A stretch of DNA of 64,000 nt from an uncultured Acidobacteriota bacterium (lineage in GTDB: Bacteria > Acidobacteriota > Terriglobia > Terriglobales > Acidobacteriaceae). The notes under the pieces were generated by a model that was not told the origin of the DNA, searched no databases, and saw only the letters and a program-made list of their open reading frames with translations. How positions within the stretch are numbered: position 1 is the stretch's first letter; every line of letters begins with the position of its first letter. The stretch lies in NCBI GenBank assembly GCA_963734415.1, contig CAVTHF010000003.1, forward strand, positions 48,002 through 112,001, in the 5' to 3' direction. Made by a program: the position numbers and the translations under genes. This document shows, in pieces, positions 1 through 64,000 of this stretch.

Positions 1-506
1 TCCATCGTCTGGGTGCGAGTGAACTCGTAGGTATTGGGAAACAGATAGCCTTCCAGGGTCTTGGCTTCGGGCGCCAGATCAGCGATCAGCGAGGTCTGTG
101 ATTCGGCGGCCTTCAGGAAGTCCTGGCTCGATCCCAGGCCGGCATCCTGGATGGCCTGCGCGATTTCGAACATGTTGAAGCCTTCCGGAATAACCACGGT
201 GTGGACGTAAACATCGCCACGCACCAGGCGCTCGTGGATGTCGAGCGCGGTGGCCGTTTTGTCGAACAGGTACTCGCCGGCCTTGAGCGAGCGCTGGTGA
301 TGCAGGCGGTGCCAGACAATGAAAGCAGTCGTGCTGCGGATGACGCCGGCCGATTTCAACTCAGCGGCGATGTGGCGGGTGGAATAGCCGGGATGCAAAA
401 GCACGAACGTCTGCGCGGCCGGTGTTACCGGCGAATACAGCGCCCAGGCCAACCATCCGCCCACGGCCAACGTCACCAGAAACAGAAGCGTAAAGAATCC
501 GCGCAT
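1..506 (-). CDS. mltG: Endolytic murein transglycosylase MltG (YceG-like), N-terminal part; the 3' end lies beyond the window start
   Basis: The minus-strand frame is open from the ATG at 504-506 to the window edge. It is absent from the ORF track because no stop falls in the window. Translation: MRGFFTLLFLVTLAVGGWLAWALYSP...LKAGEYLFDKTATALDIHERLVRGDVYVHTVVIPEGFNMFEIAQ...LEGYLFPNTYEF. This gives a signal anchor followed by typical YceG motifs. Confidence 0.85.
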   Translation of the reverse strand, partial: MRGFFTLLFLVTLAVGGWLAWALYSPVTPAAQTFVLLHPGYSTRHIAAELKSAGVIRSTTAFIVWHRLHHQRSLKAGEYLFDKTATALDIHERLVRGDVYVHTVVIPEGFNMFEIAQAIQDAGLGSSQDFLKAAESQTSLIADLAPEAKTLEGYLFPNTYEFTRTQTM

Positions 507-703
507 CGTCACGTTTAGTTTAGATGACTATCTCCCCTTGGTCGTCTGCCTTTGGTCGTTGGCCATTCGTCCAAGTTGTTACTGGAGTGGCACTTTCCCG
601 CTCCTCCCTTCTACAGGATTCTCAATTGAAACCGGCAAGCGTCGGGCGGCATCGTTAATAGTACGGTCAGTCGCCGCGCGGCCCCGTGGAGAGGAGAGGA
701 TCA

Positions 704-1261
704 ATGGCCCGCATTTCAGGATTGGAGAAGAAAGAGGCGCCGTGGCACCTGCGTTGGTTCTATGGCGTGATGCGCAAAATGTTCGGGAAGGACCTGACAC
801 CAGCCAAGATTCAGATGCGTGTGCCCGGTGTGGTGTGGGGCGGCATCGCGATGGAAGCCGCCATGCGCAAGCGGCGGGTGTCGCTTCGATTCGTCCAATT
901 GGCGACCATACGAACCGCCGCCCGCGTAGGCTGCCCATTTTGAGTGGACATCAATTCTGCCGTGGGCAGAAAAGCTGGATTGAGCGACGAAAAGTTGCTG
1001 GCCGTTCGTGGAAGCCATCTCGAAGTATTCAATGATGTCGAGCGCCTGGTGATCGAACTGGCGGACGCCATGGCAACCACGCCGGCGAACATCTCAGACG
1101 ACCTGTACCGGCGTCTGCGCGAGCATTTTTCCGAAGAACAACTGCTGGAGTTGGGGTCACGAATTGCGTTTGAAAACTATCGCGCTCGCCTCAACCGCGT
1201 CTTCGACGTCGAGAGCGATGAGCTTTACGCGCCCGGAAGCGGGGACGCTGTCGCCGCCTAA
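704..1261 (+). CDS. Carboxymuconolactone decarboxylase / AhpD-like family protein with an in-frame TGA (941-943) where the second Cys of the CxxC motif is expected. Candidate selenoprotein; alternatively a nonsense pseudogene.
   Basis: ORFs 686-943 and 944-1261 are contiguous in one frame and separated only by TGA. The joined product reads ...TIRTAARVGCPF[TGA]VDINSAVGRKAGLSDEKLLAVRG...ERLVIELADAMATTP...LELGSRIAFENYRARLN, matching the CMD-family layout. The ATG at 704 is preceded by GGAGAGGAGAGGA. Confidence 0.6.
955..971 (+). promoter_or_regulatory. Candidate bacterial SECIS-like hairpin downstream of the in-frame UGA
   Basis: TTCTGCC-GTG-GGCAGAA forms a perfect 7-bp stem with a G-containing triloop. 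It is 17 nt in total and starts 11 nt after the UGA at 941-943. Confidence 0.35.
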
Positions 1262-1309
1262 GGACAGGTTCTCGCCTCCATTCACCTCTTCACGAATCGC
1301 TCCGGTCCC

Positions 1310-1732
1310 TCAACGGGCGAAATTGGGTTGAGCATTGTTCCTTGTCCTGCCGCCGAGCGACAGAATTGCGAGCACGCACCCCACTACCTCGAGCGCTAGA
1401 AGGACGAAGACGCTTGCGTTGAACCGGGCAGTCCAATCACCGGCGGCGACCATGAAAATATTATTTGCTGATGAATGCAGGAAGTGCTCATAAAGATCAG
1501 CACTTGAGGCAGCCAAGAAGAAAATCAACGACACCGCCCCAGAGAGTCTATCGCTGAGCTTCCACAACGCAATCGATACAACCAAGTGCCCAAACGTTAT
1601 CAACGTTAAGGCCAACCAACTAACGTTGTTGTTTGGCGGTGGCAGAACCTTGGCTGCAAGGAACAGGTGTACGATAGCGACGATCCAGTGTGCGACAACA
1701 ATTAATAGAGTGAGCCTGCGTCGTCTTGGCAT
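1310..1732 (-). CDS. Hypothetical membrane protein (about 4 TM helices)
   Basis: 140-aa ORF with four hydrophobic stretches (LIVVAHWIVAIVHLFLAA, LALTLITFGHLVVSIALW, AVSLIFFLAASS, VFVLLALEVVGCVLAILSL). The region is visibly lower in G+C than its flanks. Confidence 0.5.
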   Translation of the reverse strand: MPRRRRLTLLIVVAHWIVAIVHLFLAAKVLPPPNNNVSWLALTLITFGHLVVSIALWKLSDRLSGAVSLIFFLAASSADLYEHFLHSSANNIFMVAAGDWTARFNASVFVLLALEVVGCVLAILSLGGRTRNNAQPNFAR

Positions 1733-1841
1733 AGCTTGATGGTCCTTTCCTTGACGGGTCCCGGCGCCCCAGGTTCGCGCCTTTCTCGATCAGCCCTGCT
1801 GTACGATACCCGGTTTCGGGGCGCCCAACCTAGGAGAATGG

Positions 1842-2744
1842 CTAGCTCGCCAGCGGCAGAACATGCGCCACAAGCTCCTTAAGAAACTGATCGGAGTTCA
1901 TAAACATTGCAAAGTGGCCTCCGGGAATCGGTACAAATTCTTTTCGAGGAGCCTGAATCCCTTCGAGATATTTCCGGGCAAGGTCGGTCGGCGTAGTGAA
2001 ATCTTCGGTCCCTTCGAAGAAAAAGATCGGGATTGCAAACTTGAGGCCGAGTTCCTTCATGGTTTCGGACCGGGCTTGAGGCACGAGCTGTTCTCCGCTG
2101 AAAATCTGGCCATCGACGGAATCGTTGATATCTCGCACAGAACCACCGGGAGCCGCCAGAGTGAGTCCCAGGGTCCCGTAGAGGAATCGATCCGCGCCTT
2201 CAAAACGGTTCGACCACTTGCGCTGCACCTGGTAGCCCTGGCCCGATGTGTAGGGCGGCGGACCGATGCTTTTCAGCTCCCCGATGGCTGGCTGGTTGCC
2301 AATAGCCTGAGCTTTCTTCAATAAGGCTTCATAAGCCACTGTGTAACTCCGAGTTTCGTCGGCGACTTGACCGGTGCCAACGTAGGCGAAGAAAAGGTCG
2401 GGTCGGTCTCGAATCATTCGCAGACCCATGATCGTGCCAAAGGAATGCGCGAGCAGAACTACTTTGCGCTTCCCCAGATGCTTACACAGGTATTCCGTTA
2501 ATTCGATTCCATCCCGCGTCATGCGATCCAGCGTCATGGTAGGCGCAACTGATGGGCCGGATTTGCTGAGCGTCTTCCCCGCACCACGCTGGTCCCACTG
2601 AACCACCGTGAACTGCGCTTCCCACGGAGCGAACATGGCGAATGACCAGGGATTCGTCACGTCGCCCGGCCCTCCAATGGCGGCACTGTGTGGGAGGTCA
2701 GTCATGGCGCGCAACCGGTCGCAATCTACAGCTTTTGTGCACAA
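1842..2744 (-). CDS. Alpha/beta hydrolase (proline-iminopeptidase-like), apparently 5'-truncated
   Basis: Motifs WDQRGAGKT, the nucleophile elbow LLAHSFGTIMG and a C-terminal PGGHFAM are present. Family-like sequence starts only at about aa 20 (AAIGGPG, where HGGPG is expected). No signal peptide or first beta strands are present. Confidence 0.7.
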   Translation of the reverse strand: MCTKAVDCDRLRAMTDLPHSAAIGGPGDVTNPWSFAMFAPWEAQFTVVQWDQRGAGKTLSKSGPSVAPTMTLDRMTRDGIELTEYLCKHLGKRKVVLLAHSFGTIMGLRMIRDRPDLFFAYVGTGQVADETRSYTVAYEALLKKAQAIGNQPAIGELKSIGPPPYTSGQGYQVQRKWSNRFEGADRFLYGTLGLTLAAPGGSVRDINDSVDGQIFSGEQLVPQARSETMKELGLKFAIPIFFFEGTEDFTTPTDLARKYLEGIQAPRKEFVPIPGGHFAMFMNSDQFLKELVAHVLPLAS

Positions 2745-2870
2745 TCCAATTGCACTGATGGAATGTCACCTACCGGCGGGCTAATCGAAGACCAATCCGG
2801 CAATCTCTATGGAGTGACCTTCTCAGGAGGAACCTACAACAAAGGTGTCGTTTTTGAAATTACGCCCTAA
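2724..2870 (+). pseudogene. Remnant of a GloVer-type tandem-repeat protein (one terminal repeat only)
   Basis: IYSFCAQSNCTDGMSPTGGLIEDQSGNLYGVTFSGGTYNKGVVFEITP* matches the repeat unit of the gene at 62739-64000 (xYSFCSQxxCxDGxxPxxGLxxDxxGNLYGTTxxGGxxxxGxVFEL). It has no N-terminal part, and its upstream sequence overlaps the hydrolase on the opposite strand. Confidence 0.6.
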
Positions 2871-2920
2871 CTCAGTATCGCTTTACGATACCTGGGTTCG
2901 GGGCAGCCAAATCTGGGAAG

Positions 2921-3376
2921 CTAGCTCCCGCCCTTCGCCTCCATCCAACTCTGCAAAATCAGCACTGCCGCCATCTGATCCACCACTTCCCCCCGACGCT
3001 TGATCGACATCTCGGTCTCGCGCAGCAAGCGGTTGGCCTGGGCCGAAGTCAGGCGTTCGTCCCAAAGGTGCACCGGCAACTTGAAGCGCTTCCGCAAGTC
3101 CTCGGCGAAGAGCTGCATCTTCTCTGCTTGGATTCCCTCCGCCCCGCTCATGCGCAGCGGCAGCCCGACCACGATTTCCGACACGCCATGCTCTTGGATC
3201 ACTTTCTCAAGAGCTGCAAGATCCGTCCTCTTATTCTTGCGCTGGATGGTCTCTAACCCCTGTGCGGTGATCCCTAGCAGGTCAGAGATGGCTACTCCGA
3301 TTCGTCTGGCGCCCACATCAAGGCCCAATACGCGCGCCGACGTCCGTTCCGGGCCGACAGGTGGTGACGAGGGCAC
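2921..3376 (-). CDS. ruvX: Putative pre-16S rRNA nuclease / Holliday junction resolvase-like protein RuvX (YqgF)
   Basis: VLGLDVGARRIGVAISD...IVVGLPLRMSG...VHLWDERLTSAQA are classic YqgF motifs. Confidence 0.9.
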   Translation of the reverse strand: MPSSPPVGPERTSARVLGLDVGARRIGVAISDLLGITAQGLETIQRKNKRTDLAALEKVIQEHGVSEIVVGLPLRMSGAEGIQAEKMQLFAEDLRKRFKLPVHLWDERLTSAQANRLLRETEMSIKRRGEVVDQMAAVLILQSWMEAKGGS

Positions 3377-3453
3377 CTCGCGATTATATGTCGGGCAGAA
3401 AGCACCGATTTGGTCTACGATATCTCTCGCTCTAGTCTTCAGAGCGTACGTTC

Positions 3454-4539
3454 ATGGCAGACGACGAAATACAACTCGAACCCGAGGAGATCATGCCAGT
3501 GCCGAGGCCGGATCCTCCTCCCAAGACGCGCTGGCACTGGGCGCTGAACATCATTGGCATTGCCGGCATCCTGGCCTTGTGCTACTACGGCGAAGCCGTC
3601 CTCGCCGTCATTCTGATTTCGGTGCTGCTGGCGTTTGTACTGGCCCCGGTTGTGGACTTCCTTTCCTGGCTGCACCTGCCCCGCGGCCTGGCGGCTTTTG
3701 TCGCCATTGCTCTCTTGCTGGTAGCGATTGCGGGAACTGTCTACTACTCCTATAACCAGGCGGTGGTGTTGGTCCAGGACCTGCCCAAGTACACCACTCG
3801 GCTGCGTGAAGAGGTCATGCGCTTCCGCAAACAGGCGGAGAGCCTGGAAACGCTGGGCGGCGAGCCTGAAGAGAAAGGTGTGGTCAACGTCCGCTCCGCC
3901 ACCAGCTGGAACGACCTGCTCACCCGCGGCTTCGGATCCGCCTCCACCCTGCTGCTGGCTTGCTCATTTATTCCGTTCCTGACCTTCTTCATGCTGACCT
4001 GGCAGCAGCACGTCCGCTCGGCCACGGTCATGCTGTTTCCCTTAGAGAACCGCAACACCGTTTACGTCATGCTGGGCCTGATTTCGGCCATGATCCGCAG
4101 CTTCATGGTAGGTAATCTGCTGATCGGCTTGGTTCTGGGCGCCGCCAGCACGCTAGTGTTCGGAGTCCTGCATCTGCCCTTTTTCTATTTCGTGGGCTTC
4201 ATCAGCGGATTCCTCAGCCTGGTTCCCTACATGGGCCTGCTGCTCGCCATGGTGCCACCGATTTTTGTAGGCCTCGGGCACGTCCAGGTTGCCGACCTTC
4301 TGACCATGCTGGTGACCATTTTGGGACTGCACATGATCGCCCTCAACGTCCTCTACCCCAAGTTCCTGGGCAACCGGCTGCAACTGAATCCGCTGGCTGT
4401 GACCATGAGCTTGCTGGTGTGGGGCGGGTTGTGGGGAGCCATGGGCCTGGTCCTGGCCATCCCGATTACCGCCGCCATGAAGATCGTCTTTGACCACGTC
4501 GAGACCTTAAGACCCTATGGGGCCTGGTTGGGAGAGTAG
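3454..4539 (+). CDS. AI-2E family transporter (PerM/UPF0118)
   Basis: 361-aa polytopic membrane protein with the C-terminal signature LLVWGGLWGAMGLVLAIPITAAMKIVFDH. Confidence 0.85.
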   Translation: MADDEIQLEPEEIMPVPRPDPPPKTRWHWALNIIGIAGILALCYYGEAVLAVILISVLLAFVLAPVVDFLSWLHLPRGLAAFVAIALLLVAIAGTVYYSYNQAVVLVQDLPKYTTRLREEVMRFRKQAESLETLGGEPEEKGVVNVRSATSWNDLLTRGFGSASTLLLACSFIPFLTFFMLTWQQHVRSATVMLFPLENRNTVYVMLGLISAMIRSFMVGNLLIGLVLGAASTLVFGVLHLPFFYFVGFISGFLSLVPYMGLLLAMVPPIFVGLGHVQVADLLTMLVTILGLHMIALNVLYPKFLGNRLQLNPLAVTMSLLVWGGLWGAMGLVLAIPITAAMKIVFDHVETLRPYGAWLGE

Positions 4540-4705
4540 GCAAACTGCTCTCCCCCATGGAGATAGACGGCTACGCCCCAAAGGGCCCGTGGCGCGGCCT
4601 TTCTCAACGGCCATAGACAAACGGCTCAATTGCCTTTCCCCGCTGTTTTCGATAGCATAACGGTGTGCTGTTCCTCAGGTTTACCGCTCTTCCAGGTGGT
4701 CCCGC

Positions 4706-5242
4706 ATGTTAAGCAGCGACGGAAGTTTCCACATCGGCGACAAGGTCGTTTACCCTAACCACGGCGTTGGAATTATTGAGCAAATCAGCAGCCGCACCAT
4801 CGGCGAGACCGTGGAAAAGTTCTACCTCCTCAAGATCAAAGCCAGCAGTCTCAAGGTGATGGTGCCCTTCAACAACGTAAATATGGTGGGGCTGAGACGG
4901 GTCATCAAGAACGGCGACATCCAGAAAATCGTTGATTTTCTGCAGGATGGCTCGGCCGACAGCAACGCGGACTGGAAATATCGCTACAAAGAGAATTCCG
5001 AGCGCATGCGCACCGGGTCTTTGCTGGAAGTCGCGGTGGTCTTGAAGGGCCTGATTGCGCTTAACCAGGCTAAGGCACTTTCATTTCGGGAAAAGAAGAT
5101 GCTGGAGCGCGCCCGCTACCTGCTGGTCAGCGAACTGGCCATGGCCAAAAATTGCGAAGAGCCGATGGTCGAAGAGTTACTGACCAAAGCCTTGAGCAAG
5201 AACGGCCTGCGCTTCCCGGAAGCTTCCGAGTTTCAAGCCTAG
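4706..5242 (+). CDS. carD: CarD/CdnL family RNA-polymerase-binding transcriptional regulator
   Basis: FHIGDKVVYPNHGVGIIEQI...EKFYLLKI...LKVMVPFNN is the CarD_CdnL_TRCF N-terminal domain. A helical C-terminal domain follows. Confidence 0.9.
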   Translation: MLSSDGSFHIGDKVVYPNHGVGIIEQISSRTIGETVEKFYLLKIKASSLKVMVPFNNVNMVGLRRVIKNGDIQKIVDFLQDGSADSNADWKYRYKENSERMRTGSLLEVAVVLKGLIALNQAKALSFREKKMLERARYLLVSELAMAKNCEEPMVEELLTKALSKNGLRFPEASEFQA

Positions 5243-5251
5243 CAAGATCTT

Positions 5252-5321
5252 CACCACAGGGGACACAGAGGTTCACAGAAGGAAGCCGTCGGCAAGTGGC
5301 TTTGTGAAGCTTTGTGTTTCC
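5252..5321. repeat. CACAGAGG-type imperfect palindromic intergenic element
   Basis: The left arm CACCACAGGGGACACAGAGGTTCACAGAAGG faces the right arm CTTTGTGAAGCTTTGTGTTTCC. It lies between carD and greA and belongs to the same family as 8621-8648, 9898-9956, 13381-13398 and 17330-17357. Confidence 0.6.
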
Positions 5322-5342
5322 GAGGTTTATAATTCCTTTCGC

Positions 5343-5819
5343 ATGACCGAGTTGATCAAAAAGAAGCTGCAGGACGAGATGAACGCGCTGGAGCACGAGC
5401 TCGTCTACGATCTTCCCAAGGAAATCAAGCGGGCTGCCGCGCTCGGCGACCTCAGCGAAAACGCTGAATATCACATGGCCAAACAGCGCCAGGAGTTCGT
5501 CAAAGCCCGGCTGCGCCAGCTCGGCAAACGCATGGCCGACTTGTCTTTAATTAACATGGACAACATTCCTAAAGACAAGGTGGGGCTCGGTTCCACGGTC
5601 AAGGTCTACGACAACTCGAAGAACGAGGAAATGGAATACAAGCTGGTGACCACCGAGGAATCCGACGTGGCAACAGGAAAGATTTCGACCAGTTCGCCCA
5701 TTGGCCGCGCGCTTCTGAACAAGAAGGTCGGCGACACCGCCACCGTGGTCACTCCCAACGGAAAGCGCGAATTGGACATTCTGACTCTGAGCACCATCCA
5801 CGACGAGGCCAGCGCCTGA
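5343..5819 (+). CDS. greA: Transcription elongation factor GreA
   Basis: MTELIKKKLQDEMNALEHEL...GDLSENAEYHMAKQRQEFVKARLRQL...STSSPIGRALLNKKVGD. The internal ATG at 5343 was chosen over the ORF-track start at 5304. Confidence 0.9.
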   Translation: MTELIKKKLQDEMNALEHELVYDLPKEIKRAAALGDLSENAEYHMAKQRQEFVKARLRQLGKRMADLSLINMDNIPKDKVGLGSTVKVYDNSKNEEMEYKLVTTEESDVATGKISTSSPIGRALLNKKVGDTATVVTPNGKRELDILTLSTIHDEASA

Positions 5820-5820
5820 C

Positions 5821-6459
5821 ATGGCCACCACCTGGACCTCCGCCTTCGGCCGGGCCTGTGGGAAGTTGCTGAATATCATCGTCCGCTGGCTGGCGCTGTC
5901 GCGCATCAATCCCAACGTGCTGACCTTCATGGGCCTGGTGGTCAACACCGTCGCCGCCATTCTCTTCGGATACGCCAACAGCGAAAATCAGGCCCGCCTG
6001 TTCTTCTATGCCGGCCTGGTCATCATCGGGTCCGGCTTTTTCGATCTAGTGGACGGCGAGGTGGCCCGCGCCACCAACCGCGTCACCCGCTTTGGCGGCT
6101 TCTTCGATTCCGTCATCGACCGCTACAGTGACGCTTCCCAGTTCCTCGGACTGCTGGTGTTCTACGCCCGCGGCGAGCGCTTTGTGTACGTGGTGCTGGC
6201 GGCGTTCGTGATGGTGAGCGCCATCATGGTCAGCTATACGCGGGCACGCGCCGAGTCGCTGATCGGTTCCTGTCGCGTAGGATTTCTGGAGCGTCCGGAA
6301 CGGCTGGTGCTGGTGATCATCGGAGCATTATTCAACCGCATGGCACCGGTGCTGTGGCTGATCGCCGTGCTTTCGACGATTACAGTGATTCACCGCATGC
6401 GCTACACCTGGACCCGGACACAGGATTCGCCGGTCGGGGCGAAGGGGCAGGCCGCGTAG
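5821..6459 (+). CDS. CDP-alcohol phosphatidyltransferase family protein
   Basis: DLVDGEVARATNRVTRFGGFFDSVIDRYSD fits the D-G-x2-A-R-x8-G-x3-D-x3-D signature. Several TM helices are present. Confidence 0.8.
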   Translation: MATTWTSAFGRACGKLLNIIVRWLALSRINPNVLTFMGLVVNTVAAILFGYANSENQARLFFYAGLVIIGSGFFDLVDGEVARATNRVTRFGGFFDSVIDRYSDASQFLGLLVFYARGERFVYVVLAAFVMVSAIMVSYTRARAESLIGSCRVGFLERPERLVLVIIGALFNRMAPVLWLIAVLSTITVIHRMRYTWTRTQDSPVGAKGQAA

Positions 6460-6486
6460 GCCAAGCAGCATGAACTTTTCCAGGCC

Positions 6487-6512
6487 GTGTGGGGCGGACA
6501 CTCTTGTCCGCC
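6487..6512 (+). repeat. REP hairpin copy a (GTGTGGGGCGGACACTCTTGTCCGCC)
   Basis: 8-bp stem GGCGGACA/TGTCCGCC with a CTCT loop, preceded by GTGTGG. It is an identical core to the copy at 7162-7187. Confidence 0.85.
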
Positions 6513-6513
6513 A

Positions 6514-6762
6514 AACGACCGGGTCACTACATCTCTCGCGTTCTGCTATACGCGCCTGTCCAATGGGTTCTCGCGGAAGCTGGCGAATCACGCGGCTGCG
6601 ACGGCCCTCAATTATTTCGCCTACAATTTCATTAAGATTCACCGTACACTGCGGATGAGTCCGGCAATGGCGGCTGGCGTCACAGATCGGTTGTGGAGCG
6701 CGGAGGATTTGGTAGCCCTCTGGGAAGCCTACGAGCAACGGAGGGCGGAAAGAGCGGCGTAA
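6514..6762 (+). pseudogene. C-terminal remnant of a transposase (IS1-family-like, from memory of similar fragments)
   Basis: ...YTRLSNGFSRKLANHAAATALNYFAYNFIKIHRTLRMSPAMAAGVTDRLWSAEDLVAL... resembles only the last ~80 aa of such transposases. There is no catalytic domain, and homology begins immediately after REP copy a. Confidence 0.5.
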
Positions 6763-6930
6763 ATGAGCACCCTCAAATTGATTGGCGGATGCTTGCTGCT
6801 GCTCGGAGCAGTCTGGTGCGGCTGGCGGCTGATGTTGCTCGGAGCTGCTTGGCGGAATACTTGGCGACAGAGGGTGCTTGGCAAGCCTGAGCCGCCGATC
6901 AGCATTTTCAACGATGAGGATTCAAAGTAG
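6763..6930 (+). CDS. Possible small membrane protein (55 aa)
   Basis: The ATG directly follows the TAA of the preceding remnant. Product: MSTLKLIGGCLLLLGAVWCGWRLMLLGAAWRNTWRQRVLGKPEPPISIFNDEDSK, with one TM helix. No recognisable family and no clear RBS. Confidence 0.25.
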   Translation: MSTLKLIGGCLLLLGAVWCGWRLMLLGAAWRNTWRQRVLGKPEPPISIFNDEDSK

Positions 6931-6938
6931 CCCACTAC

Positions 6939-6983
6939 CAACGTCAACGTCAAGAGCGGCGGACAAGAGTGTCCGCCCCACAT
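6939..6983 (-). repeat. REP unit b (extended about 45 nt, inverted orientation)
   Basis: CAACGTCAACGTCAAGAGCGGCGGACAAGAGTGTCCGCCCCACAT is the reverse complement of the plus-orientation REP core plus a GTCAAC-rich tail. Confidence 0.85.
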
Positions 6984-6986
6984 AGG

Positions 6987-7031
6987 CAACTTCAACGTCA
7001 ACGGCGACGGACAGGAGTGTCCGTCCCACAC
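6987..7031 (-). repeat. REP unit c (variant, tandem to b)
   Basis: CAACTTCAACGTCAACGGCGACGGACAGGAGTGTCCGTCCCACAC, with the compensated stem variant GACGGACA/TGTCCGTC. Confidence 0.85.
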
Positions 7032-7161
7032 AGGCAGAGACAAACCCAAAGGTCCTATCCCCTGTCGATTAGTATTGGGCCAAACATCTTCGCCGACAGG
7101 GGTGTCCTCGCCATGAGTTGTTCAGCCGTCACAGACAAGATTGCAGTCCGATGCGATGCTC

Positions 7162-7200
7162 GTGTGGGGCGGACACTCTTGTCCGCCGCTTTTGACTTGG
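7162..7200 (+). repeat. REP unit d
   Basis: GTGTGGGGCGGACACTCTTGTCCGCCGCTTTTGACTTGG: a perfect core hairpin with a degenerate GTCAAC tail. Confidence 0.85.
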
Positions 7201-7207
7201 TTTTCCT

Positions 7208-7684
7208 TTGCCCAAACCGACTGCTATCGCCAGGTTGTACGGGTACCGCCGGAAGCTGCCTCACTATCAGAAAGCTGACCGGCCGCTATTCGTAACGTTT
7301 CGCAAGGGCAGCCGATACCCTTTCCCGCCGGAGGCACGGGACGCTGTCCTTCATCACTGTTTGCATGATCACGGGAGGCGTTATCGACTTCATGCGGCGG
7401 TAGTGATGCCAGAGCATGTGCATTTGCTGCTGACACCGTTGCGCGATGAGACGAGCTGGCATTACTCTCTGTGCTCAATTTTGAAGCTGATCAAGGGAAC
7501 GTCGGCTCGAAGTGTCAATAAACTTTCGGGGTCGGGCGGGCCGGTGTGGCAGGAGGAGTCATTTGACCATGTGTTGCGGTCGCAGGAAAGCTTCGAAGAG
7601 AAACTGGAATACATACGGCAGAACCCGGTGCGGCGGGGACTGGTCACGAGGCCTGAGGACTATCCATGGCTTTGGGTTGAGTAG
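7208..7684 (+). CDS. REP-associated tyrosine transposase (RAYT; IS200/IS605-like Y1 HUH transposase)
   Basis: YRRKLPHYQKADRPLFVTFR is the typical RAYT N-terminus. MPEHVHLLLTP carries the HUH motif (HVH), and YIRQNPVRRGLV carries the catalytic Tyr. Confidence 0.85.
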   Translation: MPKPTAIARLYGYRRKLPHYQKADRPLFVTFRKGSRYPFPPEARDAVLHHCLHDHGRRYRLHAAVVMPEHVHLLLTPLRDETSWHYSLCSILKLIKGTSARSVNKLSGSGGPVWQEESFDHVLRSQESFEEKLEYIRQNPVRRGLVTRPEDYPWLWVE

Positions 7685-7689
7685 GACCC

Positions 7690-7740
7690 GTGTGGGGCGG
7701 ACACTCTTGTTCGCTGCTCATGACTCTGCTTTTGAAAGTG
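7690..7740 (+). repeat. REP unit e (degenerate stem)
   Basis: GTGTGGGGCGGACACTCTTGTTCGCTGCTCATGACTCTGCTTTTGAAAGTGG. The second stem arm is mutated (TGTTCGCT). Confidence 0.7.
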
Positions 7741-7784
7741 GGGCAGTGCCTCGACCTAGAGTCAAGCCCTTCAGCATTGCAAGG

Positions 7785-7835
7785 CAACGTCAACTTCAAC
7801 GTCAAAGGCGACGGACAGGAGTGTCCGTCCCACAC
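7785..7835 (-). repeat. REP unit f (inverted, variant c type)
   Basis: CAACGTCAACTTCAACGTCAAAGGCGACGGACAGGAGTGTCCGTCCCACAC. Confidence 0.85.
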
Positions 7836-7854
7836 GATTTATTTTGATTGCCGG

Positions 7855-7892
7855 CCCAAAGCGGGAAGGTTTCGGTCTATTCCCGCTTTGGG
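7855..7892. other. Perfect 13-bp inverted repeat hairpin
   Basis: CCCAAAGCGGGAA - 12-nt loop - TTCCCGCTTTGGG. There is no T tract afterwards. Confidence 0.6.
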
Positions 7893-8037
7893 TGATGGCT
7901 GTCGAAAATCTTGTCAATAGGCAGAAACTACACGAATCGGCCTATCTGCTTCGCGACACGGCAAATATAACTTAAGAAAGCGTGTCTCACTTACCTTTGC
8001 GAATCGCTATAATTTAGATATAGACATCTAATCGAAG

Positions 8038-8063
8038 GCGCGGCCTGGCGGCTGCGCTTTTTT
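8038..8063 (+). terminator. Rho-independent-terminator-like hairpin plus T6
   Basis: GCGCGGCC-TGGC-GGCTGCGC forms 8 bp including one G.U pair, followed by TTTTTT. It ends 15 nt before the ATG at 8079. Confidence 0.5.
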
Positions 8064-8078
8064 CTTTTGGGGTAACTC

Positions 8079-8558
8079 ATGATCGACGCAGTAAATTTCA
8101 TCAAGAATCCGAAGCGGCGGGGGGAGTGGGCTGAGCTGCGGTTTATGGCTGCTGCGGCGGAACATGGGCTCAGCGTTTCTAAACCGTGGGGCGATTCGGA
8201 GCGGTATGACGTGGGAGTTGAACATAATGGGCAGTATCGGCGGGTGCAGGTAAAGTCGGTTTCGTACCACACGGGCCGGTCGTACCGTTGCGGAATCGGG
8301 GCGCGGGGGACAATGCGGGCTTACAAGAGCGATGAGTTGGATTTTTTCGCGATCTTTATTGTGCCGGAGGAATTGTGGTACATCGTGCCGGTGCAGGCGG
8401 CGCTGGCTTCAGGGAATCGGACGGTTTGTTTGACGCCTTCGCGGAAGCGGAACCGGTATGAGGTTTATCGGGCGGCTTGGCATTTGTTACTGAATCGGCG
8501 GTTTGGGACGGGCGGGAGTGAGGTGGTGGTGGATGGGGAGGTTTTTTCGGTTGGGTAG
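8079..8558 (+). CDS. PD-(D/E)XK endonuclease-like protein (group-I-intron-associated endonuclease-like fold; Hjc-like)
   Basis: KRRGEWAELRFMAAAAEHGLSVSKPWGDSERYDVGVEHNGQYRRVQVKSVS gives the GE...D...(V/I)Q(V)K arrangement of this nuclease family. Assignment is from memory of the family pattern. The C-terminal ~25 aa may be over-extension. Confidence 0.6.
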   Translation: MIDAVNFIKNPKRRGEWAELRFMAAAAEHGLSVSKPWGDSERYDVGVEHNGQYRRVQVKSVSYHTGRSYRCGIGARGTMRAYKSDELDFFAIFIVPEELWYIVPVQAALASGNRTVCLTPSRKRNRYEVYRAAWHLLLNRRFGTGGSEVVVDGEVFSVG

Positions 8559-8566
8559 AGCTTTTA

Positions 8567-8650
8567 ATCGCGGAGATCGCTGAGGGGAACTTCGGAGTTC
8601 GCAGAGAAGAGCAACGGCTTCACCACAGAGGGCACAGAGATCACAGGGAA
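8567..8650. repeat. Composite intergenic repeat (CGCGGAGATCGCTGAGGGG unit plus CACCACAGAGGGCACAGAGATCACAGGG unit)
   Basis: Lies between the convergent nuclease and aminotransferase genes. The second unit belongs to the CACAGAGG family. Confidence 0.55.
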
Positions 8651-8668
8651 AACCAGGTGCCTTACGCT

Positions 8669-9879
8669 TTACGAATATCTTTCCTTCATCAACTCTGCTA
8701 TCGACTGCGTAGGCTTTTGCTAGCGTTTCTTCATCCGGCAAAAAAACGATTCGGAAATGCTTGCTCCCGGGCTTTTGGCCGAAGCCGGAGCCGTGGACTA
8801 CCATGACGTGCTTTTTCAGGATTAGTTCTTTGACGAAGAGTTCGTCGGCGTCGGGAATGTCGAGGCGCGGGAAGGCGTAGAAGGCGCCGCGCGGAGGGAC
8901 ACAGCTTACCCGCGGGATGGCATTGCAGGCGCTGACCGTGAGGTCGCGGCGGCTGCGCAGCTTCGCACAAACGATGGGCAAGTGGTCTTGCGGGCCTTCG
9001 AGGGCGGGCTTGATTCCATATTGTTCGGGATGGTTGGCGCAGAGCCGGGCGCGCAGCAGTTTTTGGACGCCTTCGTTGTACGGCTTGACGGCGGCGGCTT
9101 CGCCGCTGACGATGCCCCATCCGATGCGCCAGCCGGGAGCGAGATAGTTTTTGGACAGGCCTCCGAAAGTTACGCAGGGGACGTCGGGGGCGGCGGCGGC
9201 GAAAGCGATGTGCTGGCCGTCGTCATCGAGAATCAGTTTGTCGTAGATTTCGTCGGCGAAGATGACCAGATTGTGGCGGCGGGCCAGTTCGGCTACTTCT
9301 TCCAGCATTTTTCGGGTGCAGAGCGAGCCGGTGGGGTTGTTGGGATTGATCAGCACTATGCCGCGAGTGCGCGGAGTGATTTTCTTCTTCAGGTCGGCCA
9401 GGTCAGGCTGCCAGGCATTTTCTTCGTCAAGATAATACGGATTCAGCGCGATGCCCGTCTTGGCCAGGACCGCGGAATACAAGCGGATAGTCGGGGCACG
9501 GGGTTAGCAGGTCTTCGCCGGGATTGAGCAACGCGGTGAGGCAGACGTCCACGGCTTCGCTAGCGCCGGTGGTGACGAAGACGTCCTGGACGGTGGTGAT
9601 GCCCTTGCGTGCGGCTTCGCCGCGGATGGCTTCGAGAGCTTGCGGGATTCCCGATGAGGGCGCGTAGCCGTTCTTGTTGTCGCGCATTGCTTTGGCGACG
9701 GCTTCGACGATGTGCGCGGGAGTGGCGAAGTCGAAGATGTTGGGATCGCCGACATTGAGCGGAAGAATCTTGTGGCCCTGCTTGGCGACTTCGTCGGCGT
9801 AGCAGGCGAGGTCGCGGATGGCGTAGTGAACGTTGTCGAGGCGGGTGGCGGCGAGGATTTCGCGAGTTTGTGTGGGCAT
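8669..9879 (-). pseudogene. Class I/II PLP-dependent aminotransferase (AlaA-like), interrupted by two +1 frameshifts
   Basis: The N-terminal part (ORF 9427-9879) reads ...LLTPCPDYPL. The continuation in the next frame (ORF 8487-9482) reads YSAVLAKTGIALNPYYLDEENAW...GGLSKNYLAPGWRIGW...HFRIVFLP. There is an extra base at about 9480. A second shift at about 8702 restores a natural end, ...AYAV/IAELMKERYS*, with TAA at 8669-8671. Without it the ORF runs through a repeat element to 8487. Confidence 0.85.
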
Positions 9880-9897
9880 GGGGACTCCAAATCTTTA

Positions 9898-9956
9898 CCA
9901 CAGAGGTCACAGAGATTCACAGGGGTTTTCTCCGTGTTCCTCTGTGTCCTCTGTGG
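9898..9956. repeat. CACAGAGG-type imperfect palindrome
   Basis: CCACAGAGGTCACAGAGATTCACAGGGG...TCTCCGTGTTCCTCTGTGTCCTCTGTGG. About 21 of 28 arm positions are complementary. It lies between the ALDH stop and the aminotransferase start. Confidence 0.7.
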
Positions 9957-9965
9957 TTGAGGCGT

Positions 9966-11504
9966 TTATTCTCCGCGGTCGATCTGGGCTTTCTGCAGCT
10001 TGTCGGAATAATCTACGTAGACTGCTTTCCACTGGCTGAAGAAGTCGATGGCGCCGACGCCGCCCTCGCGGTGGCCGTTGCCGGTGGACTTCACTCCTCC
10101 GAAGGGGAGATGCACTTCCGCCCCAATCGTGGGCGCGTTGATGTAGGTGATTCCGGCTTCCAGGTCGCGCATGGCGCTGAAGGCTTTGTTGACGTCCTTG
10201 GTGTAGAGCGAGGACGACAGGCCGTATTCGATGTTGTTGGCGATTTCGATGGCGTCTTCGAGATCTTCGCAGGGGATGATGGAGACTACCGGGCCGAAGA
10301 TTTCTTCCTGGGCGATGCGCATTTTGGGATCGACGTCGGCGAATACCGTCGGTTCCATGAAGTAGCCGTGTTGATAGTCGCCAGTGGTGAGCCGATTGCC
10401 GCCGCACTTGAGGCGGGCGCCTTCGGCTTTGCCGATGTCCACGTAGTTGAGGTCGGTCTTGAGCTGGTTCTCGTTGATGGCGGGACCCATCTCGATGGAT
10501 TCGTCGAGGCCATTGCCAACTTTCAGGCGCTTGGCTAGTTCGACGTAGCGTTCGACGAATTCGCTGTAGACGCCCTTCTGGACAATTATTCTGCTGGTCG
10601 CAGTGCAGCGCTGGCCGGTGGTTCCGAAGCCTCCCCAGAGGCCGCCTTCGATGGCGAGTTCGAGGTTGGCGTCGTCGAGGACGATCATCGGATTCTTGCC
10701 GCCTAGTTCTAGTGAGCAGTGCTTGAAGCGCTTGGCTGCGACCTGGCCGACGATTTTTCCTACCGCGCTCGAACCGGTGAGTGAGATCGCTTTGACGTCG
10801 GGATGCTCGGCCAGTGGAGCGCCCACGTCGGGGCCAAAGCCGGTGACGATGTTGATCACGCCCTTGGGCAGGCCGGCGTCGACGAGCGTGCGAACGAGAT
10901 TAAAAGTGGAGAGCGGAGTGTCCTGCGCGGGTTTGATAACGCAGGTGTTGCCACAAACGATTGCCGGCAGCAGCTTCCACGACGGAATCGCCATGGGAAA
11001 ATTCCACGGCGCAATCATTCCGCAGACGCCCAGGGGTTGGCGGATTGCCATGGCAAATTTGTTGGGCAGCTCGGACGGCGTGGTGGGGCCGAACATGCGG
11101 CGGCCTTCGCCGGCCATGTAGTAGGCGGTGTCGACGGCTTCCTGCACGTCGCCGCGGGTTTCTTTCAGGACTTTGCCCATTTCGCGGGTCATGTCGCGGG
11201 CGAACTCTTCCTTGCTGCCGCTGAGGATTTCGGCGGCGCGATAGACGATCTCAGCGCGGCGGGGAGCCGGCACCAGGCGCCACTTCTTGAAGGCGCGCTT
11301 GGCGGCGTCGACGGCGGTCTCGACATCGGCCGGGCCGGATCTCTGGAAGATGCCGACTACGTCGCGAGTGTCGGCGGGGTTGCGGTTTTCGAAGGTGTCG
11401 CCGGTCGAGGCTTCGACCCATTCGCCGTCGATAAAGTTCTTATAAACCTTGGTGCGGGTGGCCGTGCCCATGATGGTGGGTCCGGTGAGAACGTCGGTTG
11501 CCAT
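9966..11504 (-). CDS. NAD(P)-dependent aldehyde dehydrogenase family protein
   Basis: 512 aa with catalytic motifs [12 protein letters not shown] and [16 protein letters not shown]. Confidence 0.9.
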
Positions 11505-11887
11505 GAAAGCCTCCTAGGAGTGCGGGGAACTTGGGAAACTATGATGTTTCTATGCTACAGGGGTGGGGTTAGGGGCGGCAAGGCAGGGGGAAAGTGGCTT
11601 TTTTGAATTAGAGGCAGTTCTCAGATCTCAGTTCCCGGTTCTCAGTTCTCCCTGCGCTCCCAAGGGGAGACGTTTTTCTCCCAAACTTCGGTCTGTTTCG
11701 CTGATTTTGGGGAAGGCGCCGTGGGCTGTATTCTTGCGCCGCTCTGCGGCTCAAGACTGACGCCTTTTATCCAACCGCAATCTGGCGTTGCGCGTTCTCA
11801 TGCACCCTGAAAGCACTGTCCACCTGAAAAGCAGAGTTTGTTTGTCACTGGCGAGGGCGAGACGCCCTCGCCGACGGCCCGCCGGCG

Positions 11888-13355
11888 CTACTCATTCTTT
11901 TCTGGGGCCGCGTCTCTGATGTGCGTCGCGATGTACCACTGGTTGCCGAAGGCGTCTTTCACTCCTCCGCTGCGGTCGCCGTAGGGGTGGTCGGTGGGCT
12001 CGGAAATCGATGTGGCTCCGGCCGTGAGAGCGCGCTGATAAACCGCGTCGCAATCGGGAACATATAGGTAGAACATCGACGACAGAGGCTGGTAGGGCCC
12101 GTGCGCTTCGCCCAACTCCACCACCGAACTGCCAACGCGAATCTCGGCGTGGTGAATGATGCCGTCGGGCGAGGCGTACTTCCCCAACTCCTCGGCGCCG
12201 AAGGCACGCTTCAAGAAGTTGATGACCGGCTCGCCCCGCCACGGGTGCATGTACACATTCACATTGTTCAAGCCTTTGGGCACATAGGTTGGCCCCTGGT
12301 GAGTCGCGATGTACCAGTAGTTGCCGGCCGGATCTTTCACTCCGGCTGAACGCTCGCCGTATTCCTGGTCGGCGGGTCCGCTGATGGAAGTTGCCCCCGC
12401 TGCCAGCGCCCGCTTGTAGACCGCGTCAGTATCTTCCACGTAGACATGCAGGGCGGTGGTGTTCGGGCGTCGCGTTCATCTTGCGGCCGGGAATACCCCC
12501 ACCGACCATCAGCATGGAGTCACCGATCTTGATCTCAGCGTGCAGCCCGCCGGCCCCGCCAGTTCCGCGGAACTTCTCCTCAGCTGCGAATGCCTGCTTG
12601 GCAAATTCCAGCAATGCCGGTCCGTCCGCGGCGACCATATACGGCGTGACGGTGTGATAGCCCTGGGGGATGGGATCGACCGCCGGCTTCTTTAGCATCT
12701 GCTGCTTTATCGGCTCAAAACGCCGGTGCATTTCGGCGACCGACATTTCCTCTTGAACCGTAGAAACCGCCCAGGTATAGCCAAATGGATCCTCCACTTT
12801 CCCCGTGCGGTAGCCGTAGAACTGATCTGCCACCGGCGATACGAGTTTCGCGCCAGCCGCGAGGGCCTGCGCGACCACCGTGTCGGAGTCTTCGAGGAAA
12901 AGTTCGATGGTCACCGGCGAACCGCCCAACGTTTGCGGGCCAGGCATGCCGTACTCCGGAGCCTCATCCGCCAGCATGATCACGGAGTTGCCAATCTGGA
13001 TTTCCGCGTGGCCGACGCCCAGTTCATTTTCGAAGCGCATGTTTTCTCGCGCTCCAAAGGCCTTCTTGTAGAACTCGATGGCGGCAGCGGCGCCCTTGAT
13101 GCGCAGGCGGGGCGCGGCAGTCTGGCGGATTCTGGTCACTGGTTCGGTTGCGGTTGCCATAGTCGTTTTCCTTTCAAGATCAGATTTCAAACGTGCTCGG
13201 AACCCCGGCCGGGGCAGGGTGGTCAACTGGGCGGCAATGCGAACCAGAGGAGCCAGACGAGCATCCGCTGGCAGCGCGGCATCAGGATGCAAGAGCACCC
13301 CACTTACCGCCAAATCGAGTTCGTCAAATCGGCTGCGTTTAGCCATTTCTGCCAC
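11888..13355 (-). pseudogene. Soluble protein with a ~70-aa N-terminal region plus three tandem VOC/glyoxalase (PhnB-like) domains; one +1 frameshift
   Basis: ORF 12426-13355 ends ...GDSMLMVGGGIPGRKMNAT. The next frame continues PNTTALHVYVEDTDAVYKRALAAGATSISGPADQEYGERSAGVKDPAGNYWYIATH (ORF 11888-12439). There is an extra base near 12466. Each domain ends in Y-G-x-R-x-G-x-(V/K)-(E/D)-(D/P)-x-G-x-x-W. Confidence 0.75.
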
Positions 13356-13962
13356 CAGACTTCTTGATTCCCTTCGCGGACTTTAGTGTCCTTTGTGGTT
13401 TGGCGGTTTTCACCACGTCGAAACCGTCGCGCAAATTCTCCAGACCACGAAACTGCAGCTGCTTGATGGCGCCCTCGCTACGATCGAGTTGTTGCGCAAT
13501 CTCGCGGATGCTTTTCTGCTCTGCAAATCGCATGACCACGACGTGCCTTTGGTCCTCCGGCAGTTGATCGACCAACCGGAAGAGGCGGGCGCGATCTTCA
13601 ACCTGCCCAAGACCGGGGCGGGTGCTGAGTTCGGGCGGATCGTCGACGGCAATCTCGCGGCCGTGCCGTTTGGAGCGATCGACAATGGCATTGACGGCAA
13701 TCCGCAGCAGCCAGGCCCCGAAAGGCACACCTCGCCACTCAAAGCGCTTGAGATTGGCTAGTGCCTTGTGGAACACGTCGGAGGTCAAGTCTTCGGCGGC
13801 ATCGCGGTCGCCGACCCTGCGGGCGATGAAGGCATAGACCCGCTCGAAATGAATCTCGTAGAGGTCGGCGAAGCGAGCTGGATCCTTCTGAGCAGCCTCC
13901 ACCAGCAGACGTTCATCCGTCTGCTCCGGGGACCGCCGCGAAGCCGGTGCTCTCGCCACCAT
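13339..13962 (-). CDS. ECF-type RNA polymerase sigma-70 family factor
   Basis: The region-2 motif is FERVYAFIARRVGDRDAAEDLTSDVFHKAL. The region-4 motif is LPEDQRHVVVMRFAEQKSIREIAQQLDRSEGAIKQLQFRGL. It overlaps the start of the downstream VOC gene by 17 nt. Confidence 0.85.
   Translation of the reverse strand: MVARAPASRRSPEQTDERLLVEAAQKDPARFADLYEIHFERVYAFIARRVGDRDAAEDLTSDVFHKALANLKRFEWRGVPFGAWLLRIAVNAIVDRSKRHGREIAVDDPPELSTRPGLGQVEDRARLFRLVDQLPEDQRHVVVMRFAEQKSIREIAQQLDRSEGAIKQLQFRGLENLRDGFDVVKTAKPQRTLKSAKGIKKSGGRNG
13381..13398. repeat. Half-unit of the CACAAAGG/CACAGAGG repeat
   Basis: CTTTAGTGTCCTTTGTGG is the reverse complement of CCACAAAGGACACTAAAG (compare 17330-17357). It sits inside the 3' tail of the sigma gene. 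Confidence 0.45.
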
Positions 13963-14307
13963 CGTTGTCCTAACTTTATAAACTGTTGGGGCGGGAAAAG
14001 GTTACGGGATGGAATGGAGCTGCGCGGGCGAAGTGCCCAGGACACGGTAGAAAACTTAAGGGGCCTTTCAAACGCGTACGAGGGGGTCGACGCGAATGAA
14101 AGGCCCCATCCTTGGGGGAGCACCCTTTTACAACGTTTTTGCCGTCGCCGCGCAGCGAAGCCGGTTTTGTTACGAATTCGGAACAAGATTCCCCCGATTG
14201 CGGGATTTCGTTCGCAGTGACCTGAGGACAGACGACTTACGGAAGGGCTCAACCGGTCTAAAGTTTCCCAGGAGGCCGCCGATAACACCCACGGGAGGAC
14301 TTCTCCA

Positions 14308-14478
14308 ATGGCTCCAAGCATTAGTCCGGTCAGTCAGCCACACGTCAACCTTCAACCCAAACCAGCAGCTCAGAAAGCGCAGGCTCCGAAACCAGCAGCT
14401 CAGCCGGTCCCGGCGGCACAGGACAAGGTGACTCTGCGAAGCGCTCAAAAAGCGAGTCAGGACGGCGACCAGGGCTGA
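14308..14478 (+). CDS. Small low-complexity protein (56 aa), function unknown
   Basis: GGGAGGA lies 7 nt upstream of the ATG. Product: MAPSISPVSQPHVNLQPKPAAQKAQAPKPAAQPVPAAQDKVTLRSAQKASQDGDQG. A terminator hairpin follows at 14514-14547. It is below the ORF-track size cutoff. Confidence 0.4.
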   Translation: MAPSISPVSQPHVNLQPKPAAQKAQAPKPAAQPVPAAQDKVTLRSAQKASQDGDQG

Positions 14479-14513
14479 GCCCGGTACTCAATCACATAGT
14501 GTTGCGGTCTAAA

Positions 14514-14547
14514 GGGCGCGGCTGAAAAAGCCGTGCCCTTCGTTTTC
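14514..14547 (+). terminator. Rho-independent terminator candidate
   Basis: GGGCGCGGC-TGAAAAA-GCCGTGCCC forms 9 bp including one G.U pair, followed by TTCGTTTTC. Confidence 0.5.
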
Positions 14548-14588
14548 GGCGCGGGCGCAGGTTTTGTTGGCTTTGCTATTCTGGCTCG

Positions 14589-14678
14589 GTGAAGTTGAGC
14601 CGAGATGCCGGATTTTGGCTGGTAACGATCGTGGTCACGATTGTGCTGGCTGTTATCACCTGGTTCGTTTCAAAGTAA
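14589..14678 (+). CDS. Possible 29-aa single-TM micropeptide
   Basis: GTG start. Product: (M)KLSRDAGFWLVTIVVTIVLAVITWFVSK*. No convincing RBS; speculative. Confidence 0.15.
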   Translation: MKLSRDAGFWLVTIVVTIVLAVITWFVSK

Positions 14679-14947
14679 GGAACGACCCCTTTCTTGTTTC
14701 GCCACTCCGTAACCTTTTCCCCTTCCATTCGTTATAGATGATGAACACAATCGGGTGACATTTGTCATCGCGCTGCGGTGACGATCTCCACTGGCGTGAG
14801 GACTGCCTGACGGCGATGATGCAAGTTGTAAAAGGTTGTTGAGGGCCGTTGCCCGGTTTCCGGAACATCGGCTATGCTGGAGAGAACCGCAGGTCACGTA
14901 GTGGGGCGTTTAGAGTCATCTCTTTCTAGAGGTTCTGGAGTTCAAAC

Positions 14948-16099
14948 ATGACCCTGATCAGCTTTGTCCGAAAGAATGCCTTCCGTAACAAGCGCCGCAG
15001 CCTGCTGACGCTGGCGAGCATCGGCTTTTCTCTATTGCTGCTGACCGTCATGATGACCATCTGGCGGGCGTTTTATCTGTCCGATGGCAGCGCGGAATCG
15101 GCGCAGCGGCTGATCGTTCGGCACAAGGTTTCACTCGCCCAGTTCCTGCCCATCTCCGACCGCGAGAGAATCCGATCGATGCCGGGAGTCAAGCAGGTGG
15201 TCAACGAGACGTGGTTTGGCGGGCAATATAAGGATGACAAGCCGGAAAACTTTTTCGCACAGTTCGGAACTGATCCCCAGGAAATATTTCAGGTTTTAAC
15301 CGACTTCCATATCCCGCCGGACCAGCTCGAAGCCTGGCAAAAGGACCGCGCCGGTTGCGTGGCCGACGCCGAACTGGCCAAGAAGCATGGCTGGAAGATC
15401 GGCGACCGCATTCCGATCAAGGGAACCATCTTTCCATTTAACCTGGAGTTGACGTTGCGCGGTATGTTCACTGCGCCCCAGGCCACGGAAACTTTGTATT
15501 TCAACAACGCCTATATGGACGAAGGCTATGCCCGGATCAAAGGCTTTGTAGGGTTTTTTGGCGTGCTGGCAGATTCTCCCCAGGCAGTGCCCCAGGTGGC
15601 CAAAGACATTGACGCTGCCTTCCGCAACACCGACCGGCCCACGAAGTCGGAGAGCGAGAAGGCCTTTAACCTAGACTGGATCGCGATGCTGGGCAATGTG
15701 AAGGCATTCATCCTGAGCATCTGCGCGGCGGTGGTGTTTGCCACATTGCTGGTTTCAGCGAACACCATGGCGATGTCGATTCGCGAACGCACTCGTGAAG
15801 TTGCATTGCTGAAGACACTGGGTTTTACTCGCGGCACGGTACTGGGCTTGTTCATGAGCGAGGCGGTCACGCTGGCAGCGGTCGGCGGGCTGCTGGGGGC
15901 GATTGGAGCTTCGGGCATTATTTTCCTCATGGCGCATGCGCCCGGAATTGGCTTGATGCTGGCGGGAGTGAAGCCGAATGTTGCGACGATTGTGGTAGCG
16001 GTTTTGGTGGGAGCCACGGTCGGTGTGATCAGCTCATTCGTGCCAGCCTACAACGCCTCCCGCGGGAACATCGTAGAGGGTTTGCGGCACATCGGTTAG
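14948..16099 (+). CDS. ABC transporter permease, FtsX/MacB-like
   Basis: 383 aa: N-terminal TM, a large periplasmic domain, then a C-terminal FtsX 3-TM bundle (IRERTREVALLKTLGFTRGTVLGLFMSEA). Confidence 0.85.
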   Translation: MTLISFVRKNAFRNKRRSLLTLASIGFSLLLLTVMMTIWRAFYLSDGSAESAQRLIVRHKVSLAQFLPISDRERIRSMPGVKQVVNETWFGGQYKDDKPENFFAQFGTDPQEIFQVLTDFHIPPDQLEAWQKDRAGCVADAELAKKHGWKIGDRIPIKGTIFPFNLELTLRGMFTAPQATETLYFNNAYMDEGYARIKGFVGFFGVLADSPQAVPQVAKDIDAAFRNTDRPTKSESEKAFNLDWIAMLGNVKAFILSICAAVVFATLLVSANTMAMSIRERTREVALLKTLGFTRGTVLGLFMSEAVTLAAVGGLLGAIGASGIIFLMAHAPGIGLMLAGVKPNVATIVVAVLVGATVGVISSFVPAYNASRGNIVEGLRHIG

Positions 16100-16133
16100 A
16101 GGGCGGTTGAGCGAGGGGTTAAGCGGAGAAATT

Positions 16134-17297
16134 ATGGCAGTTCCCATCCAATACAACATTCGCAACCTGAAGCTGCGCAAGAGCGCGACGGTGATGACGG
16201 CGCTGGGGATCGCGCTGACGGTCACGACGGCAATCTTTATTATGGCGTTGCTGGCGGGGTTGAATGCGGCCTTCAAGGGCAGCGGCGACCCGCTGAACGT
16301 ACTGGTATTGCGCAAAGGAGCCACGGCTGAGCTTTCTGCCGGGGGCGTGGACCGGGATTCCGTGCCCATCATGAAAGAGCTGCCGGGCGTGGCGCGAGAC
16401 GCTCAGGGGCAGGCTTTGGTTTCGGGCGAGGATTTGCTGGTGGTCGTGCTGCCGCGAAATGACGGCACCGGGGAGGCGAATGTTACCGTACGGTTCCTGA
16501 CACCCACCGGCATCGCCATGCGTCCGGAGGTGAAGCTGGTAGGGGGAAGGTGGTTTACACCGGGCCAGCGCGAGATTGTGGTAAGCAAGTCGATCCACGG
16601 CAGGTTTGCGCAGGCCAACATCGGGGACAGCATGTGGATCGGCAAAGGTCCCTGGAACATCGTCGGCATCTTCGATACCGGAGGCAGCGCTCACGACTCG
16701 GAGATCTGGGGCGACATCAACCAGTTGTCGTCAGACTTCGACCGGCCCACATACAACTCGGCTTTGATTCGCGCGACGGATGCGGTGTCGGCGGATGCGT
16801 TGAAGAACCGGGTCAGTGATGATCAACGGCTCAAGCTTAACGGGATGCTCGAAACCGAATATTGGGCCAAGCAAACCAGCACCGGCAGTCCCATCAAGTT
16901 TGTCGGCACACTGGTCGCGATCATCATGGCGATTGGGTCGTGCTTTGCGGCCATGAACACGATGTACGCGGCCGTCGCCTATCGTTCGCGTGAGATCGCA
17001 ACCCTGCGGGTGATTGGCTTTTCGCGGCCCAGCATTCTGACGTCGTTTGTTTTTGAATCGGTATTGTTGTCGATCCTGGGCGCGGCGGTGGGGATTGTTT
17101 TGATGCTGCCCTTCAATGGGATGACGACGGGCACGAACAATCCGGTGACGTTCAGCGAGGCGGTGTTCAGTCTGCGGATGACGCCGAATGTGGTGATTTC
17201 CGCGGTGGTTTTCGCCATCGTCATGGGATTGTTTGGCGGGATCGCGCCGGCGTGGCATGCGGCCCGGCGGGAGATTCTGGTTTCGTTGAGAGATTAG
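16134..17297 (+). CDS. ABC transporter permease, FtsX/MacB-like (second paralog)
   Basis: Same architecture as the first permease (YRSREIATLRVIGFSRPSILTSFVFESV). The ATG at 16134 was chosen (MAVPIQYNIRNLKLRK). Confidence 0.85.
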   Translation: MAVPIQYNIRNLKLRKSATVMTALGIALTVTTAIFIMALLAGLNAAFKGSGDPLNVLVLRKGATAELSAGGVDRDSVPIMKELPGVARDAQGQALVSGEDLLVVVLPRNDGTGEANVTVRFLTPTGIAMRPEVKLVGGRWFTPGQREIVVSKSIHGRFAQANIGDSMWIGKGPWNIVGIFDTGGSAHDSEIWGDINQLSSDFDRPTYNSALIRATDAVSADALKNRVSDDQRLKLNGMLETEYWAKQTSTGSPIKFVGTLVAIIMAIGSCFAAMNTMYAAVAYRSREIATLRVIGFSRPSILTSFVFESVLLSILGAAVGIVLMLPFNGMTTGTNNPVTFSEAVFSLRMTPNVVISAVVFAIVMGLFGGIAPAWHAARREILVSLRD

Positions 17298-17329
17298 GAG
17301 TTTTTGCCGCGGTTTAGAGAAAGCGACAA

Positions 17330-17357
17330 CCACAAAGGACACTAAGGTTCACAAAAG
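17330..17357. repeat. CACAAAGG-type repeat unit
   Basis: CCACAAAGGACACTAAGGTTCACAAAAG, between the permease and adaptor genes. Confidence 0.5.
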
Positions 17358-17377
17358 TAAAGAACCACGACTGGCTT

Positions 17378-18745
17378 ATGCCTCTGGATACCAAACACGC
17401 GGACTTGCAGGGCCTGCGGATTGACCGGTCGGCGCCACCGACGGGAGAGCCGGCGGGCTGGGCGCGGCGCTACATCATCATCGGGATTGCGCTGGTGGCG
17501 GTGTTGAGCCTGGCCACCTTGGCCTATCGGCTGCTATCTCCAGAGGCGCCCGAGGTGGAGGTGGTGCGTGCAGCCGCAGAAAACAGCGTCGAAGTCGGTG
17601 GTTCCGTGCTCACTGCCAGTGGGTATATTGTGCCGCATCACAAAATCAATGTGAACTCCAAGGTCACCGGCCGCGTGGCATGGATCGGCGTCGAAAAAGG
17701 CGATCACGTCAAAGAAGGCCAGGTTCTGGTCCGCCTGGAAGATCAGGAGTTTCGCGCTCAATACGAACAGGCGAAGGGCGCGGCGGATAATGCGCGCGCG
17801 TATCTGGAAGAGCTGCAGAATGGCTCGCGGCCGGAAGAGATCGCGCAAGCGCAGCATAACCTCGACGAAGCCCGGGCCACGTTGGTGAATGACAAGATCA
17901 CGCTGGATCGTGATCGGGAATTGTGGAACCAGGGGGTTGTTTCGAAGCAGGCCTTTGACGACGCCACTGCCAAATTCGAGGCCGATCAGCAGCGCGTGAA
18001 TTCCCTGCAGAAGGGCTTCGAACTGGCGAAAATCGGGCCGCGTCAGGAAGAGATCACGCGAGCCAGAGGCGCCTTGCTACAAGCCGAAGGCCAGGCGGCC
18101 TATGCCAAATCGTGGCTGGATGCGACGGTCATCCGCGCACCGGTAACGGGAACGATTCTGGAACGCACGGCGGAGAAAGGTGAACTGGTGACGGCTCAGT
18201 TCGCCAGTGGCGCCGAAGGCGGTCCGCAGGGCCAAGTCGTAGCTCTGGCCGACCTCAACGATCTGCAGGTGGAACTCGACATTGCCCAGGATGATTTCGC
18301 CAAGCTGTCTTCCAAGCAGAAGGCAACGCTTTCGGTCGATGCCTATCCCGACCGCAAGTACGAGGGTGAGATCCACGAGATTTCTCCCGAGGCCAACCGG
18401 CAAAAGGCGACGGTGCAGGTCAAGGTGCAGATACTGAATCCTGACCAGTATTTGCGTCCAGAGATGAACGCGACGGTAAAGTTCCTGGCAGATGACACGA
18501 AGAAAGCCGCCGGGACGCAATCATCGGGCGTGCTGGTGCCGGCCGCCGCAATCCGCGACCGCGACGGGAAGAAGATGGTTTTTCTGGCGTTCAATGGGAA
18601 AGCGCTGCAGCGCGAGATTCAAGTCATCTCCCAGCGCAGCGGCGGCTTTATGGTGCAGGGTCTGGTGGGTGGGGAGAGCGTCATTACCGCCGCGCCAGCG
18701 AGTTTGAAAGACGGCGACAAAATCAAGATTAAGGGACAGTCATGA
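17378..18745 (+). CDS. Efflux transporter periplasmic adaptor subunit (HlyD/MacA-like)
   Basis: 455 aa: N-terminal TM, a long coiled-coil hairpin ([25 protein letters not shown]...), and barrel domains ([23 protein letters not shown]). Confidence 0.85.
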
Positions 18746-19452
18746 GCGCAGCTACAGTCACTAATACCGCAACCCAAACTAAAGTGGTCCAGGTCCGCAA
18801 CGTCAGCAAGATTTTTAAGCGTGACGCGTTTGAAGTGCGGGCTTTGGACGATGTTTCCATTGCAATCGCCGGCGGAGAATTCATGGCGCTCATGGGCCCG
18901 TCGGGCTCAGGCAAGACCACGCTGCTGAATATGATTGCGGCCATTGACCGCCCGACCTCGGGCGAACTGCTAGTGCTGGGTGAGAATGTGTTTCGCTTCA
19001 GCGACGGGCAGGCAGCGCGCTGGCGCAATGAGCATATTGGTTATGTTTTCCAAACCTTTAATCTGATCCCGGTGCTCACCGCGTTTGAGAACGTCGAACT
19101 GCCGCTTCTGCTCACCAAGCTGAACAGTCAACAGCGCCGCGAACACGTGATGACGGCCCTCAAACTGGTGGGACTGGAAGAGCGGGTACACCACCTTCCC
19201 AAGCAGCTTTCCGGCGGGCAAGAACAGCGAGTCGCGATCGCGCGGGCGATCGTCAGCGATCCAACTCTGCTGCTGGCGGACGAGCCGACCGGTGATCTCG
19301 ACAGTCACTCAGCCACTGAAATTCTCGAGATATTGAAAAGATTGAACGAAGATTTCCACAAGACGGTGGTCATGGTCACCCACGATCCGCATGCGGCGTC
19401 TTATGCTCACGTGACCCGACACCTGGAAAAAGGCATGCTCCTGCCGGCCTAA
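18742..19452 (+). CDS. ABC transporter ATP-binding protein (MacB/LolD-type)
   Basis: Walker A is GPSGSGKTT, the signature motif is [14 protein letters not shown] and Walker B is [16 protein letters not shown] overlap with the adaptor gene. Confidence 0.9.
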
Positions 19453-19729
19453 GCGGACGGGAACCGTCAGCGCTAGAACCTTATAAGCTATTGCAATAAA
19501 ACCATTTATGTGGTCTTAACTCCGGAGCCTTCGATCCTCGGCAACGGAGATTTATCCGGGATGAAGTCCCTGGCAAGCGGAGCCAGGCCGCTTCTTCCTC
19601 ACCCCATAAACAAATTCCCGATTCCACGCCATAAAGCCCTCCGAAGCGCTATCCTTCTGTGCCCATAAGGACTCCCCAAGTTTTGAGTTGCACTCCGGGG
19701 AAGACCAAACCTGACAAAAGGAGAGCACT

Positions 19730-19927
19730 ATGAAACGGACAGCACAAGCAATTACGCTGGCGGCGGCACTCATGCTAGCCACTTGCGCGACTCCCGCGCT
19801 GGCGGATGGCCCTGGACCACCTCCGGGAGGACACATTCAGACCGATGGACCTGGACCACCTCCCACGGTGCGTGTGTCGGGGCCAATAGGCTGGTCGATG
19901 TTCTTGGCACTGATTCATTTGCTGTAG
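19730..19927 (+). CDS. Small secreted Pro-rich protein (65 aa) with a hydrophobic C-terminus
   Basis: AAAGGAGAG RBS. Signal peptide MKRTAQAITLAAALMLATCATPALA, then two DGPGPPP repeats and the tail GPIGWSMFLALIHLL. Confidence 0.5.
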   Translation: MKRTAQAITLAAALMLATCATPALADGPGPPPGGHIQTDGPGPPPTVRVSGPIGWSMFLALIHLL

Positions 19928-19998
19928 TGAGTGGCTGGTTACCCAGAGAAACTTGTCTTGGTGGCTTGTGAGCGGCTGAGTTAAGCTGCTCACAGGCC

Positions 19999-20742
19999 AT
20001 GGACTTATTGAATTTCATTTTGTGGTGGGGGGAACTCCCGCTGCAAGCGGCACTGTTGTACGTGCTGGTCCGAAAGCGAAGTTTTCGGACCTTTCCGTGG
20101 TTTTTCGCCTACACGTTTTTTACGGTCACTGCCGGCATCATCCGCTTCGCGGTTCGCAACCACCATTCCACTTATTTCGAGGTTTACTGGATCAGCCAGG
20201 CCGCCTCATCTGTGCTGGGGATCGCCGTAATGCACGAGGTCTTCCGCACTGTGTTCCGAAATTTCAGCCGCCTGTGGTGGTTCCCTCCCATATTTCCACT
20301 CACCGTGGTTCTGTCGCTCGGGTTGACCATCTGGCGAAGCCTGTCCTTGCCCAACGGGTTGCACGGCGGGGCGGTCGCCTGGATCGTGGGGGTGGAACTG
20401 GGACTGAGGCTGTTGCAGGTGGCAATGTTTGCACTCTTGGTGACCATGGTCCTGCTTTTTGGACTGCGCTGGCGGCAGCAAGCCTTCGGTATTTGTGCAG
20501 GTTACGGGCTGCACGCAAGCGTGGCTTTGTTGACCACCACGAAGTTTTACGAATTCGGAACAAGATTCACATTTTTGTGGGGATTGGTGTCGGTAATCAC
20601 TTACAGTATGGCAGTCTTGATTTGGCTCTGGTATTTCAGTGTTCCGGTTAAGACAGAACCCGCCCGCGCTGACCAGCCTCCGCTGTCGGCGCAAGAACTA
20701 GGCCGCTATAAAGAGATTGTACGGAGGGTACGGCGACCATGA
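19999..20742 (+). CDS. Hypothetical polytopic (about 7 TM) membrane protein
   Basis: 247 aa with seven hydrophobic segments and a basic C-terminal tail. No family recognised. Confidence 0.6.
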   Translation: MDLLNFILWWGELPLQAALLYVLVRKRSFRTFPWFFAYTFFTVTAGIIRFAVRNHHSTYFEVYWISQAASSVLGIAVMHEVFRTVFRNFSRLWWFPPIFPLTVVLSLGLTIWRSLSLPNGLHGGAVAWIVGVELGLRLLQVAMFALLVTMVLLFGLRWRQQAFGICAGYGLHASVALLTTTKFYEFGTRFTFLWGLVSVITYSMAVLIWLWYFSVPVKTEPARADQPPLSAQELGRYKEIVRRVRRP

Positions 20743-21326
20743 TGGTAACGATTCTGTGGAACTTGATGATTACCGCAGGCTTTATGAGCTGCGTAGTGAT
20801 CGCAGCCTGGATTTGGTTTCATTTCCCCGATCGCACCGCCGACGACGTTGTCGATTTCCTGCTTCCCGTGGACCTGGAAAAAGCCGAGACCCTGCTCGAT
20901 GCCAATACCGAAACTCACCTGCGCTGCGACCTGAGCTGCCGGGAATTTCGGAAGTTGCAGCGGAAGCGTATTCATCTGTACGTGGCGTTTGTGCACAGAA
21001 TGGCGCATAACGCAGCTGTCTTAATTGACTGGGCCAACCGTGAAGCGGAGGGGGGCGACGAGCAGGCGGCGATACTGGCGCGCGAGTTGCAGCAAATCGC
21101 GGTAGAAGTGCGTCTCTACTCTTTGCTCACCATGATCAAGTTGCGCTTGTGGTTGCTGATCCGTCTGGATTCCTGGCAGGTGCTCCCGGCTCCCAGCCTC
21201 TATGAGGTAAGGGAGGTCGGAGGCATCATGGGCCTTGAGAGTTACGACCGGCTGAAAACCGCAGCCAGTTTTCTTTTTATGGAAATGGGACAGCGGAACT
21301 TCGACGAACTGCTGCACAACCTCTAA
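20739..21326 (+). CDS. Hypothetical protein: N-terminal TM anchor plus helical domain
   Basis: ATGA start/stop overlap with the preceding gene. Product begins MMVTILWNLMITAGFMSCVVIAAWIWF, followed by a helical soluble part. Confidence 0.55.
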   Translation: MMVTILWNLMITAGFMSCVVIAAWIWFHFPDRTADDVVDFLLPVDLEKAETLLDANTETHLRCDLSCREFRKLQRKRIHLYVAFVHRMAHNAAVLIDWANREAEGGDEQAAILARELQQIAVEVRLYSLLTMIKLRLWLLIRLDSWQVLPAPSLYEVREVGGIMGLESYDRLKTAASFLFMEMGQRNFDELLHNL

Positions 21327-21394
21327 CCACAGCGCTGCCTGGGCAAGTTGCGCAGCGCGCGGAACGTCAGCTTACGAACTCCCAGCTTACGAAC

Positions 21395-21964
21395 TTACAG
21401 TTCAGAAACGGCCTGTTCCGGCGGCACTGATCCAAAACCGCTGTGGGGAGGCTCCGATACCCACTGCCAGGCGCGCCGACCGTTTTCCCGAACTTCACTC
21501 TGCGCCTCTCCGTAATCCACCAGCCGGTTCAGCACTGTGGTCACTGAAGCGAGCGGATCTTTGTGGCGCAGCAACACTGCGGGCATGCGGTCCTGAATGC
21601 GCTGACACACTTCCCTCACGCTGAGCGCGCGTCCCGCTTCCATTAACACCAGGCGGCAGGCTTTGGTGAATCCGGGCTGACGCCCTCCGGTTTTACGGTC
21701 CACCAGTTCCAGCAAGTCTTCGCCCAGAATCTCATCTCCAAACAAGTTCGCCAGTCCCGCGATGGTCTGTTTGAGAGTGCCAATGCGTTTCATGATGTCG
21801 GCACGCTGCCGCATGAGTTGACGTAATTCCTCATGCGCCGTCTTGACCACTTCCTGAACGTGAGGATCGCTGTTGAGAAGACTCCCGCTGCTTGCGCTGC
21901 TGCTGCCATTTCGTCCGTCCTGCATAACTGCCTCCAGACTGCTACGCCGTGCTTGCGCGGCCAA
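21395..21964 (-). CDS. Hypothetical protein: leucine-zipper-like helix plus winged-helix-like C-terminal domain
   Basis: ELRQLMRQRADIMKRIGTLKQTIAGLANLFG, then FTKACRLVLMEAGRALSVREVCQRIQDRMP...VTTVLNRLVDYGE. No family name recalled. Confidence 0.5.
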   Translation of the reverse strand: MAAQARRSSLEAVMQDGRNGSSSASSGSLLNSDPHVQEVVKTAHEELRQLMRQRADIMKRIGTLKQTIAGLANLFGDEILGEDLLELVDRKTGGRQPGFTKACRLVLMEAGRALSVREVCQRIQDRMPAVLLRHKDPLASVTTVLNRLVDYGEAQSEVRENGRRAWQWVSEPPHSGFGSVPPEQAVSEL

Positions 21965-22154
21965 CCCCCCGGCCGCACACTACCCTGTGCGTGGGATACG
22001 TAAGCCAGCGTCAGATCGTTCCATGAGCTACTTCCGCTTGCGAAACCGCACATTTCTTGTCCGCTTGTGGGACGAAATGGGCGTCTGGCAGATACCCCAA
22101 CCTATTGATAACTTAGACGCCAATATTCGAAAAAGGTTAATTGGAGGTAATAAT

Positions 22155-22319
22155 ATGGTTGGGACGAATTGGTGGGCTGGCGGTGACCAATTGGCAAGGC
22201 TAACCGCCGCCGCGAAAGCCCGGAACGGCAGGAAGAGTGGTGGCGTTGACGGACGAAGACGAGTTCGCGATCATGATCGCGTCAACGAGTGCAGTGCCAT
22301 ATTTGGCGGTTTCCGCTGA
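22155..22319 (+). CDS. Possible small basic protein (54 aa)
   Basis: A strong GGAGG lies 7 nt upstream of the ATG, in an AT-rich stretch (TTAATTGGAGGTAATAATATG). Product begins MVGTNWWAGGDQLARLTAAAKARNGRKSGG... Confidence 0.25.
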   Translation: MVGTNWWAGGDQLARLTAAAKARNGRKSGGVDGRRRVRDHDRVNECSAIFGGFR

Positions 22320-22413
22320 GGTAGGTATTTTCGTCGGGCCTTGACAAACGCGCTATACCTGCTAAAGTGCGGCCAATTGGTCTCCAGCACACATTGATCA
22401 AAGGTGCTTACGT

Positions 22414-22665
22414 ATGAAAAATGTCTATGAGGTTCTGCGGCAGAAGGAACTAGAGCTGGCAAGACTGGAAAAGGAAGTGGAGGCGCTTCGAGTAGCGGCG
22501 CCACTGCTTTCCGAAGACAAAGAGATGCTGGTCGAGGCGACGAACAATAAGCCGGCCATCACCGCACAGCAGCCGATCCGCATGACGCAACCAGCGGTGA
22601 ATACCAATCCCCAGCCGGCGACGCGCGCGGTGGGATGGGAAGACACCGCCAAGCGCTGGCCGTAG
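22414..22665 (+). CDS. Small coiled-coil protein (83 aa)
   Basis: MKNVYEVLRQKELELARLEKEVEALRVAAPLLSEDKE... The N-terminal zipper resembles that of the protein at 21395-21964. Confidence 0.5.
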   Translation: MKNVYEVLRQKELELARLEKEVEALRVAAPLLSEDKEMLVEATNNKPAITAQQPIRMTQPAVNTNPQPATRAVGWEDTAKRWP

Positions 22666-22953
22666 CCACCGGCCCAGGGAATCAAACCTCTCCGCGCCTC
22701 GCCCTTCGTCGGCGACCCGCAGTTCTTGTGACCCATCCTTGGCAATTCTCCTTTCTTGTGGTCAGCCGCACACAGTGTGTTTGATTGCACACGTTCCCGC
22801 CTTGCGTTCAAAGCCATGGAAGCTCGACCAAATCCATGCTTGTGAAATGACTCTTGCCAGCGACCTCATCGGCTAAGGCCCAGTCTTTGAACGCTCTGGA
22901 CGGCATGGTTGGAATGCGTGCTTTTCGCACAGATCATACCTGAGTCCAGGTGT

Positions 22954-22969
22954 TTGGTTCTGGCCTTGC
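22954..22969 (+). promoter_or_regulatory. Weak sigma-54-type promoter candidate (GG-N10-GC)
   Basis: TTGGTTCTGGCCTTGCG. TGG and TTGC have the correct -24/-12 spacing, and the site is about 45 nt upstream of the ATG at 23011. A sigma-54-dependent activator is encoded downstream. Confidence 0.2.
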
Positions 22970-23010
22970 GCGTGCGATTGAGCTCGTAGCGAGCGCAACG
23001 GAGCATTCAA

Positions 23011-23163
23011 ATGGAATTTCTCATGACAGCGATCAGCGTAATCGGCGGAATGGCATTCTCACTGGCGTTTGCGATTCTGGTTGAGGAGTTCATCTTCGGC
23101 AAAGTGCTGGTTGTCGTCTTTGCCCGGCAAGCGGTACGAGTTGAGGCCCGGCAACAGCGTTAG
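23011..23163 (+). CDS. Possible small membrane protein (50 aa) upstream of the SPFH gene
   Basis: MEFLMTAISVIGGMAFSLAFAILVEEFIFGKVLVVVFARQAVRVEARQQR. Coordinates were inferred from the neighbouring ORF-track frame and may be off by 1. Confidence 0.3.
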   Translation: MEFLMTAISVIGGMAFSLAFAILVEEFIFGKVLVVVFARQAVRVEARQQR

Positions 23164-23180
23164 CTCACGAAGGAGACCCT

Positions 23181-24493
23181 ATGTTGTTTCTGAAATACTT
23201 GCTCACCTGGGGCGGTATCGCCATGATGGCGATGGCCGCAGGAATCCTCACTTATGATCTATGGCTCGGGCTGCGCTACCGTCAGCAAGCGGCGGAGGGT
23301 GGGACTGAACCTCTACCTCCGGTCCCGCAGGTTCGTTGGCGGGGTGCGCTGGGGCTGGCGTTATTGGCGTGGGGACCAATCATGCTGGCGCTTGGGATCA
23401 TCGTGGTCCCGAGCGGCATGGCCGGAGTTCGTGTTAGCCAAACCAGCGGCACCCTGGCTGGCACACTCTATCCGGGGGCGCATTTTGTTACGCCGCTGGC
23501 GGAGAGCGTTGCGCTCTTCGACACCCGTGACCAGCTGTTTACCACCGGCTCCGTGGAGGCAGCCGCTGCGGGTAAGAAGCCCGAGCCTTTGAATGTCCAA
23601 GCCAAGGAAGGACTGACTCTGGGCCTTGCCATCACGGTGCGCTACCGGCTCGACCCCAAGCACTTGGACTATATTCAAGCCAACCTGCCGCAGCCGGTGG
23701 AGAAAGAGATCGTGCCCGCGGTGGTGGCGAGTGCCTGGCGGGAGCTAGTGCCCAATTACACCGTCCGGGAGGTGTTCGCCGCCAAGCGGGAGGAAGTCCG
23801 CAAGCGTGCTGCCGACGTCATCACGCAAAAGCTTGCAGGCGGACGGAATCGTCGTGAAGGAAGTGATGCTGCGCGATATCCAGCTGCCGCCGTGAATACT
23901 CCCAGGGTCTGGAGACCTTGCTGCTCAAGGAACAAGAAAATGACCGCATGGGGATCGAGACCGAGATGCAGGAAAAGCAGGTGAGGATCTCCGAATTGCA
24001 AGCCGAAGGCACCAAGGCGCAGCAGGTCAAGCAGGCAGAGGGAGAAGCCCAGGTGCACGTGCTCCAGGCCAAGGCGGAAGCCGATGCGATGCAATACACG
24101 CTGCCGCTGAAGCAGAAGCAGATTGAGCAATCGAAGCTGGAGGCCGAGGCGCGCAAGGAAACGACGGTCAAGAATGCAGAAGCTCAGGCTGAGGCCAAAG
24201 TGATCGACAGCAAAGCGGAAATGGAACGGCGCAAGTTGCTGGCGGAAGCGGAAGCCGACCGGATTCGGGTTACGGCGGCGGCGGATGCCGAGCGAATGCA
24301 AAAAGAAGGTGTGATCCTGAAACAGAATCCGCTGCTGATTAATAAGATCGTGGCAGAGCGATTGTCGGACAAGCTGCAGATCATGATGGTCCCGGCGGAT
24401 GGAAAATTCTTCTTTGCCAACGACGTGCTGCGCAGCATGAACGTCAGCAACCACGCGGCCCAGGCCGAGGAACCAGAAGAGCAGCCGAAATGA
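23181..24493 (+). pseudogene. SPFH/band-7 (prohibitin/HflK-like) membrane protein with a long Ala/Glu-rich coiled coil; two +1 frameshifts
   Basis: Frame 0 reads ...RKRAADVITQKLA. An extra G near 23838 moves to frame 1: ADGIVVKEVMLRDIQLPP. An extra T at about 23893 moves to frame 2: EYSQGLETLLLKEQENDRMGIETEMQEKQ... (ORF 23918-24493). The joined sequence is a canonical SPFH core. Confidence 0.8.
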
Positions 24494-24662
24494 ACCGTTG
24501 CCCGACTCTAGTCAGTACCGGGACCCATGCCAGGCCACGATCTCAAGCCGGTTTATAATGCGCGCATTCAGGAGATGTCACTGCTGCGCGCATACTCTTT
24601 TCGGGCCTTGTGCTTTTTGCTGCTGATCGTCCCTGCCACCGCAGTCTCTGCCGCCGATTGGC

Positions 24663-25793
24663 GTGCTCCCGATGCGCGAACTGGCCCGGAAGATTGCAGC
24701 TGTCACCGGCCCAGGAGCGGTCGCTCTGGAGGTCACCAACCGGTCGTCACTGAGTTCGACCGAGGCCGATGACGTTCGCCGTGGATTGTGGACGGAGTTG
24801 GGGGCGCTCGGGCTTCATTTTGTCGGCGCCGATCAAGCCGCGGCTACGGTACGGGTTACTTTATCGGAAAACCTGCGGAACTATGTTTGGGTCGCGGAAA
24901 TTCAGGTCGGGAACAATGAGCCTTCAGTGGTGATGGTGACCTCGCGGCGGCTGGAACCTGCCGCGGGAGAGCATTCGAGCGCGTCGTTGACCATTCATAA
25001 AGCTCCACTTTGGACAGACGAGAACCGTATTCTGGATGTTGCTCTGCCGACCAGCAGCCCGCAGATCATGATCGTTCTCGAGCCTGAGAAGGCTGCCCTC
25101 TACGCGGTGCAGAACGGCCACTGGCAAGCACAGCAGACGTTTGCCATCACGCATTCGCGTCCCTGGCCACGTGATCTGAGGGGGCGACTGGTTTTGAGAA
25201 AAGATCACCTGTTCGATGCTTACTTACCGGGTGTGTTGTGCCAGAGCACTACGGCGTCTCCGTTGGCCCTTAAGTGCCGCGAGAGCGACGACCCGTGGCC
25301 GCTGGCGACAGAGCCTTCTGCGTTGAGCGCGTTCTACACCCCCGCACGAAACTTCTTTACCGGAGCGCTTTCGCCCGGCGTTCAGAAACAAACTGCAACT
25401 GCCCCCTTCTACTCCGCAGCAGCACTTCCCAGAGAAAAGTACACGCTATGGATATTCAGCACAGTGGATGGACAAATTCATTTGCTTGATGGCATGACCG
25501 ACCAGACGGCGACAAAGTTAGGCTGGGGCAGCGATATCGCGAGCGTGAAGAGTGGTTGTGGACTGGGGTGGCAGGTGCTGGCGACGTCGCGCGGGGATGG
25601 TTCGGGGGACACAGTACAGGCGTTCGAGATTGCCGACCGCGAGCCGGTGGCGGTGAGCGCGCCAGTTGAGTTTGACGGCGGCATAACAGCTTTGTGGGCG
25701 GATTCCGACAGCGCCAGCGCGATTGCCGTCGCACAAGATTCGGAGACAGGCCAATATGAGGCGTGGAGGCTTTCCATTACTTGCAGCCGGTAG
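24663..25793 (+). CDS. Hypothetical protein, probably secreted. A signal peptide appears in the adjacent frame at 24575-24661, implying a +1 frameshift at about 24662.
   Basis: Frame 2 encodes MSLLRAYSFRALCFLLLIVPATAVSAADW. Frame 0 continues VLPMRELARKIAAVTGPGAVALEV... The C-terminal part has repeated-strand character. Confidence 0.55.
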   Translation: MLPMRELARKIAAVTGPGAVALEVTNRSSLSSTEADDVRRGLWTELGALGLHFVGADQAAATVRVTLSENLRNYVWVAEIQVGNNEPSVVMVTSRRLEPAAGEHSSASLTIHKAPLWTDENRILDVALPTSSPQIMIVLEPEKAALYAVQNGHWQAQQTFAITHSRPWPRDLRGRLVLRKDHLFDAYLPGVLCQSTTASPLALKCRESDDPWPLATEPSALSAFYTPARNFFTGALSPGVQKQTATAPFYSAAALPREKYTLWIFSTVDGQIHLLDGMTDQTATKLGWGSDIASVKSGCGLGWQVLATSRGDGSGDTVQAFEIADREPVAVSAPVEFDGGITALWADSDSASAIAVAQDSETGQYEAWRLSITCSR

Positions 25794-27112
25794 TCTGCTT
25801 CTGGCTGTGGTGGCGGGCGCGGCGACGCGTCCGCATTACGGCGGAACGCTGCATGTCTGCCTGCGCGCTGCGCCGAGTTCTCTGGAGCCCCATCAGGCGG
25901 AATGGGCAGGGGCCGGCAATGTTCTCAGTCTGCTTTTCGATACGCTGGTCGCGCTGGACGAGCAAGGCCGGGCACAACCGGCCCTGGCCACCGCTTGGCA
26001 AGCCGAATCTGGCAATCAGCGCTGGCAGTTCTCCCTGAGGCGGGGGGTGACTTTCCCGGATGGAACACCGTTGACACCGGAGTTCGTCGCCACATCGTTG
26101 CGGGCGGACAATTCCAGCTGGAAGGTGTCGTCGAGCGGCGACACGGTGATCATTGAACGGGATTCACCCGCGCCCGAGCTGCCCGCAGAGCTGGCTCTGC
26201 CTCGTAACAGCATCGTGAAGCGCGAAGGCGGAAAAGTTGCCGGCACGGGTCCTTACGTGATCACGCAATGGGATCCCGGGAAGAAGCTGGTGGTGACAGC
26301 GCGCGAAGACTACTGGGGTGGACGTCCGTTCCTGGATTCAATTGCAGTTGAGTTCGGGCAAGAGTTTTCGCGAGCAGATGGTTGCCTTCGATTTGGGCAA
26401 CACCCAGGTGATCGAGGTCGCTCCCGAGCAGGCGCACCGGGCAGCGACGGAAGGCCGCCATATTGAGACTTCGTCACCCATCGAACTGGTGGCCCTGGTT
26501 TTCAATAGCGATCCACAGTCAGTGGCAGATTCAAAACAACGTGAGGCGCTCTCGCTGAGTATTGACCGTCGGCTGCTCAGTTCCGTGGTGCTGCAAAATG
26601 GCGGTGAGCCTGCCGGTGGTCTGTTACCGAACTGGATGACAGGCTACGGATTTCTGTTTCCGGTTGATGTCAACCTGGTGCGCGCGCAGCAAGAGCGGGC
26701 TGAAGTGCCGGAAACCAGTGTCTGGAACCTGGGACTTGATGGCAATGATCCAATCGAACGGGTGCTGGCGGAACGAATCGCTCTGAACGCGCGTGACGCC
26801 GGACTGCGGCTCCAGCTGGCTACCGGGGCTTCTGACGTCCGGCTGGTCCATGTGAAGGTGGCTTCGCTCGAGCCCCAGGCTGCTCTTGCAGATCTGACCA
26901 CGGCACTCGGTCTTTCCCCGCCGAAGATCAACGGCAGCTCTGTGGACGATCTATACACGGCTGAAAACACGCTCTTGAAATCCCAGCGGGTGGTTCCGCT
27001 GCTGCATCTGCGAACTGCCTGCGCGGTGTCTAAGACAGTGAAGAATTGGAGCGAAGCTCGCAATGGGGCCTGGCGGTTGCCGGACGTCTGGCTGGGCGCG
27101 GAGCGGCCATGA
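25756..27112 (+). pseudogene. Family-5 (peptide/nickel-type) solute-binding-protein-like protein; one +1 frameshift
   Basis: MRRGGFPLLAAGSLLLAVVAGAATRPHYGGTLHV...DYWGGRPFLDSIAVEFG, then an extra C at about 26359, then KSFREQMVAFDLGNTQVIEVAPEQ... (ORF 26318-27112). Confidence 0.75.
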
Positions 27113-28920
27113 ATCTTCGGCGGAAACTTCTGGCGGCCCTGGCGCTGATTGCGGTGCTGTCGGTTGCGGCAGTGGCCTGGATCATTTCTTCTCTGGTTCG
27201 GCGTTCGTTCGAGAAAACAAATGGAGAGCGTACGGTGGCCCTGGTGGAGCAGTTCCACCGCGACTTCGCCCGGCAGGGCGAGGAAGTCGTGCGGCGGGTG
27301 GGGACGATCGCTGCGGGAGATACCGCAACCCGTATGGCCTTGACGCTGGGCCATGGCTCTCCGGACTTCGCCATTTTTCTGAATGAAGCCAAGGCAACCG
27401 CCGAGAACCAACAACTGGATTTTCTCGAATTTGTCGACGGTCAAGGAACGATTCTTTCTTCCGCGCAGTGGCCGGCAAAATTTGGATACAAGGACGTTCT
27501 GGTCAGCCGAGCAATTCCCAAGGACGCCTTTCTGAAGCGTGAAGAGCTACCGGATGGTGCAGCCCTGGGCGTGTTCGCGGTCCACGCGGTGAGCATTGGG
27601 GACAAGCCACTTTTTGTCATCGGGGGACGGCGGCTGGATCGGGATTTTCTGGCCCGACTCGAACCTCCGCCAGGCATGCGGGCGATGCTCTATCAAAACC
27701 TGGAAGGCGAATTTTCGCCCAAACTTCTCATCAACGGCTCGGGTGCGCTGCAAGTAGCCGATCCGGTGGTTCCACTCATCCGGCAAGTGCAGCAGCAACA
27801 GCGAGAAGTCATTGCGCTCGTCCATTGGTCTTCGAATGCGGCTGACGATGAAACTGTGGATGCGATTCCGCTCACTGGCCTGGACCGCGAACTCCTGGGA
27901 GTACTGCTGGTGGGGGATTCGCGGCGGCCTTATGTGGAGATTCGCCAGCAGATCCGCACTGCGGCGATGCTCGGGGCGGCTGTGGGCGTTGTGCTCGCAA
28001 TTCTATTGAGTGGTTGGGCGGCGGCGCGGGTTACACGCCCGGTGGAACAACTTGCCCAAGCCGCACGGCAGGTTGCCGAGGGCGACTGGCATGCCCAGGT
28101 CGCGGTGACTTCGGCGGACGAACTGGGGGAACTGGCCGAGTCCTTCAATCGCATGACCAACGAGCTATTGCAGCAGAAGGAGCAGCTGGTGCAGTCCGAG
28201 CGGGTGGCAGCATGGCGGGAACTGGCTCGGCGTTTGGCGCACGAGCTGAAGAATCCCCTTTTCCCGCTTCAACTCACGGTCGAGAATCTATTGCGCGCCC
28301 GGCAGCAGAGTCCGCAACAGTTCGAGGAGATCTTCACGGAGAGTGCGTCCATGCTACTGGCGGAGATCTCGAATCTGAAGACGATCGTCGCGCGCTTCAG
28401 CGAGTTTTCCAGAATGCCGCAGCCGCAGTTTCAGCGCGTCGGGCTGAACGAGGTGGTTGAAAGTGTCGTCCGTTTGTTTCAGGCGCAGCTACGCGCCCCG
28501 GAACGCGCAGCGATCGAATGTAGACTGGAACTGGCCGAGGCTATGCCGCCGATTGCTGCCGATCCGGAGCTGTTGCACCGGGCACTGTCGAATCTGGTGC
28601 TGAATGCGATGGATGCCATGGCACAGGGTGGCACACTGACTTTGCGCACGCGACAGGAGGGCGAGTGGACGGTGCTCGAGGTGGTGGACACCGGCACTGG
28701 GCTCACCCCGGAGGAGTGCGATCGCCTGTTCACCCCGTACTACACCAGCAAGGCGCATGGCACCGGGCTGGGACTCGCCATCGTGCAATCGGTGATCAGC
28801 GATCACGGGGGCCGGATCAGCGTGCGCAGCCATGCCGGCCACGGAACTACCTTCGTGATCGAGTTGCCGGGAAATACCGACAAATTGCGGACAGCACAAG
28901 TTGCCGCCGCCACACCTTGA
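27109..28920 (+). CDS. Sensor histidine kinase (two TM helices, about 290-aa periplasmic domain, HAMP, HisKA, HATPase_c)
   Basis: HAMP is RVTRPVEQLAQAARQVAEGDW...ELGELAESFNRMTNEL. The H-box is LARRLAHELKNPL. The N/G boxes are LVLNAMDAM, DTGTGL and GTGLGLAIV. ATGA overlap with the SBP gene. Confidence 0.9.
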   Translation: MNLRRKLLAALALIAVLSVAAVAWIISSLVRRSFEKTNGERTVALVEQFHRDFARQGEEVVRRVGTIAAGDTATRMALTLGHGSPDFAIFLNEAKATAENQQLDFLEFVDGQGTILSSAQWPAKFGYKDVLVSRAIPKDAFLKREELPDGAALGVFAVHAVSIGDKPLFVIGGRRLDRDFLARLEPPPGMRAMLYQNLEGEFSPKLLINGSGALQVADPVVPLIRQVQQQQREVIALVHWSSNAADDETVDAIPLTGLDRELLGVLLVGDSRRPYVEIRQQIRTAAMLGAAVGVVLAILLSGWAAARVTRPVEQLAQAARQVAEGDWHAQVAVTSADELGELAESFNRMTNELLQQKEQLVQSERVAAWRELARRLAHELKNPLFPLQLTVENLLRARQQSPQQFEEIFTESASMLLAEISNLKTIVARFSEFSRMPQPQFQRVGLNEVVESVVRLFQAQLRAPERAAIECRLELAEAMPPIAADPELLHRALSNLVLNAMDAMAQGGTLTLRTRQEGEWTVLEVVDTGTGLTPEECDRLFTPYYTSKAHGTGLGLAIVQSVISDHGGRISVRSHAGHGTTFVIELPGNTDKLRTAQVAAATP

Positions 28921-28930
28921 GGAGCGCTCC

Positions 28931-30313
28931 GTGCCACAGCCAGCAAATCTCCTGATCGTGGATGACGAGGCCAACACTCTGGCGTCGCTGTCGCGAGCGT
29001 TCCGTCTAGCCGGCCATGAAGCTTCGGTGTGTGACAATGCTGCGAAAGCACTCGAACTCGCCAAAGCACAACCGTTTGACTTGATCTTCTGCGATGTAGT
29101 CATGCCGGTCAAAGACGGCCTTTCGTTTCTCGAAAATCTGCGCGCCCAGGGAAACGAGACTCCCGTGGTTATGATGTCGGGTCAAGCCCACATCGAAATG
29201 GCGGTGCGGGCTACGCGCCTGGGAGCCATGGACTTTCTGGAAAAACCCATTTCCACTGACCGGTTGTTGCTGACCGTAGAGAATGTGCTCAAGCTCAAGC
29301 AACTGGAAGCGGAAAACCGCCAACTGCGCCAGCGCCTGGGAAAACATGAGATGGTCTGGTCCGGGGAAGTTATGCGAAGACTCATGGCACAAGTGGAACG
29401 AGTTGCGGCCAGCGAGACGCGAGTTTGCATCCTGGGAGAAACGGGCACGGGAAAGGAACTGGTCGCGCGCACTCTGCATAACCAGAGCGCGCGCGCCAAG
29501 GGACCATTCGTGACTCTGAATTGCGCTGCAGTACCGGCGGAGTTGATCGAGTCGGAGCTTTTTGGCCATGAGAAAGGCGCGTTCACCGGGGCGGCGGGAC
29601 GTCATATTGGGAAGTTCGAGCAAGCGGAGCGGGGAACAATTTTTCTTGACGAGATCGGGGACATGCCGCTAGCGATGCAGGCCAAACTGCTGCGGGTTCT
29701 GGAAGAGGGTGAAATCGAACGAGTTGGTGGAGATAAGCCGATCCCCGTCGACGTGCGTGTGGTGGTGGCTACGCATCGCAACCTGGAAGCTTTGGTCCGC
29801 GAAGGGAAATTCCGCCAGGACCTATTTCATCGGGTGTTCGTATTTCCGCTGGTGTTACCTCCATTGCGTGAACGCCGCGAAGACATTCCGGTGCTGGTGG
29901 CCCACTTCGCCGCTCAAGTTTGTGCTCAGAACAGTTGGAAACCGATTGCTTTTGGTCCCGGGGCCATTGAGAAGCTCACACAGCATTCCTGGCCGGGAAA
30001 TGTCCGAGAGTTGCGCAATGTGGTGGAGCGGTTGATGCTGCTGGCGACCGAAAACGGGGTCACGGAGGAAACGGTTGGCCTGGTCCTGCCGGCCGCAGGG
30101 TCTGCGCTTCCATCGAGTATCGGCTCGGGCCCCCTGGCTGAGCGCGTACAAGGCTTCGAGAGGGAAACCATTCTCGCCGAGTTGAAGCGCACCAGTTACC
30201 AGATCACAAAAGCCGCGAAGGCGCTGGGCCTGGAGCGCAGCCATCTTTACAAAAAGGCCGAGCAGCTTGGGATTAACATCCAAAAACAACGCCGAGAAGA
30301 TGAGGAAGCCTGA
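28931..30313 (+). CDS. Sigma-54-dependent Fis-family response regulator (NtrC-like)
   Basis: Receiver domain LLIVDDE...DLIFCDVVMP. AAA+ domain GETGTGKELVAR and ESELFGHEKGAFTGA (GAFTGA). C-terminal Fis HTH. GAGGAG RBS with a GTG start at 28931. Confidence 0.9.
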   Translation: MPQPANLLIVDDEANTLASLSRAFRLAGHEASVCDNAAKALELAKAQPFDLIFCDVVMPVKDGLSFLENLRAQGNETPVVMMSGQAHIEMAVRATRLGAMDFLEKPISTDRLLLTVENVLKLKQLEAENRQLRQRLGKHEMVWSGEVMRRLMAQVERVAASETRVCILGETGTGKELVARTLHNQSARAKGPFVTLNCAAVPAELIESELFGHEKGAFTGAAGRHIGKFEQAERGTIFLDEIGDMPLAMQAKLLRVLEEGEIERVGGDKPIPVDVRVVVATHRNLEALVREGKFRQDLFHRVFVFPLVLPPLRERREDIPVLVAHFAAQVCAQNSWKPIAFGPGAIEKLTQHSWPGNVRELRNVVERLMLLATENGVTEETVGLVLPAAGSALPSSIGSGPLAERVQGFERETILAELKRTSYQITKAAKALGLERSHLYKKAEQLGINIQKQRREDEEA

Positions 30314-30325
30314 TGGCGGCAGGCG

Positions 30326-31183
30326 TCAAGCCGGCGGGGTGGAATACGAAGCCTTTCTTTCCGACAGGTACGCGCGCAGGGCCTCCTGCCAGTGCGGCAT
30401 GTCGATTCCGTACTTGCTCCGGCTCTTGGCAGATAGCACGGAGTATTTCGGACGCTTGGCGGGACGGACAAACTTTTCACTGGTAGTCGGCCGTACCACG
30501 GTGTTCAAACCTGCGTCACGGATAGTTTCGCGAGCCAACTCAAACCAGGAACAATCTCCGGAGTTGGTTGCATGGACAATTCCCGCAGCCTGCTTACGAC
30601 AAAGTTGGACGATGGCGCGGGCCAAGTCGGGCGCATAAGTCGGGCGGCCGCGCTGATCGTCAACCACATCGATCTCGGGCTTGGTTTCCGCAATTCTGAG
30701 GATGGTGTCTGGGAAACATTTACCACCGGTTCCAAACAGCCATGAGGTTCTGACAATGCAGCAATCCGGCAAGGTCTGAAGCAAGCGCTCTTCCGCCTGG
30801 GCTTTTGATTTTCCATAAACACTCTGCGGCGCGCGAGGATGGTCGGTTTCGTAAGGAGTCGTGCTCAGACCATCAAACACATAGTCGGTGCTGAGAAAGA
30901 GCAGGCGGGAACCGCAGGTTTTGGCAGCTTGTGCGACGTTGACTGCGCCGGTGCAATTTACGGCGAAGGCGCGCTCACGATCGGCCTCGCAGCCATCCAC
31001 GTCGGTGTATGCAGCGGCCAGGACAATCCACTCCGGCCGGGTGCGGCTGACGGCCGCAAGCACCTGCTGCGGGTCGCGGATGTCGGCGTCCCTGGAGCCG
31101 AGGCCGGTTACTTCATCTGACGTCCACTCGCGGACCAGCGCCTTGCCGAGCAGTCCGGTAGCGCCGAAAATCGTGACTCGCAT
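30326..31183 (-). CDS. rfbD: dTDP-4-dehydrorhamnose reductase
   Basis: MRVTIFGATGLLGKAL...LLFLSTDYVFDG...PQSVYGKSKAQAEE. Confidence 0.85.
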   Translation of the reverse strand: MRVTIFGATGLLGKALVREWTSDEVTGLGSRDADIRDPQQVLAAVSRTRPEWIVLAAAYTDVDGCEADRERAFAVNCTGAVNVAQAAKTCGSRLLFLSTDYVFDGLSTTPYETDHPRAPQSVYGKSKAQAEERLLQTLPDCCIVRTSWLFGTGGKCFPDTILRIAETKPEIDVVDDQRGRPTYAPDLARAIVQLCRKQAAGIVHATNSGDCSWFELARETIRDAGLNTVVRPTTSEKFVRPAKRPKYSVLSAKSRSKYGIDMPHWQEALRAYLSERKASYSTPPA

Positions 31184-31297
31184 GCTCTGTTTTCTCTCGC
31201 AACAACGCTAGAGAATCAACATAGCACACGAGCATTCGGCGCCCGGCTGAAACGCCCAAACACCCCTTTACTCCCCTATCCTGTATTTTTCAGGGGT

Positions 31298-33739
31298 TTA
31301 CGCAGCCCGTTTCGATGGTGTGGCCGAGGGTTTTGCGAGGGCGCCGGGTGCAGGCTGGCCTTGCGCCGCGGGGCCACGGCCAGCTAAGTTCTCATAGACA
31401 GAGCTAATCTCCCGCGTAATCCCAGGCCACTGGTATTGGTCTCGTACTCGGTCCTGCGCAAGGCGGCCAGCAGTGGTTCGCATACGCTCGTGGGAGAGCA
31501 ATAGATCCAACATGCGTGCGAGGTCCACGACGTCTCCCGCATGAAAAGTGAAACCGGCACCTTCGACGACTTCGCGGTTTTCCGGAACATCACTGGTCAG
31601 CACGCAGGTGCCTGCTCCCATCGCATCCAGCAAGGCCAATGAGAGCCCTTCAAGGTCGGAGGGCAGAACAAACAGAGCGGCGTTGGTGAGCAGTTCAGTG
31701 AGGGCGTCGCCGGCGACCCAATCGGTAAAGACCACCCGCTCACTGGCGCGGCAGCGCAGACTCTTTGCATACGCATCGGTATGGCTGGATCCGCCAGCAA
31801 GAACCAGCTTCACTGGCGTTGCCAGCCTCTCATAGGCGTCGATCAGGAGATGACAATTCTTCTCCGGAGAGAGTCTGCCGGCAAAAAGAATGTAGTTGTC
31901 TGGTTCCAGCCCCCATTGAGTGAGAGAAGACGAGCCACTGCGTTGACGAAGTGTAGCGCCGTTGGGCACGTAGGTGGCCTCGATCCCATAGTTGAGCCGG
32001 TAATATTCCTGCAAGGCATGGGAGACGACCATGGTAGCGTCTGGACTTCGCGCCGAGGCCAATTCCCCGAGACGAAGAACCCGGGAGGCGACGCGTCCCC
32101 ATTTTTTTCTGCGCCAGTCTAAACCCTGCACCGTCACCGCCGTTTTCTTGCCAAAGAGACGCGGGAAGAACGAAAACAGTGCCGGGCCCTGGGCATGATA
32201 GTGGACAATGTCGCATCCGCTGAACGCGGCATGAAGAGTGCTTAGGAGGGTGTGAACCAGGGTTTCCAAATGCTTGGAGCGGATCGTCGGCAAGCGCACC
32301 AGGCGCATACCGTTGTATGTCTTCCGAGCGGGAGTAAAGTAGGTGCGGCAATACACGGTGACGTCGTATCCGAGTTCCACCAGACGTTTGCCGACCTCTT
32401 CGTAGTAGGCTTCGATGCCGCTGTACTTCGAAACTACGCCACGTCCGCCGACGAAGGCCACGCGCATTCGCTTTCTGGAGGCCACGACCGCGCGGCTGGA
32501 GCCTGGTCGCCGTGCTTTTGTGCATACCTTCTCGTAGAGCTGCATCAATTCCTGGTAGTGGGCCTCAGGGGAGTGGTTCCTAGCCACCAACTGGCGGCCA
32601 GCAACGCCCATTTCTTGCACTTGCTGTGGCCGCTGCGCCAGGTAAGCAATGGCCCCGCTTAGCAGCTCCACATTGCCGGGCGGATAGAGAAGGCCGGTTT
32701 CGCCCTCGCGCACCAACTCGCGCCGCGAACCCAAGTCGGAGGCCACCACCGGACGCTGCCAGGCGTAGGACTCGAGAATGCTCTTGCCGAGGGTTTCATA
32801 GGCCAGCGAAGGCAGGATCGTGAAACGCGCCGCCGCGATCCTGCGTCCCAGGTCCTTGCCGGTCAAGTGGCCGGTGAACTCGACGTTCTCGAGGCTCAGC
32901 GTGCGAGCCAGTTCCTCGAGTTCAGCCCGTTGTGGTCCGTCGCCGGCGACTTGCAACTGGACCTGTGGCAAGGCCTTCATCGCGCGGAGTAGGTGGTCCA
33001 CACCTTTTTCCGGCGACAAACGCCCAAAATAGAGTACGGGGGCGCCGTTCGGGGCAGGCAGCGCCGCCTCGGGGAGGTTTTGAAAATGTGGGAGCACAGC
33101 GATTTTATCCCCGCTGAACCCGTTGTGAGTCAGTTGCTCCTTGGCAAATTGGCTCGGAGTCAGGAAGTGGTTTACGCATTTGCCGTAGGTGCCGATCCAG
33201 TGGTGAACATATGCCTCGGCCATCAACAGCGTCGCTGAAGTAAGCGGGCCTTCATAGCAGCCTTTGCTTAACATCTTCCAATAGTGCCCGGTACACGATT
33301 GCTCACAGGCCCGGCCGTTGGTGACCATGTTGTAGACGGGACAGATCATCTTGAAGTCATTGAGGTGATAAACGGTTGGGATTTCCAGCTCTTTCAACTC
33401 CCAAAGGATCGAGGGTGAGAGGTGATGATAGATGTTGCGGACGTGCGCAATATCGGGCTGAAACTTCTGCACCATCTTCCGCAGCCGGGCCCGGGCGTCG
33501 GTGGAATAGATGGCATGGGCTCCGAGTTTGGCACGAGCCAGCCATCCCGCGGTGTTGTCCTTGAATTCGATGTGCGGGACAAGAAATTGGTCATAGGCGG
33601 TGGGTTCCCCGCGTGAATCAGCCATCGAGAACAAAGCGACTTGGTGTCCTTGTGAGCGCAGCAGTTCCATCAGTTCGAAGAGGTAGACTTCAGTACCGCT
33701 GAAGGGGAAGTTGTACTTATTGCAAAAGAGGATCTTCAT
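31298..33739 (-). CDS. Fused double glycosyltransferase (two GT4 modules, 813 aa)
   Basis: Module 1 is MKILFCNKYNFPFSGTEVYLFELMELLRSQGHQV...YETLGKSILESYAWQRPVVASD. A linker ...CTKARRPGSSRAVVASRKR follows. Module 2 is MRVAFVGGRGVVSKYSGIEAYYEEVGKRLVELGYDV...EGLSLALLDAMGAGTCVLTSD. Confidence 0.8.
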   Translation of the reverse strand: MKILFCNKYNFPFSGTEVYLFELMELLRSQGHQVALFSMADSRGEPTAYDQFLVPHIEFKDNTAGWLARAKLGAHAIYSTDARARLRKMVQKFQPDIAHVRNIYHHLSPSILWELKELEIPTVYHLNDFKMICPVYNMVTNGRACEQSCTGHYWKMLSKGCYEGPLTSATLLMAEAYVHHWIGTYGKCVNHFLTPSQFAKEQLTHNGFSGDKIAVLPHFQNLPEAALPAPNGAPVLYFGRLSPEKGVDHLLRAMKALPQVQLQVAGDGPQRAELEELARTLSLENVEFTGHLTGKDLGRRIAAARFTILPSLAYETLGKSILESYAWQRPVVASDLGSRRELVREGETGLLYPPGNVELLSGAIAYLAQRPQQVQEMGVAGRQLVARNHSPEAHYQELMQLYEKVCTKARRPGSSRAVVASRKRMRVAFVGGRGVVSKYSGIEAYYEEVGKRLVELGYDVTVYCRTYFTPARKTYNGMRLVRLPTIRSKHLETLVHTLLSTLHAAFSGCDIVHYHAQGPALFSFFPRLFGKKTAVTVQGLDWRRKKWGRVASRVLRLGELASARSPDATMVVSHALQEYYRLNYGIEATYVPNGATLRQRSGSSSLTQWGLEPDNYILFAGRLSPEKNCHLLIDAYERLATPVKLVLAGGSSHTDAYAKSLRCRASERVVFTDWVAGDALTELLTNAALFVLPSDLEGLSLALLDAMGAGTCVLTSDVPENREVVEGAGFTFHAGDVVDLARMLDLLLSHERMRTTAGRLAQDRVRDQYQWPGITREISSVYENLAGRGPAAQGQPAPGALAKPSATPSKRAA

Positions 33740-34981
33740 AAATAGCGCTCACATTTTCTGGGCCGGTGCCCGGAACAGGTATGGGTCGAGCTTTAAGGCA
33801 GGCAGTGAAGAGATCGCAGATCGCGGCCAGATTTGTTTCCCGATTGAAATGCTTGTGGACATGCTCCCGAGCCGCCTGTTGCAAGGAGCCCAGGGTCGAT
33901 TGTGCCTCCATGACGAACGTGACCCGGGACAGGAAATCATCGAGCGATCCGGCCTGATAGAGAAATCCAGTCTCGCCGTTGACGACCAGTTCCGGAATGC
34001 CGGTGATTGCCGGAGCTAGCACTGGCTTCCCGCGCATCATTGCCTCCATCAGGACAAGCGGGATGCCTTCGCTGCGGCTGGTGAGGACGACCAGGTCGGC
34101 GCGGCCATATTCCTCGTCCAGTTGGCCGCGGGACAGTGGTCCCAGCAGCCGAACTTCGGACTGGAGGTCGAAGTCTCGAATCATTCCCTCGAGGGACCGG
34201 CGCTCGGGACCTTCTCCAGCGATCCGGCACTCAAATCGCAGGCCACGACATTTCAGAAGCCAGCAGGCCTCTACCAGAAATGCCTGATTCTTGATGAAAT
34301 GCAGTCTGCCGACGGTCAGATGGAAAAAACTGGACTCTTTTCAGCGCGCGGGTGCTTGCTCTCGGGGTCTTCTACTCCCAAGCGCCGCACCAGAATTTTC
34401 CCCGGTGCGACGCCGGGGTAGTGCGTCAAAATGTGCCGGCGGTTGAATTCGGAAATGTTCACGCAAAACCTGCATTGCTTCAGTTTGAGCTCGAGAAAGA
34501 CAGGGTCGAGGAGAAGATCGGATCCGTGCAGCGTCATGCTGAAGCCGACGCCAAGCAGGCGCGCCGCCACCATGGCGACCCAGGATCCGAAATATCCGTG
34601 ATGCACATGGATGTGCTCCACGTCACGGGGTTGGAGTAACGCGGCGTAATAGGCACCCAGCAGAGTGTGGGGCAACGCTGACAGCCGTCGCCTCAATGGC
34701 TCCCGGCCCTGGAAGAGAGCGTGGCGGAAAAAACCGGCCAGGACTGACAGTTTCGCTACACACAGCCAGGCTGCACAAAGCAGTGGCTTGAGCTGCAGCG
34801 GCTGGAAATATATGGTCTCGGCGGCGAAAGACTGCAGGTCCTTGTTCGGCCCAGGCTTCGCGCCCCGCGCGCTATATGGAAATACAGTTATGCCGAGGCG
34901 GCGGAGTTCACGAATCTCGTCGACCACATAAGGCTCGACCGGTGACGGAAAAAGATTGGCAAGATATGCAATGGTGGGCAT
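33717..34981 (-). pseudogene. GT4 glycosyltransferase (WcaL-like); -1 frameshift in a T run
   Basis: The N-terminal half reads MPTIAYLANLFPSPVEPYVVDEIRELRRLGITV...HVHHGYFGSWVAMVAARLLG...ESKHPRAEKSPVF. The frame then changes within a T6 run (A6 on the plus strand at 34324-34329). It continues FHLTVGRLHFIKNQAFLVEAC...SEGIPLVLMEAMMRGKPVLAPAITGIPELV. Confidence 0.75.
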
Positions 34982-35013
34982 GGAGATTGAACGGTGGTGT
35001 TGCCGAGAAGCGA

Positions 35014-36379
35014 TCAGTTCATTAGGGTGTAACCCACGGGAACCAAGAACAAAGCCGCGACGAACCCTGAGACCCAGGGACGGAGTTTCTTGTATGAAAT
35101 AGGCACGGTGGTAGCCAAGCCGGAATGAATCAGGTAGTAAGCGCCGCAAGCGACCAACTCCGCACAGCCGTAACCGATCAGGCCCAGCACGCGGCAGCAG
35201 GACGAGTGTGGTTGTGGCAAGCAGAACCACGTGGGCCACATAGGATTTCATCACCAGCCACTGCTTCCCTACCACGAACAAGGCGGAAGCTTGCAGGTTG
35301 TAGACCGAGTTCACCAAGACCCCGGCGGCGGCAAAGGGATAAATCAGAATGCTGGGCATCCAGCGCGGGCCGATTATGTGTCGCACCACATACGGCCCGA
35401 GAAGAACAAAGCCGCACAGCAGCGGGCCCAGGGTTACCACCTGCAGATATAGGGATTGTTCGAGCGTTCTGCGAAACTCGTCGCGGCGGTCTTGCAGGCG
35501 GGCAAGGGCTGCGATTGCCATGCGTCCGGCCGCCAACCGGAAGCTGCCGAGCGCCTCCGCAATCCGAATCGCGAGGGCGACATAGGCGACTCCTTCGGCA
35601 CCCACGAATCGGCCAACGATCAGTGGGTTGACCAGAGTCCGCAGTTGCCAAGCACGCAGCGATGCGGTCAGGCCGACACCGTAGGACAGCATTGGCCGGG
35701 CGAGTTCGAGGTCGAAGCAGAGACGGTAAGGGATCTCTGCGGAGACGCAGGCAGCGATCAAGGTGAAGACCTGCCATACGATCTGGCCCATTACCGGGGC
35801 CCACACACCCACTCGCAGCCAGGCGAGTGAGGCGGCGACCACGAGTCCCAGCGATTGCCCCGCGAGTTCGATACCCGCAATTCTGCGAAAGTCCAGGTTG
35901 CGCTCGAGCCTGGCCATGGGGAGGCCGGTCAGCGCAGAAACCGGGATCACCGCGAGCATTGCAAGGTATGGAGGAACGAACTCCCGACTGCCATACCAGC
36001 GAATGAACAGCGGCGTGGCCGCAGCCGCGACCAGTCCCAACCCGATGGATGCAGTCAAAACCAGGGCGGCGGCAGTGCCATACATCCGGGCATCCGGCGC
36101 TTCACTGCGAACCAGGTAGGTGTCGATCCCGCCCCGGGCGAGGATTGCCAGAAAGGCAACGATCCCAATCGCGGTGATGAACAGGCCGTAAGCATGGGGA
36201 CCAATCCACCAGGTCATGACCAGCATGTTCGCCACTCCGACAATCACGCCCAGCCCATAACGCCCTGCCAGGCAGATGGCGCCGCGGATAGTTTCACGGC
36301 AAAACGGACCGGGCACGCTCCCATCGGCTGCAACAAGAGTAAGCGAGGGCAGGGCTGTGGCTTCAGCTTGAGACGGCAT
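35014..36379 (-). pseudogene. Oligosaccharide flippase (Wzx, MOP superfamily); +1 frameshift near the C-terminus
   Basis: A multi-TM N-terminal part of about 395 aa runs up to ...TTTLVLLP. The membrane-like continuation (V)LGLIGYGCAELVACGAYYLIHSGLATT...LFLVPVGYTLMN* is in the next frame (ORF 35014-35241). The shift is near 35190. Confidence 0.75.
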
Positions 36380-37692
36380 TCAATTCTTTCTGATCACGAC
36401 GATTCTGGGCTGCCAGCATGCCCGCCAGCGTGAACAGAATGCCGTTCACGAACTGGTAGTTCATCACCACGAAACTGGCATTCACCAGATAAACTACGAC
36501 CAGCAACGGCCACAACGAGCGGAATTGCGCATCCGGAAAAGTGCCCACTGGAGAACGCAAGCCCGGCCTTTTCCGGCCTAGTCGAAAAAGACCGACGACC
36601 AGCCAGCCGTAGAGAGCGAATCCGAACATTCCATACTGGACGAGAATCTCCAGATAGGTGTTGTGCAAGTAGAACTGCTCTTGATGGAAATCACTGATCC
36701 GGCTGGATAGTTCAGCCTGCATCGCGAGGCTGCCCCAGCCGAGGAGGGGTTTTTGCAAGAACATTTCCCATCCCGCCTGGTAAACCGCCATGCGGAACGT
36801 GACTGGTCCGCTCTCCTCTAACCGTTCACTGAGGGACAGGGGAGAATTGCCGAGGCTGAGCAGGGCAGTCAACCCCAAGGCGCCTCCCAGCACCAAGCAC
36901 AAGCAGGTACGGCGCAAGCATCGACTGGGGGAGAAGAACATCAGCCACAAGATCGACCCGGCGAAGGACAGCCAAACTGCACGCGTCTTGGTGGCCACGA
37001 TGGCAAGGGGCAAGGCGGCCAGCATCAGGACCGCGGGTGGCTTAGGCAATCGGTGGCGGCGAAAGGAATCCAGCGCGATGAGCCCCAACATGTTCAGGGC
37101 AACGCCGTTGGCCACCGCTTGCAGAAAAGGACCGCGGGCACGATCGGCGTGAATGCCCAGGCCCTCGTCCAAGATGTAGCGCGGGAAGATGAAATCCGTG
37201 TATCCCAGCATGAAGAGGATTGCGATCAGGCACAAATAACTCAGTACCAGCAGGGCGAAGACTTCGAACAGACGCCGGGAGCGGGCATCGTTAAAGATGT
37301 GCCCGGCCAAAAGATAAAGCCCCATCGGAACCAGCCATTTGGCGGCAAGCACGCCCCAAGTTTCGGGGTCGTAGGGCTGCGTCACAGCGTCGTAAGAAGG
37401 CTAGAAGGAGCAACCCGGACAGGGGCCAAATCATGGGTACAGCTATTCGTATTGGAATTCGCATGGTCCACGAGCGCAGCAATATCACAAAGATGAGCAG
37501 CACAAACGCGAACCGATCGTACGAATGAAAGCGGTAATCGGCGGGACGGAAGAGCATGACGGCCAGGGTAACGAGGAATAAGAGCGCAGGTGCGGCCATC
37601 AGCCCATGCAGCGGCCGGACGCAGGCGGAGACTGTCCATCCCGCAAGCTCTTCGCTCCACGCTTGAGGTGCCGACGGCTGGAGGGCTCCCAC
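36363..37692 (-). pseudogene. O-antigen ligase/polymerase family (Wzy_C-like) membrane protein; +1 frameshift
   Basis: ORF 37291-37692 reads ...AVPMIWPLSGLLLLAF. The next frame continues YDAVTQPYDPETWGVLAAKWLVPMGLYLLAGHIF... (ORF 36363-37385). The shift is near 37395. About 10-12 TM helices with a large loop. Confidence 0.7.
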
Positions 37693-38865
37693 TTAAGCCC
37701 CTTCTCCCCGCAAAACCACGGCCAGGGTTTTGAAAAGAATCCTGAAATCCAGGCACAGTGTCCAACGCCCGATGTATTCGCGGTCCAGCGCCATGCTACG
37801 TTCGAAGGACGGATCGTTGCGGGCAGTGACTTGCCAAAGGCCGGTGAGTCCAGGAAGCACTTCCAAACGTTGCAGATCCTCCAGGTCATAACGCTCGAAA
37901 TCGTCGATGGGGTGGGGCCGCGGCCCGACTAAACTCATTTCTCCTCGCAGCACATTCCAGAGTTGGGGCAACTCGTCGAGGCTGAAGCGCCGGAGTACCC
38001 TTCCCAGCCTGGTCACGCGCGGATCATCCACCATCTTGAAAAACGCTCCCTGGCGTTGGTTGCATGCCCGCAAGTTCTGTTTAAGCGCATCTGCGTTCGC
38101 GATCATGGTGCGAAACTTGAAGCACGCGAAGCGGCGTCCCTTGAGACCCAAGCGGGGTGCGCGATAGAGCGCCGGCCCCGGCGAATCCAGCCGGATGGCG
38201 CAGCAAGTGACCACGAGGAGCGGCAGTGCGAGCAGCAACGCGATAGCAGACAGCGTCACATCGATCCCGCGTTTGACCAGCAGACGGAAGATCGGGATCC
38301 GCTCCTCGGACAGGGTGAGCACAGGCACATCGCCGTATTTGCGAAGGATGGCGGGCGCGGGGTCGCACCCGAAAAGCTCTGGAACCAGCTTCACGTCGAT
38401 CTGGTTGGCTCGGGCTTGTTGGATGATTTGTGCGGTAGTTTCGCTGTAAGGGGCAAGGGTCAGGATGATTTCATCGACGAATTTGCGCCGTGCAATCCTG
38501 GCCAGATCATCGATTCGCCCCAGCACGGCGCCACCGAGGGGTGCGCGGTCATCCAGAAAACCCAGCACCAGAGACCGCGCAGAATTGTCCTGGCCGAGAT
38601 GATGGGCCAACTGCCAGCCTACCTGCCCGGCGCCGATGATGAGCACGTTACGGACGCGCCTCCCCCGCAGACCCGCCGCCCAGGAACTGGGCTGTCGCGG
38701 CACGGCAGGCGGGAACTGCCATCTCCAAAGGAAGCCATTCACGGCGGACGCGGCCTTCTTGCGGGGAACAGCATCCGCGGAGTCCAGGGCTCCAGGGATC
38801 AAACGGGACGGGAGCATACGGGAGGCGCCTGGGCGTGGTGTTGCAATGGCAGGTGAGGGCTGCAC
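37693..38865 (-). CDS. Polyprenyl-phosphate glycosyl-1-phosphate (priming) sugar transferase (WbaP/EpsB-like)
   Basis: RNVLIIGAGQVG is the CoA-binding-like domain. FRTMIANADALK...LDELPQLWNVLRGEMSLVGPRPH is the bacterial sugar transferase domain. It lacks the N-terminal TM bundle seen in longer homologs. Confidence 0.85.
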   Translation of the reverse strand: MQPSPAIATPRPGASRMLPSRLIPGALDSADAVPRKKAASAVNGFLWRWQFPPAVPRQPSSWAAGLRGRRVRNVLIIGAGQVGWQLAHHLGQDNSARSLVLGFLDDRAPLGGAVLGRIDDLARIARRKFVDEIILTLAPYSETTAQIIQQARANQIDVKLVPELFGCDPAPAILRKYGDVPVLTLSEERIPIFRLLVKRGIDVTLSAIALLLALPLLVVTCCAIRLDSPGPALYRAPRLGLKGRRFACFKFRTMIANADALKQNLRACNQRQGAFFKMVDDPRVTRLGRVLRRFSLDELPQLWNVLRGEMSLVGPRPHPIDDFERYDLEDLQRLEVLPGLTGLWQVTARNDPSFERSMALDREYIGRWTLCLDFRILFKTLAVVLRGEGA

Positions 38866-39390
38866 TTAGATCAGTTCCAGTTCGTAGCCTTCGATACGTA
38901 TCGCCACTGACCGCTGGATGGACTCGACCGAAATCACCAAATTCTTTTCTCCACGCTCATCGAGAATTCCTTCCAGCCCGTCCAGGCAACCACCGCGAAT
39001 TCGCACCCGTTGGCCGACCTTCAGGAAGGCATGCATGGCGCAAGACACTCTCCTGGAAAGCAACAATTGCAGATCGTCAATCTGCTTGGCGGGAATTGGA
39101 ATGATCTGCCCAGCAAACCCAATCAGCCCGATCACCCCAAGGGTCCTCAGCAAATCTACGCGTGACCAAGAGGCAGGGTTGAGGCGGGCAAAAGTGTAGC
39201 CAGAAAACAGAAGAGTATCGACCCGTTTCTCACGGTCACTCCAGCGGTGAATCTCCTCCAGGACTGGGAGAAAGGTTTCTACCCCTTTGCGCTGAAGATG
39301 GGTGGTCACTGTCTTCTCATAGCGGTAACGAGTCTGAATGGCATACCACAGCGGATTATCAGGATTAGAAGGATGGAAGACTGCGTTCAC
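38866..39390 (-). CDS. NusG paralog (RfaH/UpxY-like operon-specific antiterminator)
   Basis: The NGN domain is LWYAIQTRYRYEKTVTTHLQRKGVETFLPV...LFSGYTFARL. The KOW motif is FLKVGQRVRIRGGCLDGLEGILD. Confidence 0.8.
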   Translation of the reverse strand: MNAVFHPSNPDNPLWYAIQTRYRYEKTVTTHLQRKGVETFLPVLEEIHRWSDREKRVDTLLFSGYTFARLNPASWSRVDLLRTLGVIGLIGFAGQIIPIPAKQIDDLQLLLSRRVSCAMHAFLKVGQRVRIRGGCLDGLEGILDERGEKNLVISVESIQRSVAIRIEGYELELI

Positions 39391-39529
39391 GGGGTTAGGG
39401 CGGTTCGGAGCACGGCTCTGCTAATTGAGTCCCAGATCATTTTTGACTTGATTCGCACAGCGCATCTCTTGTTGGCTACATCAGCAACCCTGCAACGGTC
39501 GCCTGGAGTTCATTAGTGATGACGGCTTC

Positions 39530-40279
39530 TTAGAATCGTCGGTAAATCGAGTTGGGAATTGGAAAGGTGCGTTCGCTGAGCACAGTGCCCAGCAGCCGCG
39601 CATTCACCGAATGCAATGTCTCTTTTACTCTTTGTGCGGTGGCGCGACGGGTGGTATTGGCCTGGAGCACCAGAACGAGCCCGTCACACGTGGCCCCCAG
39701 CAGAGCGGCCTCACTGCCGGCCCCGGCTGCGGGCCCCTGTAGGACGGTAAAGTCGAATTCCAGACGCAGTTCCGCAAGGCGGGCCCGGAGCCAGGCGGTG
39801 GAAAGGGCGTTCTCGTTGCCTCCGAGAAAAACGCTCCGCGGCATGAACCAAAGGCTTGGGGAGAGCTGCTGCGCCAAGTCGCGCAGAGTGCCAAACCGCT
39901 TTTCACCACCAACCTCGCCCAACCGGTCTTTCCAAATTCTGCCTTCTTCGCGGATGGTGGAGCAGGCTTCGACTACACAAACTACACGCGATCCTCCCTC
40001 AGCTAGGGTTTGTCCAACTTGCATGCAGATCGGAGCAATGTCCGATCCGTGATCCACAGGGCTGAACACAACCTGGCGGCAAGGCTTGGGCCAGCCTGGC
40101 AAGAATACCTGGCGCACCAAGCCGCGAATCTGTTCTTCGGCAAAAGACTCAAGTGTCCAACCTGACGTATGGAAGTTAGGCGTCCGCTCCCGCTCGACCG
40201 CTGGTTCGGCATGGATCGCCGCTGACTCCGTCACTTCCTCAACAGTGGTGGGGGGCAATATCTTCACGAATGTGCTCAT
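39530..40279 (-). CDS. BY-kinase/MinD-like P-loop fold protein with degenerate nucleotide-binding motifs
   Basis: It has the position and size of the Wzc/CpsD kinase partner (ATGA overlap with the Wzz gene). The Walker A region reads VVFSPVDHGSDIAPICMQVG with no GxxGxGK[ST]. The Walker B-like region reads FDFTVLQGPAAG. The tail has only one Tyr. Confidence 0.6.
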   Translation of the reverse strand: MSTFVKILPPTTVEEVTESAAIHAEPAVERERTPNFHTSGWTLESFAEEQIRGLVRQVFLPGWPKPCRQVVFSPVDHGSDIAPICMQVGQTLAEGGSRVVCVVEACSTIREEGRIWKDRLGEVGGEKRFGTLRDLAQQLSPSLWFMPRSVFLGGNENALSTAWLRARLAELRLEFDFTVLQGPAAGAGSEAALLGATCDGLVLVLQANTTRRATAQRVKETLHSVNARLLGTVLSERTFPIPNSIYRRF

Positions 40280-41793
40280 AGTTGGTCTCTCGAAAATTCT
40301 TCTACGCCCGATTTCCTTTTCTGTGGGAGGGATGCCAGAACGGGAGCGCGCAGGAAAGCGACGACCTCATCGGGAGTACGGAATGCAGGACTCAGATAGT
40401 CAGTCGCGAATGCCAGACTCACGCTCACGGCTCCTGCCAGTGCCAGGCCAATCATCCCGAAACTCACTTCCGAGAGCTTGGGCAGTTCCGGCACCACAGG
40501 TTGCTCAGCGATGGTAACGTTAAGAATTCCGCCCTGATCCAGTGCGTCGCCGATTCTGGCTTCCTCGCGCTTGTCCACGTACAAGAGATATCGCTCCTCA
40601 GCGGCCTTCAAGTCATGCACCAACCGCTCCTGGGCGATGCTCTGATCACCCAGTTGCTGGGCGGCGTCCCGGTAGTGGGTTAGCAAAACACTTTCCGCAG
40701 CCGCGTGGGCACCCAGTGCCCTGGCTTCGACCTCTGCCTTGACCAGTTCGGACTTTGCCCAGGCATGATTTGGCTCCAGGTCAGTCGTCTGGTCGCGGAT
40801 TGGCGCACGGTCTTCTCCAGCAATTGAAGCTTTGGTTTGTGCAATCTTCTGCTCGACTTCTTTGACCAGGCGATACGAGGGCTCAAACTCAATCAGCAGA
40901 TCCGTACGCTGCAGTTCCAACTCCAGCAATCGCGCCTTCATCTTCTCCATCAACTCGGGATTGTCAGAGTTGCGCATCTGGGTCATGGTGCGTTCAGGCA
41001 GCGAGTCCAGTTTTGCCTGCAGGGCCCGGATCCGCTCCGAGTTTTCAGCCTGTGCGACCCGGGTTCGGCGATCGTCCGCGTCGGCGTCGCTAAGTTTCTG
41101 GAGTGCCATGTCGCGCTCCTGAGATGCAGAAACCACTCCCTGGTCACGGGTAAACTCGGCGAGTTGCAATTCGGTGGCTTCCAGATTGTGGCGTGACTGG
41201 GTAACCTGTTGGTCAAAAAAGCCAAACTCTCCGGAGGCGCGATGCACCTGATGATGCCGCTCCAGGTAGGCGTCGGCCAGTGATCGCAGCACCCTGGCGG
41301 TTTGCTCAGGATCAGAGGATTCATAGGTGACACTGATGAGCGCAGTCTTACGAATGGGTTCGACGGTCAACCGCTGGCTGATGCGGCGTACGACACGCGC
41401 CAAGCGTTTTTCCGGGTTTTCCCCGGTCACGCTCCAAAGCCACGAGTGATCCTCCGACAGGCCCGCGCGCTGCACCACGGTTCGCAGAATCTCTTCATCG
41501 CGCAGCAGTTCGACCTCGGAGTTCACTTCCTCCTCGGTGACACCTGGACGCATGAACTCCGCCTGGCTGGGCGTGGGTGCAACCACAGGATCGACGCGGC
41601 CCCGTCGCAGTAGCACTTTCATTTCCGAGCGATAGGACGGAGCCACCAGGCGGTAGGTCACAATGGCGATGAGCGCGACAGCAAAAGCAATCAGCGCCAC
41701 CCGCCGCTGCCGGAAGATGACTGCCAGCAAATCCCGCATGGTGGGAGACGGCACGCGTATCGGTTTCGGAACCAACCTGAGTTCTTCTGACAT
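40276..41793 (-). CDS. Polysaccharide chain-length determinant (Wzz/GumC family)
   Basis: N-terminal TM (RRVALIAFAVALIAIVTYRLV), a long periplasmic coiled coil, and a C-terminal TM (FGMIGLALAGAVSVSLAF). Confidence 0.8.
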   Translation of the reverse strand: MSEELRLVPKPIRVPSPTMRDLLAVIFRQRRVALIAFAVALIAIVTYRLVAPSYRSEMKVLLRRGRVDPVVAPTPSQAEFMRPGVTEEEVNSEVELLRDEEILRTVVQRAGLSEDHSWLWSVTGENPEKRLARVVRRISQRLTVEPIRKTALISVTYESSDPEQTARVLRSLADAYLERHHQVHRASGEFGFFDQQVTQSRHNLEATELQLAEFTRDQGVVSASQERDMALQKLSDADADDRRTRVAQAENSERIRALQAKLDSLPERTMTQMRNSDNPELMEKMKARLLELELQRTDLLIEFEPSYRLVKEVEQKIAQTKASIAGEDRAPIRDQTTDLEPNHAWAKSELVKAEVEARALGAHAAAESVLLTHYRDAAQQLGDQSIAQERLVHDLKAAEERYLLYVDKREEARIGDALDQGGILNVTIAEQPVVPELPKLSEVSFGMIGLALAGAVSVSLAFATDYLSPAFRTPDEVVAFLRAPVLASLPQKRKSGVEEFSRDQL

Positions 41794-41864
41794 GTGAAGT
41801 TTTGAACTACGCCTTGGATTTGTTGGGTCAGTCTACGATGAGCCGGCCAGGTCCTTCAGTCCTT

Positions 41865-42608
41865 TTAGAACTGTGTTGGGGTTGAGTACAGGCTGAGATT
41901 GGAAGCCGGCATGAACGGCCGGATCTTCGAGATGAGATTCTGCGGTACGAAGATCAAGTCGCCGGATCTGAGGTGTATGTCCTCTTGCAACTGCCGTGAT
42001 TTAAGCATGGACTTGAGGTCAAGAAGGTGCGACTCGAAAACCTCGTCCGAAACACGCCGGAAAAGCACGACCTGGGAGTGCTTGGCGCGCGGGGTGAACC
42101 AACCGGCCATTGCCACCGCTTCGGCGACCGTAGTGTCCGAGCGTAGTTCGTACTTGCCGGGACGACCTACCTCGCCCCCGGCAATGAAGTAGGGCTTGTC
42201 GAACTCCTTGAGGGTGACTGATACTTCGGGGTCATGCAGTACGCCTGTGTACGCTTCTCGAATCACTGCCCCCAGGTCGGGAGCAGTCATTCCTTCGGCA
42301 TAGATCTGCTGCGTCCCTTTCAAGGGAACATACCCGTCCGGCTGCACGGTAACGGTCTGGTTGAACTCGGGGGAAAAGGCGAAACTGATTTCCAGGACAT
42401 CACTTTTGCATAACCGGTAGAGCGGACGGCGGGCCTCCGTCAAGGCTGGACTCGCTTTGCCGTCCGCTATTCCGGACTTCGCGGTTGCCGCTGTTGTTTG
42501 CTCACCAGTTGTCTCCGGCTGTTGAGCGTGGACCGTGGCAACCACCGAAACGTTTTGCACCAGGCAACCGGCAAGCAGAACAACGCTGGATGTGGTTGGA
42601 AATCGCAT
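41865..42608 (-). CDS. Polysaccharide export protein (Wza-like; Poly_export plus SLBB)
   Basis: Signal peptide. YRLCKSDVLEISF...VTVQPDGYVPLKGTQQIYAEGMTAPDLGAVI...YFIAGGEVGRPGKYEL. Confidence 0.85.
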   Translation of the reverse strand: MRFPTTSSVVLLAGCLVQNVSVVATVHAQQPETTGEQTTAATAKSGIADGKASPALTEARRPLYRLCKSDVLEISFAFSPEFNQTVTVQPDGYVPLKGTQQIYAEGMTAPDLGAVIREAYTGVLHDPEVSVTLKEFDKPYFIAGGEVGRPGKYELRSDTTVAEAVAMAGWFTPRAKHSQVVLFRRVSDEVFESHLLDLKSMLKSRQLQEDIHLRSGDLIFVPQNLISKIRPFMPASNLSLYSTPTQF

Positions 42609-43016
42609 GCTGGCTGCTTCTTCCCGCTTTCAAGTTTTGTTGAGGACTGATCCAATGTCCGGTTGCAGTTCGCACGTTACGCGCCTACAAAAGCAGCCAC
42701 AAGACATGGGAAGTGCACTCCACCAAGGGGGGCAATCCAGCCCGCCACAAGCTCTGTGAGTACCACTTTGGAGGTATGCCCTGACTTCGGCCACATAGAG
42801 CAATTCCCGTAACGGTTCTAGACTGATGGTCCGACAGAACCTGCTTTTGCGCGGCAATGTGATCATTTAGGTAGGAGTGCAGGAACGGAACAAAAAGAAA
42901 TCCTCGGTGCTCAGCGTGTTTTCCACATCACGTTTCGCGCTTTTGATGTCGGGTCATCACAGAATCCAGCTATACCCGCGGCTATGCTGTACGACAACAA
43001 ATCGACCTGAGGAATC

Positions 43017-43703
43017 ATGGAACCTAGATCGGCCGCCACTTCCAGTGCAGTTAGTGTTCTTGTCGCCGGTACGAACCAATTGCATTGCCGGCTTCTGGCC
43101 AACGCCCTTCGCAAGCGGGACTTTCACGCAGTCTTCTGCGCGATGGACAAGGATTCCATCCTCGCCGCCATCGCTGAAAATGCAGTTGACGTCGCCCTGA
43201 TGAATTACGAAAAGAATATGGCGCTGGTGCGGAGCCTGCATCTCGCCCATCCCAATGTGGTCGAGGTCGTACTGCTGGATGCTCCGGATCGGGAGGCCGT
43301 GGTCAACGCCTTCCGCTCGGGTGCACGGGGTCTGTTCAGCTTTACCGATTCTCCCTTCCGGCTGATCTACAAATGCATCCAGACGGTCCACCACGGGCAA
43401 ATCTGGGCCAGCAACGAGCAAGTGGGATATCTGATTGATGCCGTCACCCAGGTGCCCTCGCTGCGAGTGGTAAACAGCCGGGGACGGAACCTGCTTACTC
43501 CGCGAGAACAACAAGTGGTGGCGCTGGTTGCCGATGGACTCAGCAACCGCGGCGTGGCCCGCGAACTCGGCCTCAGTGAACACACGGTTAAGAAGTATCT
43601 GTTCCGCATCTTCGACAAAATTGGGGTGTCCACGCGGGTGGAATTGGTGCTTTATGCGGTCACGCGGGGCGCGCCGCGCCAGGCAGAATGGCTCTCGGCG
43701 TGA
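43017..43703 (+). CDS. LuxR/FixJ-type regulator with an atypical (probably non-phosphorylatable) receiver domain
   Basis: The C-terminal HTH is LTPREQQVVALVADGLSNRGVARELGLSEHTVKKYLFRIFDKIGVSTRVELV. The N-terminal receiver-like fold has AGTN in place of the acidic DD pair and LMNYEKN in place of LMDxxMP. Confidence 0.8.
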   Translation: MEPRSAATSSAVSVLVAGTNQLHCRLLANALRKRDFHAVFCAMDKDSILAAIAENAVDVALMNYEKNMALVRSLHLAHPNVVEVVLLDAPDREAVVNAFRSGARGLFSFTDSPFRLIYKCIQTVHHGQIWASNEQVGYLIDAVTQVPSLRVVNSRGRNLLTPREQQVVALVADGLSNRGVARELGLSEHTVKKYLFRIFDKIGVSTRVELVLYAVTRGAPRQAEWLSA

Positions 43704-43757
43704 GCGGTAGCCTGGGCCACTCGCAACTAGGCTCGACTGTGGCTACAATGGGCAGTC

Positions 43758-44153
43758 GTGCCCGACGCTACCTCGCCCCCCACTTCGGCCTCAAAGTCCA
43801 GACGCTGGACGGTCATTGCCTCCGGCTTGCTCTGCGGGCTGCTCGCGCTGGTGGTTATCTATCCCAAGTCGAGTGTATTCCGCAGTCCAATGGCCGTGGT
43901 GGTGGTGGCTGCGATCGGCCTGGTCGCAGTGATGCTGCAACTTCGCTTCTATAATCGCGAGCGCAGCCGGCCGATACGTGCACCCTTGTGGTTAAACATT
44001 CTGGGGATCGTGTTTGCGCTGGCCGCCCTGTTTAGTGACCTCCTTCATCTGAGTTCCGACATGGCCCAACTGATGGCCCTGGGCGCGATTGGAAGCTTTT
44101 CGATCAGTAGTGCCGTCATCCTGCACGCGTTTCGTAAGCGCGGGGCGGAGTAG
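43758..44153 (+). CDS. Hypothetical 4-TM membrane protein
   Basis: 131 aa with four hydrophobic segments. Confidence 0.5.
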   Translation: MPDATSPPTSASKSRRWTVIASGLLCGLLALVVIYPKSSVFRSPMAVVVVAAIGLVAVMLQLRFYNRERSRPIRAPLWLNILGIVFALAALFSDLLHLSSDMAQLMALGAIGSFSISSAVILHAFRKRGAE

Positions 44154-44159
44154 GACATC

Positions 44160-44180
44160 GCCACGGATTTCCACGGATCC
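44160..44180. repeat. CACGGAT-type repeat half-unit
   Basis: GCCACGGATTTCCACGGATCC matches the left arm of the full palindrome at 55586-55658. Confidence 0.5.
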
Positions 44181-44201
44181 AATCAACCAGCCGGAAGGAC
44201 T

Positions 44202-45701
44202 CTATTGGCCAGTGGGGGTTGCGGGAACTGGCGGCGGGGGATAGGGTTTGCGTGACGTCAGGTCGAGCTTTGCCAGGCTGGCAGCGTCCCAGCCGCCACC
44301 CAGCGCTTTGATCAGCAAGACACTGGCGATCATGCGCCGTCCGGAGACTTGAACTGCACTACGCTCATCAGCCAGGGCGGTCGTCTGTGCGGTAATCACT
44401 TCGAGATAGGTGGTTACGCCACCGCTATAGCGATTCTTGGAAAGGTCAAGCGAGTGCTCGGCCGCAGCCACGGCCGCAGCCTGGGTGGTGGCTTCCAGTT
44501 CCAGCAGCCGCAAGGCAGCAAGATTGTCTTCCACTTCCTGATAGGCAACGAGCACATTCTGCTGATAGCTCGCCACGGTCTGGTCGTAGGCAGCGTGGGC
44601 CTGATCATTCGCGGCGCGGCGGCGACCAACGTCGAAGATTGTGGCCACTGCGGAAGCTCCGACCGAGACGAAGGTGCTCGGATTGGACAGCCAATTGACG
44701 ACGGTGGTGCTCTCAAATCCGGCGGCGGGAGAAAAATTGAACAGCGGGAAGTAAGCCGCCTTGGCGACGCCGATGTTGGCATTGGCCGCAGCCATTTGGC
44801 GCTCGGAGGAGGCGATGTCCGGCCTGCGCTCCAGAAGCTGCGACGGCAGACCGGGTGGAATCACCGGCGGAGCAGCGTTTAGCGCGGCTACCGGCAAGGT
44901 AAAGCTGGGCGCCGGCTCTCCGATTAGGACAGCAATGGCGTGCTCAAACTGGGTCCGCTGGGCTTTCACATCCACGGCCTGGGCACGGGCGGTTTCGAGC
45001 AGAGTTTGGGCTTGGGCAACATCCACTTGTGAGACTACGCCGCCGCGATAGCGGTTCTCGGTGAGCTCCAGTGATCGCTGGTAACCATCGACTGTGGAAT
45101 CGAGCAGCTGGGCTTCTGCGTCCAGTTCGCGCGCCTGGAAGTAATCCATGGCCAACTCGGCATGCAGGCTGAGGCTCACGGCTTCGAGATCGGCAAAACT
45201 GGCCTGCGCACTAGCGCGATAGGCCTCGACGTTGCGCCGGACCTTGCCCCAGACATCGGGTTCGTAAGTCATGTCGACGGGAATAACCAGATCATTGGTC
45301 GTGATCCCGCCGCTAAACTGCGCCAGCGGCCGGTTGCTGGACAGTTTTTCGCGAAGGGCCGAGACTCCTGCCGTCACCGTGGGGAAGTAGTCTGCGCGAT
45401 AGTAACGGACCATCGCCCGCGCCTGCCGGAACTGGGCCTCGGCAGCTTTCAGGCTCTGGTTGGAAACAGCGATCCGTTGTTCGAGGGAGTTGAGTTGAGG
45501 GTCCTGATAAACCTCCCACCACGTTCCCCGAAGAACCTGATCCGAAGGCCCGGCCAGCTTCCAGTTGGGAGGAGTTTCCTTGTATTCGGCCGGTGTTGGC
45601 GCAGCAGGGCGCGCGTAACGGGGCCCGACGGCGCAACCGGTGAGCAACGCAAACGCGAGCAGAACCACAATGCGGCAAATCCTGGGTCCAGCCGGCATCA
45701 C
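44202..45701 (-). CDS. RND efflux outer-membrane factor lipoprotein (NodT family)
   Basis: The lipobox is LLTGCAVGPRY. Two OEP repeats are present. Its start overlaps the adaptor gene stop (4 nt, 45698-45701). Confidence 0.9.
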   Translation of the reverse strand: MMPAGPRICRIVVLLAFALLTGCAVGPRYARPAAPTPAEYKETPPNWKLAGPSDQVLRGTWWEVYQDPQLNSLEQRIAVSNQSLKAAEAQFRQARAMVRYYRADYFPTVTAGVSALREKLSSNRPLAQFSGGITTNDLVIPVDMTYEPDVWGKVRRNVEAYRASAQASFADLEAVSLSLHAELAMDYFQARELDAEAQLLDSTVDGYQRSLELTENRYRGGVVSQVDVAQAQTLLETARAQAVDVKAQRTQFEHAIAVLIGEPAPSFTLPVAALNAAPPVIPPGLPSQLLERRPDIASSERQMAAANANIGVAKAAYFPLFNFSPAAGFESTTVVNWLSNPSTFVSVGASAVATIFDVGRRRAANDQAHAAYDQTVASYQQNVLVAYQEVEDNLAALRLLELEATTQAAAVAAAEHSLDLSKNRYSGGVTTYLEVITAQTTALADERSAVQVSGRRMIASVLLIKALGGGWDAASLAKLDLTSRKPYPPPPVPATPTGQ

Positions 45702-46933
45702 TGCTTGGTGCCTCCCGCAGATGGCGCCCCGGCTACTCGAACCTCCTGGCCAGTGACAATGAAGTCCGGCGGATTAGCGATCACGGACTCGTCACCGGTT
45801 AATCCCGAAAGCACTTCAATGTCAGAACCATAGTCGCGGCCCACCGTGATGGGCTTGAGTTCGGCATGCTGACCGTCGCTGACCGTCGCCACGCGCAGTC
45901 CCTCCGAGCGAAACAACAAGGTAGTGACGGGAAGCGTGAACGAACCCGCCGCCGAGGGCAGCTTGAGGTGCACTTCCGCATAGGCCCCGCTGAACAGAGT
46001 TCCGGTGGGATTGTTTACGGCAATCTCGACCAGCAGGGTGCGGGTTGACGTATCGATGGCGTTGGCCGTGCGAACCAACTTTCCCTGAAAGAGCCGTCCA
46101 GGAAACTCAGAAAGCGCAAGGTCGGCGGTGAGGCCGGGCTTGGCCGCCTGCGAGTATACCTCCGGCACGTTGACATACACCCGCAAGCGATCGGGCTGGG
46201 CGATGTGAAAGAGTTCGGTGCGTGTGCCTCCGCTGCCTCCCGAATCAATCAACGCTCCGATGTCGGTGCGGCGCGCGGTGATGACACCCGCGAAGGGCGC
46301 GTATATCTTCTCGAAGGATTGCAGTTGCTCCAGGCGCTTGACGTTGGCCTCCATGGCCTGCACCGTCGCTTTTTGCGCCGCAAAGCTGCCTTCCGCGTTG
46401 TCGGCGTCTTGCTTGGAGACAGAGTCGGTCTTGAGCAGGCCGGCATAACGGTTGGAGGTGATTTCCGCCAGATGGAGGTTGGCCTCCGCGGTTCCGAGAT
46501 CGGCACGGGCCTGGCGGAGTTGCTGATCAACCTCGGGGGTTTCGATTTCCGCCAGTAATTGCCCAGCTGTAACACGGGCACCGATGTCCGCATACCACTT
46601 CTTCAAATATCCATTGGTGCGAGCGTAGATGGGAGCGTCGATATAGGCCTCTACATTTGCCGGCAGCACCAATTCCTTGGATGGGGCGGAAGCTTTGGGA
46701 TGGACCACGGCGACGGTGGGAATGGCCATCTCTTTGGTCTCTTTGACAAGAGTATTTCGCGCCTGGATTCGCGGCAGAATTCCGGAAACCACCACCGCCA
46801 CAACCAGGGCAAAAGCCAGGACGGCGACCCACCAATGACGCGATGACCGGACGGACGAACTGCTTTCCGGCGCGACCGTCCGTTCAATATCGTTCTCTTG
46901 TTCCACCTTCATTTCGAAAGCTCCTGAACCCAA
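45698..46933 (-). CDS. RND efflux periplasmic adaptor subunit
   Basis: TM anchor, coiled-coil hairpin and the beta-barrel motif IYAPFAGVITARRTDIGALI. Confidence 0.9.
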   Translation of the reverse strand: MGSGAFEMKVEQENDIERTVAPESSSSVRSSRHWWVAVLAFALVVAVVVSGILPRIQARNTLVKETKEMAIPTVAVVHPKASAPSKELVLPANVEAYIDAPIYARTNGYLKKWYADIGARVTAGQLLAEIETPEVDQQLRQARADLGTAEANLHLAEITSNRYAGLLKTDSVSKQDADNAEGSFAAQKATVQAMEANVKRLEQLQSFEKIYAPFAGVITARRTDIGALIDSGGSGGTRTELFHIAQPDRLRVYVNVPEVYSQAAKPGLTADLALSEFPGRLFQGKLVRTANAIDTSTRTLLVEIAVNNPTGTLFSGAYAEVHLKLPSAAGSFTLPVTTLLFRSEGLRVATVSDGQHAELKPITVGRDYGSDIEVLSGLTGDESVIANPPDFIVTGQEVRVAGAPSAGGTKQ

Positions 46934-46938
46934 CCACG

Positions 46939-49900
46939 CTAGTGCTTAGAACTCACTTTTGCTACCCGAACGTCGTCGCCATGCAAGAAACTAAAAAACA
47001 ACGGAACAAAAAACAGAGTGGCAGTGGTGGCAAACAGCAAACCACCGATGACCGCCCGGCCCAGCGGAGCATTCTGTTCACCGCCCTCGCCCAACCCCAA
47101 CGCCATTGGCACCATGCCGATGATCATGGCCAGCGCGGTCATGATCACGGGGCGGAAGCGTGTAAATCCGGCGTTCAGTGCCGAAACGATTGCATCGTTG
47201 CCTTCCACCATTTGTTCCTTGGCAAAGCTCACAACCAGGATGCTGTTTGCCGTTGCCACACCCATGCACATAATAGAACCAATGAGAGCCGGGACACTGA
47301 TGGAGGTGTGGGTCACAAACAGGAACCATACAATCCCCGCCAGAGCCGCAGGCAGCGCAGAAATGATGATGAAAGGATCCAGCCACGACTGAAAATTCAC
47401 CACGATCAGCAGATACACCAGGACGATCGAGAATGCCAGGCCGCCGAGCAGTCCGAAATACGAAGAACGCATGGTTTGAATCTGCCCGCGAATGCTCACC
47501 TGGGTGCCACGCGGCGCATCCTGTTTGGCATTTTCCACAATCTGGTTGACCTCTCGTGCCACGCCACCCAAGTCGCGTCCCTGGACCGAACCGTAGATAT
47601 CGATGAGGGGCTGGATGTCATAGTGTGAAACTACTGCCGTTCCCGTGCTGCGATTGATAGACGCCAGGCTGGCCAATATCCCCGGATGGGCGTCACTCGG
47701 ACCCGTGACTGGAATGTTCTCCAGGTCTTGCAACGATTGCACCCGGTACTGCGGGGTTTGTGTGGCGATGGAGTAACTCACTCCGGTCTTGGGATCAAGC
47801 CAGAATTCGGGCGTAGTCTGAAAACTGCCGCTCAGGGAAATCAGCAGGTTGTTGGCCACATCGCGTTGCGTAAACCCTACTTGTTGCGCCTTGGTCCGAT
47901 CCACGTCGATGTTCAGGTAGGGCTGATCAAAGGGCTGTTGGATATGAAGGTCCACGGTGCCCGGAACCTGCCGGAGGCGGGTGAGCAGGCGGCCGGCAAA
48001 GGCCCGATTGCCGGCAACATTGTAGCCCGCGATCTGGACATCGATCGGCGCCGGCAGCCCAAAGTTGAGGATCTGACTCACGATGTCAGCCGGCAGAAAC
48101 GAAAAGGTAACGCCGGGAAATTCCTGGGGCAATTTCAAACGCAGGTCGTGAATGTATTCTTCCGTCGGACGATGCCCCTTATTCAGACTGACCAGAATAT
48201 CGTCGTCGGCCGGACCGATGGGTGCGGAGTTGCTGTAAGAAAGATTGATGCCGCTATAGGGCAAGCCGATGTTATCGATGATGCTCAAAATCTCCGAAGG
48301 CGGAATTTCGGCGCGAATGGATTGCGCCACCAGTCCGGAAAGCCGTGCGGTTTCTTCAATCCGCGTGCCGGTTCGCGCCCGCAGGTGCAACTTGAACTGG
48401 CCGGCATCCACGGTGGGAAAGAAGTCCTGGCCCAGCCATGGAATCAGGAACACCAGCGAAACTATGCAGGCCCCGAAAAAGCCTGCGAGGAACAGCGCCC
48501 GGTGATGAAGGCAACGTTCGAGCCAGCGCCGATAACCGCCGCGGAACCGTTCGAAAGCCTCTTCAAAGCGCATCTGCACCCGCACCAGTGGATTGCCGGT
48601 AAAAACGTGAGTCGGATTGGGGATGTGGCTCTGGAGCAGGTACTTGGCCATGGTGGGCACCAGCGTCCGCGAAAGCAGATAGGACGCCAACATGGCAAAC
48701 ACTACCGCCTCTGCCAGCGGAACGAACAGAAACTTGGCGACGCCGGTCAGGAAGAACATCGGCACAAACACAATGCAGATGGCCAGGGTCGAAACGAATG
48801 CGGGCACTGCGATCTGCTGTGCGCCGTCGAGGATGGCATGCTCAACTTCTTTGCCCAGGGTCAAGTTGCGGTTAATGTTCTCGATTTCGACGGTGGCGTC
48901 GTCCACCAGAATGCCGACTGCCAGAGCCAGGCCTCCCAGGGTCATGATGTTGATGGTCTGTCCCAGCGCGCTGAGCACTAAAATCGAGGTCAAAATTGAA
49001 AGCGGGATGGAAGTGGCGATGATGATGGTGCTGCGCCAGTTCCCCAGGAAGACGAGGATCATCAGGCCGGTCAGACAAGCTGCAATCGTGGCTTCCTTGA
49101 TCACCCCGTCAATCGAAGCGCGGACAAACAGGGACTGGTCGGCCAGCGGCTGCATCTGCAACTCGGGCGGCATTCCCGCCGCAATCTGGGGAAGCATCGC
49201 CTTGATTCCGGAGACCACATTCAGGGTGGACGCATTCCCGGTTTTCAGAATGCTCAACAGAACTGCCCGGCTCCCGTTGACGTGCACGATATTGGTTTGG
49301 GGCGGAAAACCATCGCGAACGTTGGCCACGTCGCGGATATAAATGGTGTTGCTGCCCACGGTCTTGATGGGAAGTTGATTCAACTCCGCGACCGTTTTCG
49401 GACTGCCGTTGATCTCCACGTCATATTCGAAGTCGCCTATCTTCGACGTACCCGAGGGCAGGATCAGGTTCTGGGCACTGATCGCGTTCACAACATCCAG
49501 AGGCGAAAGACCCTTCGACTGCAACGCCGTGGTGTCGAGATCCACTTGGACCTGACGTTGCTTGCCACCGTATGGCCAGGGAATAGCGCATCCTGGAATG
49601 GTAATCAGACGGGTACGGATGAAACTTGTGCCGAGGTCAAAAAGCTGCTGCTCCGACATCCCCTTGCCCGAAAGCGCCAACTGCAGGATGGGAACGGTAG
49701 ATGCGTTATAGGTAATCACCAACGGCGGGGTGGTGCCGGGAGGCAGTTGCCGCAATTGCGTTTGAGAGATTGCGGTCACTTGCGCCAGAGCCTTGTCGAT
49801 GTCCGCAGTCGGCTGAAAGAAAACCTTGACTACCGCGATCCCGTTGAGCGACTGCGACTCGATATGCTGAATGTCGTCGACCAGCGTGGTCAGGGCGCGC

Positions 49901-50103
49901 TCGGTTTGAGAGACGATCCGGTCTGACATCTGTTGGGCATCGAGCCCCCCATAGTTCCAGACGATGCTGACCACCGGGATATCAATGTTGGGAAAGATGT
50001 CGGTCGGGGTACGAAGGATGACGATTGGAGCCAGCAGCAGGAGCAGCAGCGAAACCACTACGAAGGTATAAGGCCGTCTTAGGGCAAGGCGAACAATCCA
50101 CAT
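46939..50103 (-). CDS. RND efflux permease (AcrB/HAE-type, 1054 aa)
   Basis: MWIVRLALRRPYTFVVVSLLLLLLAP... with the 12-TM, two-large-loop architecture. Confidence 0.95.
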   Translation of the reverse strand: MWIVRLALRRPYTFVVVSLLLLLLAPIVILRTPTDIFPNIDIPVVSIVWNYGGLDAQQMSDRIVSQTERALTTLVDDIQHIESQSLNGIAVVKVFFQPTADIDKALAQVTAISQTQLRQLPPGTTPPLVITYNASTVPILQLALSGKGMSEQQLFDLGTSFIRTRLITIPGCAIPWPYGGKQRQVQVDLDTTALQSKGLSPLDVVNAISAQNLILPSGTSKIGDFEYDVEINGSPKTVAELNQLPIKTVGSNTIYIRDVANVRDGFPPQTNIVHVNGSRAVLLSILKTGNASTLNVVSGIKAMLPQIAAGMPPELQMQPLADQSLFVRASIDGVIKEATIAACLTGLMILVFLGNWRSTIIIATSIPLSILTSILVLSALGQTINIMTLGGLALAVGILVDDATVEIENINRNLTLGKEVEHAILDGAQQIAVPAFVSTLAICIVFVPMFFLTGVAKFLFVPLAEAVVFAMLASYLLSRTLVPTMAKYLLQSHIPNPTHVFTGNPLVRVQMRFEEAFERFRGGYRRWLERCLHHRALFLAGFFGACIVSLVFLIPWLGQDFFPTVDAGQFKLHLRARTGTRIEETARLSGLVAQSIRAEIPPSEILSIIDNIGLPYSGINLSYSNSAPIGPADDDILVSLNKGHRPTEEYIHDLRLKLPQEFPGVTFSFLPADIVSQILNFGLPAPIDVQIAGYNVAGNRAFAGRLLTRLRQVPGTVDLHIQQPFDQPYLNIDVDRTKAQQVGFTQRDVANNLLISLSGSFQTTPEFWLDPKTGVSYSIATQTPQYRVQSLQDLENIPVTGPSDAHPGILASLASINRSTGTAVVSHYDIQPLIDIYGSVQGRDLGGVAREVNQIVENAKQDAPRGTQVSIRGQIQTMRSSYFGLLGGLAFSIVLVYLLIVVNFQSWLDPFIIISALPAALAGIVWFLFVTHTSISVPALIGSIMCMGVATANSILVVSFAKEQMVEGNDAIVSALNAGFTRFRPVIMTALAMIIGMVPMALGLGEGGEQNAPLGRAVIGGLLFATTATLFFVPLFFSFLHGDDVRVAKVSSKH

Positions 50104-50359
50104 AATTTCCTCGGGGCGCGCGCCACTGGGAACCAGCTACCTCGCGGATCAGTACTGACTGTACCTATCAGAGTCAGCGGCTGAGGTCTATCCAAATCCG
50201 GAAGGGGGCCAGGCTGCATCCGCCCCTATCCCCAGCCAACCACGAATATTGTATTGGATTGAGTCGGTTAGATGGGGATGCAGAGTTTCTATGTAAAGAT
50301 TTGTAAGAGGATAAAGGGGGGTCAGTACAGGTTAGGTCCACCTGCGAGGGGAAACCAAT

Positions 50360-50752
50360 CTAGTTGGGTTTGCGGATCTTGCCATCGGACAACATTTGCA
50401 GCAGGGCGGCGTCGGCAGCGTGCTTGAACTTCTCGGCGGCGGCAATGCGTGGGCTGACCGCCATGTTCTGGGATGACTTTTGACGAATGCTCTCGCGCAG
50501 CCGCTCCCCTTCGTCCGATCCGTTGGTCATGACCTGCATGTAGAACCAGAGGAAATGGCGCATCTGGTCAAGAGCTGTCTTGAGGACCTTCAGGGACTCG
50601 ACCTCGGGCAACTGGCAAAGAGCTTCCATCAATTCGGGATCATTAGGGGCCTGCATGGCGGCGCAATTCAAGGCCTGCTGAATCGAGCGCAGATCTTCGG
50701 TCACGCGCAGGATGCGAATGTGGACATCGTCCAGGATTTCGTCGCTTTGCAT
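50360..50752 (-). CDS. Hypothetical helical protein (130 aa)
   Basis: A clean ORF with no recognisable family. Confidence 0.45.
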   Translation of the reverse strand: MQSDEILDDVHIRILRVTEDLRSIQQALNCAAMQAPNDPELMEALCQLPEVESLKVLKTALDQMRHFLWFYMQVMTNGSDEGERLRESIRQKSSQNMAVSPRIAAAEKFKHAADAALLQMLSDGKIRKPN

Positions 50753-50835
50753 GGGCGGCGGTTGCTGGCATTCAACATCTCACCCACCAGCCTGTGCGAA
50801 TAGATGTCCCATGTGCATGCGCTTTGGTAATTCCG

Positions 50836-51564
50836 TTAATTACCTTGGTCTTGTAAGGTTTTCCCGGGTCGGAACCCAGCAGGGGCGCGGGTTGTGGCAG
50901 CGATGAGGGCCGCAGATTCGCGGATTTCCGGCACTTCTAAAAACCGCACCCCACGAGCCGGATTTTCGATGGCAAACAGCAGGGCGCGCTTCATCTGTTC
51001 CGACGTTACCAACCCCAGGCGGCGAGCGCCTTCCCGCATGGAAGGTAGACGTTCGAAGAGCCAGTACATAGGTAACAGGAAATATGGCCATCGATGCCCC
51101 TTCCCGAGGACGTACCAGGGCCGAAGGATGGTGGCGTTCATGCCGCTTTTCCGGAGCAGGGCCTCGCATTCGGCCCTGACCTCGAGGTAGGCCTTCATCA
51201 CCGGTGCGGGATGGGCCACGCTCAAGTACACAAAATGCTGAATTCCCGCGCCCGTAGCGGATTTGATGGCTGCCTTTCCCGAGGCCAAGTCAATGCTCCG
51301 AAATTGTGCCGCCTTCGCAGGACTCGGGTGGGAAACACCTACCAGCTGCACGAAAGTGTCGGCCGGCTGAATCTGCTGGTGGTAAGAACTTGCGTCCAGA
51401 GCATCGCCCAGCACCACCTCGCAGCCGCGAGGAAGTTTGTCCTCGGATCCGGGCCGGACCAGAGCCCGCACCCGATGGCCTCGGCGTAACAAATCAACAA
51501 TGAGAGGGCGGCCCAGATATCCAGTGCCGCCGGTGATGAAAACGCAGTGTTTTTCGGCTTTCAT
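50836..51564 (-). CDS. NAD(P)H-binding (atypical SDR / NmrA-like) protein
   Basis: MKAEKHCVFITGGTGYLGRPLIVDLLRRGHRVRALVR. A GGAGG RBS lies before the ATG at 51564. Confidence 0.8.
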   Translation of the reverse strand: MKAEKHCVFITGGTGYLGRPLIVDLLRRGHRVRALVRPGSEDKLPRGCEVVLGDALDASSYHQQIQPADTFVQLVGVSHPSPAKAAQFRSIDLASGKAAIKSATGAGIQHFVYLSVAHPAPVMKAYLEVRAECEALLRKSGMNATILRPWYVLGKGHRWPYFLLPMYWLFERLPSMREGARRLGLVTSEQMKRALLFAIENPARGVRFLEVPEIRESAALIAATTRAPAGFRPGKTLQDQGN

Positions 51565-51580
51565 CTTCGGCCTCCTACTA

Positions 51581-52963
51581 TCAGGTACGCGAAGGAGCAG
51601 CCAACGGATTTTCGGCAAACTCCCCTTCCCATCTGGCGATCACGACCGTGGCCAGGCAGTTGCCAATCACGTTTACGGACGTGCGTCCCATGTCCATCAA
51701 CTGGTCGATTCCAAGCAGAATGAAAATGGGCTCCGTCGGCAGGCCAATGGTTGCCGCGGTAGCCAGCAGAATCACGATAGCTGCGCGGGAGACTCCGGCA
51801 ACGCCTTTGCTGGTCAGCATCAGCACCAGCAGAATGTATAGCTGGCGCCCAAAGCCGAGATGCAGCCCCGCCGCCTGCGCCACAAAGATGGCAGCCAATG
51901 AAAGATAGAGTGCCGAGCCGGTCAGGTTGAAGCTGTAGCCGGTGGGCATGACGAAGGCCACAACCGGGCGCGGCACACCGAGTTCTTCCATGCGTTCCAT
52001 GGCGCTCGGCAGCGCCGCTTCGGAGTTGGCGGTGCTGAAGGCAATGGTCGCCGGTTCGGCCACGGCGGCAAGGAAACGCTTAATGGGGACTTTGGCGAGC
52101 AGCGCCGTCGGCAAGAGTACCGCCAACACAAAGACTGCAAGAGCCCCGTAAAGCGTAAGGAGCAGCCGCGCCAGGTTGGCTAGAATCCCGGTTCCAGTCG
52201 AGCCGACCGTGGCAGCGACTGCCCCGAGGATTCCGAGCGGTGCGAACCACATGACGATGTTGGTGAACTTGAACATTACTTCCGCAAGACTCTCGGTGAA
52301 GGCCAGCATGGGACGGCGCTTGGGTTCTTTTACTAAAGCAAGCGCAACCCCAAAGAGCAGGCTGAAGATCACCACTTGCAGGATCTGATTGTCCGCAACC
52401 GATTTGGCAATGTTTTCTGGAAAAATGTGGAGGATGGTTTCGCTGGGAGTGGGACTTTCGATCTTCACGGTTTCGGCCGTGTTCGCCGGAATCTGCGCTC
52501 CGACGCCGGCCTGGGTGAGGTTAATGGCGGCCAGCCCGATGAACAGGGCCAGGGTCGTGACCACTTCGAAAAAGATCAGCGCCTTCACGCCCATACGCCC
52601 GACCTTCTTGAGATCGGAATGGCCGGCAATGCCACTTACCAAAGTGCTGAACAACAAGGGAGCGATGATGACCTTGATCAGCCGCAGAAAGATCTGCGCC
52701 AGCAGCCGGAGGCTAACGCCGAATGCGGGAAAGTCATGGCCGATCTCGGCGCCCAGCAGCATGGAGACGAAGATCCAGGTGGTGAGTGAAGGGCGGAAGC
52801 AGGCATACGCTACCAGCCCAATCAGGGCCAGCCAGCGCATGCCGGCCAGCGGGGTTATGGCAAGATCGCCCGCCACCAGGGCCGACTGCGCCGCCGCGAA
52901 GGCAGTCAGGGCCAGCAACAGAATGGCGGTGATCGCGAGCTTGCGCCGCATGCGCTGATACAT
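51581..52963 (-). CDS. Dicarboxylate/amino acid:cation symporter (DAACS, GltP/DctA-like)
   Basis: Polytopic protein with motifs AFSTANSEAALP and GVAGVSRAAIVIL. The start was set at the internal ATG at 52963 to avoid overlapping the divergent gene. Confidence 0.85.
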   Translation of the reverse strand: MYQRMRRKLAITAILLLALTAFAAAQSALVAGDLAITPLAGMRWLALIGLVAYACFRPSLTTWIFVSMLLGAEIGHDFPAFGVSLRLLAQIFLRLIKVIIAPLLFSTLVSGIAGHSDLKKVGRMGVKALIFFEVVTTLALFIGLAAINLTQAGVGAQIPANTAETVKIESPTPSETILHIFPENIAKSVADNQILQVVIFSLLFGVALALVKEPKRRPMLAFTESLAEVMFKFTNIVMWFAPLGILGAVAATVGSTGTGILANLARLLLTLYGALAVFVLAVLLPTALLAKVPIKRFLAAVAEPATIAFSTANSEAALPSAMERMEELGVPRPVVAFVMPTGYSFNLTGSALYLSLAAIFVAQAAGLHLGFGRQLYILLVLMLTSKGVAGVSRAAIVILLATAATIGLPTEPIFILLGIDQLMDMGRTSVNVIGNCLATVVIARWEGEFAENPLAAPSRT

Positions 52964-53040
52964 TACCAGAAGCGCTCGTACGATCTCCGATATAATCCGC
53001 AATTCAGCCGGAGGGATGAGCTTTGCGCGTTCGACACCGA

Positions 53041-55578
53041 ATGAAGCCGGCACTGCTTCTACTGCTCGCTTCCCTGCCCGCCCTTTCGCAGCGCGAGCCC
53101 GTGCTCAAGCAGATCGATCTTCCCCATCCTTACTACTACCGCGAGATGTATTTGCCGCAGCTTACGACCGGACCAAGTTCGGCGGCGTGGCTTCCGGATT
53201 CTCAGACCCTGGTGTACTCAATGGCGGGTTCGTTGTGGCGGCAGAAAGTGGGTTCTTACGATGCCGAGCAACTCACCGCCGGTCCCGGCTACGACTACCA
53301 GCCGGATTGCTCGCCGGACGGCCGTTGGGTGGTATATGACTCTTACTATAAGGATGCCGTCGAACTCTGGGCGCTGGACTTGACCACCATGCAGTCGCGC
53401 CAACTGACATCGGGCGGCGCGGTGAACGTCGAGCCGCGTTTCTCACCCGACGGCAAGCGCGTCGCTTTTGTTTCGACGTCCTACCATCGTCACTTTCATA
53501 TCTTCGCCGGCGAATTTGCGGACGGCGAACTGCACAACGTGCAGCGCCTCACCGGTGAAACCCGCAGCGACTTGCCGCGCTACTACTACAGCGAATTTGA
53601 CCACGAGATCAGCCCGGCGTGGTCGCCGGATGGAAAGGAGTTGCTGTTCGTCTCGAACCGTGGGCACATCTACGGCACCGGCGGCTTCTGGCGGATGAAG
53701 GCTGAGGCAGGCGCGGAAGCGCACGAGATTCACTACGAGGAAACCACCTGGAAAGCGCGGCCGGATTTCTCTCCCGACGGCAAACGGATTGTCTATGCGT
53801 CATATCTCGGCCAGCAATGGCACCAGCTCTGGCTGATGCCGTCGCAGGGTGGCGATGCCTTCCCGATTTCTTATAACAAGGGCTTCCACCCTTTTTTCGA
53901 TGGCAGTTTTGACAGCATCAATCCTCGCTGGTCGCCAGATGGAAAGAAGGTCGCATTCATTTCGAACGCGTGCCTGAACACTTGTTTAATGGTGCAGGAG
54001 ATTCCCGGCGGAGCGATCACCGGCGTACATGCGACGCTGCCTCACTACCGGAAACCGATGGGGAGCCTGGGTGTTACGGTTCTGGATCCGGCCGGCCAGC
54101 CGACTTACGCGCGCATTTCGCTGACTGGTGAAGATGGCCGCGCCTATGCTCCCACTTACTCGTGGATGCAAGCCGATGATAGTTTCGTCCGCTCCGAGCG
54201 TCCATTTGAGGCTCATTACTTTCACACCAACGGAGCAGTGCTGCTCGATGTGCCGGCAGGAAAAGTCACAGTCGAAGTCATGAAAGGTTTCGAGTACCAA
54301 TTCGAGCGGCGTGTGGTTGATGTCGGCAAGGACCAGCGGGCAGGAGTTGCGATCAAGCTGAGACCTCTGAATATTCCGTCTGAAGCGCACTCTCGCTGGA
54401 TCAGCGCCGACGTACACGTGCACATGAATTACGGCGGTGCGTATCGCAATACCCCGGCCAATTTGGTGATGCAGGCCACAGCCGAAAATGTGTCGATCGT
54501 TGATGACCTGATTGTGAATAAGGAGCAGCGCATCCCTGACATCGAATACTTCAGCGATGCATCCGATGCGGCCTCTACGCCCGACACTCAGCTGTTCCAC
54601 AGCCAGGAGTTTCACACCAGCTACTGGGGACATCTCGGGCTGCTGAATCTTATGTATCATTTCCTGCTTCCTGGATATGCGGCCTACCCCGGTACTGCCG
54701 CCGCCAGTCTGGTTCCCACTAACGCCGATGTTGCGGACATGACCCATGCGCAATATGGACTGGTCGGTTATGCTCACCCGTTTGATTCCACACCGGACCC
54801 CGCGAAGGATGCGACCCTAACCGACGAATTGCCGGTCGACGTCGCTCTCGGCAAAGTGGATTACATCGAGGTCCTCGGATTCAGCGATCATAAAGCGACC
54901 GCTGAAGTGTGGCACCGCCTGCTGAATCTCGGTTTTCATCTCCCGGCGGCAGCGGGAACGGACGCCATGGCCGACTTCGCATCGCTGCGTGGGCCGGTGG
55001 GGCTGAACCGTGCATATGTGAAAGTTCCGCAAGGGCCTTTCAATATTCGCGACTGGCTGAACTCATTGAAAGCAGGGCACACCTTCGCCACCAATGGCCC
55101 ATTGCTGGGGTTCACTCTGGGCGGCAAAGAAATCGGCGGCGAAGTGAAACTTCCAGCGGGCGAGAACAAAGTGAAATTCGCCGTTTGGATGCGCTCGATA
55201 GTTCCCGTCGATCATCTGGAAATAATCTGCAACGGAAAAGTGCTGAGCGAGTTGAAGCTCGGCAGCGATCGCGAATCCGCTGACGTGGAAGACACAATTC
55301 CCATCTCGCGCAGCGGGTGGTGCCTGCTGCGGGCGTGGAGCCAGAAGCCCGAGTACCCGATCCTGGATCTGTATCCTTACGCGACAACGAGTCCGATTTA
55401 TGTGACGGTCGCAGGCTCGACTCCCAAAGCTCCCGAAGACGCCGCATACTTCATTGCTTGGATTGGACGAATCGAAGACTCGGTGAAAGCCAACCGGGAC
55501 TGGAATACGGAAGCGGAAGCGACGAGCGTGCTGAAGCTGCTGGACGATGCGCGGGATGTGTATAGAAAATTGCAATAA
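53041..55578 (+). CDS. Secreted TolB-like beta-propeller fused to a CehA/McbA-type (PHP-like) metallohydrolase domain
   Basis: Signal peptide MKPALLLLLASLPALS. Repeated PD40 motifs are present (SPDGRWVVY, SPDGKRVAFVS, SPDGKELLFVS, SPDGKRIVYAS, SPDGKKVAFIS). These are followed by ISADVHVHMNYGG. Confidence 0.8.
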   Translation: MKPALLLLLASLPALSQREPVLKQIDLPHPYYYREMYLPQLTTGPSSAAWLPDSQTLVYSMAGSLWRQKVGSYDAEQLTAGPGYDYQPDCSPDGRWVVYDSYYKDAVELWALDLTTMQSRQLTSGGAVNVEPRFSPDGKRVAFVSTSYHRHFHIFAGEFADGELHNVQRLTGETRSDLPRYYYSEFDHEISPAWSPDGKELLFVSNRGHIYGTGGFWRMKAEAGAEAHEIHYEETTWKARPDFSPDGKRIVYASYLGQQWHQLWLMPSQGGDAFPISYNKGFHPFFDGSFDSINPRWSPDGKKVAFISNACLNTCLMVQEIPGGAITGVHATLPHYRKPMGSLGVTVLDPAGQPTYARISLTGEDGRAYAPTYSWMQADDSFVRSERPFEAHYFHTNGAVLLDVPAGKVTVEVMKGFEYQFERRVVDVGKDQRAGVAIKLRPLNIPSEAHSRWISADVHVHMNYGGAYRNTPANLVMQATAENVSIVDDLIVNKEQRIPDIEYFSDASDAASTPDTQLFHSQEFHTSYWGHLGLLNLMYHFLLPGYAAYPGTAAASLVPTNADVADMTHAQYGLVGYAHPFDSTPDPAKDATLTDELPVDVALGKVDYIEVLGFSDHKATAEVWHRLLNLGFHLPAAAGTDAMADFASLRGPVGLNRAYVKVPQGPFNIRDWLNSLKAGHTFATNGPLLGFTLGGKEIGGEVKLPAGENKVKFAVWMRSIVPVDHLEIICNGKVLSELKLGSDRESADVEDTIPISRSGWCLLRAWSQKPEYPILDLYPYATTSPIYVTVAGSTPKAPEDAAYFIAWIGRIEDSVKANRDWNTEAEATSVLKLLDDARDVYRKLQ

Positions 55579-55585
55579 AAAACTG

Positions 55586-55658
55586 GCCACGGATTTACAC
55601 GGATCAACACGGATAAATCTTTATGGGTTATCCGTGGTAATCCGTGAAGATCCGTGGC
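55586..55658. repeat. CACGGAT-type long palindrome
   Basis: GCCACGGATTTACACGGATCAACACGGATAA...TTATCCGTGGTAATCCGTGAAGATCCGTGGC. It fills the gap between two convergent stop codons. Confidence 0.75.
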
Positions 55659-55662
55659 TGAT

Positions 55663-56761
55663 TTAAGCCTGTTCTAGATCCAGTAGAGCTTTCTTCCGTT
55701 CCACGCCCCAGCGGTAGCCGCCCATTTCTCCGCCTTTGCGGACGACGCGATGGCAGGGGATCGCAACCGCGACTGGGTTGGTGGCGCAGGCTCGCGCGAC
55801 GGCTCGCGTTGCTGAGGGACGGCCGATGCCCTTCGCCACGGCGGCGTAGGAACGAGTTTCACCGAAGGGAATCTTCTGCAAGTAGGACCAGACACGCCGC
55901 TGAAAAGCGGTCGCCTGAATGTCCAGTGGGAGTGCAGAATTCAAGCGCTGACCTCGCATCTGGCGCAACAGGTTTTCTTTCCATTCGCGCAGGGCGCCGT
56001 CGTCACGTTTGCGATTGGCGAAGGGAAACTCGTGCCGTAGGCCGTGCTCGAGCTCGTCGTCGGAATTGGCGAATTGTATGGCGCAGATGCCCTTGTCGGT
56101 GGCTGCGATCAGCATCCGTCCTAGCGGCGAATCGGCGCAGGTGTAGCGGATGGGAGCGGCGATAGCGCCACGACGATACTTGTCCGGCGTCATGCCGAGC
56201 TGCGATGCGGTGCGCTCGTAGAGCCGGCTGCTGGAGCTGTATCCGGCGTCGTACATGGCGCGGGTCACTGAATGTCCGGCGCGCAGATTGCTCTTGAGCT
56301 GGTTCATGCGGCAAGAGTCGGCGTAGGCCTTCGGGGTAATTCCCAGCACTGCCTTGAACTTGCGTTGCAAGTGAAACGGGCTCTGGTGAAATTCGGCTCC
56401 CAGGCGGGCCAGCGTGAGCGGTTCATCGAGATGCTGCTCGATGTAGCGACAGATGGCGCGAATTGTCTCTGTCGACTCCGTGGCCAGCAGCGCGGGGGCG
56501 GCAGCGCAGGCAGGCGCGGTAGCCTGCTTTTTCGGCTTCATCAGGGCGGCGGAAGAAAGCGACGTTTTCCCGGCGCGGACGGCGCGACGGGCAGGATGGC
56601 CGGCAATAGACGCCGGTCGAAGACACGGCAAACACGAAGCTGCCGTCCTGGCTGGCATCCCGGGCCTCGACGGCCTGCCACCAGCGGCTTTGGCTGGCTC
56701 CCGTTATTTCTGCTCCAACCACTTCAATTCCGCTCAGGTTGAGTATCGCATTGGTTGTCAT
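55663..56761 (-). pseudogene. ada: Bifunctional Ada (Zn-finger methylphosphotriester domain, AraC HTH, and O6-methylguanine-DNA methyltransferase); +1 frameshift
   Basis: The N-terminal part reads FVFAVSSTGVYCRPSCPSRRPRRENVAFF...AGYRACLRCRP (ORF 56423-56761). The frame shifts in a C5 run (G5 on the plus strand at 56494-56498). It continues ALLATESTETIRAICRYIEQHLDEPLTL...IPCHRVVRKGG (ORF 55663-56658). Confidence 0.85.
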
Positions 56762-56835
56762 AATGGGGAAAGACTAGCGGGAGGGCGGGGTGGTGGACTA
56801 TCCGTATCTTGCGTTCAAAGCAAGATTGTTGCGGT

Positions 56836-57594
56836 ATGCTGATTTCGCCGGTTTCGGCTTTGGTTTTGATGATGCCAACACTCTCCCGGCTGGCTGTCCT
56901 CAGTTTTCAGCTGGCAGCGTTTTGTTTGATGAATCCAACCTCCAACAGGTCGTCAGTCGTTGTGCCATCATCCGAGGCGCTTGCAGCCTATGTCGATCAC
57001 GAAATCGAGCTCGATGCGGCTCACCCGGCACCGGAGTGGCAGAACGCCCGGGCAATTCTCTTCTCTTCCGATTGGCAGGGCAACAACCCGGATCCCGCGC
57101 TTCAGACCACAGTCCGTATCTTATGGTCGCGGCGGGCGCTATATTTGCGGTTCGAATGTCGATATCGGGAGCTCTACGTTTTCGAGGATTCCGATCCCAA
57201 CGGACGCCGCGATCATTTATGGGACCGCGACGTGGTGGAGGCGTTTCTCCAACCAGATCCGGCGCGAGAGCATTTCTATAGAGAATTCGAAGTCGGTCCC
57301 AATGGGATGTGGATCGATCTGGATATCTTTCCCGGCGGGCGGGCTGACTTGAAGAGCGGTATGCAGCGCTCCGTGGTGCTCGACCGGGAAACCCACACCT
57401 GGTTTGCCGAACTCGCAATCCCAGTCAGCGCACTAACCACGCACTTCGACCCCGCAACCATCTGGCGAGTAAATTTCTACCGAGTGGAGGGAAAGAAGGA
57501 ACCGCGCGCCTACCTGGCGTGGCAGCCTACGCGGACGCCACAACCGAATTTCCATGTGCCGGCAACGTTTGGCACACTGCGATTCGCTCGGTAA
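56836..57594 (+). CDS. Carbohydrate-binding family 9-like domain protein
   Basis: LWSRRALYLRFECRY...DRDVVEAFLQPD...YREFEVGPNGMWIDL...WRVNFYRVEG. The start is uncertain (56836 or 56869). Confidence 0.65.
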   Translation: MLISPVSALVLMMPTLSRLAVLSFQLAAFCLMNPTSNRSSVVVPSSEALAAYVDHEIELDAAHPAPEWQNARAILFSSDWQGNNPDPALQTTVRILWSRRALYLRFECRYRELYVFEDSDPNGRRDHLWDRDVVEAFLQPDPAREHFYREFEVGPNGMWIDLDIFPGGRADLKSGMQRSVVLDRETHTWFAELAIPVSALTTHFDPATIWRVNFYRVEGKKEPRAYLAWQPTRTPQPNFHVPATFGTLRFAR

Positions 57595-57596
57595 CC

Positions 57597-58217
57597 CTAG
57601 TCAGGTAGCGGCTGCAGCATTCCAAAGGTTTGCGTGATACCGGCGCGTTTGCGCAACTCATTGAGTAGCGCATGGGCGGCGTTATCGTAGGTCTTGGTGG
57701 AGTCAGAAGTGTCAGCCCAGACCGCTTCATAGACAATCTGTGCCGCTTCTTTCAAGTCGATGTGAAGAGCGGCTTCCAGGATATCGACACGCTCTTGCAG
57801 ATGGTCAAAGCAGGTCTGGCAAACCGTCGCTGGTTGCTGGTCCGTTTCGTGATTCTCTGCCCGCGTGCAATGCGTCGGTGGGGTCGAACGCACCTGCATC
57901 TGCGAGGTGAGTAGTTGCGCCTTGAAGTCGCGCAGGAAACGTTCCCGCTCAGCCTCCAAAGTTGCCAAATCAGGCGTCTCCTCGCTGACCGCCGGGGCAG
58001 CGGGCGCTGGAACGGCCACCACTGCCGGAGATACGCGCTCCGTGGTCTGGCATACCGGGCAGACGTTCACATTGGCGGCATAGTAGGTCCGGCACTTTAC
58101 ACAAGGGAGCCCATAACCGGCGGGCTTGAATCCGAGCGGTGATGCGTCGATCTGGCCCCCGGCACCGGGTGCGCTCACAATCTTGTCCATTGCCGGCGCT
58201 GCTGCTGTAGAGCTCAT
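57597..58217 (-). CDS. Hypothetical protein with an N-terminal zinc-ribbon (CxxC-x11-CxxC)
   Basis: LPCVKCRTYYAANVNVCPVCQ and a later CQTCFDHL. Confidence 0.5.
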   Translation of the reverse strand: MSSTAAAPAMDKIVSAPGAGGQIDASPLGFKPAGYGLPCVKCRTYYAANVNVCPVCQTTERVSPAVVAVPAPAAPAVSEETPDLATLEAERERFLRDFKAQLLTSQMQVRSTPPTHCTRAENHETDQQPATVCQTCFDHLQERVDILEAALHIDLKEAAQIVYEAVWADTSDSTKTYDNAAHALLNELRKRAGITQTFGMLQPLPD

Positions 58218-58502
58218 GTTCGCTCCTTAATTCAAATGACCCTGGGACGCCGCAGAGGGCGTCAATGGAGATTGTAGGGCGGTCACGCTTACCTGCCGAG
58301 AGCACGGGGGTTCAATAGCGAGGCTGCCCGAAGGTTCCCCTCCTACGCCTAAGGCACTCTGCCTCTTGGGTTTGAACGGGGTCGTGTAGAGGCAGGCTGC
58401 CTAGGACGCATTTCCGTGACCGTAGCCCATACGGTTGACGGAACAGTCAGGCTTGCGTAACGTTAAGAAATAAAGAGAAAGCGTCTCTCGTGGAGGTTCT
58501 TT

Positions 58503-58706
58503 ATGTTTGAAGGCCTGTTTCAGCCGATGCACCTTCTGGTCATCTTTGTTATCGCTCTGCTGATCTTCGGCCCCAAAAAACTTCCCGAGCTGGGCAAAGG
58601 GATCGGCGAGGGTATCCGCGCGCTGAAAGAAGGCATGAAGGACACGCCCCCCGACCCACCAAAGGCCGCCAGCACGGAAGTAAAAAACCCCGATACCAAG
58701 AGCTAG
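58503..58706 (+). CDS. tatA: Twin-arginine translocase subunit TatA/E
   Basis: HLLVIFVIALLIFGPKKLPELGKGIGEGIRALKEG. Confidence 0.9.
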   Translation: MFEGLFQPMHLLVIFVIALLIFGPKKLPELGKGIGEGIRALKEGMKDTPPDPPKAASTEVKNPDTKS

Positions 58707-58756
58707 CTGGCTCAGCCTTCGCCCTTCGAGATCAAAACAATTCACGGAGAACCCTT

Positions 58757-59809
58757 ATGCATAAGCTGCAGGTGTTTGTATTCTTGTCGCTACTCGCGTT
58801 GACTTCCAGGCTTTACGCCGATCAAGTTGTGTTAAGCAATGGCGACCGGTTGACCGGAACCATTACCAAGTCGGATGGCAAGACACTGGTGATCAAGACC
58901 GACCTCGCCGGCGAAGTCACCGTTCCATGGACAGCCGTCCAGTCGCTGACTTCGGCGACTCCGCTTCATGTGGCCACTCAAGCTGGGAAGACAGTTGTTG
59001 GTCCGGTCACTACAACGGACGGCAGTTTGGCAGTGGGCACGCCGCAAGGTGGAACCGTCGACGTTCCCAAGACCGATGTGACAGCGCTGCGCAACGATCA
59101 GGAACAGGCGGCATACGAAAAGTCGCTGCATCCTACGTTGCTGCAAGGCTGGAATGGCGGAGCCAATGTCGGCTTTGCCCTGACCGGCGGCAATAGCGAA
59201 ACCAAGAACCTGGCGCTGGCGTTTACCGCCGATCGCAAGACCTCGCACGATGAAATCGCGCTGTACGTCAATACCATCTATGCCACCAACGATGCTGCCG
59301 GGGCCGTGCCCAGCGTGACCGCGAACGCAACACAGGGTGGCGCCCGCTACGATCGCAATCTCACCAAGCGGCTGTTCGGCTTCGGAAGCGCCGATTTCCA
59401 GACCGACGCGCTGCAGGCGTTGAACCTGCGCTCCGTCCTCGGTGGAGGCCTGGGGTTTCACGCTATCAATAGCGACCGTACCACCCTGGATTTCCTGGGT
59501 GGCCTGAATTACACCCGAGAGAGCTATGTGACCTTCGATCGCAACTTCGCCGCACTTACTTTGGGTGAAGAATTCATGCACAAGCTGGGGGCGTCAACGG
59601 TGTTAAGCCAGAAGCTGTACTTCTTCCCCGATCTCAACGACACGGGAGAGTACCGCGGCACTTTCAATATCGGCACCATCACTAAGATCAGCAAGTGGCT
59701 AGGCTGGCAAAATGCGTTCGGCGACATTTACGTGACCAATCCGCCGGCGGGCAAGAAACAGAACGACGTCCAGTTGACTACCGGAATCAACGTGTCGTTT
59801 ACGCACTGA
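58757..59809 (+). CDS. DUF481-family outer-membrane beta-barrel protein (YdiY-like) with an N-terminal extension
   Basis: Signal peptide. GNSETKNLALAFTADRK... and an alternating-strand C-terminus ending NVSFTH. Confidence 0.8.
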   Translation: MHKLQVFVFLSLLALTSRLYADQVVLSNGDRLTGTITKSDGKTLVIKTDLAGEVTVPWTAVQSLTSATPLHVATQAGKTVVGPVTTTDGSLAVGTPQGGTVDVPKTDVTALRNDQEQAAYEKSLHPTLLQGWNGGANVGFALTGGNSETKNLALAFTADRKTSHDEIALYVNTIYATNDAAGAVPSVTANATQGGARYDRNLTKRLFGFGSADFQTDALQALNLRSVLGGGLGFHAINSDRTTLDFLGGLNYTRESYVTFDRNFAALTLGEEFMHKLGASTVLSQKLYFFPDLNDTGEYRGTFNIGTITKISKWLGWQNAFGDIYVTNPPAGKKQNDVQLTTGINVSFTH

Positions 59810-59860
59810 GATTTGCGGTGACGTTTTCTGCCAAGATGGCATCTTAGGAGGCGGAGGCTT

Positions 59861-60034
59861 ATGCAGCAACCACTGGCTCTACGTACAAGGGATCCTGAGG
59901 ATCGTTCCATCGACGAAAGCAATATCGAGGAGCGGAAAGACAAGATGATGGACAAAACCGTCGCAGATACTTTCCCGGCCAGCGATCCGCCATCTTCTCT
60001 GCCTGATCCGGATGATGATTCGTTCGCGGCATAA
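59861..60034 (+). CDS. Small acidic protein (57 aa)
   Basis: TAGGAGGCGGAGG RBS. Product: MQQPLALRTRDPEDRSIDESNIEERKDKMMDKTVADTFPASDPPSSLPDPDDDSFAA. Confidence 0.45.
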   Translation: MQQPLALRTRDPEDRSIDESNIEERKDKMMDKTVADTFPASDPPSSLPDPDDDSFAA

Positions 60035-60047
60035 ACAAGGAATCGAT

Positions 60048-61175
60048 CTACTCTCTGGTCACCGACTTCACCAGATTCCGCGGATGGTCCACATCCAGGC
60101 CTTTTTTCACGGCCATGTAATACGCGAAGAGTTGAAGGGGAACAATTTCCAGAATCGGCGAAAGCAACTCGGAAGCCCGGGGAACGAAGATGGTGTAATC
60201 GGCGATGCGTTCCAACTCTTCATCTCCTTCGGAAGCAATGGCAATCACTCGCGCCGATTGTTGCCTGAAACTCTTGATGTTGGCCACATTCTTCTGGTAG
60301 CGCAGAACTGATCCTTCATCGTTGCGGTCGCAGGTTGCAATGATGACGATCGGGAGATTCTCATCAATCAGCGCATTGGGGCCGTGTTTGGTTTCCCCCG
60401 TGGGATAGCCCTCGGCATGAACATAGGAGACCTCCTTCAACTTCAAGGCCCCGTCCATGGCGATGGGGTAATGAATGGCGCGGCCGAGAAAGAGAAAGTC
60501 CTGGGCCAAGCGATACTTCTCGGCGAGCTTTTCACACTGGGGCGCAGATGCCAACACGGTTGTGACTTTATCGGGAAGGTCCAGCAACTCGGTGATGTGG
60601 CGCCGCACCTGATCTTTGCTCAGACTGCCCCGCTCCTGGCCAAGATATGCAGCCAACAGGAACAGCACTGCCATTTGCGCGGTGAAGGCTTTGGTAGAAG
60701 CGATGCTGACTTCCGGCCCGGCGTTGGTGTAGAGCACGCCGTCAGCTTCGCGAGCGATGGTCGAGTTGACCACGTTCGAGATGGCGATGGTGCGCGATCC
60801 TCTGGCCTTAGCCTCGCGCTGCGATGCCGTGGTATCGGCAGTTTCACCGGATTGGGTAATCACAATGGTCAGCTCGCCCGCGCCGATCATCGGATTGCGA
60901 TATTCAAATTCGCTGGCGTAATCCACATCCGCGGGCAGGTTCGCCAAATCCTGGATCATGTATTGACCGGTCATGCCGGCATGGCGACTGGTTCCGGAAG
61001 CCACAATATGGATGCGGCGCAGGGCACACAGCTCTTCCCTGCCGATTCGCACTTCATCCAGCCGGACCGCGCCGGCTTCGAGCGACACTCGGGGCAGGAT
61101 AGTAGCGCGCAAGCCCTGCGGCTGCTCGAAAATCTCCTTCAGCATGTAGTGGGGAAATCCGCCTTTGTCTGCCAA
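60048..61175 (-). CDS. Tandem-SIS-domain sugar isomerase/deaminase (GlmS C-terminal-like, AgaS/NagB-II type; no glutaminase domain)
   Basis: FPHYMLKEIFEQP...IVASGTSRHAG...VITQSGETADT...YVHAEGYPTGETKHGP. Confidence 0.85.
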   Translation of the reverse strand: MADKGGFPHYMLKEIFEQPQGLRATILPRVSLEAGAVRLDEVRIGREELCALRRIHIVASGTSRHAGMTGQYMIQDLANLPADVDYASEFEYRNPMIGAGELTIVITQSGETADTTASQREAKARGSRTIAISNVVNSTIAREADGVLYTNAGPEVSIASTKAFTAQMAVLFLLAAYLGQERGSLSKDQVRRHITELLDLPDKVTTVLASAPQCEKLAEKYRLAQDFLFLGRAIHYPIAMDGALKLKEVSYVHAEGYPTGETKHGPNALIDENLPIVIIATCDRNDEGSVLRYQKNVANIKSFRQQSARVIAIASEGDEELERIADYTIFVPRASELLSPILEIVPLQLFAYYMAVKKGLDVDHPRNLVKSVTRE

Positions 61176-61196
61176 TCCTTCTCCTTGTCTTATTGC

Positions 61197-62378
61197 TTAT
61201 CGGCCCGCCGCGGCGTCGGTCATCACGCCCCCAACAAAGGTAGTTCTCACTTCGCCGTTTGGACTCAGCACCACCAGATCGGCCTCGCACCCAGCCTCGA
61301 TCCTGCCGCGGTTCGACAATCCCACCACCCGGGATGGATTCAGCGTGGCCAGGCGCAGCGCCTGTTGCAATCCCCAAGCCGCAAACTTGGTCACATTACG
61401 CACCGCGCGATCCATGGTCAACACACTGCCGGCGAGTTTGCCTTCGGCGGTGCACATGCCATCCTTAACTTCGACCTCGAACCATCCCAGGCGATAGCGC
61501 CCATCGGGCATTCCTGTAGCGGCGGTCGCGTCTGTAATCAGCACAGCGGAGTCAGAACCCTTCGCCTTTAGAAACAAATCCACGATGATGGGATCGAGAT
61601 GAATTCCATCGGCAATGATGTCTGCAGAGAGCCGCGAATCGGTGAGCACAGCGGCGATGATTCCTGGTTCGCGGTGGCCAAGCGGACGCATGGCATTGAA
61701 GGCATGCGTTGCATGACGGGCTCCGGCCTCGACCGCGGAGCGGGTGTCATGCAAGTTGGCATCGGAATGCCCCAGGCTGACGCAGACGCCTCGGCGCGCC
61801 GCTTCTGCAATCACTTCCCGCGCGCCCTCCAGTTCCGGCGCAATCGTCATCATGCGAATACGACCGCGCGCCGCTTCCCAGAAACGCTCGAACAGCGGCA
61901 GGGTCGGAAGCAGCAAGTCTTGCGGGGGATGCACCCCGCGGCGGGCGAAACTGATGAACGGGCCTTCCAGATGAATCCCCACAGGCTGCGCTCGCAGTCC
62001 GCGGGAGCCGGCATCGCGCTCGGCGTTTTCGATCGCCGTCGCCAGCCGGTCCAGGGCGGAAAAGATGTGGGCTCCGGACGCGGTCACCGTGGTCGGAAGA
62101 TAGCTGGTGACTCCATGTTTCGCCAGCAACTGCTCCACCGCCGGGAGCGCTGCGGGATCTGTCTCCATTACATCGTGGCCCGCGCCGCCGTGAATATGGA
62201 TGTCGACGAACCCGGGAGCGAGAATCGAATCCTGGAAGTCGATGCATTGCACGCCTTCGGGAAGCGGCCGTTCGCTGCGCGAGCGGACCTCGACGATGCG
62301 GGATCCATCCAGGAACACCACCGGCTGCTCGACCGATTCGAGGGGGGTAAACAGGCGGCTTGCGGTCAAAGCAATCAT
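61197..62378 (-). CDS. nagA: N-acetylglucosamine-6-phosphate deacetylase
   Basis: APGFVDIHIHGGAGHD...TIAPE...VSLGHSDA...THAFNAM...ITDA. Confidence 0.9.
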   Translation of the reverse strand: MIALTASRLFTPLESVEQPVVFLDGSRIVEVRSRSERPLPEGVQCIDFQDSILAPGFVDIHIHGGAGHDVMETDPAALPAVEQLLAKHGVTSYLPTTVTASGAHIFSALDRLATAIENAERDAGSRGLRAQPVGIHLEGPFISFARRGVHPPQDLLLPTLPLFERFWEAARGRIRMMTIAPELEGAREVIAEAARRGVCVSLGHSDANLHDTRSAVEAGARHATHAFNAMRPLGHREPGIIAAVLTDSRLSADIIADGIHLDPIIVDLFLKAKGSDSAVLITDATAATGMPDGRYRLGWFEVEVKDGMCTAEGKLAGSVLTMDRAVRNVTKFAAWGLQQALRLATLNPSRVVGLSNRGRIEAGCEADLVVLSPNGEVRTTFVGGVMTDAAAGR

Positions 62379-62607
62379 GGCTGTTGAACGCGGCTATTAA
62401 ATCGTTATATTAGCGGATGTTTGTATCTGAGGTGGCGCGGGCGCCTCCCCGCCGCCGGCTCATTCTCATTGTAAGCGCAGGATCGAGCGAAGACACTACC
62501 GCAGTTGGTAATCACGGGGCGTCCCAGGTGCGGATGTTATAATTTGGTTTGTAGCTGGTTTCCGGCGGCGTTTTTCCTGCCTCTTTCACGCCGGATGGCA
62601 AGTTTGT

Positions 62608-62684
<77 letters not shown>

Positions 62685-62738
62685 ATTTTTATCGGGGTAC
62701 GTTCCGTCTGTCCACGCATTATTATTGTGAGGCTTGAA

Positions 62739-64000
62739 ATGAAAACTCTCGTTTGCGTGTCTTGGCTTGTGATCTTCGCGGTTGCTTGCAGTTGTACGGC
62801 CATGAGTCAGAGTCAGTACAAAGTGATCTACAGTTTCGGCGCATCTTCACAGGATGGTAGCTTCCCGAATGGTGGCCTCGTTTTCGATCACGCAGGGAAT
62901 CTCTATGGCACAACCCAATTCGGCGGGGCAGGTGTTGGGTGTCAATTCTGCGGTACGGTGTTCGAACTAACCCCAGCCCAGGGCGGAGCTGACTGAGAGT
63001 GTCATCTACAACTTTTGCTCACAACCTAATTGTATTGACGGCGAGGAACCTGCTGCAGGCTTGATCTTCGACAATCTCGGCAATCTGTACGGTACAACAG
63101 TTACCGGCGGTGCGAATCAAGGGGGAACAATCTTTGAACTATCGCCTCCCTTATCTCCAGGGGCCAGTTGGACGGAACATGTGCTGTGGAGTTTCGGCGA
63201 TATAGCGGATGATGGCGGGCTACCATACAGTAGGCTGAACTGGGACGTTGCGGGAAACTTGTACGGCACCACATGAGAAGGAGGGAGCGGCAGAGGCGGG
63301 GGTACAGTTTTTAGGTTGAGCCCTAATAACGACGGAACTTGGTCTCAAACCGTGCTGCACTCCTTCTGTCCGATCGATCCCCGCCACTGTCCTGACGGCA
63401 TGGATCCATGGCTGGCGTCACATTCGACAAATCTGGCAATCTCTACGGTACCACGTGGATGGGTGGTTTTAACAACAAGTGGGGAGTGCTGTATCAACTC
63501 TCGCCGCCGCCGTCGGGTGACCAATGGACTGAGAATACATTGTACAAGTTTGTGGGTAATGGCGGCGGCCAGCCACTCTCTGTTGTCGGTTTCGACGATG
63601 CAGGCAATGCCTATGTTACCGCTTCCGCCGGAGCGTCAAATAGTCCCGGAGGATGTGGGGGTATTTTTAGTTTGTTCCCAATTCTGGAACTGGTGGGCGA
63701 AAACTCTCCTATTTGTTTTTGCCTAATGACACTGGATGTCATCCTGTTGCGGGCGTTTTTGTGACCGACAAACCGGGAACATTATACGGAACAACGAAAA
63801 ACGGTGGGCAGGGCAGCGCAGGAAACATCTACAAGGTAACAGGCAAGAATGTGAAAGTGCTCTATACATTCTGCTCACAGCCACAATGCGCGGATGGCTA
63901 CCATCCGACAGGCTCATTGACTGGCAACAAAGGCAAACTCTATAGCACCACATTGCAGGGCGGAGCGTTCAACCAGGGGGTGGTGTTTGAACTCTCACCC
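62739..64000 (+). pseudogene. GloVer-type tandem-repeat secreted protein, multiply disrupted; continues past the window end
   Basis: Signal peptide MKTLVCVSWLVIFAVACSC. Repeat units GNLYGTTxxGGxxxxGxVFEL/xxSFCSQxxCxDG continue across frames 0, 1, 0, 1 and 2. Lesions: +1 at about 62988, in-frame TGA at 63274-63276, -1 at about 63406, and further shifts at about 63680-63735. Confidence 0.8.

Follow-up and report, generated by a model that had tools for sequence, protein, structure and literature searches.

In this work we address the question raised by two open reading frames that lie end to end near one edge of a 64,000-nucleotide stretch of Acidobacteriota DNA (hereafter the window, meaning the whole of the stretch analysed): are they the remains of a broken gene, two genes in their own right, or a single gene in which a stop codon is translated? 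The original prediction, which was made from the letters and a list of their reading frames, favored the last of these, proposing an AhpD-like selenoprotein with UGA at the second cysteine of a CxxC motif and a hairpin 11 nt downstream, and naming a lesion that had turned a cysteine codon into a stop as the competing explanation. Our analyses indicate, with a probability of about 0.9, that positions 704-1261 constitute one gene for a predicted AhpD/YciW-type thiol-selenol oxidoreductase of the carboxymuconolactone-decarboxylase (CMD) fold, carrying the motif Cys77-Pro-Phe-Sec80, and that its in-frame TGA almost certainly encodes selenocysteine (Sec), directed by the downstream 17-base hairpin. 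We base this reading on the conservation of the in-frame UGA, a coding constraint on both of its sides, constraint and covariation within the hairpin, Cys/Sec pairing, and the fold of the product.

The two listed frames (686..943, + strand, 85 aa, and 944..1261, + strand, 105 aa) abut and share one frame. Retranslation of 704-1261 (+) agreed with the view that they are continuous and broken only by the TGA at 941-943, giving a frame of 185 residues in which this TGA, at codon 80, is the only internal stop (...ARVGCPF[TGA]VDINSAVGRK...) and which closes with a TAA at 1259-1261 (+). We place the start at the ATG at 704 rather than the GTG at 686 because the homologs all begin with MARISGLEKK at that ATG; as read from the sequence, a purine-rich, putative Shine-Dalgarno-like stretch, GGAGAGGAGAGG, occupies 688..699 (+), 4 nt 5' of the ATG. 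Continuity of the frame, the Pfam CMD match, the predicted fold and the pattern of third-position variation described below all identify 704..1261 as a complete coding sequence for an AhpD/CMD-family selenoprotein. The first residue of its CxxU redox motif, Cys77 (TGC, 932..934, +), aligns with the cysteine of homologs of solved structure and is invariant in the 81 sequences compared, in which it is encoded by TGT in 53 and TGC in 28, and the codon for residue 80 follows at 941..943 (+). When the window was scanned heuristically for further reading frames interrupted by TGA, 150 candidates were returned that are essentially noise, the 704-1261 gene alone placing the codon in a CxxU or UxxC context.

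To place this gene among its relatives, we drew on a scan of species-representative genomes, which located relatives in 483 genomes, with 80 loci of 73-83% amino-acid identity being retained. These represent different GTDB species of the Pyrinomonadaceae, Terriglobales, Bryobacteraceae, Udaeobacter and other Chthoniobacterales, together with one member of the Nitrospirota, so that the sample covers Acidobacteriota, Verrucomicrobiota and a single nitrospirotal genome. Contamination of these genomes by copies of one sequence was considered and rejected, as about half of the third codon positions differ among the loci. The original prediction had asked whether orthologs carry TGA or TGY in the critical column; TGA occupies it in 80/80 loci, and is likewise kept in four more diverged clades, namely L086/L087 (the Dehalococcoidia metagenome-assembled genome), L088, L089/L090 and L091. 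L086/L087, L089/L090 and L091 are called as two genes, with an upstream frame of about 80 residues ending where the called gene begins, and for L088 there is a single full-length call, which has W where the DNA has TGA. In the window, more of the long reading frames end in TGA (23 of 51) than in either other stop, and 36 of 81 relatives use it to close this very gene; the genetic code has therefore not been reassigned, and the recoding is a local one. Occasional relatives have TGC at the site (P0029, P0002 and P0009), so that cysteine at residue 80 is functionally tolerated, and one (P0010) has CGA. The Nocardia CMD proteins, in which CEFC aligns to CxxU, have TGC at the position of the TGA. 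Scans of metagenome contigs with P0029 as query and with a degenerate DNA pattern for the TGY form gave no matches; these were run without a positive control and are not taken to mean that the Cys form is rare.

The identity of the product is well defined at the level of the fold. With Sec modelled as Cys, residues 51-102 match the Pfam CMD family (PF02627) at 28.4 bits, above the gathering cut-off of 23. The best NCBIfam match is NF053654, 'GroundWater_YciW, YciW-related (seleno)protein' (E = 1.9e-29), a family that includes Sec forms and has the same architecture, the alignment running end to end from residues 1-175 to model positions 1-177 of 179; as the score of 102.7 bits lies beneath the equivalog cut-off of 310, the product belongs to a sister subfamily rather than to NF053654 itself. 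TIGR01926, the peroxidase-related enzyme model that a review applies to 'AhpD-like protein', reaches 28.9 bits, short of its cut-off of 81.8. Sequence matches in the PDB comprise Atu0492 (2gmy), PA0269 (2ijc, 2o4d and 7xw1) and Bmp8, at E values from 7e-10 to 4e-7, and in these alignments G-C-P-F-[TGA]-V-D falls upon GCAFCVD of 2gmy and GCAYCVN of 2ijc, which places the TGA at the second Cys of CxxC, where it had been predicted to lie. An AlphaFold2 model of the product is all helical (mean pLDDT 75, with the core at 61-160 mostly above 85), and sets the motif at 77-80 in a loop directly before the helix at 82-90. Foldseek searches with this model returned 2ijc, 2gmy and 7xw1 as top PDB matches, every match at E <= 0.001 being an AhpD/CMD protein, with a probability of 1.00 and target-normalised TM-scores of 0.74-0.77 for 2ijc, 2gmy, 2o4d and 7xw1 and 0.56 for Bmp8 (6ohi). 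The solved proteins, which include PA0269/AhpD of Pseudomonas aeruginosa, Atu0492 and the debrominase Bmp8, thus share the G-C-x-F/Y-C-V-D/N motif with our product, but are only about 23% identical to it, use Cys where it has the predicted Sec, and lack its additional conserved N-terminal segment of about 45 residues (APWHLRWFYG...), a region modelled with low confidence.

Selenoproteins of this general type are not new, and the AhpD-like selenoprotein family has been known since 2005. The family (COG2128/YciW; CxxU) was described by Zhang and Gladyshev from the Sargasso Sea and GOS metagenomes and is listed in PMC9312934 and PMC13188914; AhpD-like selenoproteins with CxxU were found to be among the most abundant prokaryotic selenoprotein families, and are catalogued as 'AhpD-like 1 (COG2128)' and 'AhpD-like 2 (pfam02627)', the latter being enriched in non-marine samples (PMC2398784). 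These listings bear out the statement of the original prediction that AhpD-like proteins form a known bacterial selenoprotein family. The 704-1261 product resembles the catalogued family in having the AhpD/CMD fold, Sec at the second Cys of CxxC and a SECIS element immediately downstream within the coding region, and its homologs carry the JGI label 'alkylhydroperoxidase family enzyme', which is the name of COG2128. It differs in scoring under the curated cut-offs of the nearest NCBIfam models and in its distribution, as the subfamily is found in soil Acidobacteriota, Verrucomicrobiota, Nitrospirota and Chloroflexota, whereas the catalogued CxxU family, to which we liken it by description, was reported from marine plankton. 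We therefore regard the gene as adding a member to a known family rather than as a new kind of selenoprotein, since CxxU proteins of the AhpD-like type have already been catalogued, and as belonging probably to a soil-specific subfamily that lies outside current NCBIfam cut-offs.

The second element required for the insertion of Sec is a signal in the message. The candidate hairpin at 955..971 (+), TTCTGCC GTG GGCAGAA, consists of a perfect 7-bp stem (955-961 with 965-971) closed by the apical loop GUG (962-964), and is separated from the UGA by an 11-nt spacer (944..954, +) whose synonymous positions are free to vary, as judged by column composition. As had been claimed for it, the hairpin lies 11 nt past the TGA, and it appears in both the minimum free energy and the centroid folds, with an energy of -8.4 kcal/mol as an isolated 17-mer and -9.1 kcal/mol in the context of one flanking pair. 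Equivalent hairpins, defined as perfect, of at least 7 bp, with a loop of 3-9 nt having G among its first two bases and starting 16-37 nt downstream, follow 11 of the 1866 TGA trinucleotides on the two strands of the window (0.6%), and the 63-nt segment as a whole is not unusually stable (z = -1.62). Neither gathering thresholds applied to the whole window nor a search of 900-1060 at E <= 10 identified any Rfam SECIS family, the sole match being a chance lncRNA. Taken by itself, the evidence from this single sequence is only suggestive, and the weight lies in the comparative data. A second hairpin of the window, at about 986-1001, was dropped, not being conserved.

In its geometry the element agrees with published models. 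[quoted passage not shown] The hairpin at 955-971, with its 3-nt loop opening on G-U, 7 bp of stem, 18 nt between UGA and loop and -8.4 kcal/mol, falls within every one of these bounds, and so the pattern search that had been proposed for this locus, including the expected G in the apical loop, comes out in favor of a SECIS. The likeness to E. coli fdhF also stands: in strain MG1655 an 11-nt spacer separates the UGA, codon 140, from the upper stem-loop GGUUGCAGGUCUGCACC, so that both elements are 17 nt long, occupy nucleotides 15-31 counted from the U of UGA, and begin their apical loops with G then U. The two differ in that ours has a perfect 7-bp stem with no bulged U, a triloop GUG (GUN in relatives) in place of the tetraloop GGUC, no conserved lower helix and no sequence similarity to the fdhF SECIS. 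The caveat attached to the original prediction was therefore correct, and because of the triloop without a bulged U the element is fdhF-like in geometry and not an fdhF-type SECIS in detail.

The UGA may be read through by means other than Sec, either by hairpin-stimulated decoding with a near-cognate tRNA for Trp, Cys or Arg, or by SelB-dependent insertion of cysteine from a tRNA-Sec-like tRNA, and tRNA-Sec-like tRNAs delivering Cys have been reported in some bacteria. What speaks for such decoding is the occurrence of TGC or CGA at the site in the occasional relatives described above, and that the Sec machinery itself was not encountered: searches with ARAGORN, motif regexes and tblastn with the E. 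coli proteins detected no tRNA-Sec, SelA, SelB or SelD in the 64 kb of the window, in any of the 80 related loci or in those examined later. These searches covered the window and about 1.2 Mb of related loci, no locus exceeding 20 kb out of a genome of several megabases, and because so small a sample of each genome would be expected to lack the sel genes by chance, their absence is uninformative about the genomes as a whole. Against it, the UGA lies exactly at the redox Cys position of a family catalogued as CxxU selenoproteins, the hairpin fits a SelB-type SECIS in size, loop sequence and spacing, and if plain cysteine were the product, keeping a TGY codon across hundreds of species would be a far simpler matter than keeping UGA and a 17-nt element. 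Use of Sec is moreover documented in the Acidobacteria, for which three selenoprotein families were found in a 2006 survey (PMC1794560) and among which one species listed as using Sec, Occallatibacter riparius, has three selenoprotein genes (PMC12013277). We consequently hold decoding as anything other than Sec to be very unlikely.

A more radical form of this idea may be framed at the level of lineages. In some soil bacteria the pairing of UGA and hairpin may represent recoding that depends on the SECIS and is independent of selenium, with a SelB-like factor delivering, for example, Cys from a tRNA-Sec-like tRNA, and a one-gene cassette capable of horizontal transfer may have carried the whole to Acidobacteriota, Verrucomicrobiota, Nitrospirota and Chloroflexota. 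We offer this as a speculation with a slim chance of being right.

The comparative data bear most directly on whether the hairpin is maintained as RNA. Across 81 sequences the codons of the stem are nearly frozen, with Ser encoded by TCT in 81/81, Gly by GGC in 81/81, Ala by GCC in 76/81 and Asn by AAT in 78/81, and with Arg encoded by AGA in 77/80, although elsewhere in the gene Arg is CGN. Their relative synonymous entropies (0.23, 0, 0.21, 0 and 0.09 for Asn, Ser, Ala, Gly and Arg) are the five lowest among 70 conserved codons, at a mean of 0.11 versus 0.84 (Mann-Whitney p = 1e-4). The positions around the paired bases show no such restriction, the loop Val codon having G as its third base in 51 sequences, C in 16, T in 10 and A in 4, and the Ala and Gly codons that adjoin the stem using all four bases. 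As the stem lies inside the strongly conserved peptide NSAVGRK, its nucleotide conservation is partly driven by the protein, which nonetheless leaves the frozen synonymous positions unexplained.

Co-variation of the hairpin, which the original prediction had put forward as a check, is found in the diverged clades. Within the main clade the stem is invariant, and RNAalifold accordingly recovers a 5-bp consensus with zero covariation there. In L089 (CUCUGCC-GUA-GGCAGAG) and L091 (CUCUGCC-GUG-GGCAGAG) the outer U-A pair has become C-G; in L086 (CACUGC-CGGGA-GCAGUG) one U-A pair has become C-G and another A-U, despite a change of the peptide to TNTAGSS; and L088 has the hairpin AUUCUGCC-GGA-GGCAGAAU, with all four placed at the same distance from the TGA. 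Compensatory changes overall amount to U-A to C-G in three sequences and U-A to A-U in one. In an alignment of 12 sequences, such changes are seen in two of the seven pairs, and the four at the core are constant; the covariation score, 0.077 in shuffles, comes to 0.173, a value that 1 of 500 shuffles reach, and 95% of cells are paired versus 39-56% for slid registers, the covariation here resting on four diverged sequences and two outer pairs. Taken together, these comparisons of aligned sequences lead us to conclude that the hairpin is under selection at the nucleotide level.

It may still be asked whether that selection concerns Sec. The hairpin could be kept because of the protein constraint on NSAVGRK combined with codon bias, or for some other RNA function, with the recoding depending on an element elsewhere; the stem does lie within the most conserved peptide of the protein, covariation is absent inside the main clade, and a Cys form (P0029, TGC) retains an identical hairpin. 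A constraint on the peptide, however, cannot fix synonymous third positions to the extent seen for TCT, GGC and AGA, and where the peptide does change (to TNTAGSS or HSAVGRD) the pairing is kept through compensatory changes. P0029 is probably a recent Sec-to-Cys convert that bears a fossil SECIS, as its closest relatives are all split at the TGA, and in the distant true-Cys homolog of Nocardia farcinica (CEFC, TGC), the one Nocardia species examined, the hairpin is absent from that place. We judge it highly unlikely that the hairpin serves a purpose other than Sec insertion.

The remaining explanations concern whether the two halves form one protein at all. Over the 81 sequences the mean minor-allele fractions at codon positions 1, 2 and 3 are 0.13, 0.08 and 0.49 upstream of the TGA and 0.18, 0.09 and 0.45 downstream, from which we infer that both halves evolve as coding sequence. 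One alternative is a naturally split AhpD-like protein, in which the TGA ends one polypeptide and a second, the C-terminal half, is started separately just after it, as gene callers imply in annotating the halves as two abutting genes and as the window itself would allow, the codon after its TGA being the possible start GTG. This GTG is present in only 29 of 81 sequences, with ATA, GTT, GTA, GTC, ATT or ATC in the other 52, so that an independent start of the second half is not conserved; the break would, in addition, fall within CxxC, between the two redox residues and in the middle of the fold, and would leave the frozen hairpin unexplained, all of which makes two polypeptides extremely unlikely. 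That the TGA is a nonsense mutation of a TGY codon or a sequencing error in its A, with a coincidental hairpin and a pseudogene as the outcome, is next to impossible and the competing lesion of the original prediction is refuted, for although TGC to TGA requires a single base change, other gene lesions were noted in the window and no more than a 105-residue fragment (P0121) is called in the deposited record, the TGA recurs in 80 of 80 genomes of independent species and again in the four diverged clades, coding constraint is equal upstream and downstream of it, and the hairpin is conserved at synonymous sites.

Returning to the reading of 704-1261 as a selenoprotein gene, a mechanism may be sketched by analogy with the E. 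coli paradigm. SelB carrying Sec-tRNA(Sec) would bind the 17-nt hairpin that starts 11 nt past the UGA, and would bring its tRNA to the UGA when this codon occupies the A site of the ribosome, with Sec80 being inserted and termination avoided. In the finished protein the Sec-Cys pair may then cycle between a selenenylsulfide and the reduced form, much as AhpD-family CxxC proteins cycle through a disulfide, in the course of reducing a putative peroxide, peroxiredoxin or other oxidised substrate. The genomic context does not point to a partner, as none of the clusters recovered in the search for conserved gene neighbors extended beyond 23 of 81 loci, those present being lineage-specific, and no partner gene can be inferred from them.

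A further outcome of this study concerns the way in which such genes are recorded. A database search returned 1191 homologs, and most of the best 120 of these 1191 are no more than 101-125 residues long, beginning immediately past the TGA, with a few 'full-length' calls carrying W, G, R or C in the TGA column. For one of the calls with W (P0125) the underlying DNA reads TGA, and translation of the locus under code 11 fails to reproduce the recorded protein; full-length W calls such as this one are gene calls made under alternative genetic codes. The window gene has fared no better, its deposited record being the fragment P0121 mentioned above. Most public calls thus divide the gene in two, at lengths of about 80 and 105 residues, or restore it through the wrong code (4 or 25), and as a consequence the active-site residue, and often the N-terminal half, is missing from protein databases.

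Together these findings leave the current picture of Sec decoding unchanged, and are of value chiefly for the systematic mis-annotation that they expose and for showing how widely the family is distributed among soil phyla. Nearly unchanged throughout these phyla, the 17-nt hairpin represents a compact, natural minimal SECIS and could help to define how SelB recognizes its target in them. A selenium-dependent redox protein of the AhpD/YciW type appears, furthermore, to be common in abundant soil lineages such as the Pyrinomonadaceae, Terriglobales and Udaeobacter, whose use of selenium is hardly treated in the literature that we searched.

In the deposited record (NCBI/ENA, on a 118,137-bp contig), the AhpD-like selenoprotein gene is represented by a 105-residue protein (P0121) that corresponds to the C-terminal open reading frame at 944-1261 of the window, and the N-terminal 79 residues, together with the selenocysteine (Sec), are therefore missing from the annotation. 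Homologs recorded as full-length carry either Trp (P0125 and, in alignment A1, P0001, P0003-P0008, P0012 and P0014) or Gly (P0013, also in A1) at the Sec column, that is, the position of the in-frame TGA. For P0125, the underlying DNA (L088:574-1131) has TGA at this column, and its translation under code 11 does not yield the recorded protein. Genetic code 4 or 25 has apparently been used on short metagenome contigs since the reading frame thereby becomes longer; selenoprotein genes are systematically misannotated in this way.

Two further homologs have a different sense codon at this column. P0029 (L083:62-607; 50% identity) carries TGC (Cys) and retains the SECIS-type hairpin, TTCTGCC GTG GGCAGAA, exactly. 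Its nearest relatives (75-83% identity) are in every case split by TGA; P0029 looks like a recent conversion of Sec to Cys that carries a fossil SECIS. In P0010 (L084:886-1431), the codon at this column is CGA (Arg), and the hairpin's closing pair is altered by a G-to-A substitution (GTG AGC) that replaces Gly with Ser; P0010 may represent a decaying copy, or the 1.6-kb contig may contain sequence errors. A join between a YbaK/Cys-tRNA(Pro) deacylase domain (PF04073) and 71% of an AhpD-like protein was seen in one database protein, P0028 (309 aa, from a 999-nt contig), which could be a genuine fusion or a read-through gene call.

A second hairpin was predicted downstream of the SECIS at window 986-1001 (GCGACG AAAAG UUGCUG region). 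Its conservation among relatives was not found by RNAalifold, and it is therefore probably fortuitous.

The selenoprotein gene is followed in the window by an open reading frame for a 140-residue membrane protein (1310-1732, minus strand), one resembling alpha/beta-hydrolases by eye at the sequence level only (1842-2744, minus), RuvX (2921-3376, minus) and an AI-2E family transporter (3454-4539, plus), and in a near-identical Logan contig (L085) homologs of CarD and GreA come next; all of these neighbours have housekeeping roles, and nothing evident connects them to the selenoprotein. In a diverged relative (L091:12333-20354; NCBI MAG GCA_964492175.1), a type VI secretion cluster comprising VipA/VipB, ImpA, TagF and IcmF lies ~2 kb from the selenoprotein gene, a proximity that is probably coincidental.

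Across Acidobacteriota, Verrucomicrobiota and Nitrospirota, the 80 related loci from different species genomes (L001-L080) encode proteins of 73-83% identity and carry a nearly identical 17-nt hairpin, and a search for conserved gene neighbourhoods around the AhpD-like gene in these loci found none. This combination of likeness across phyla with unconserved surroundings suggests that the gene has spread horizontally among soil bacteria as a self-contained, one-gene cassette.
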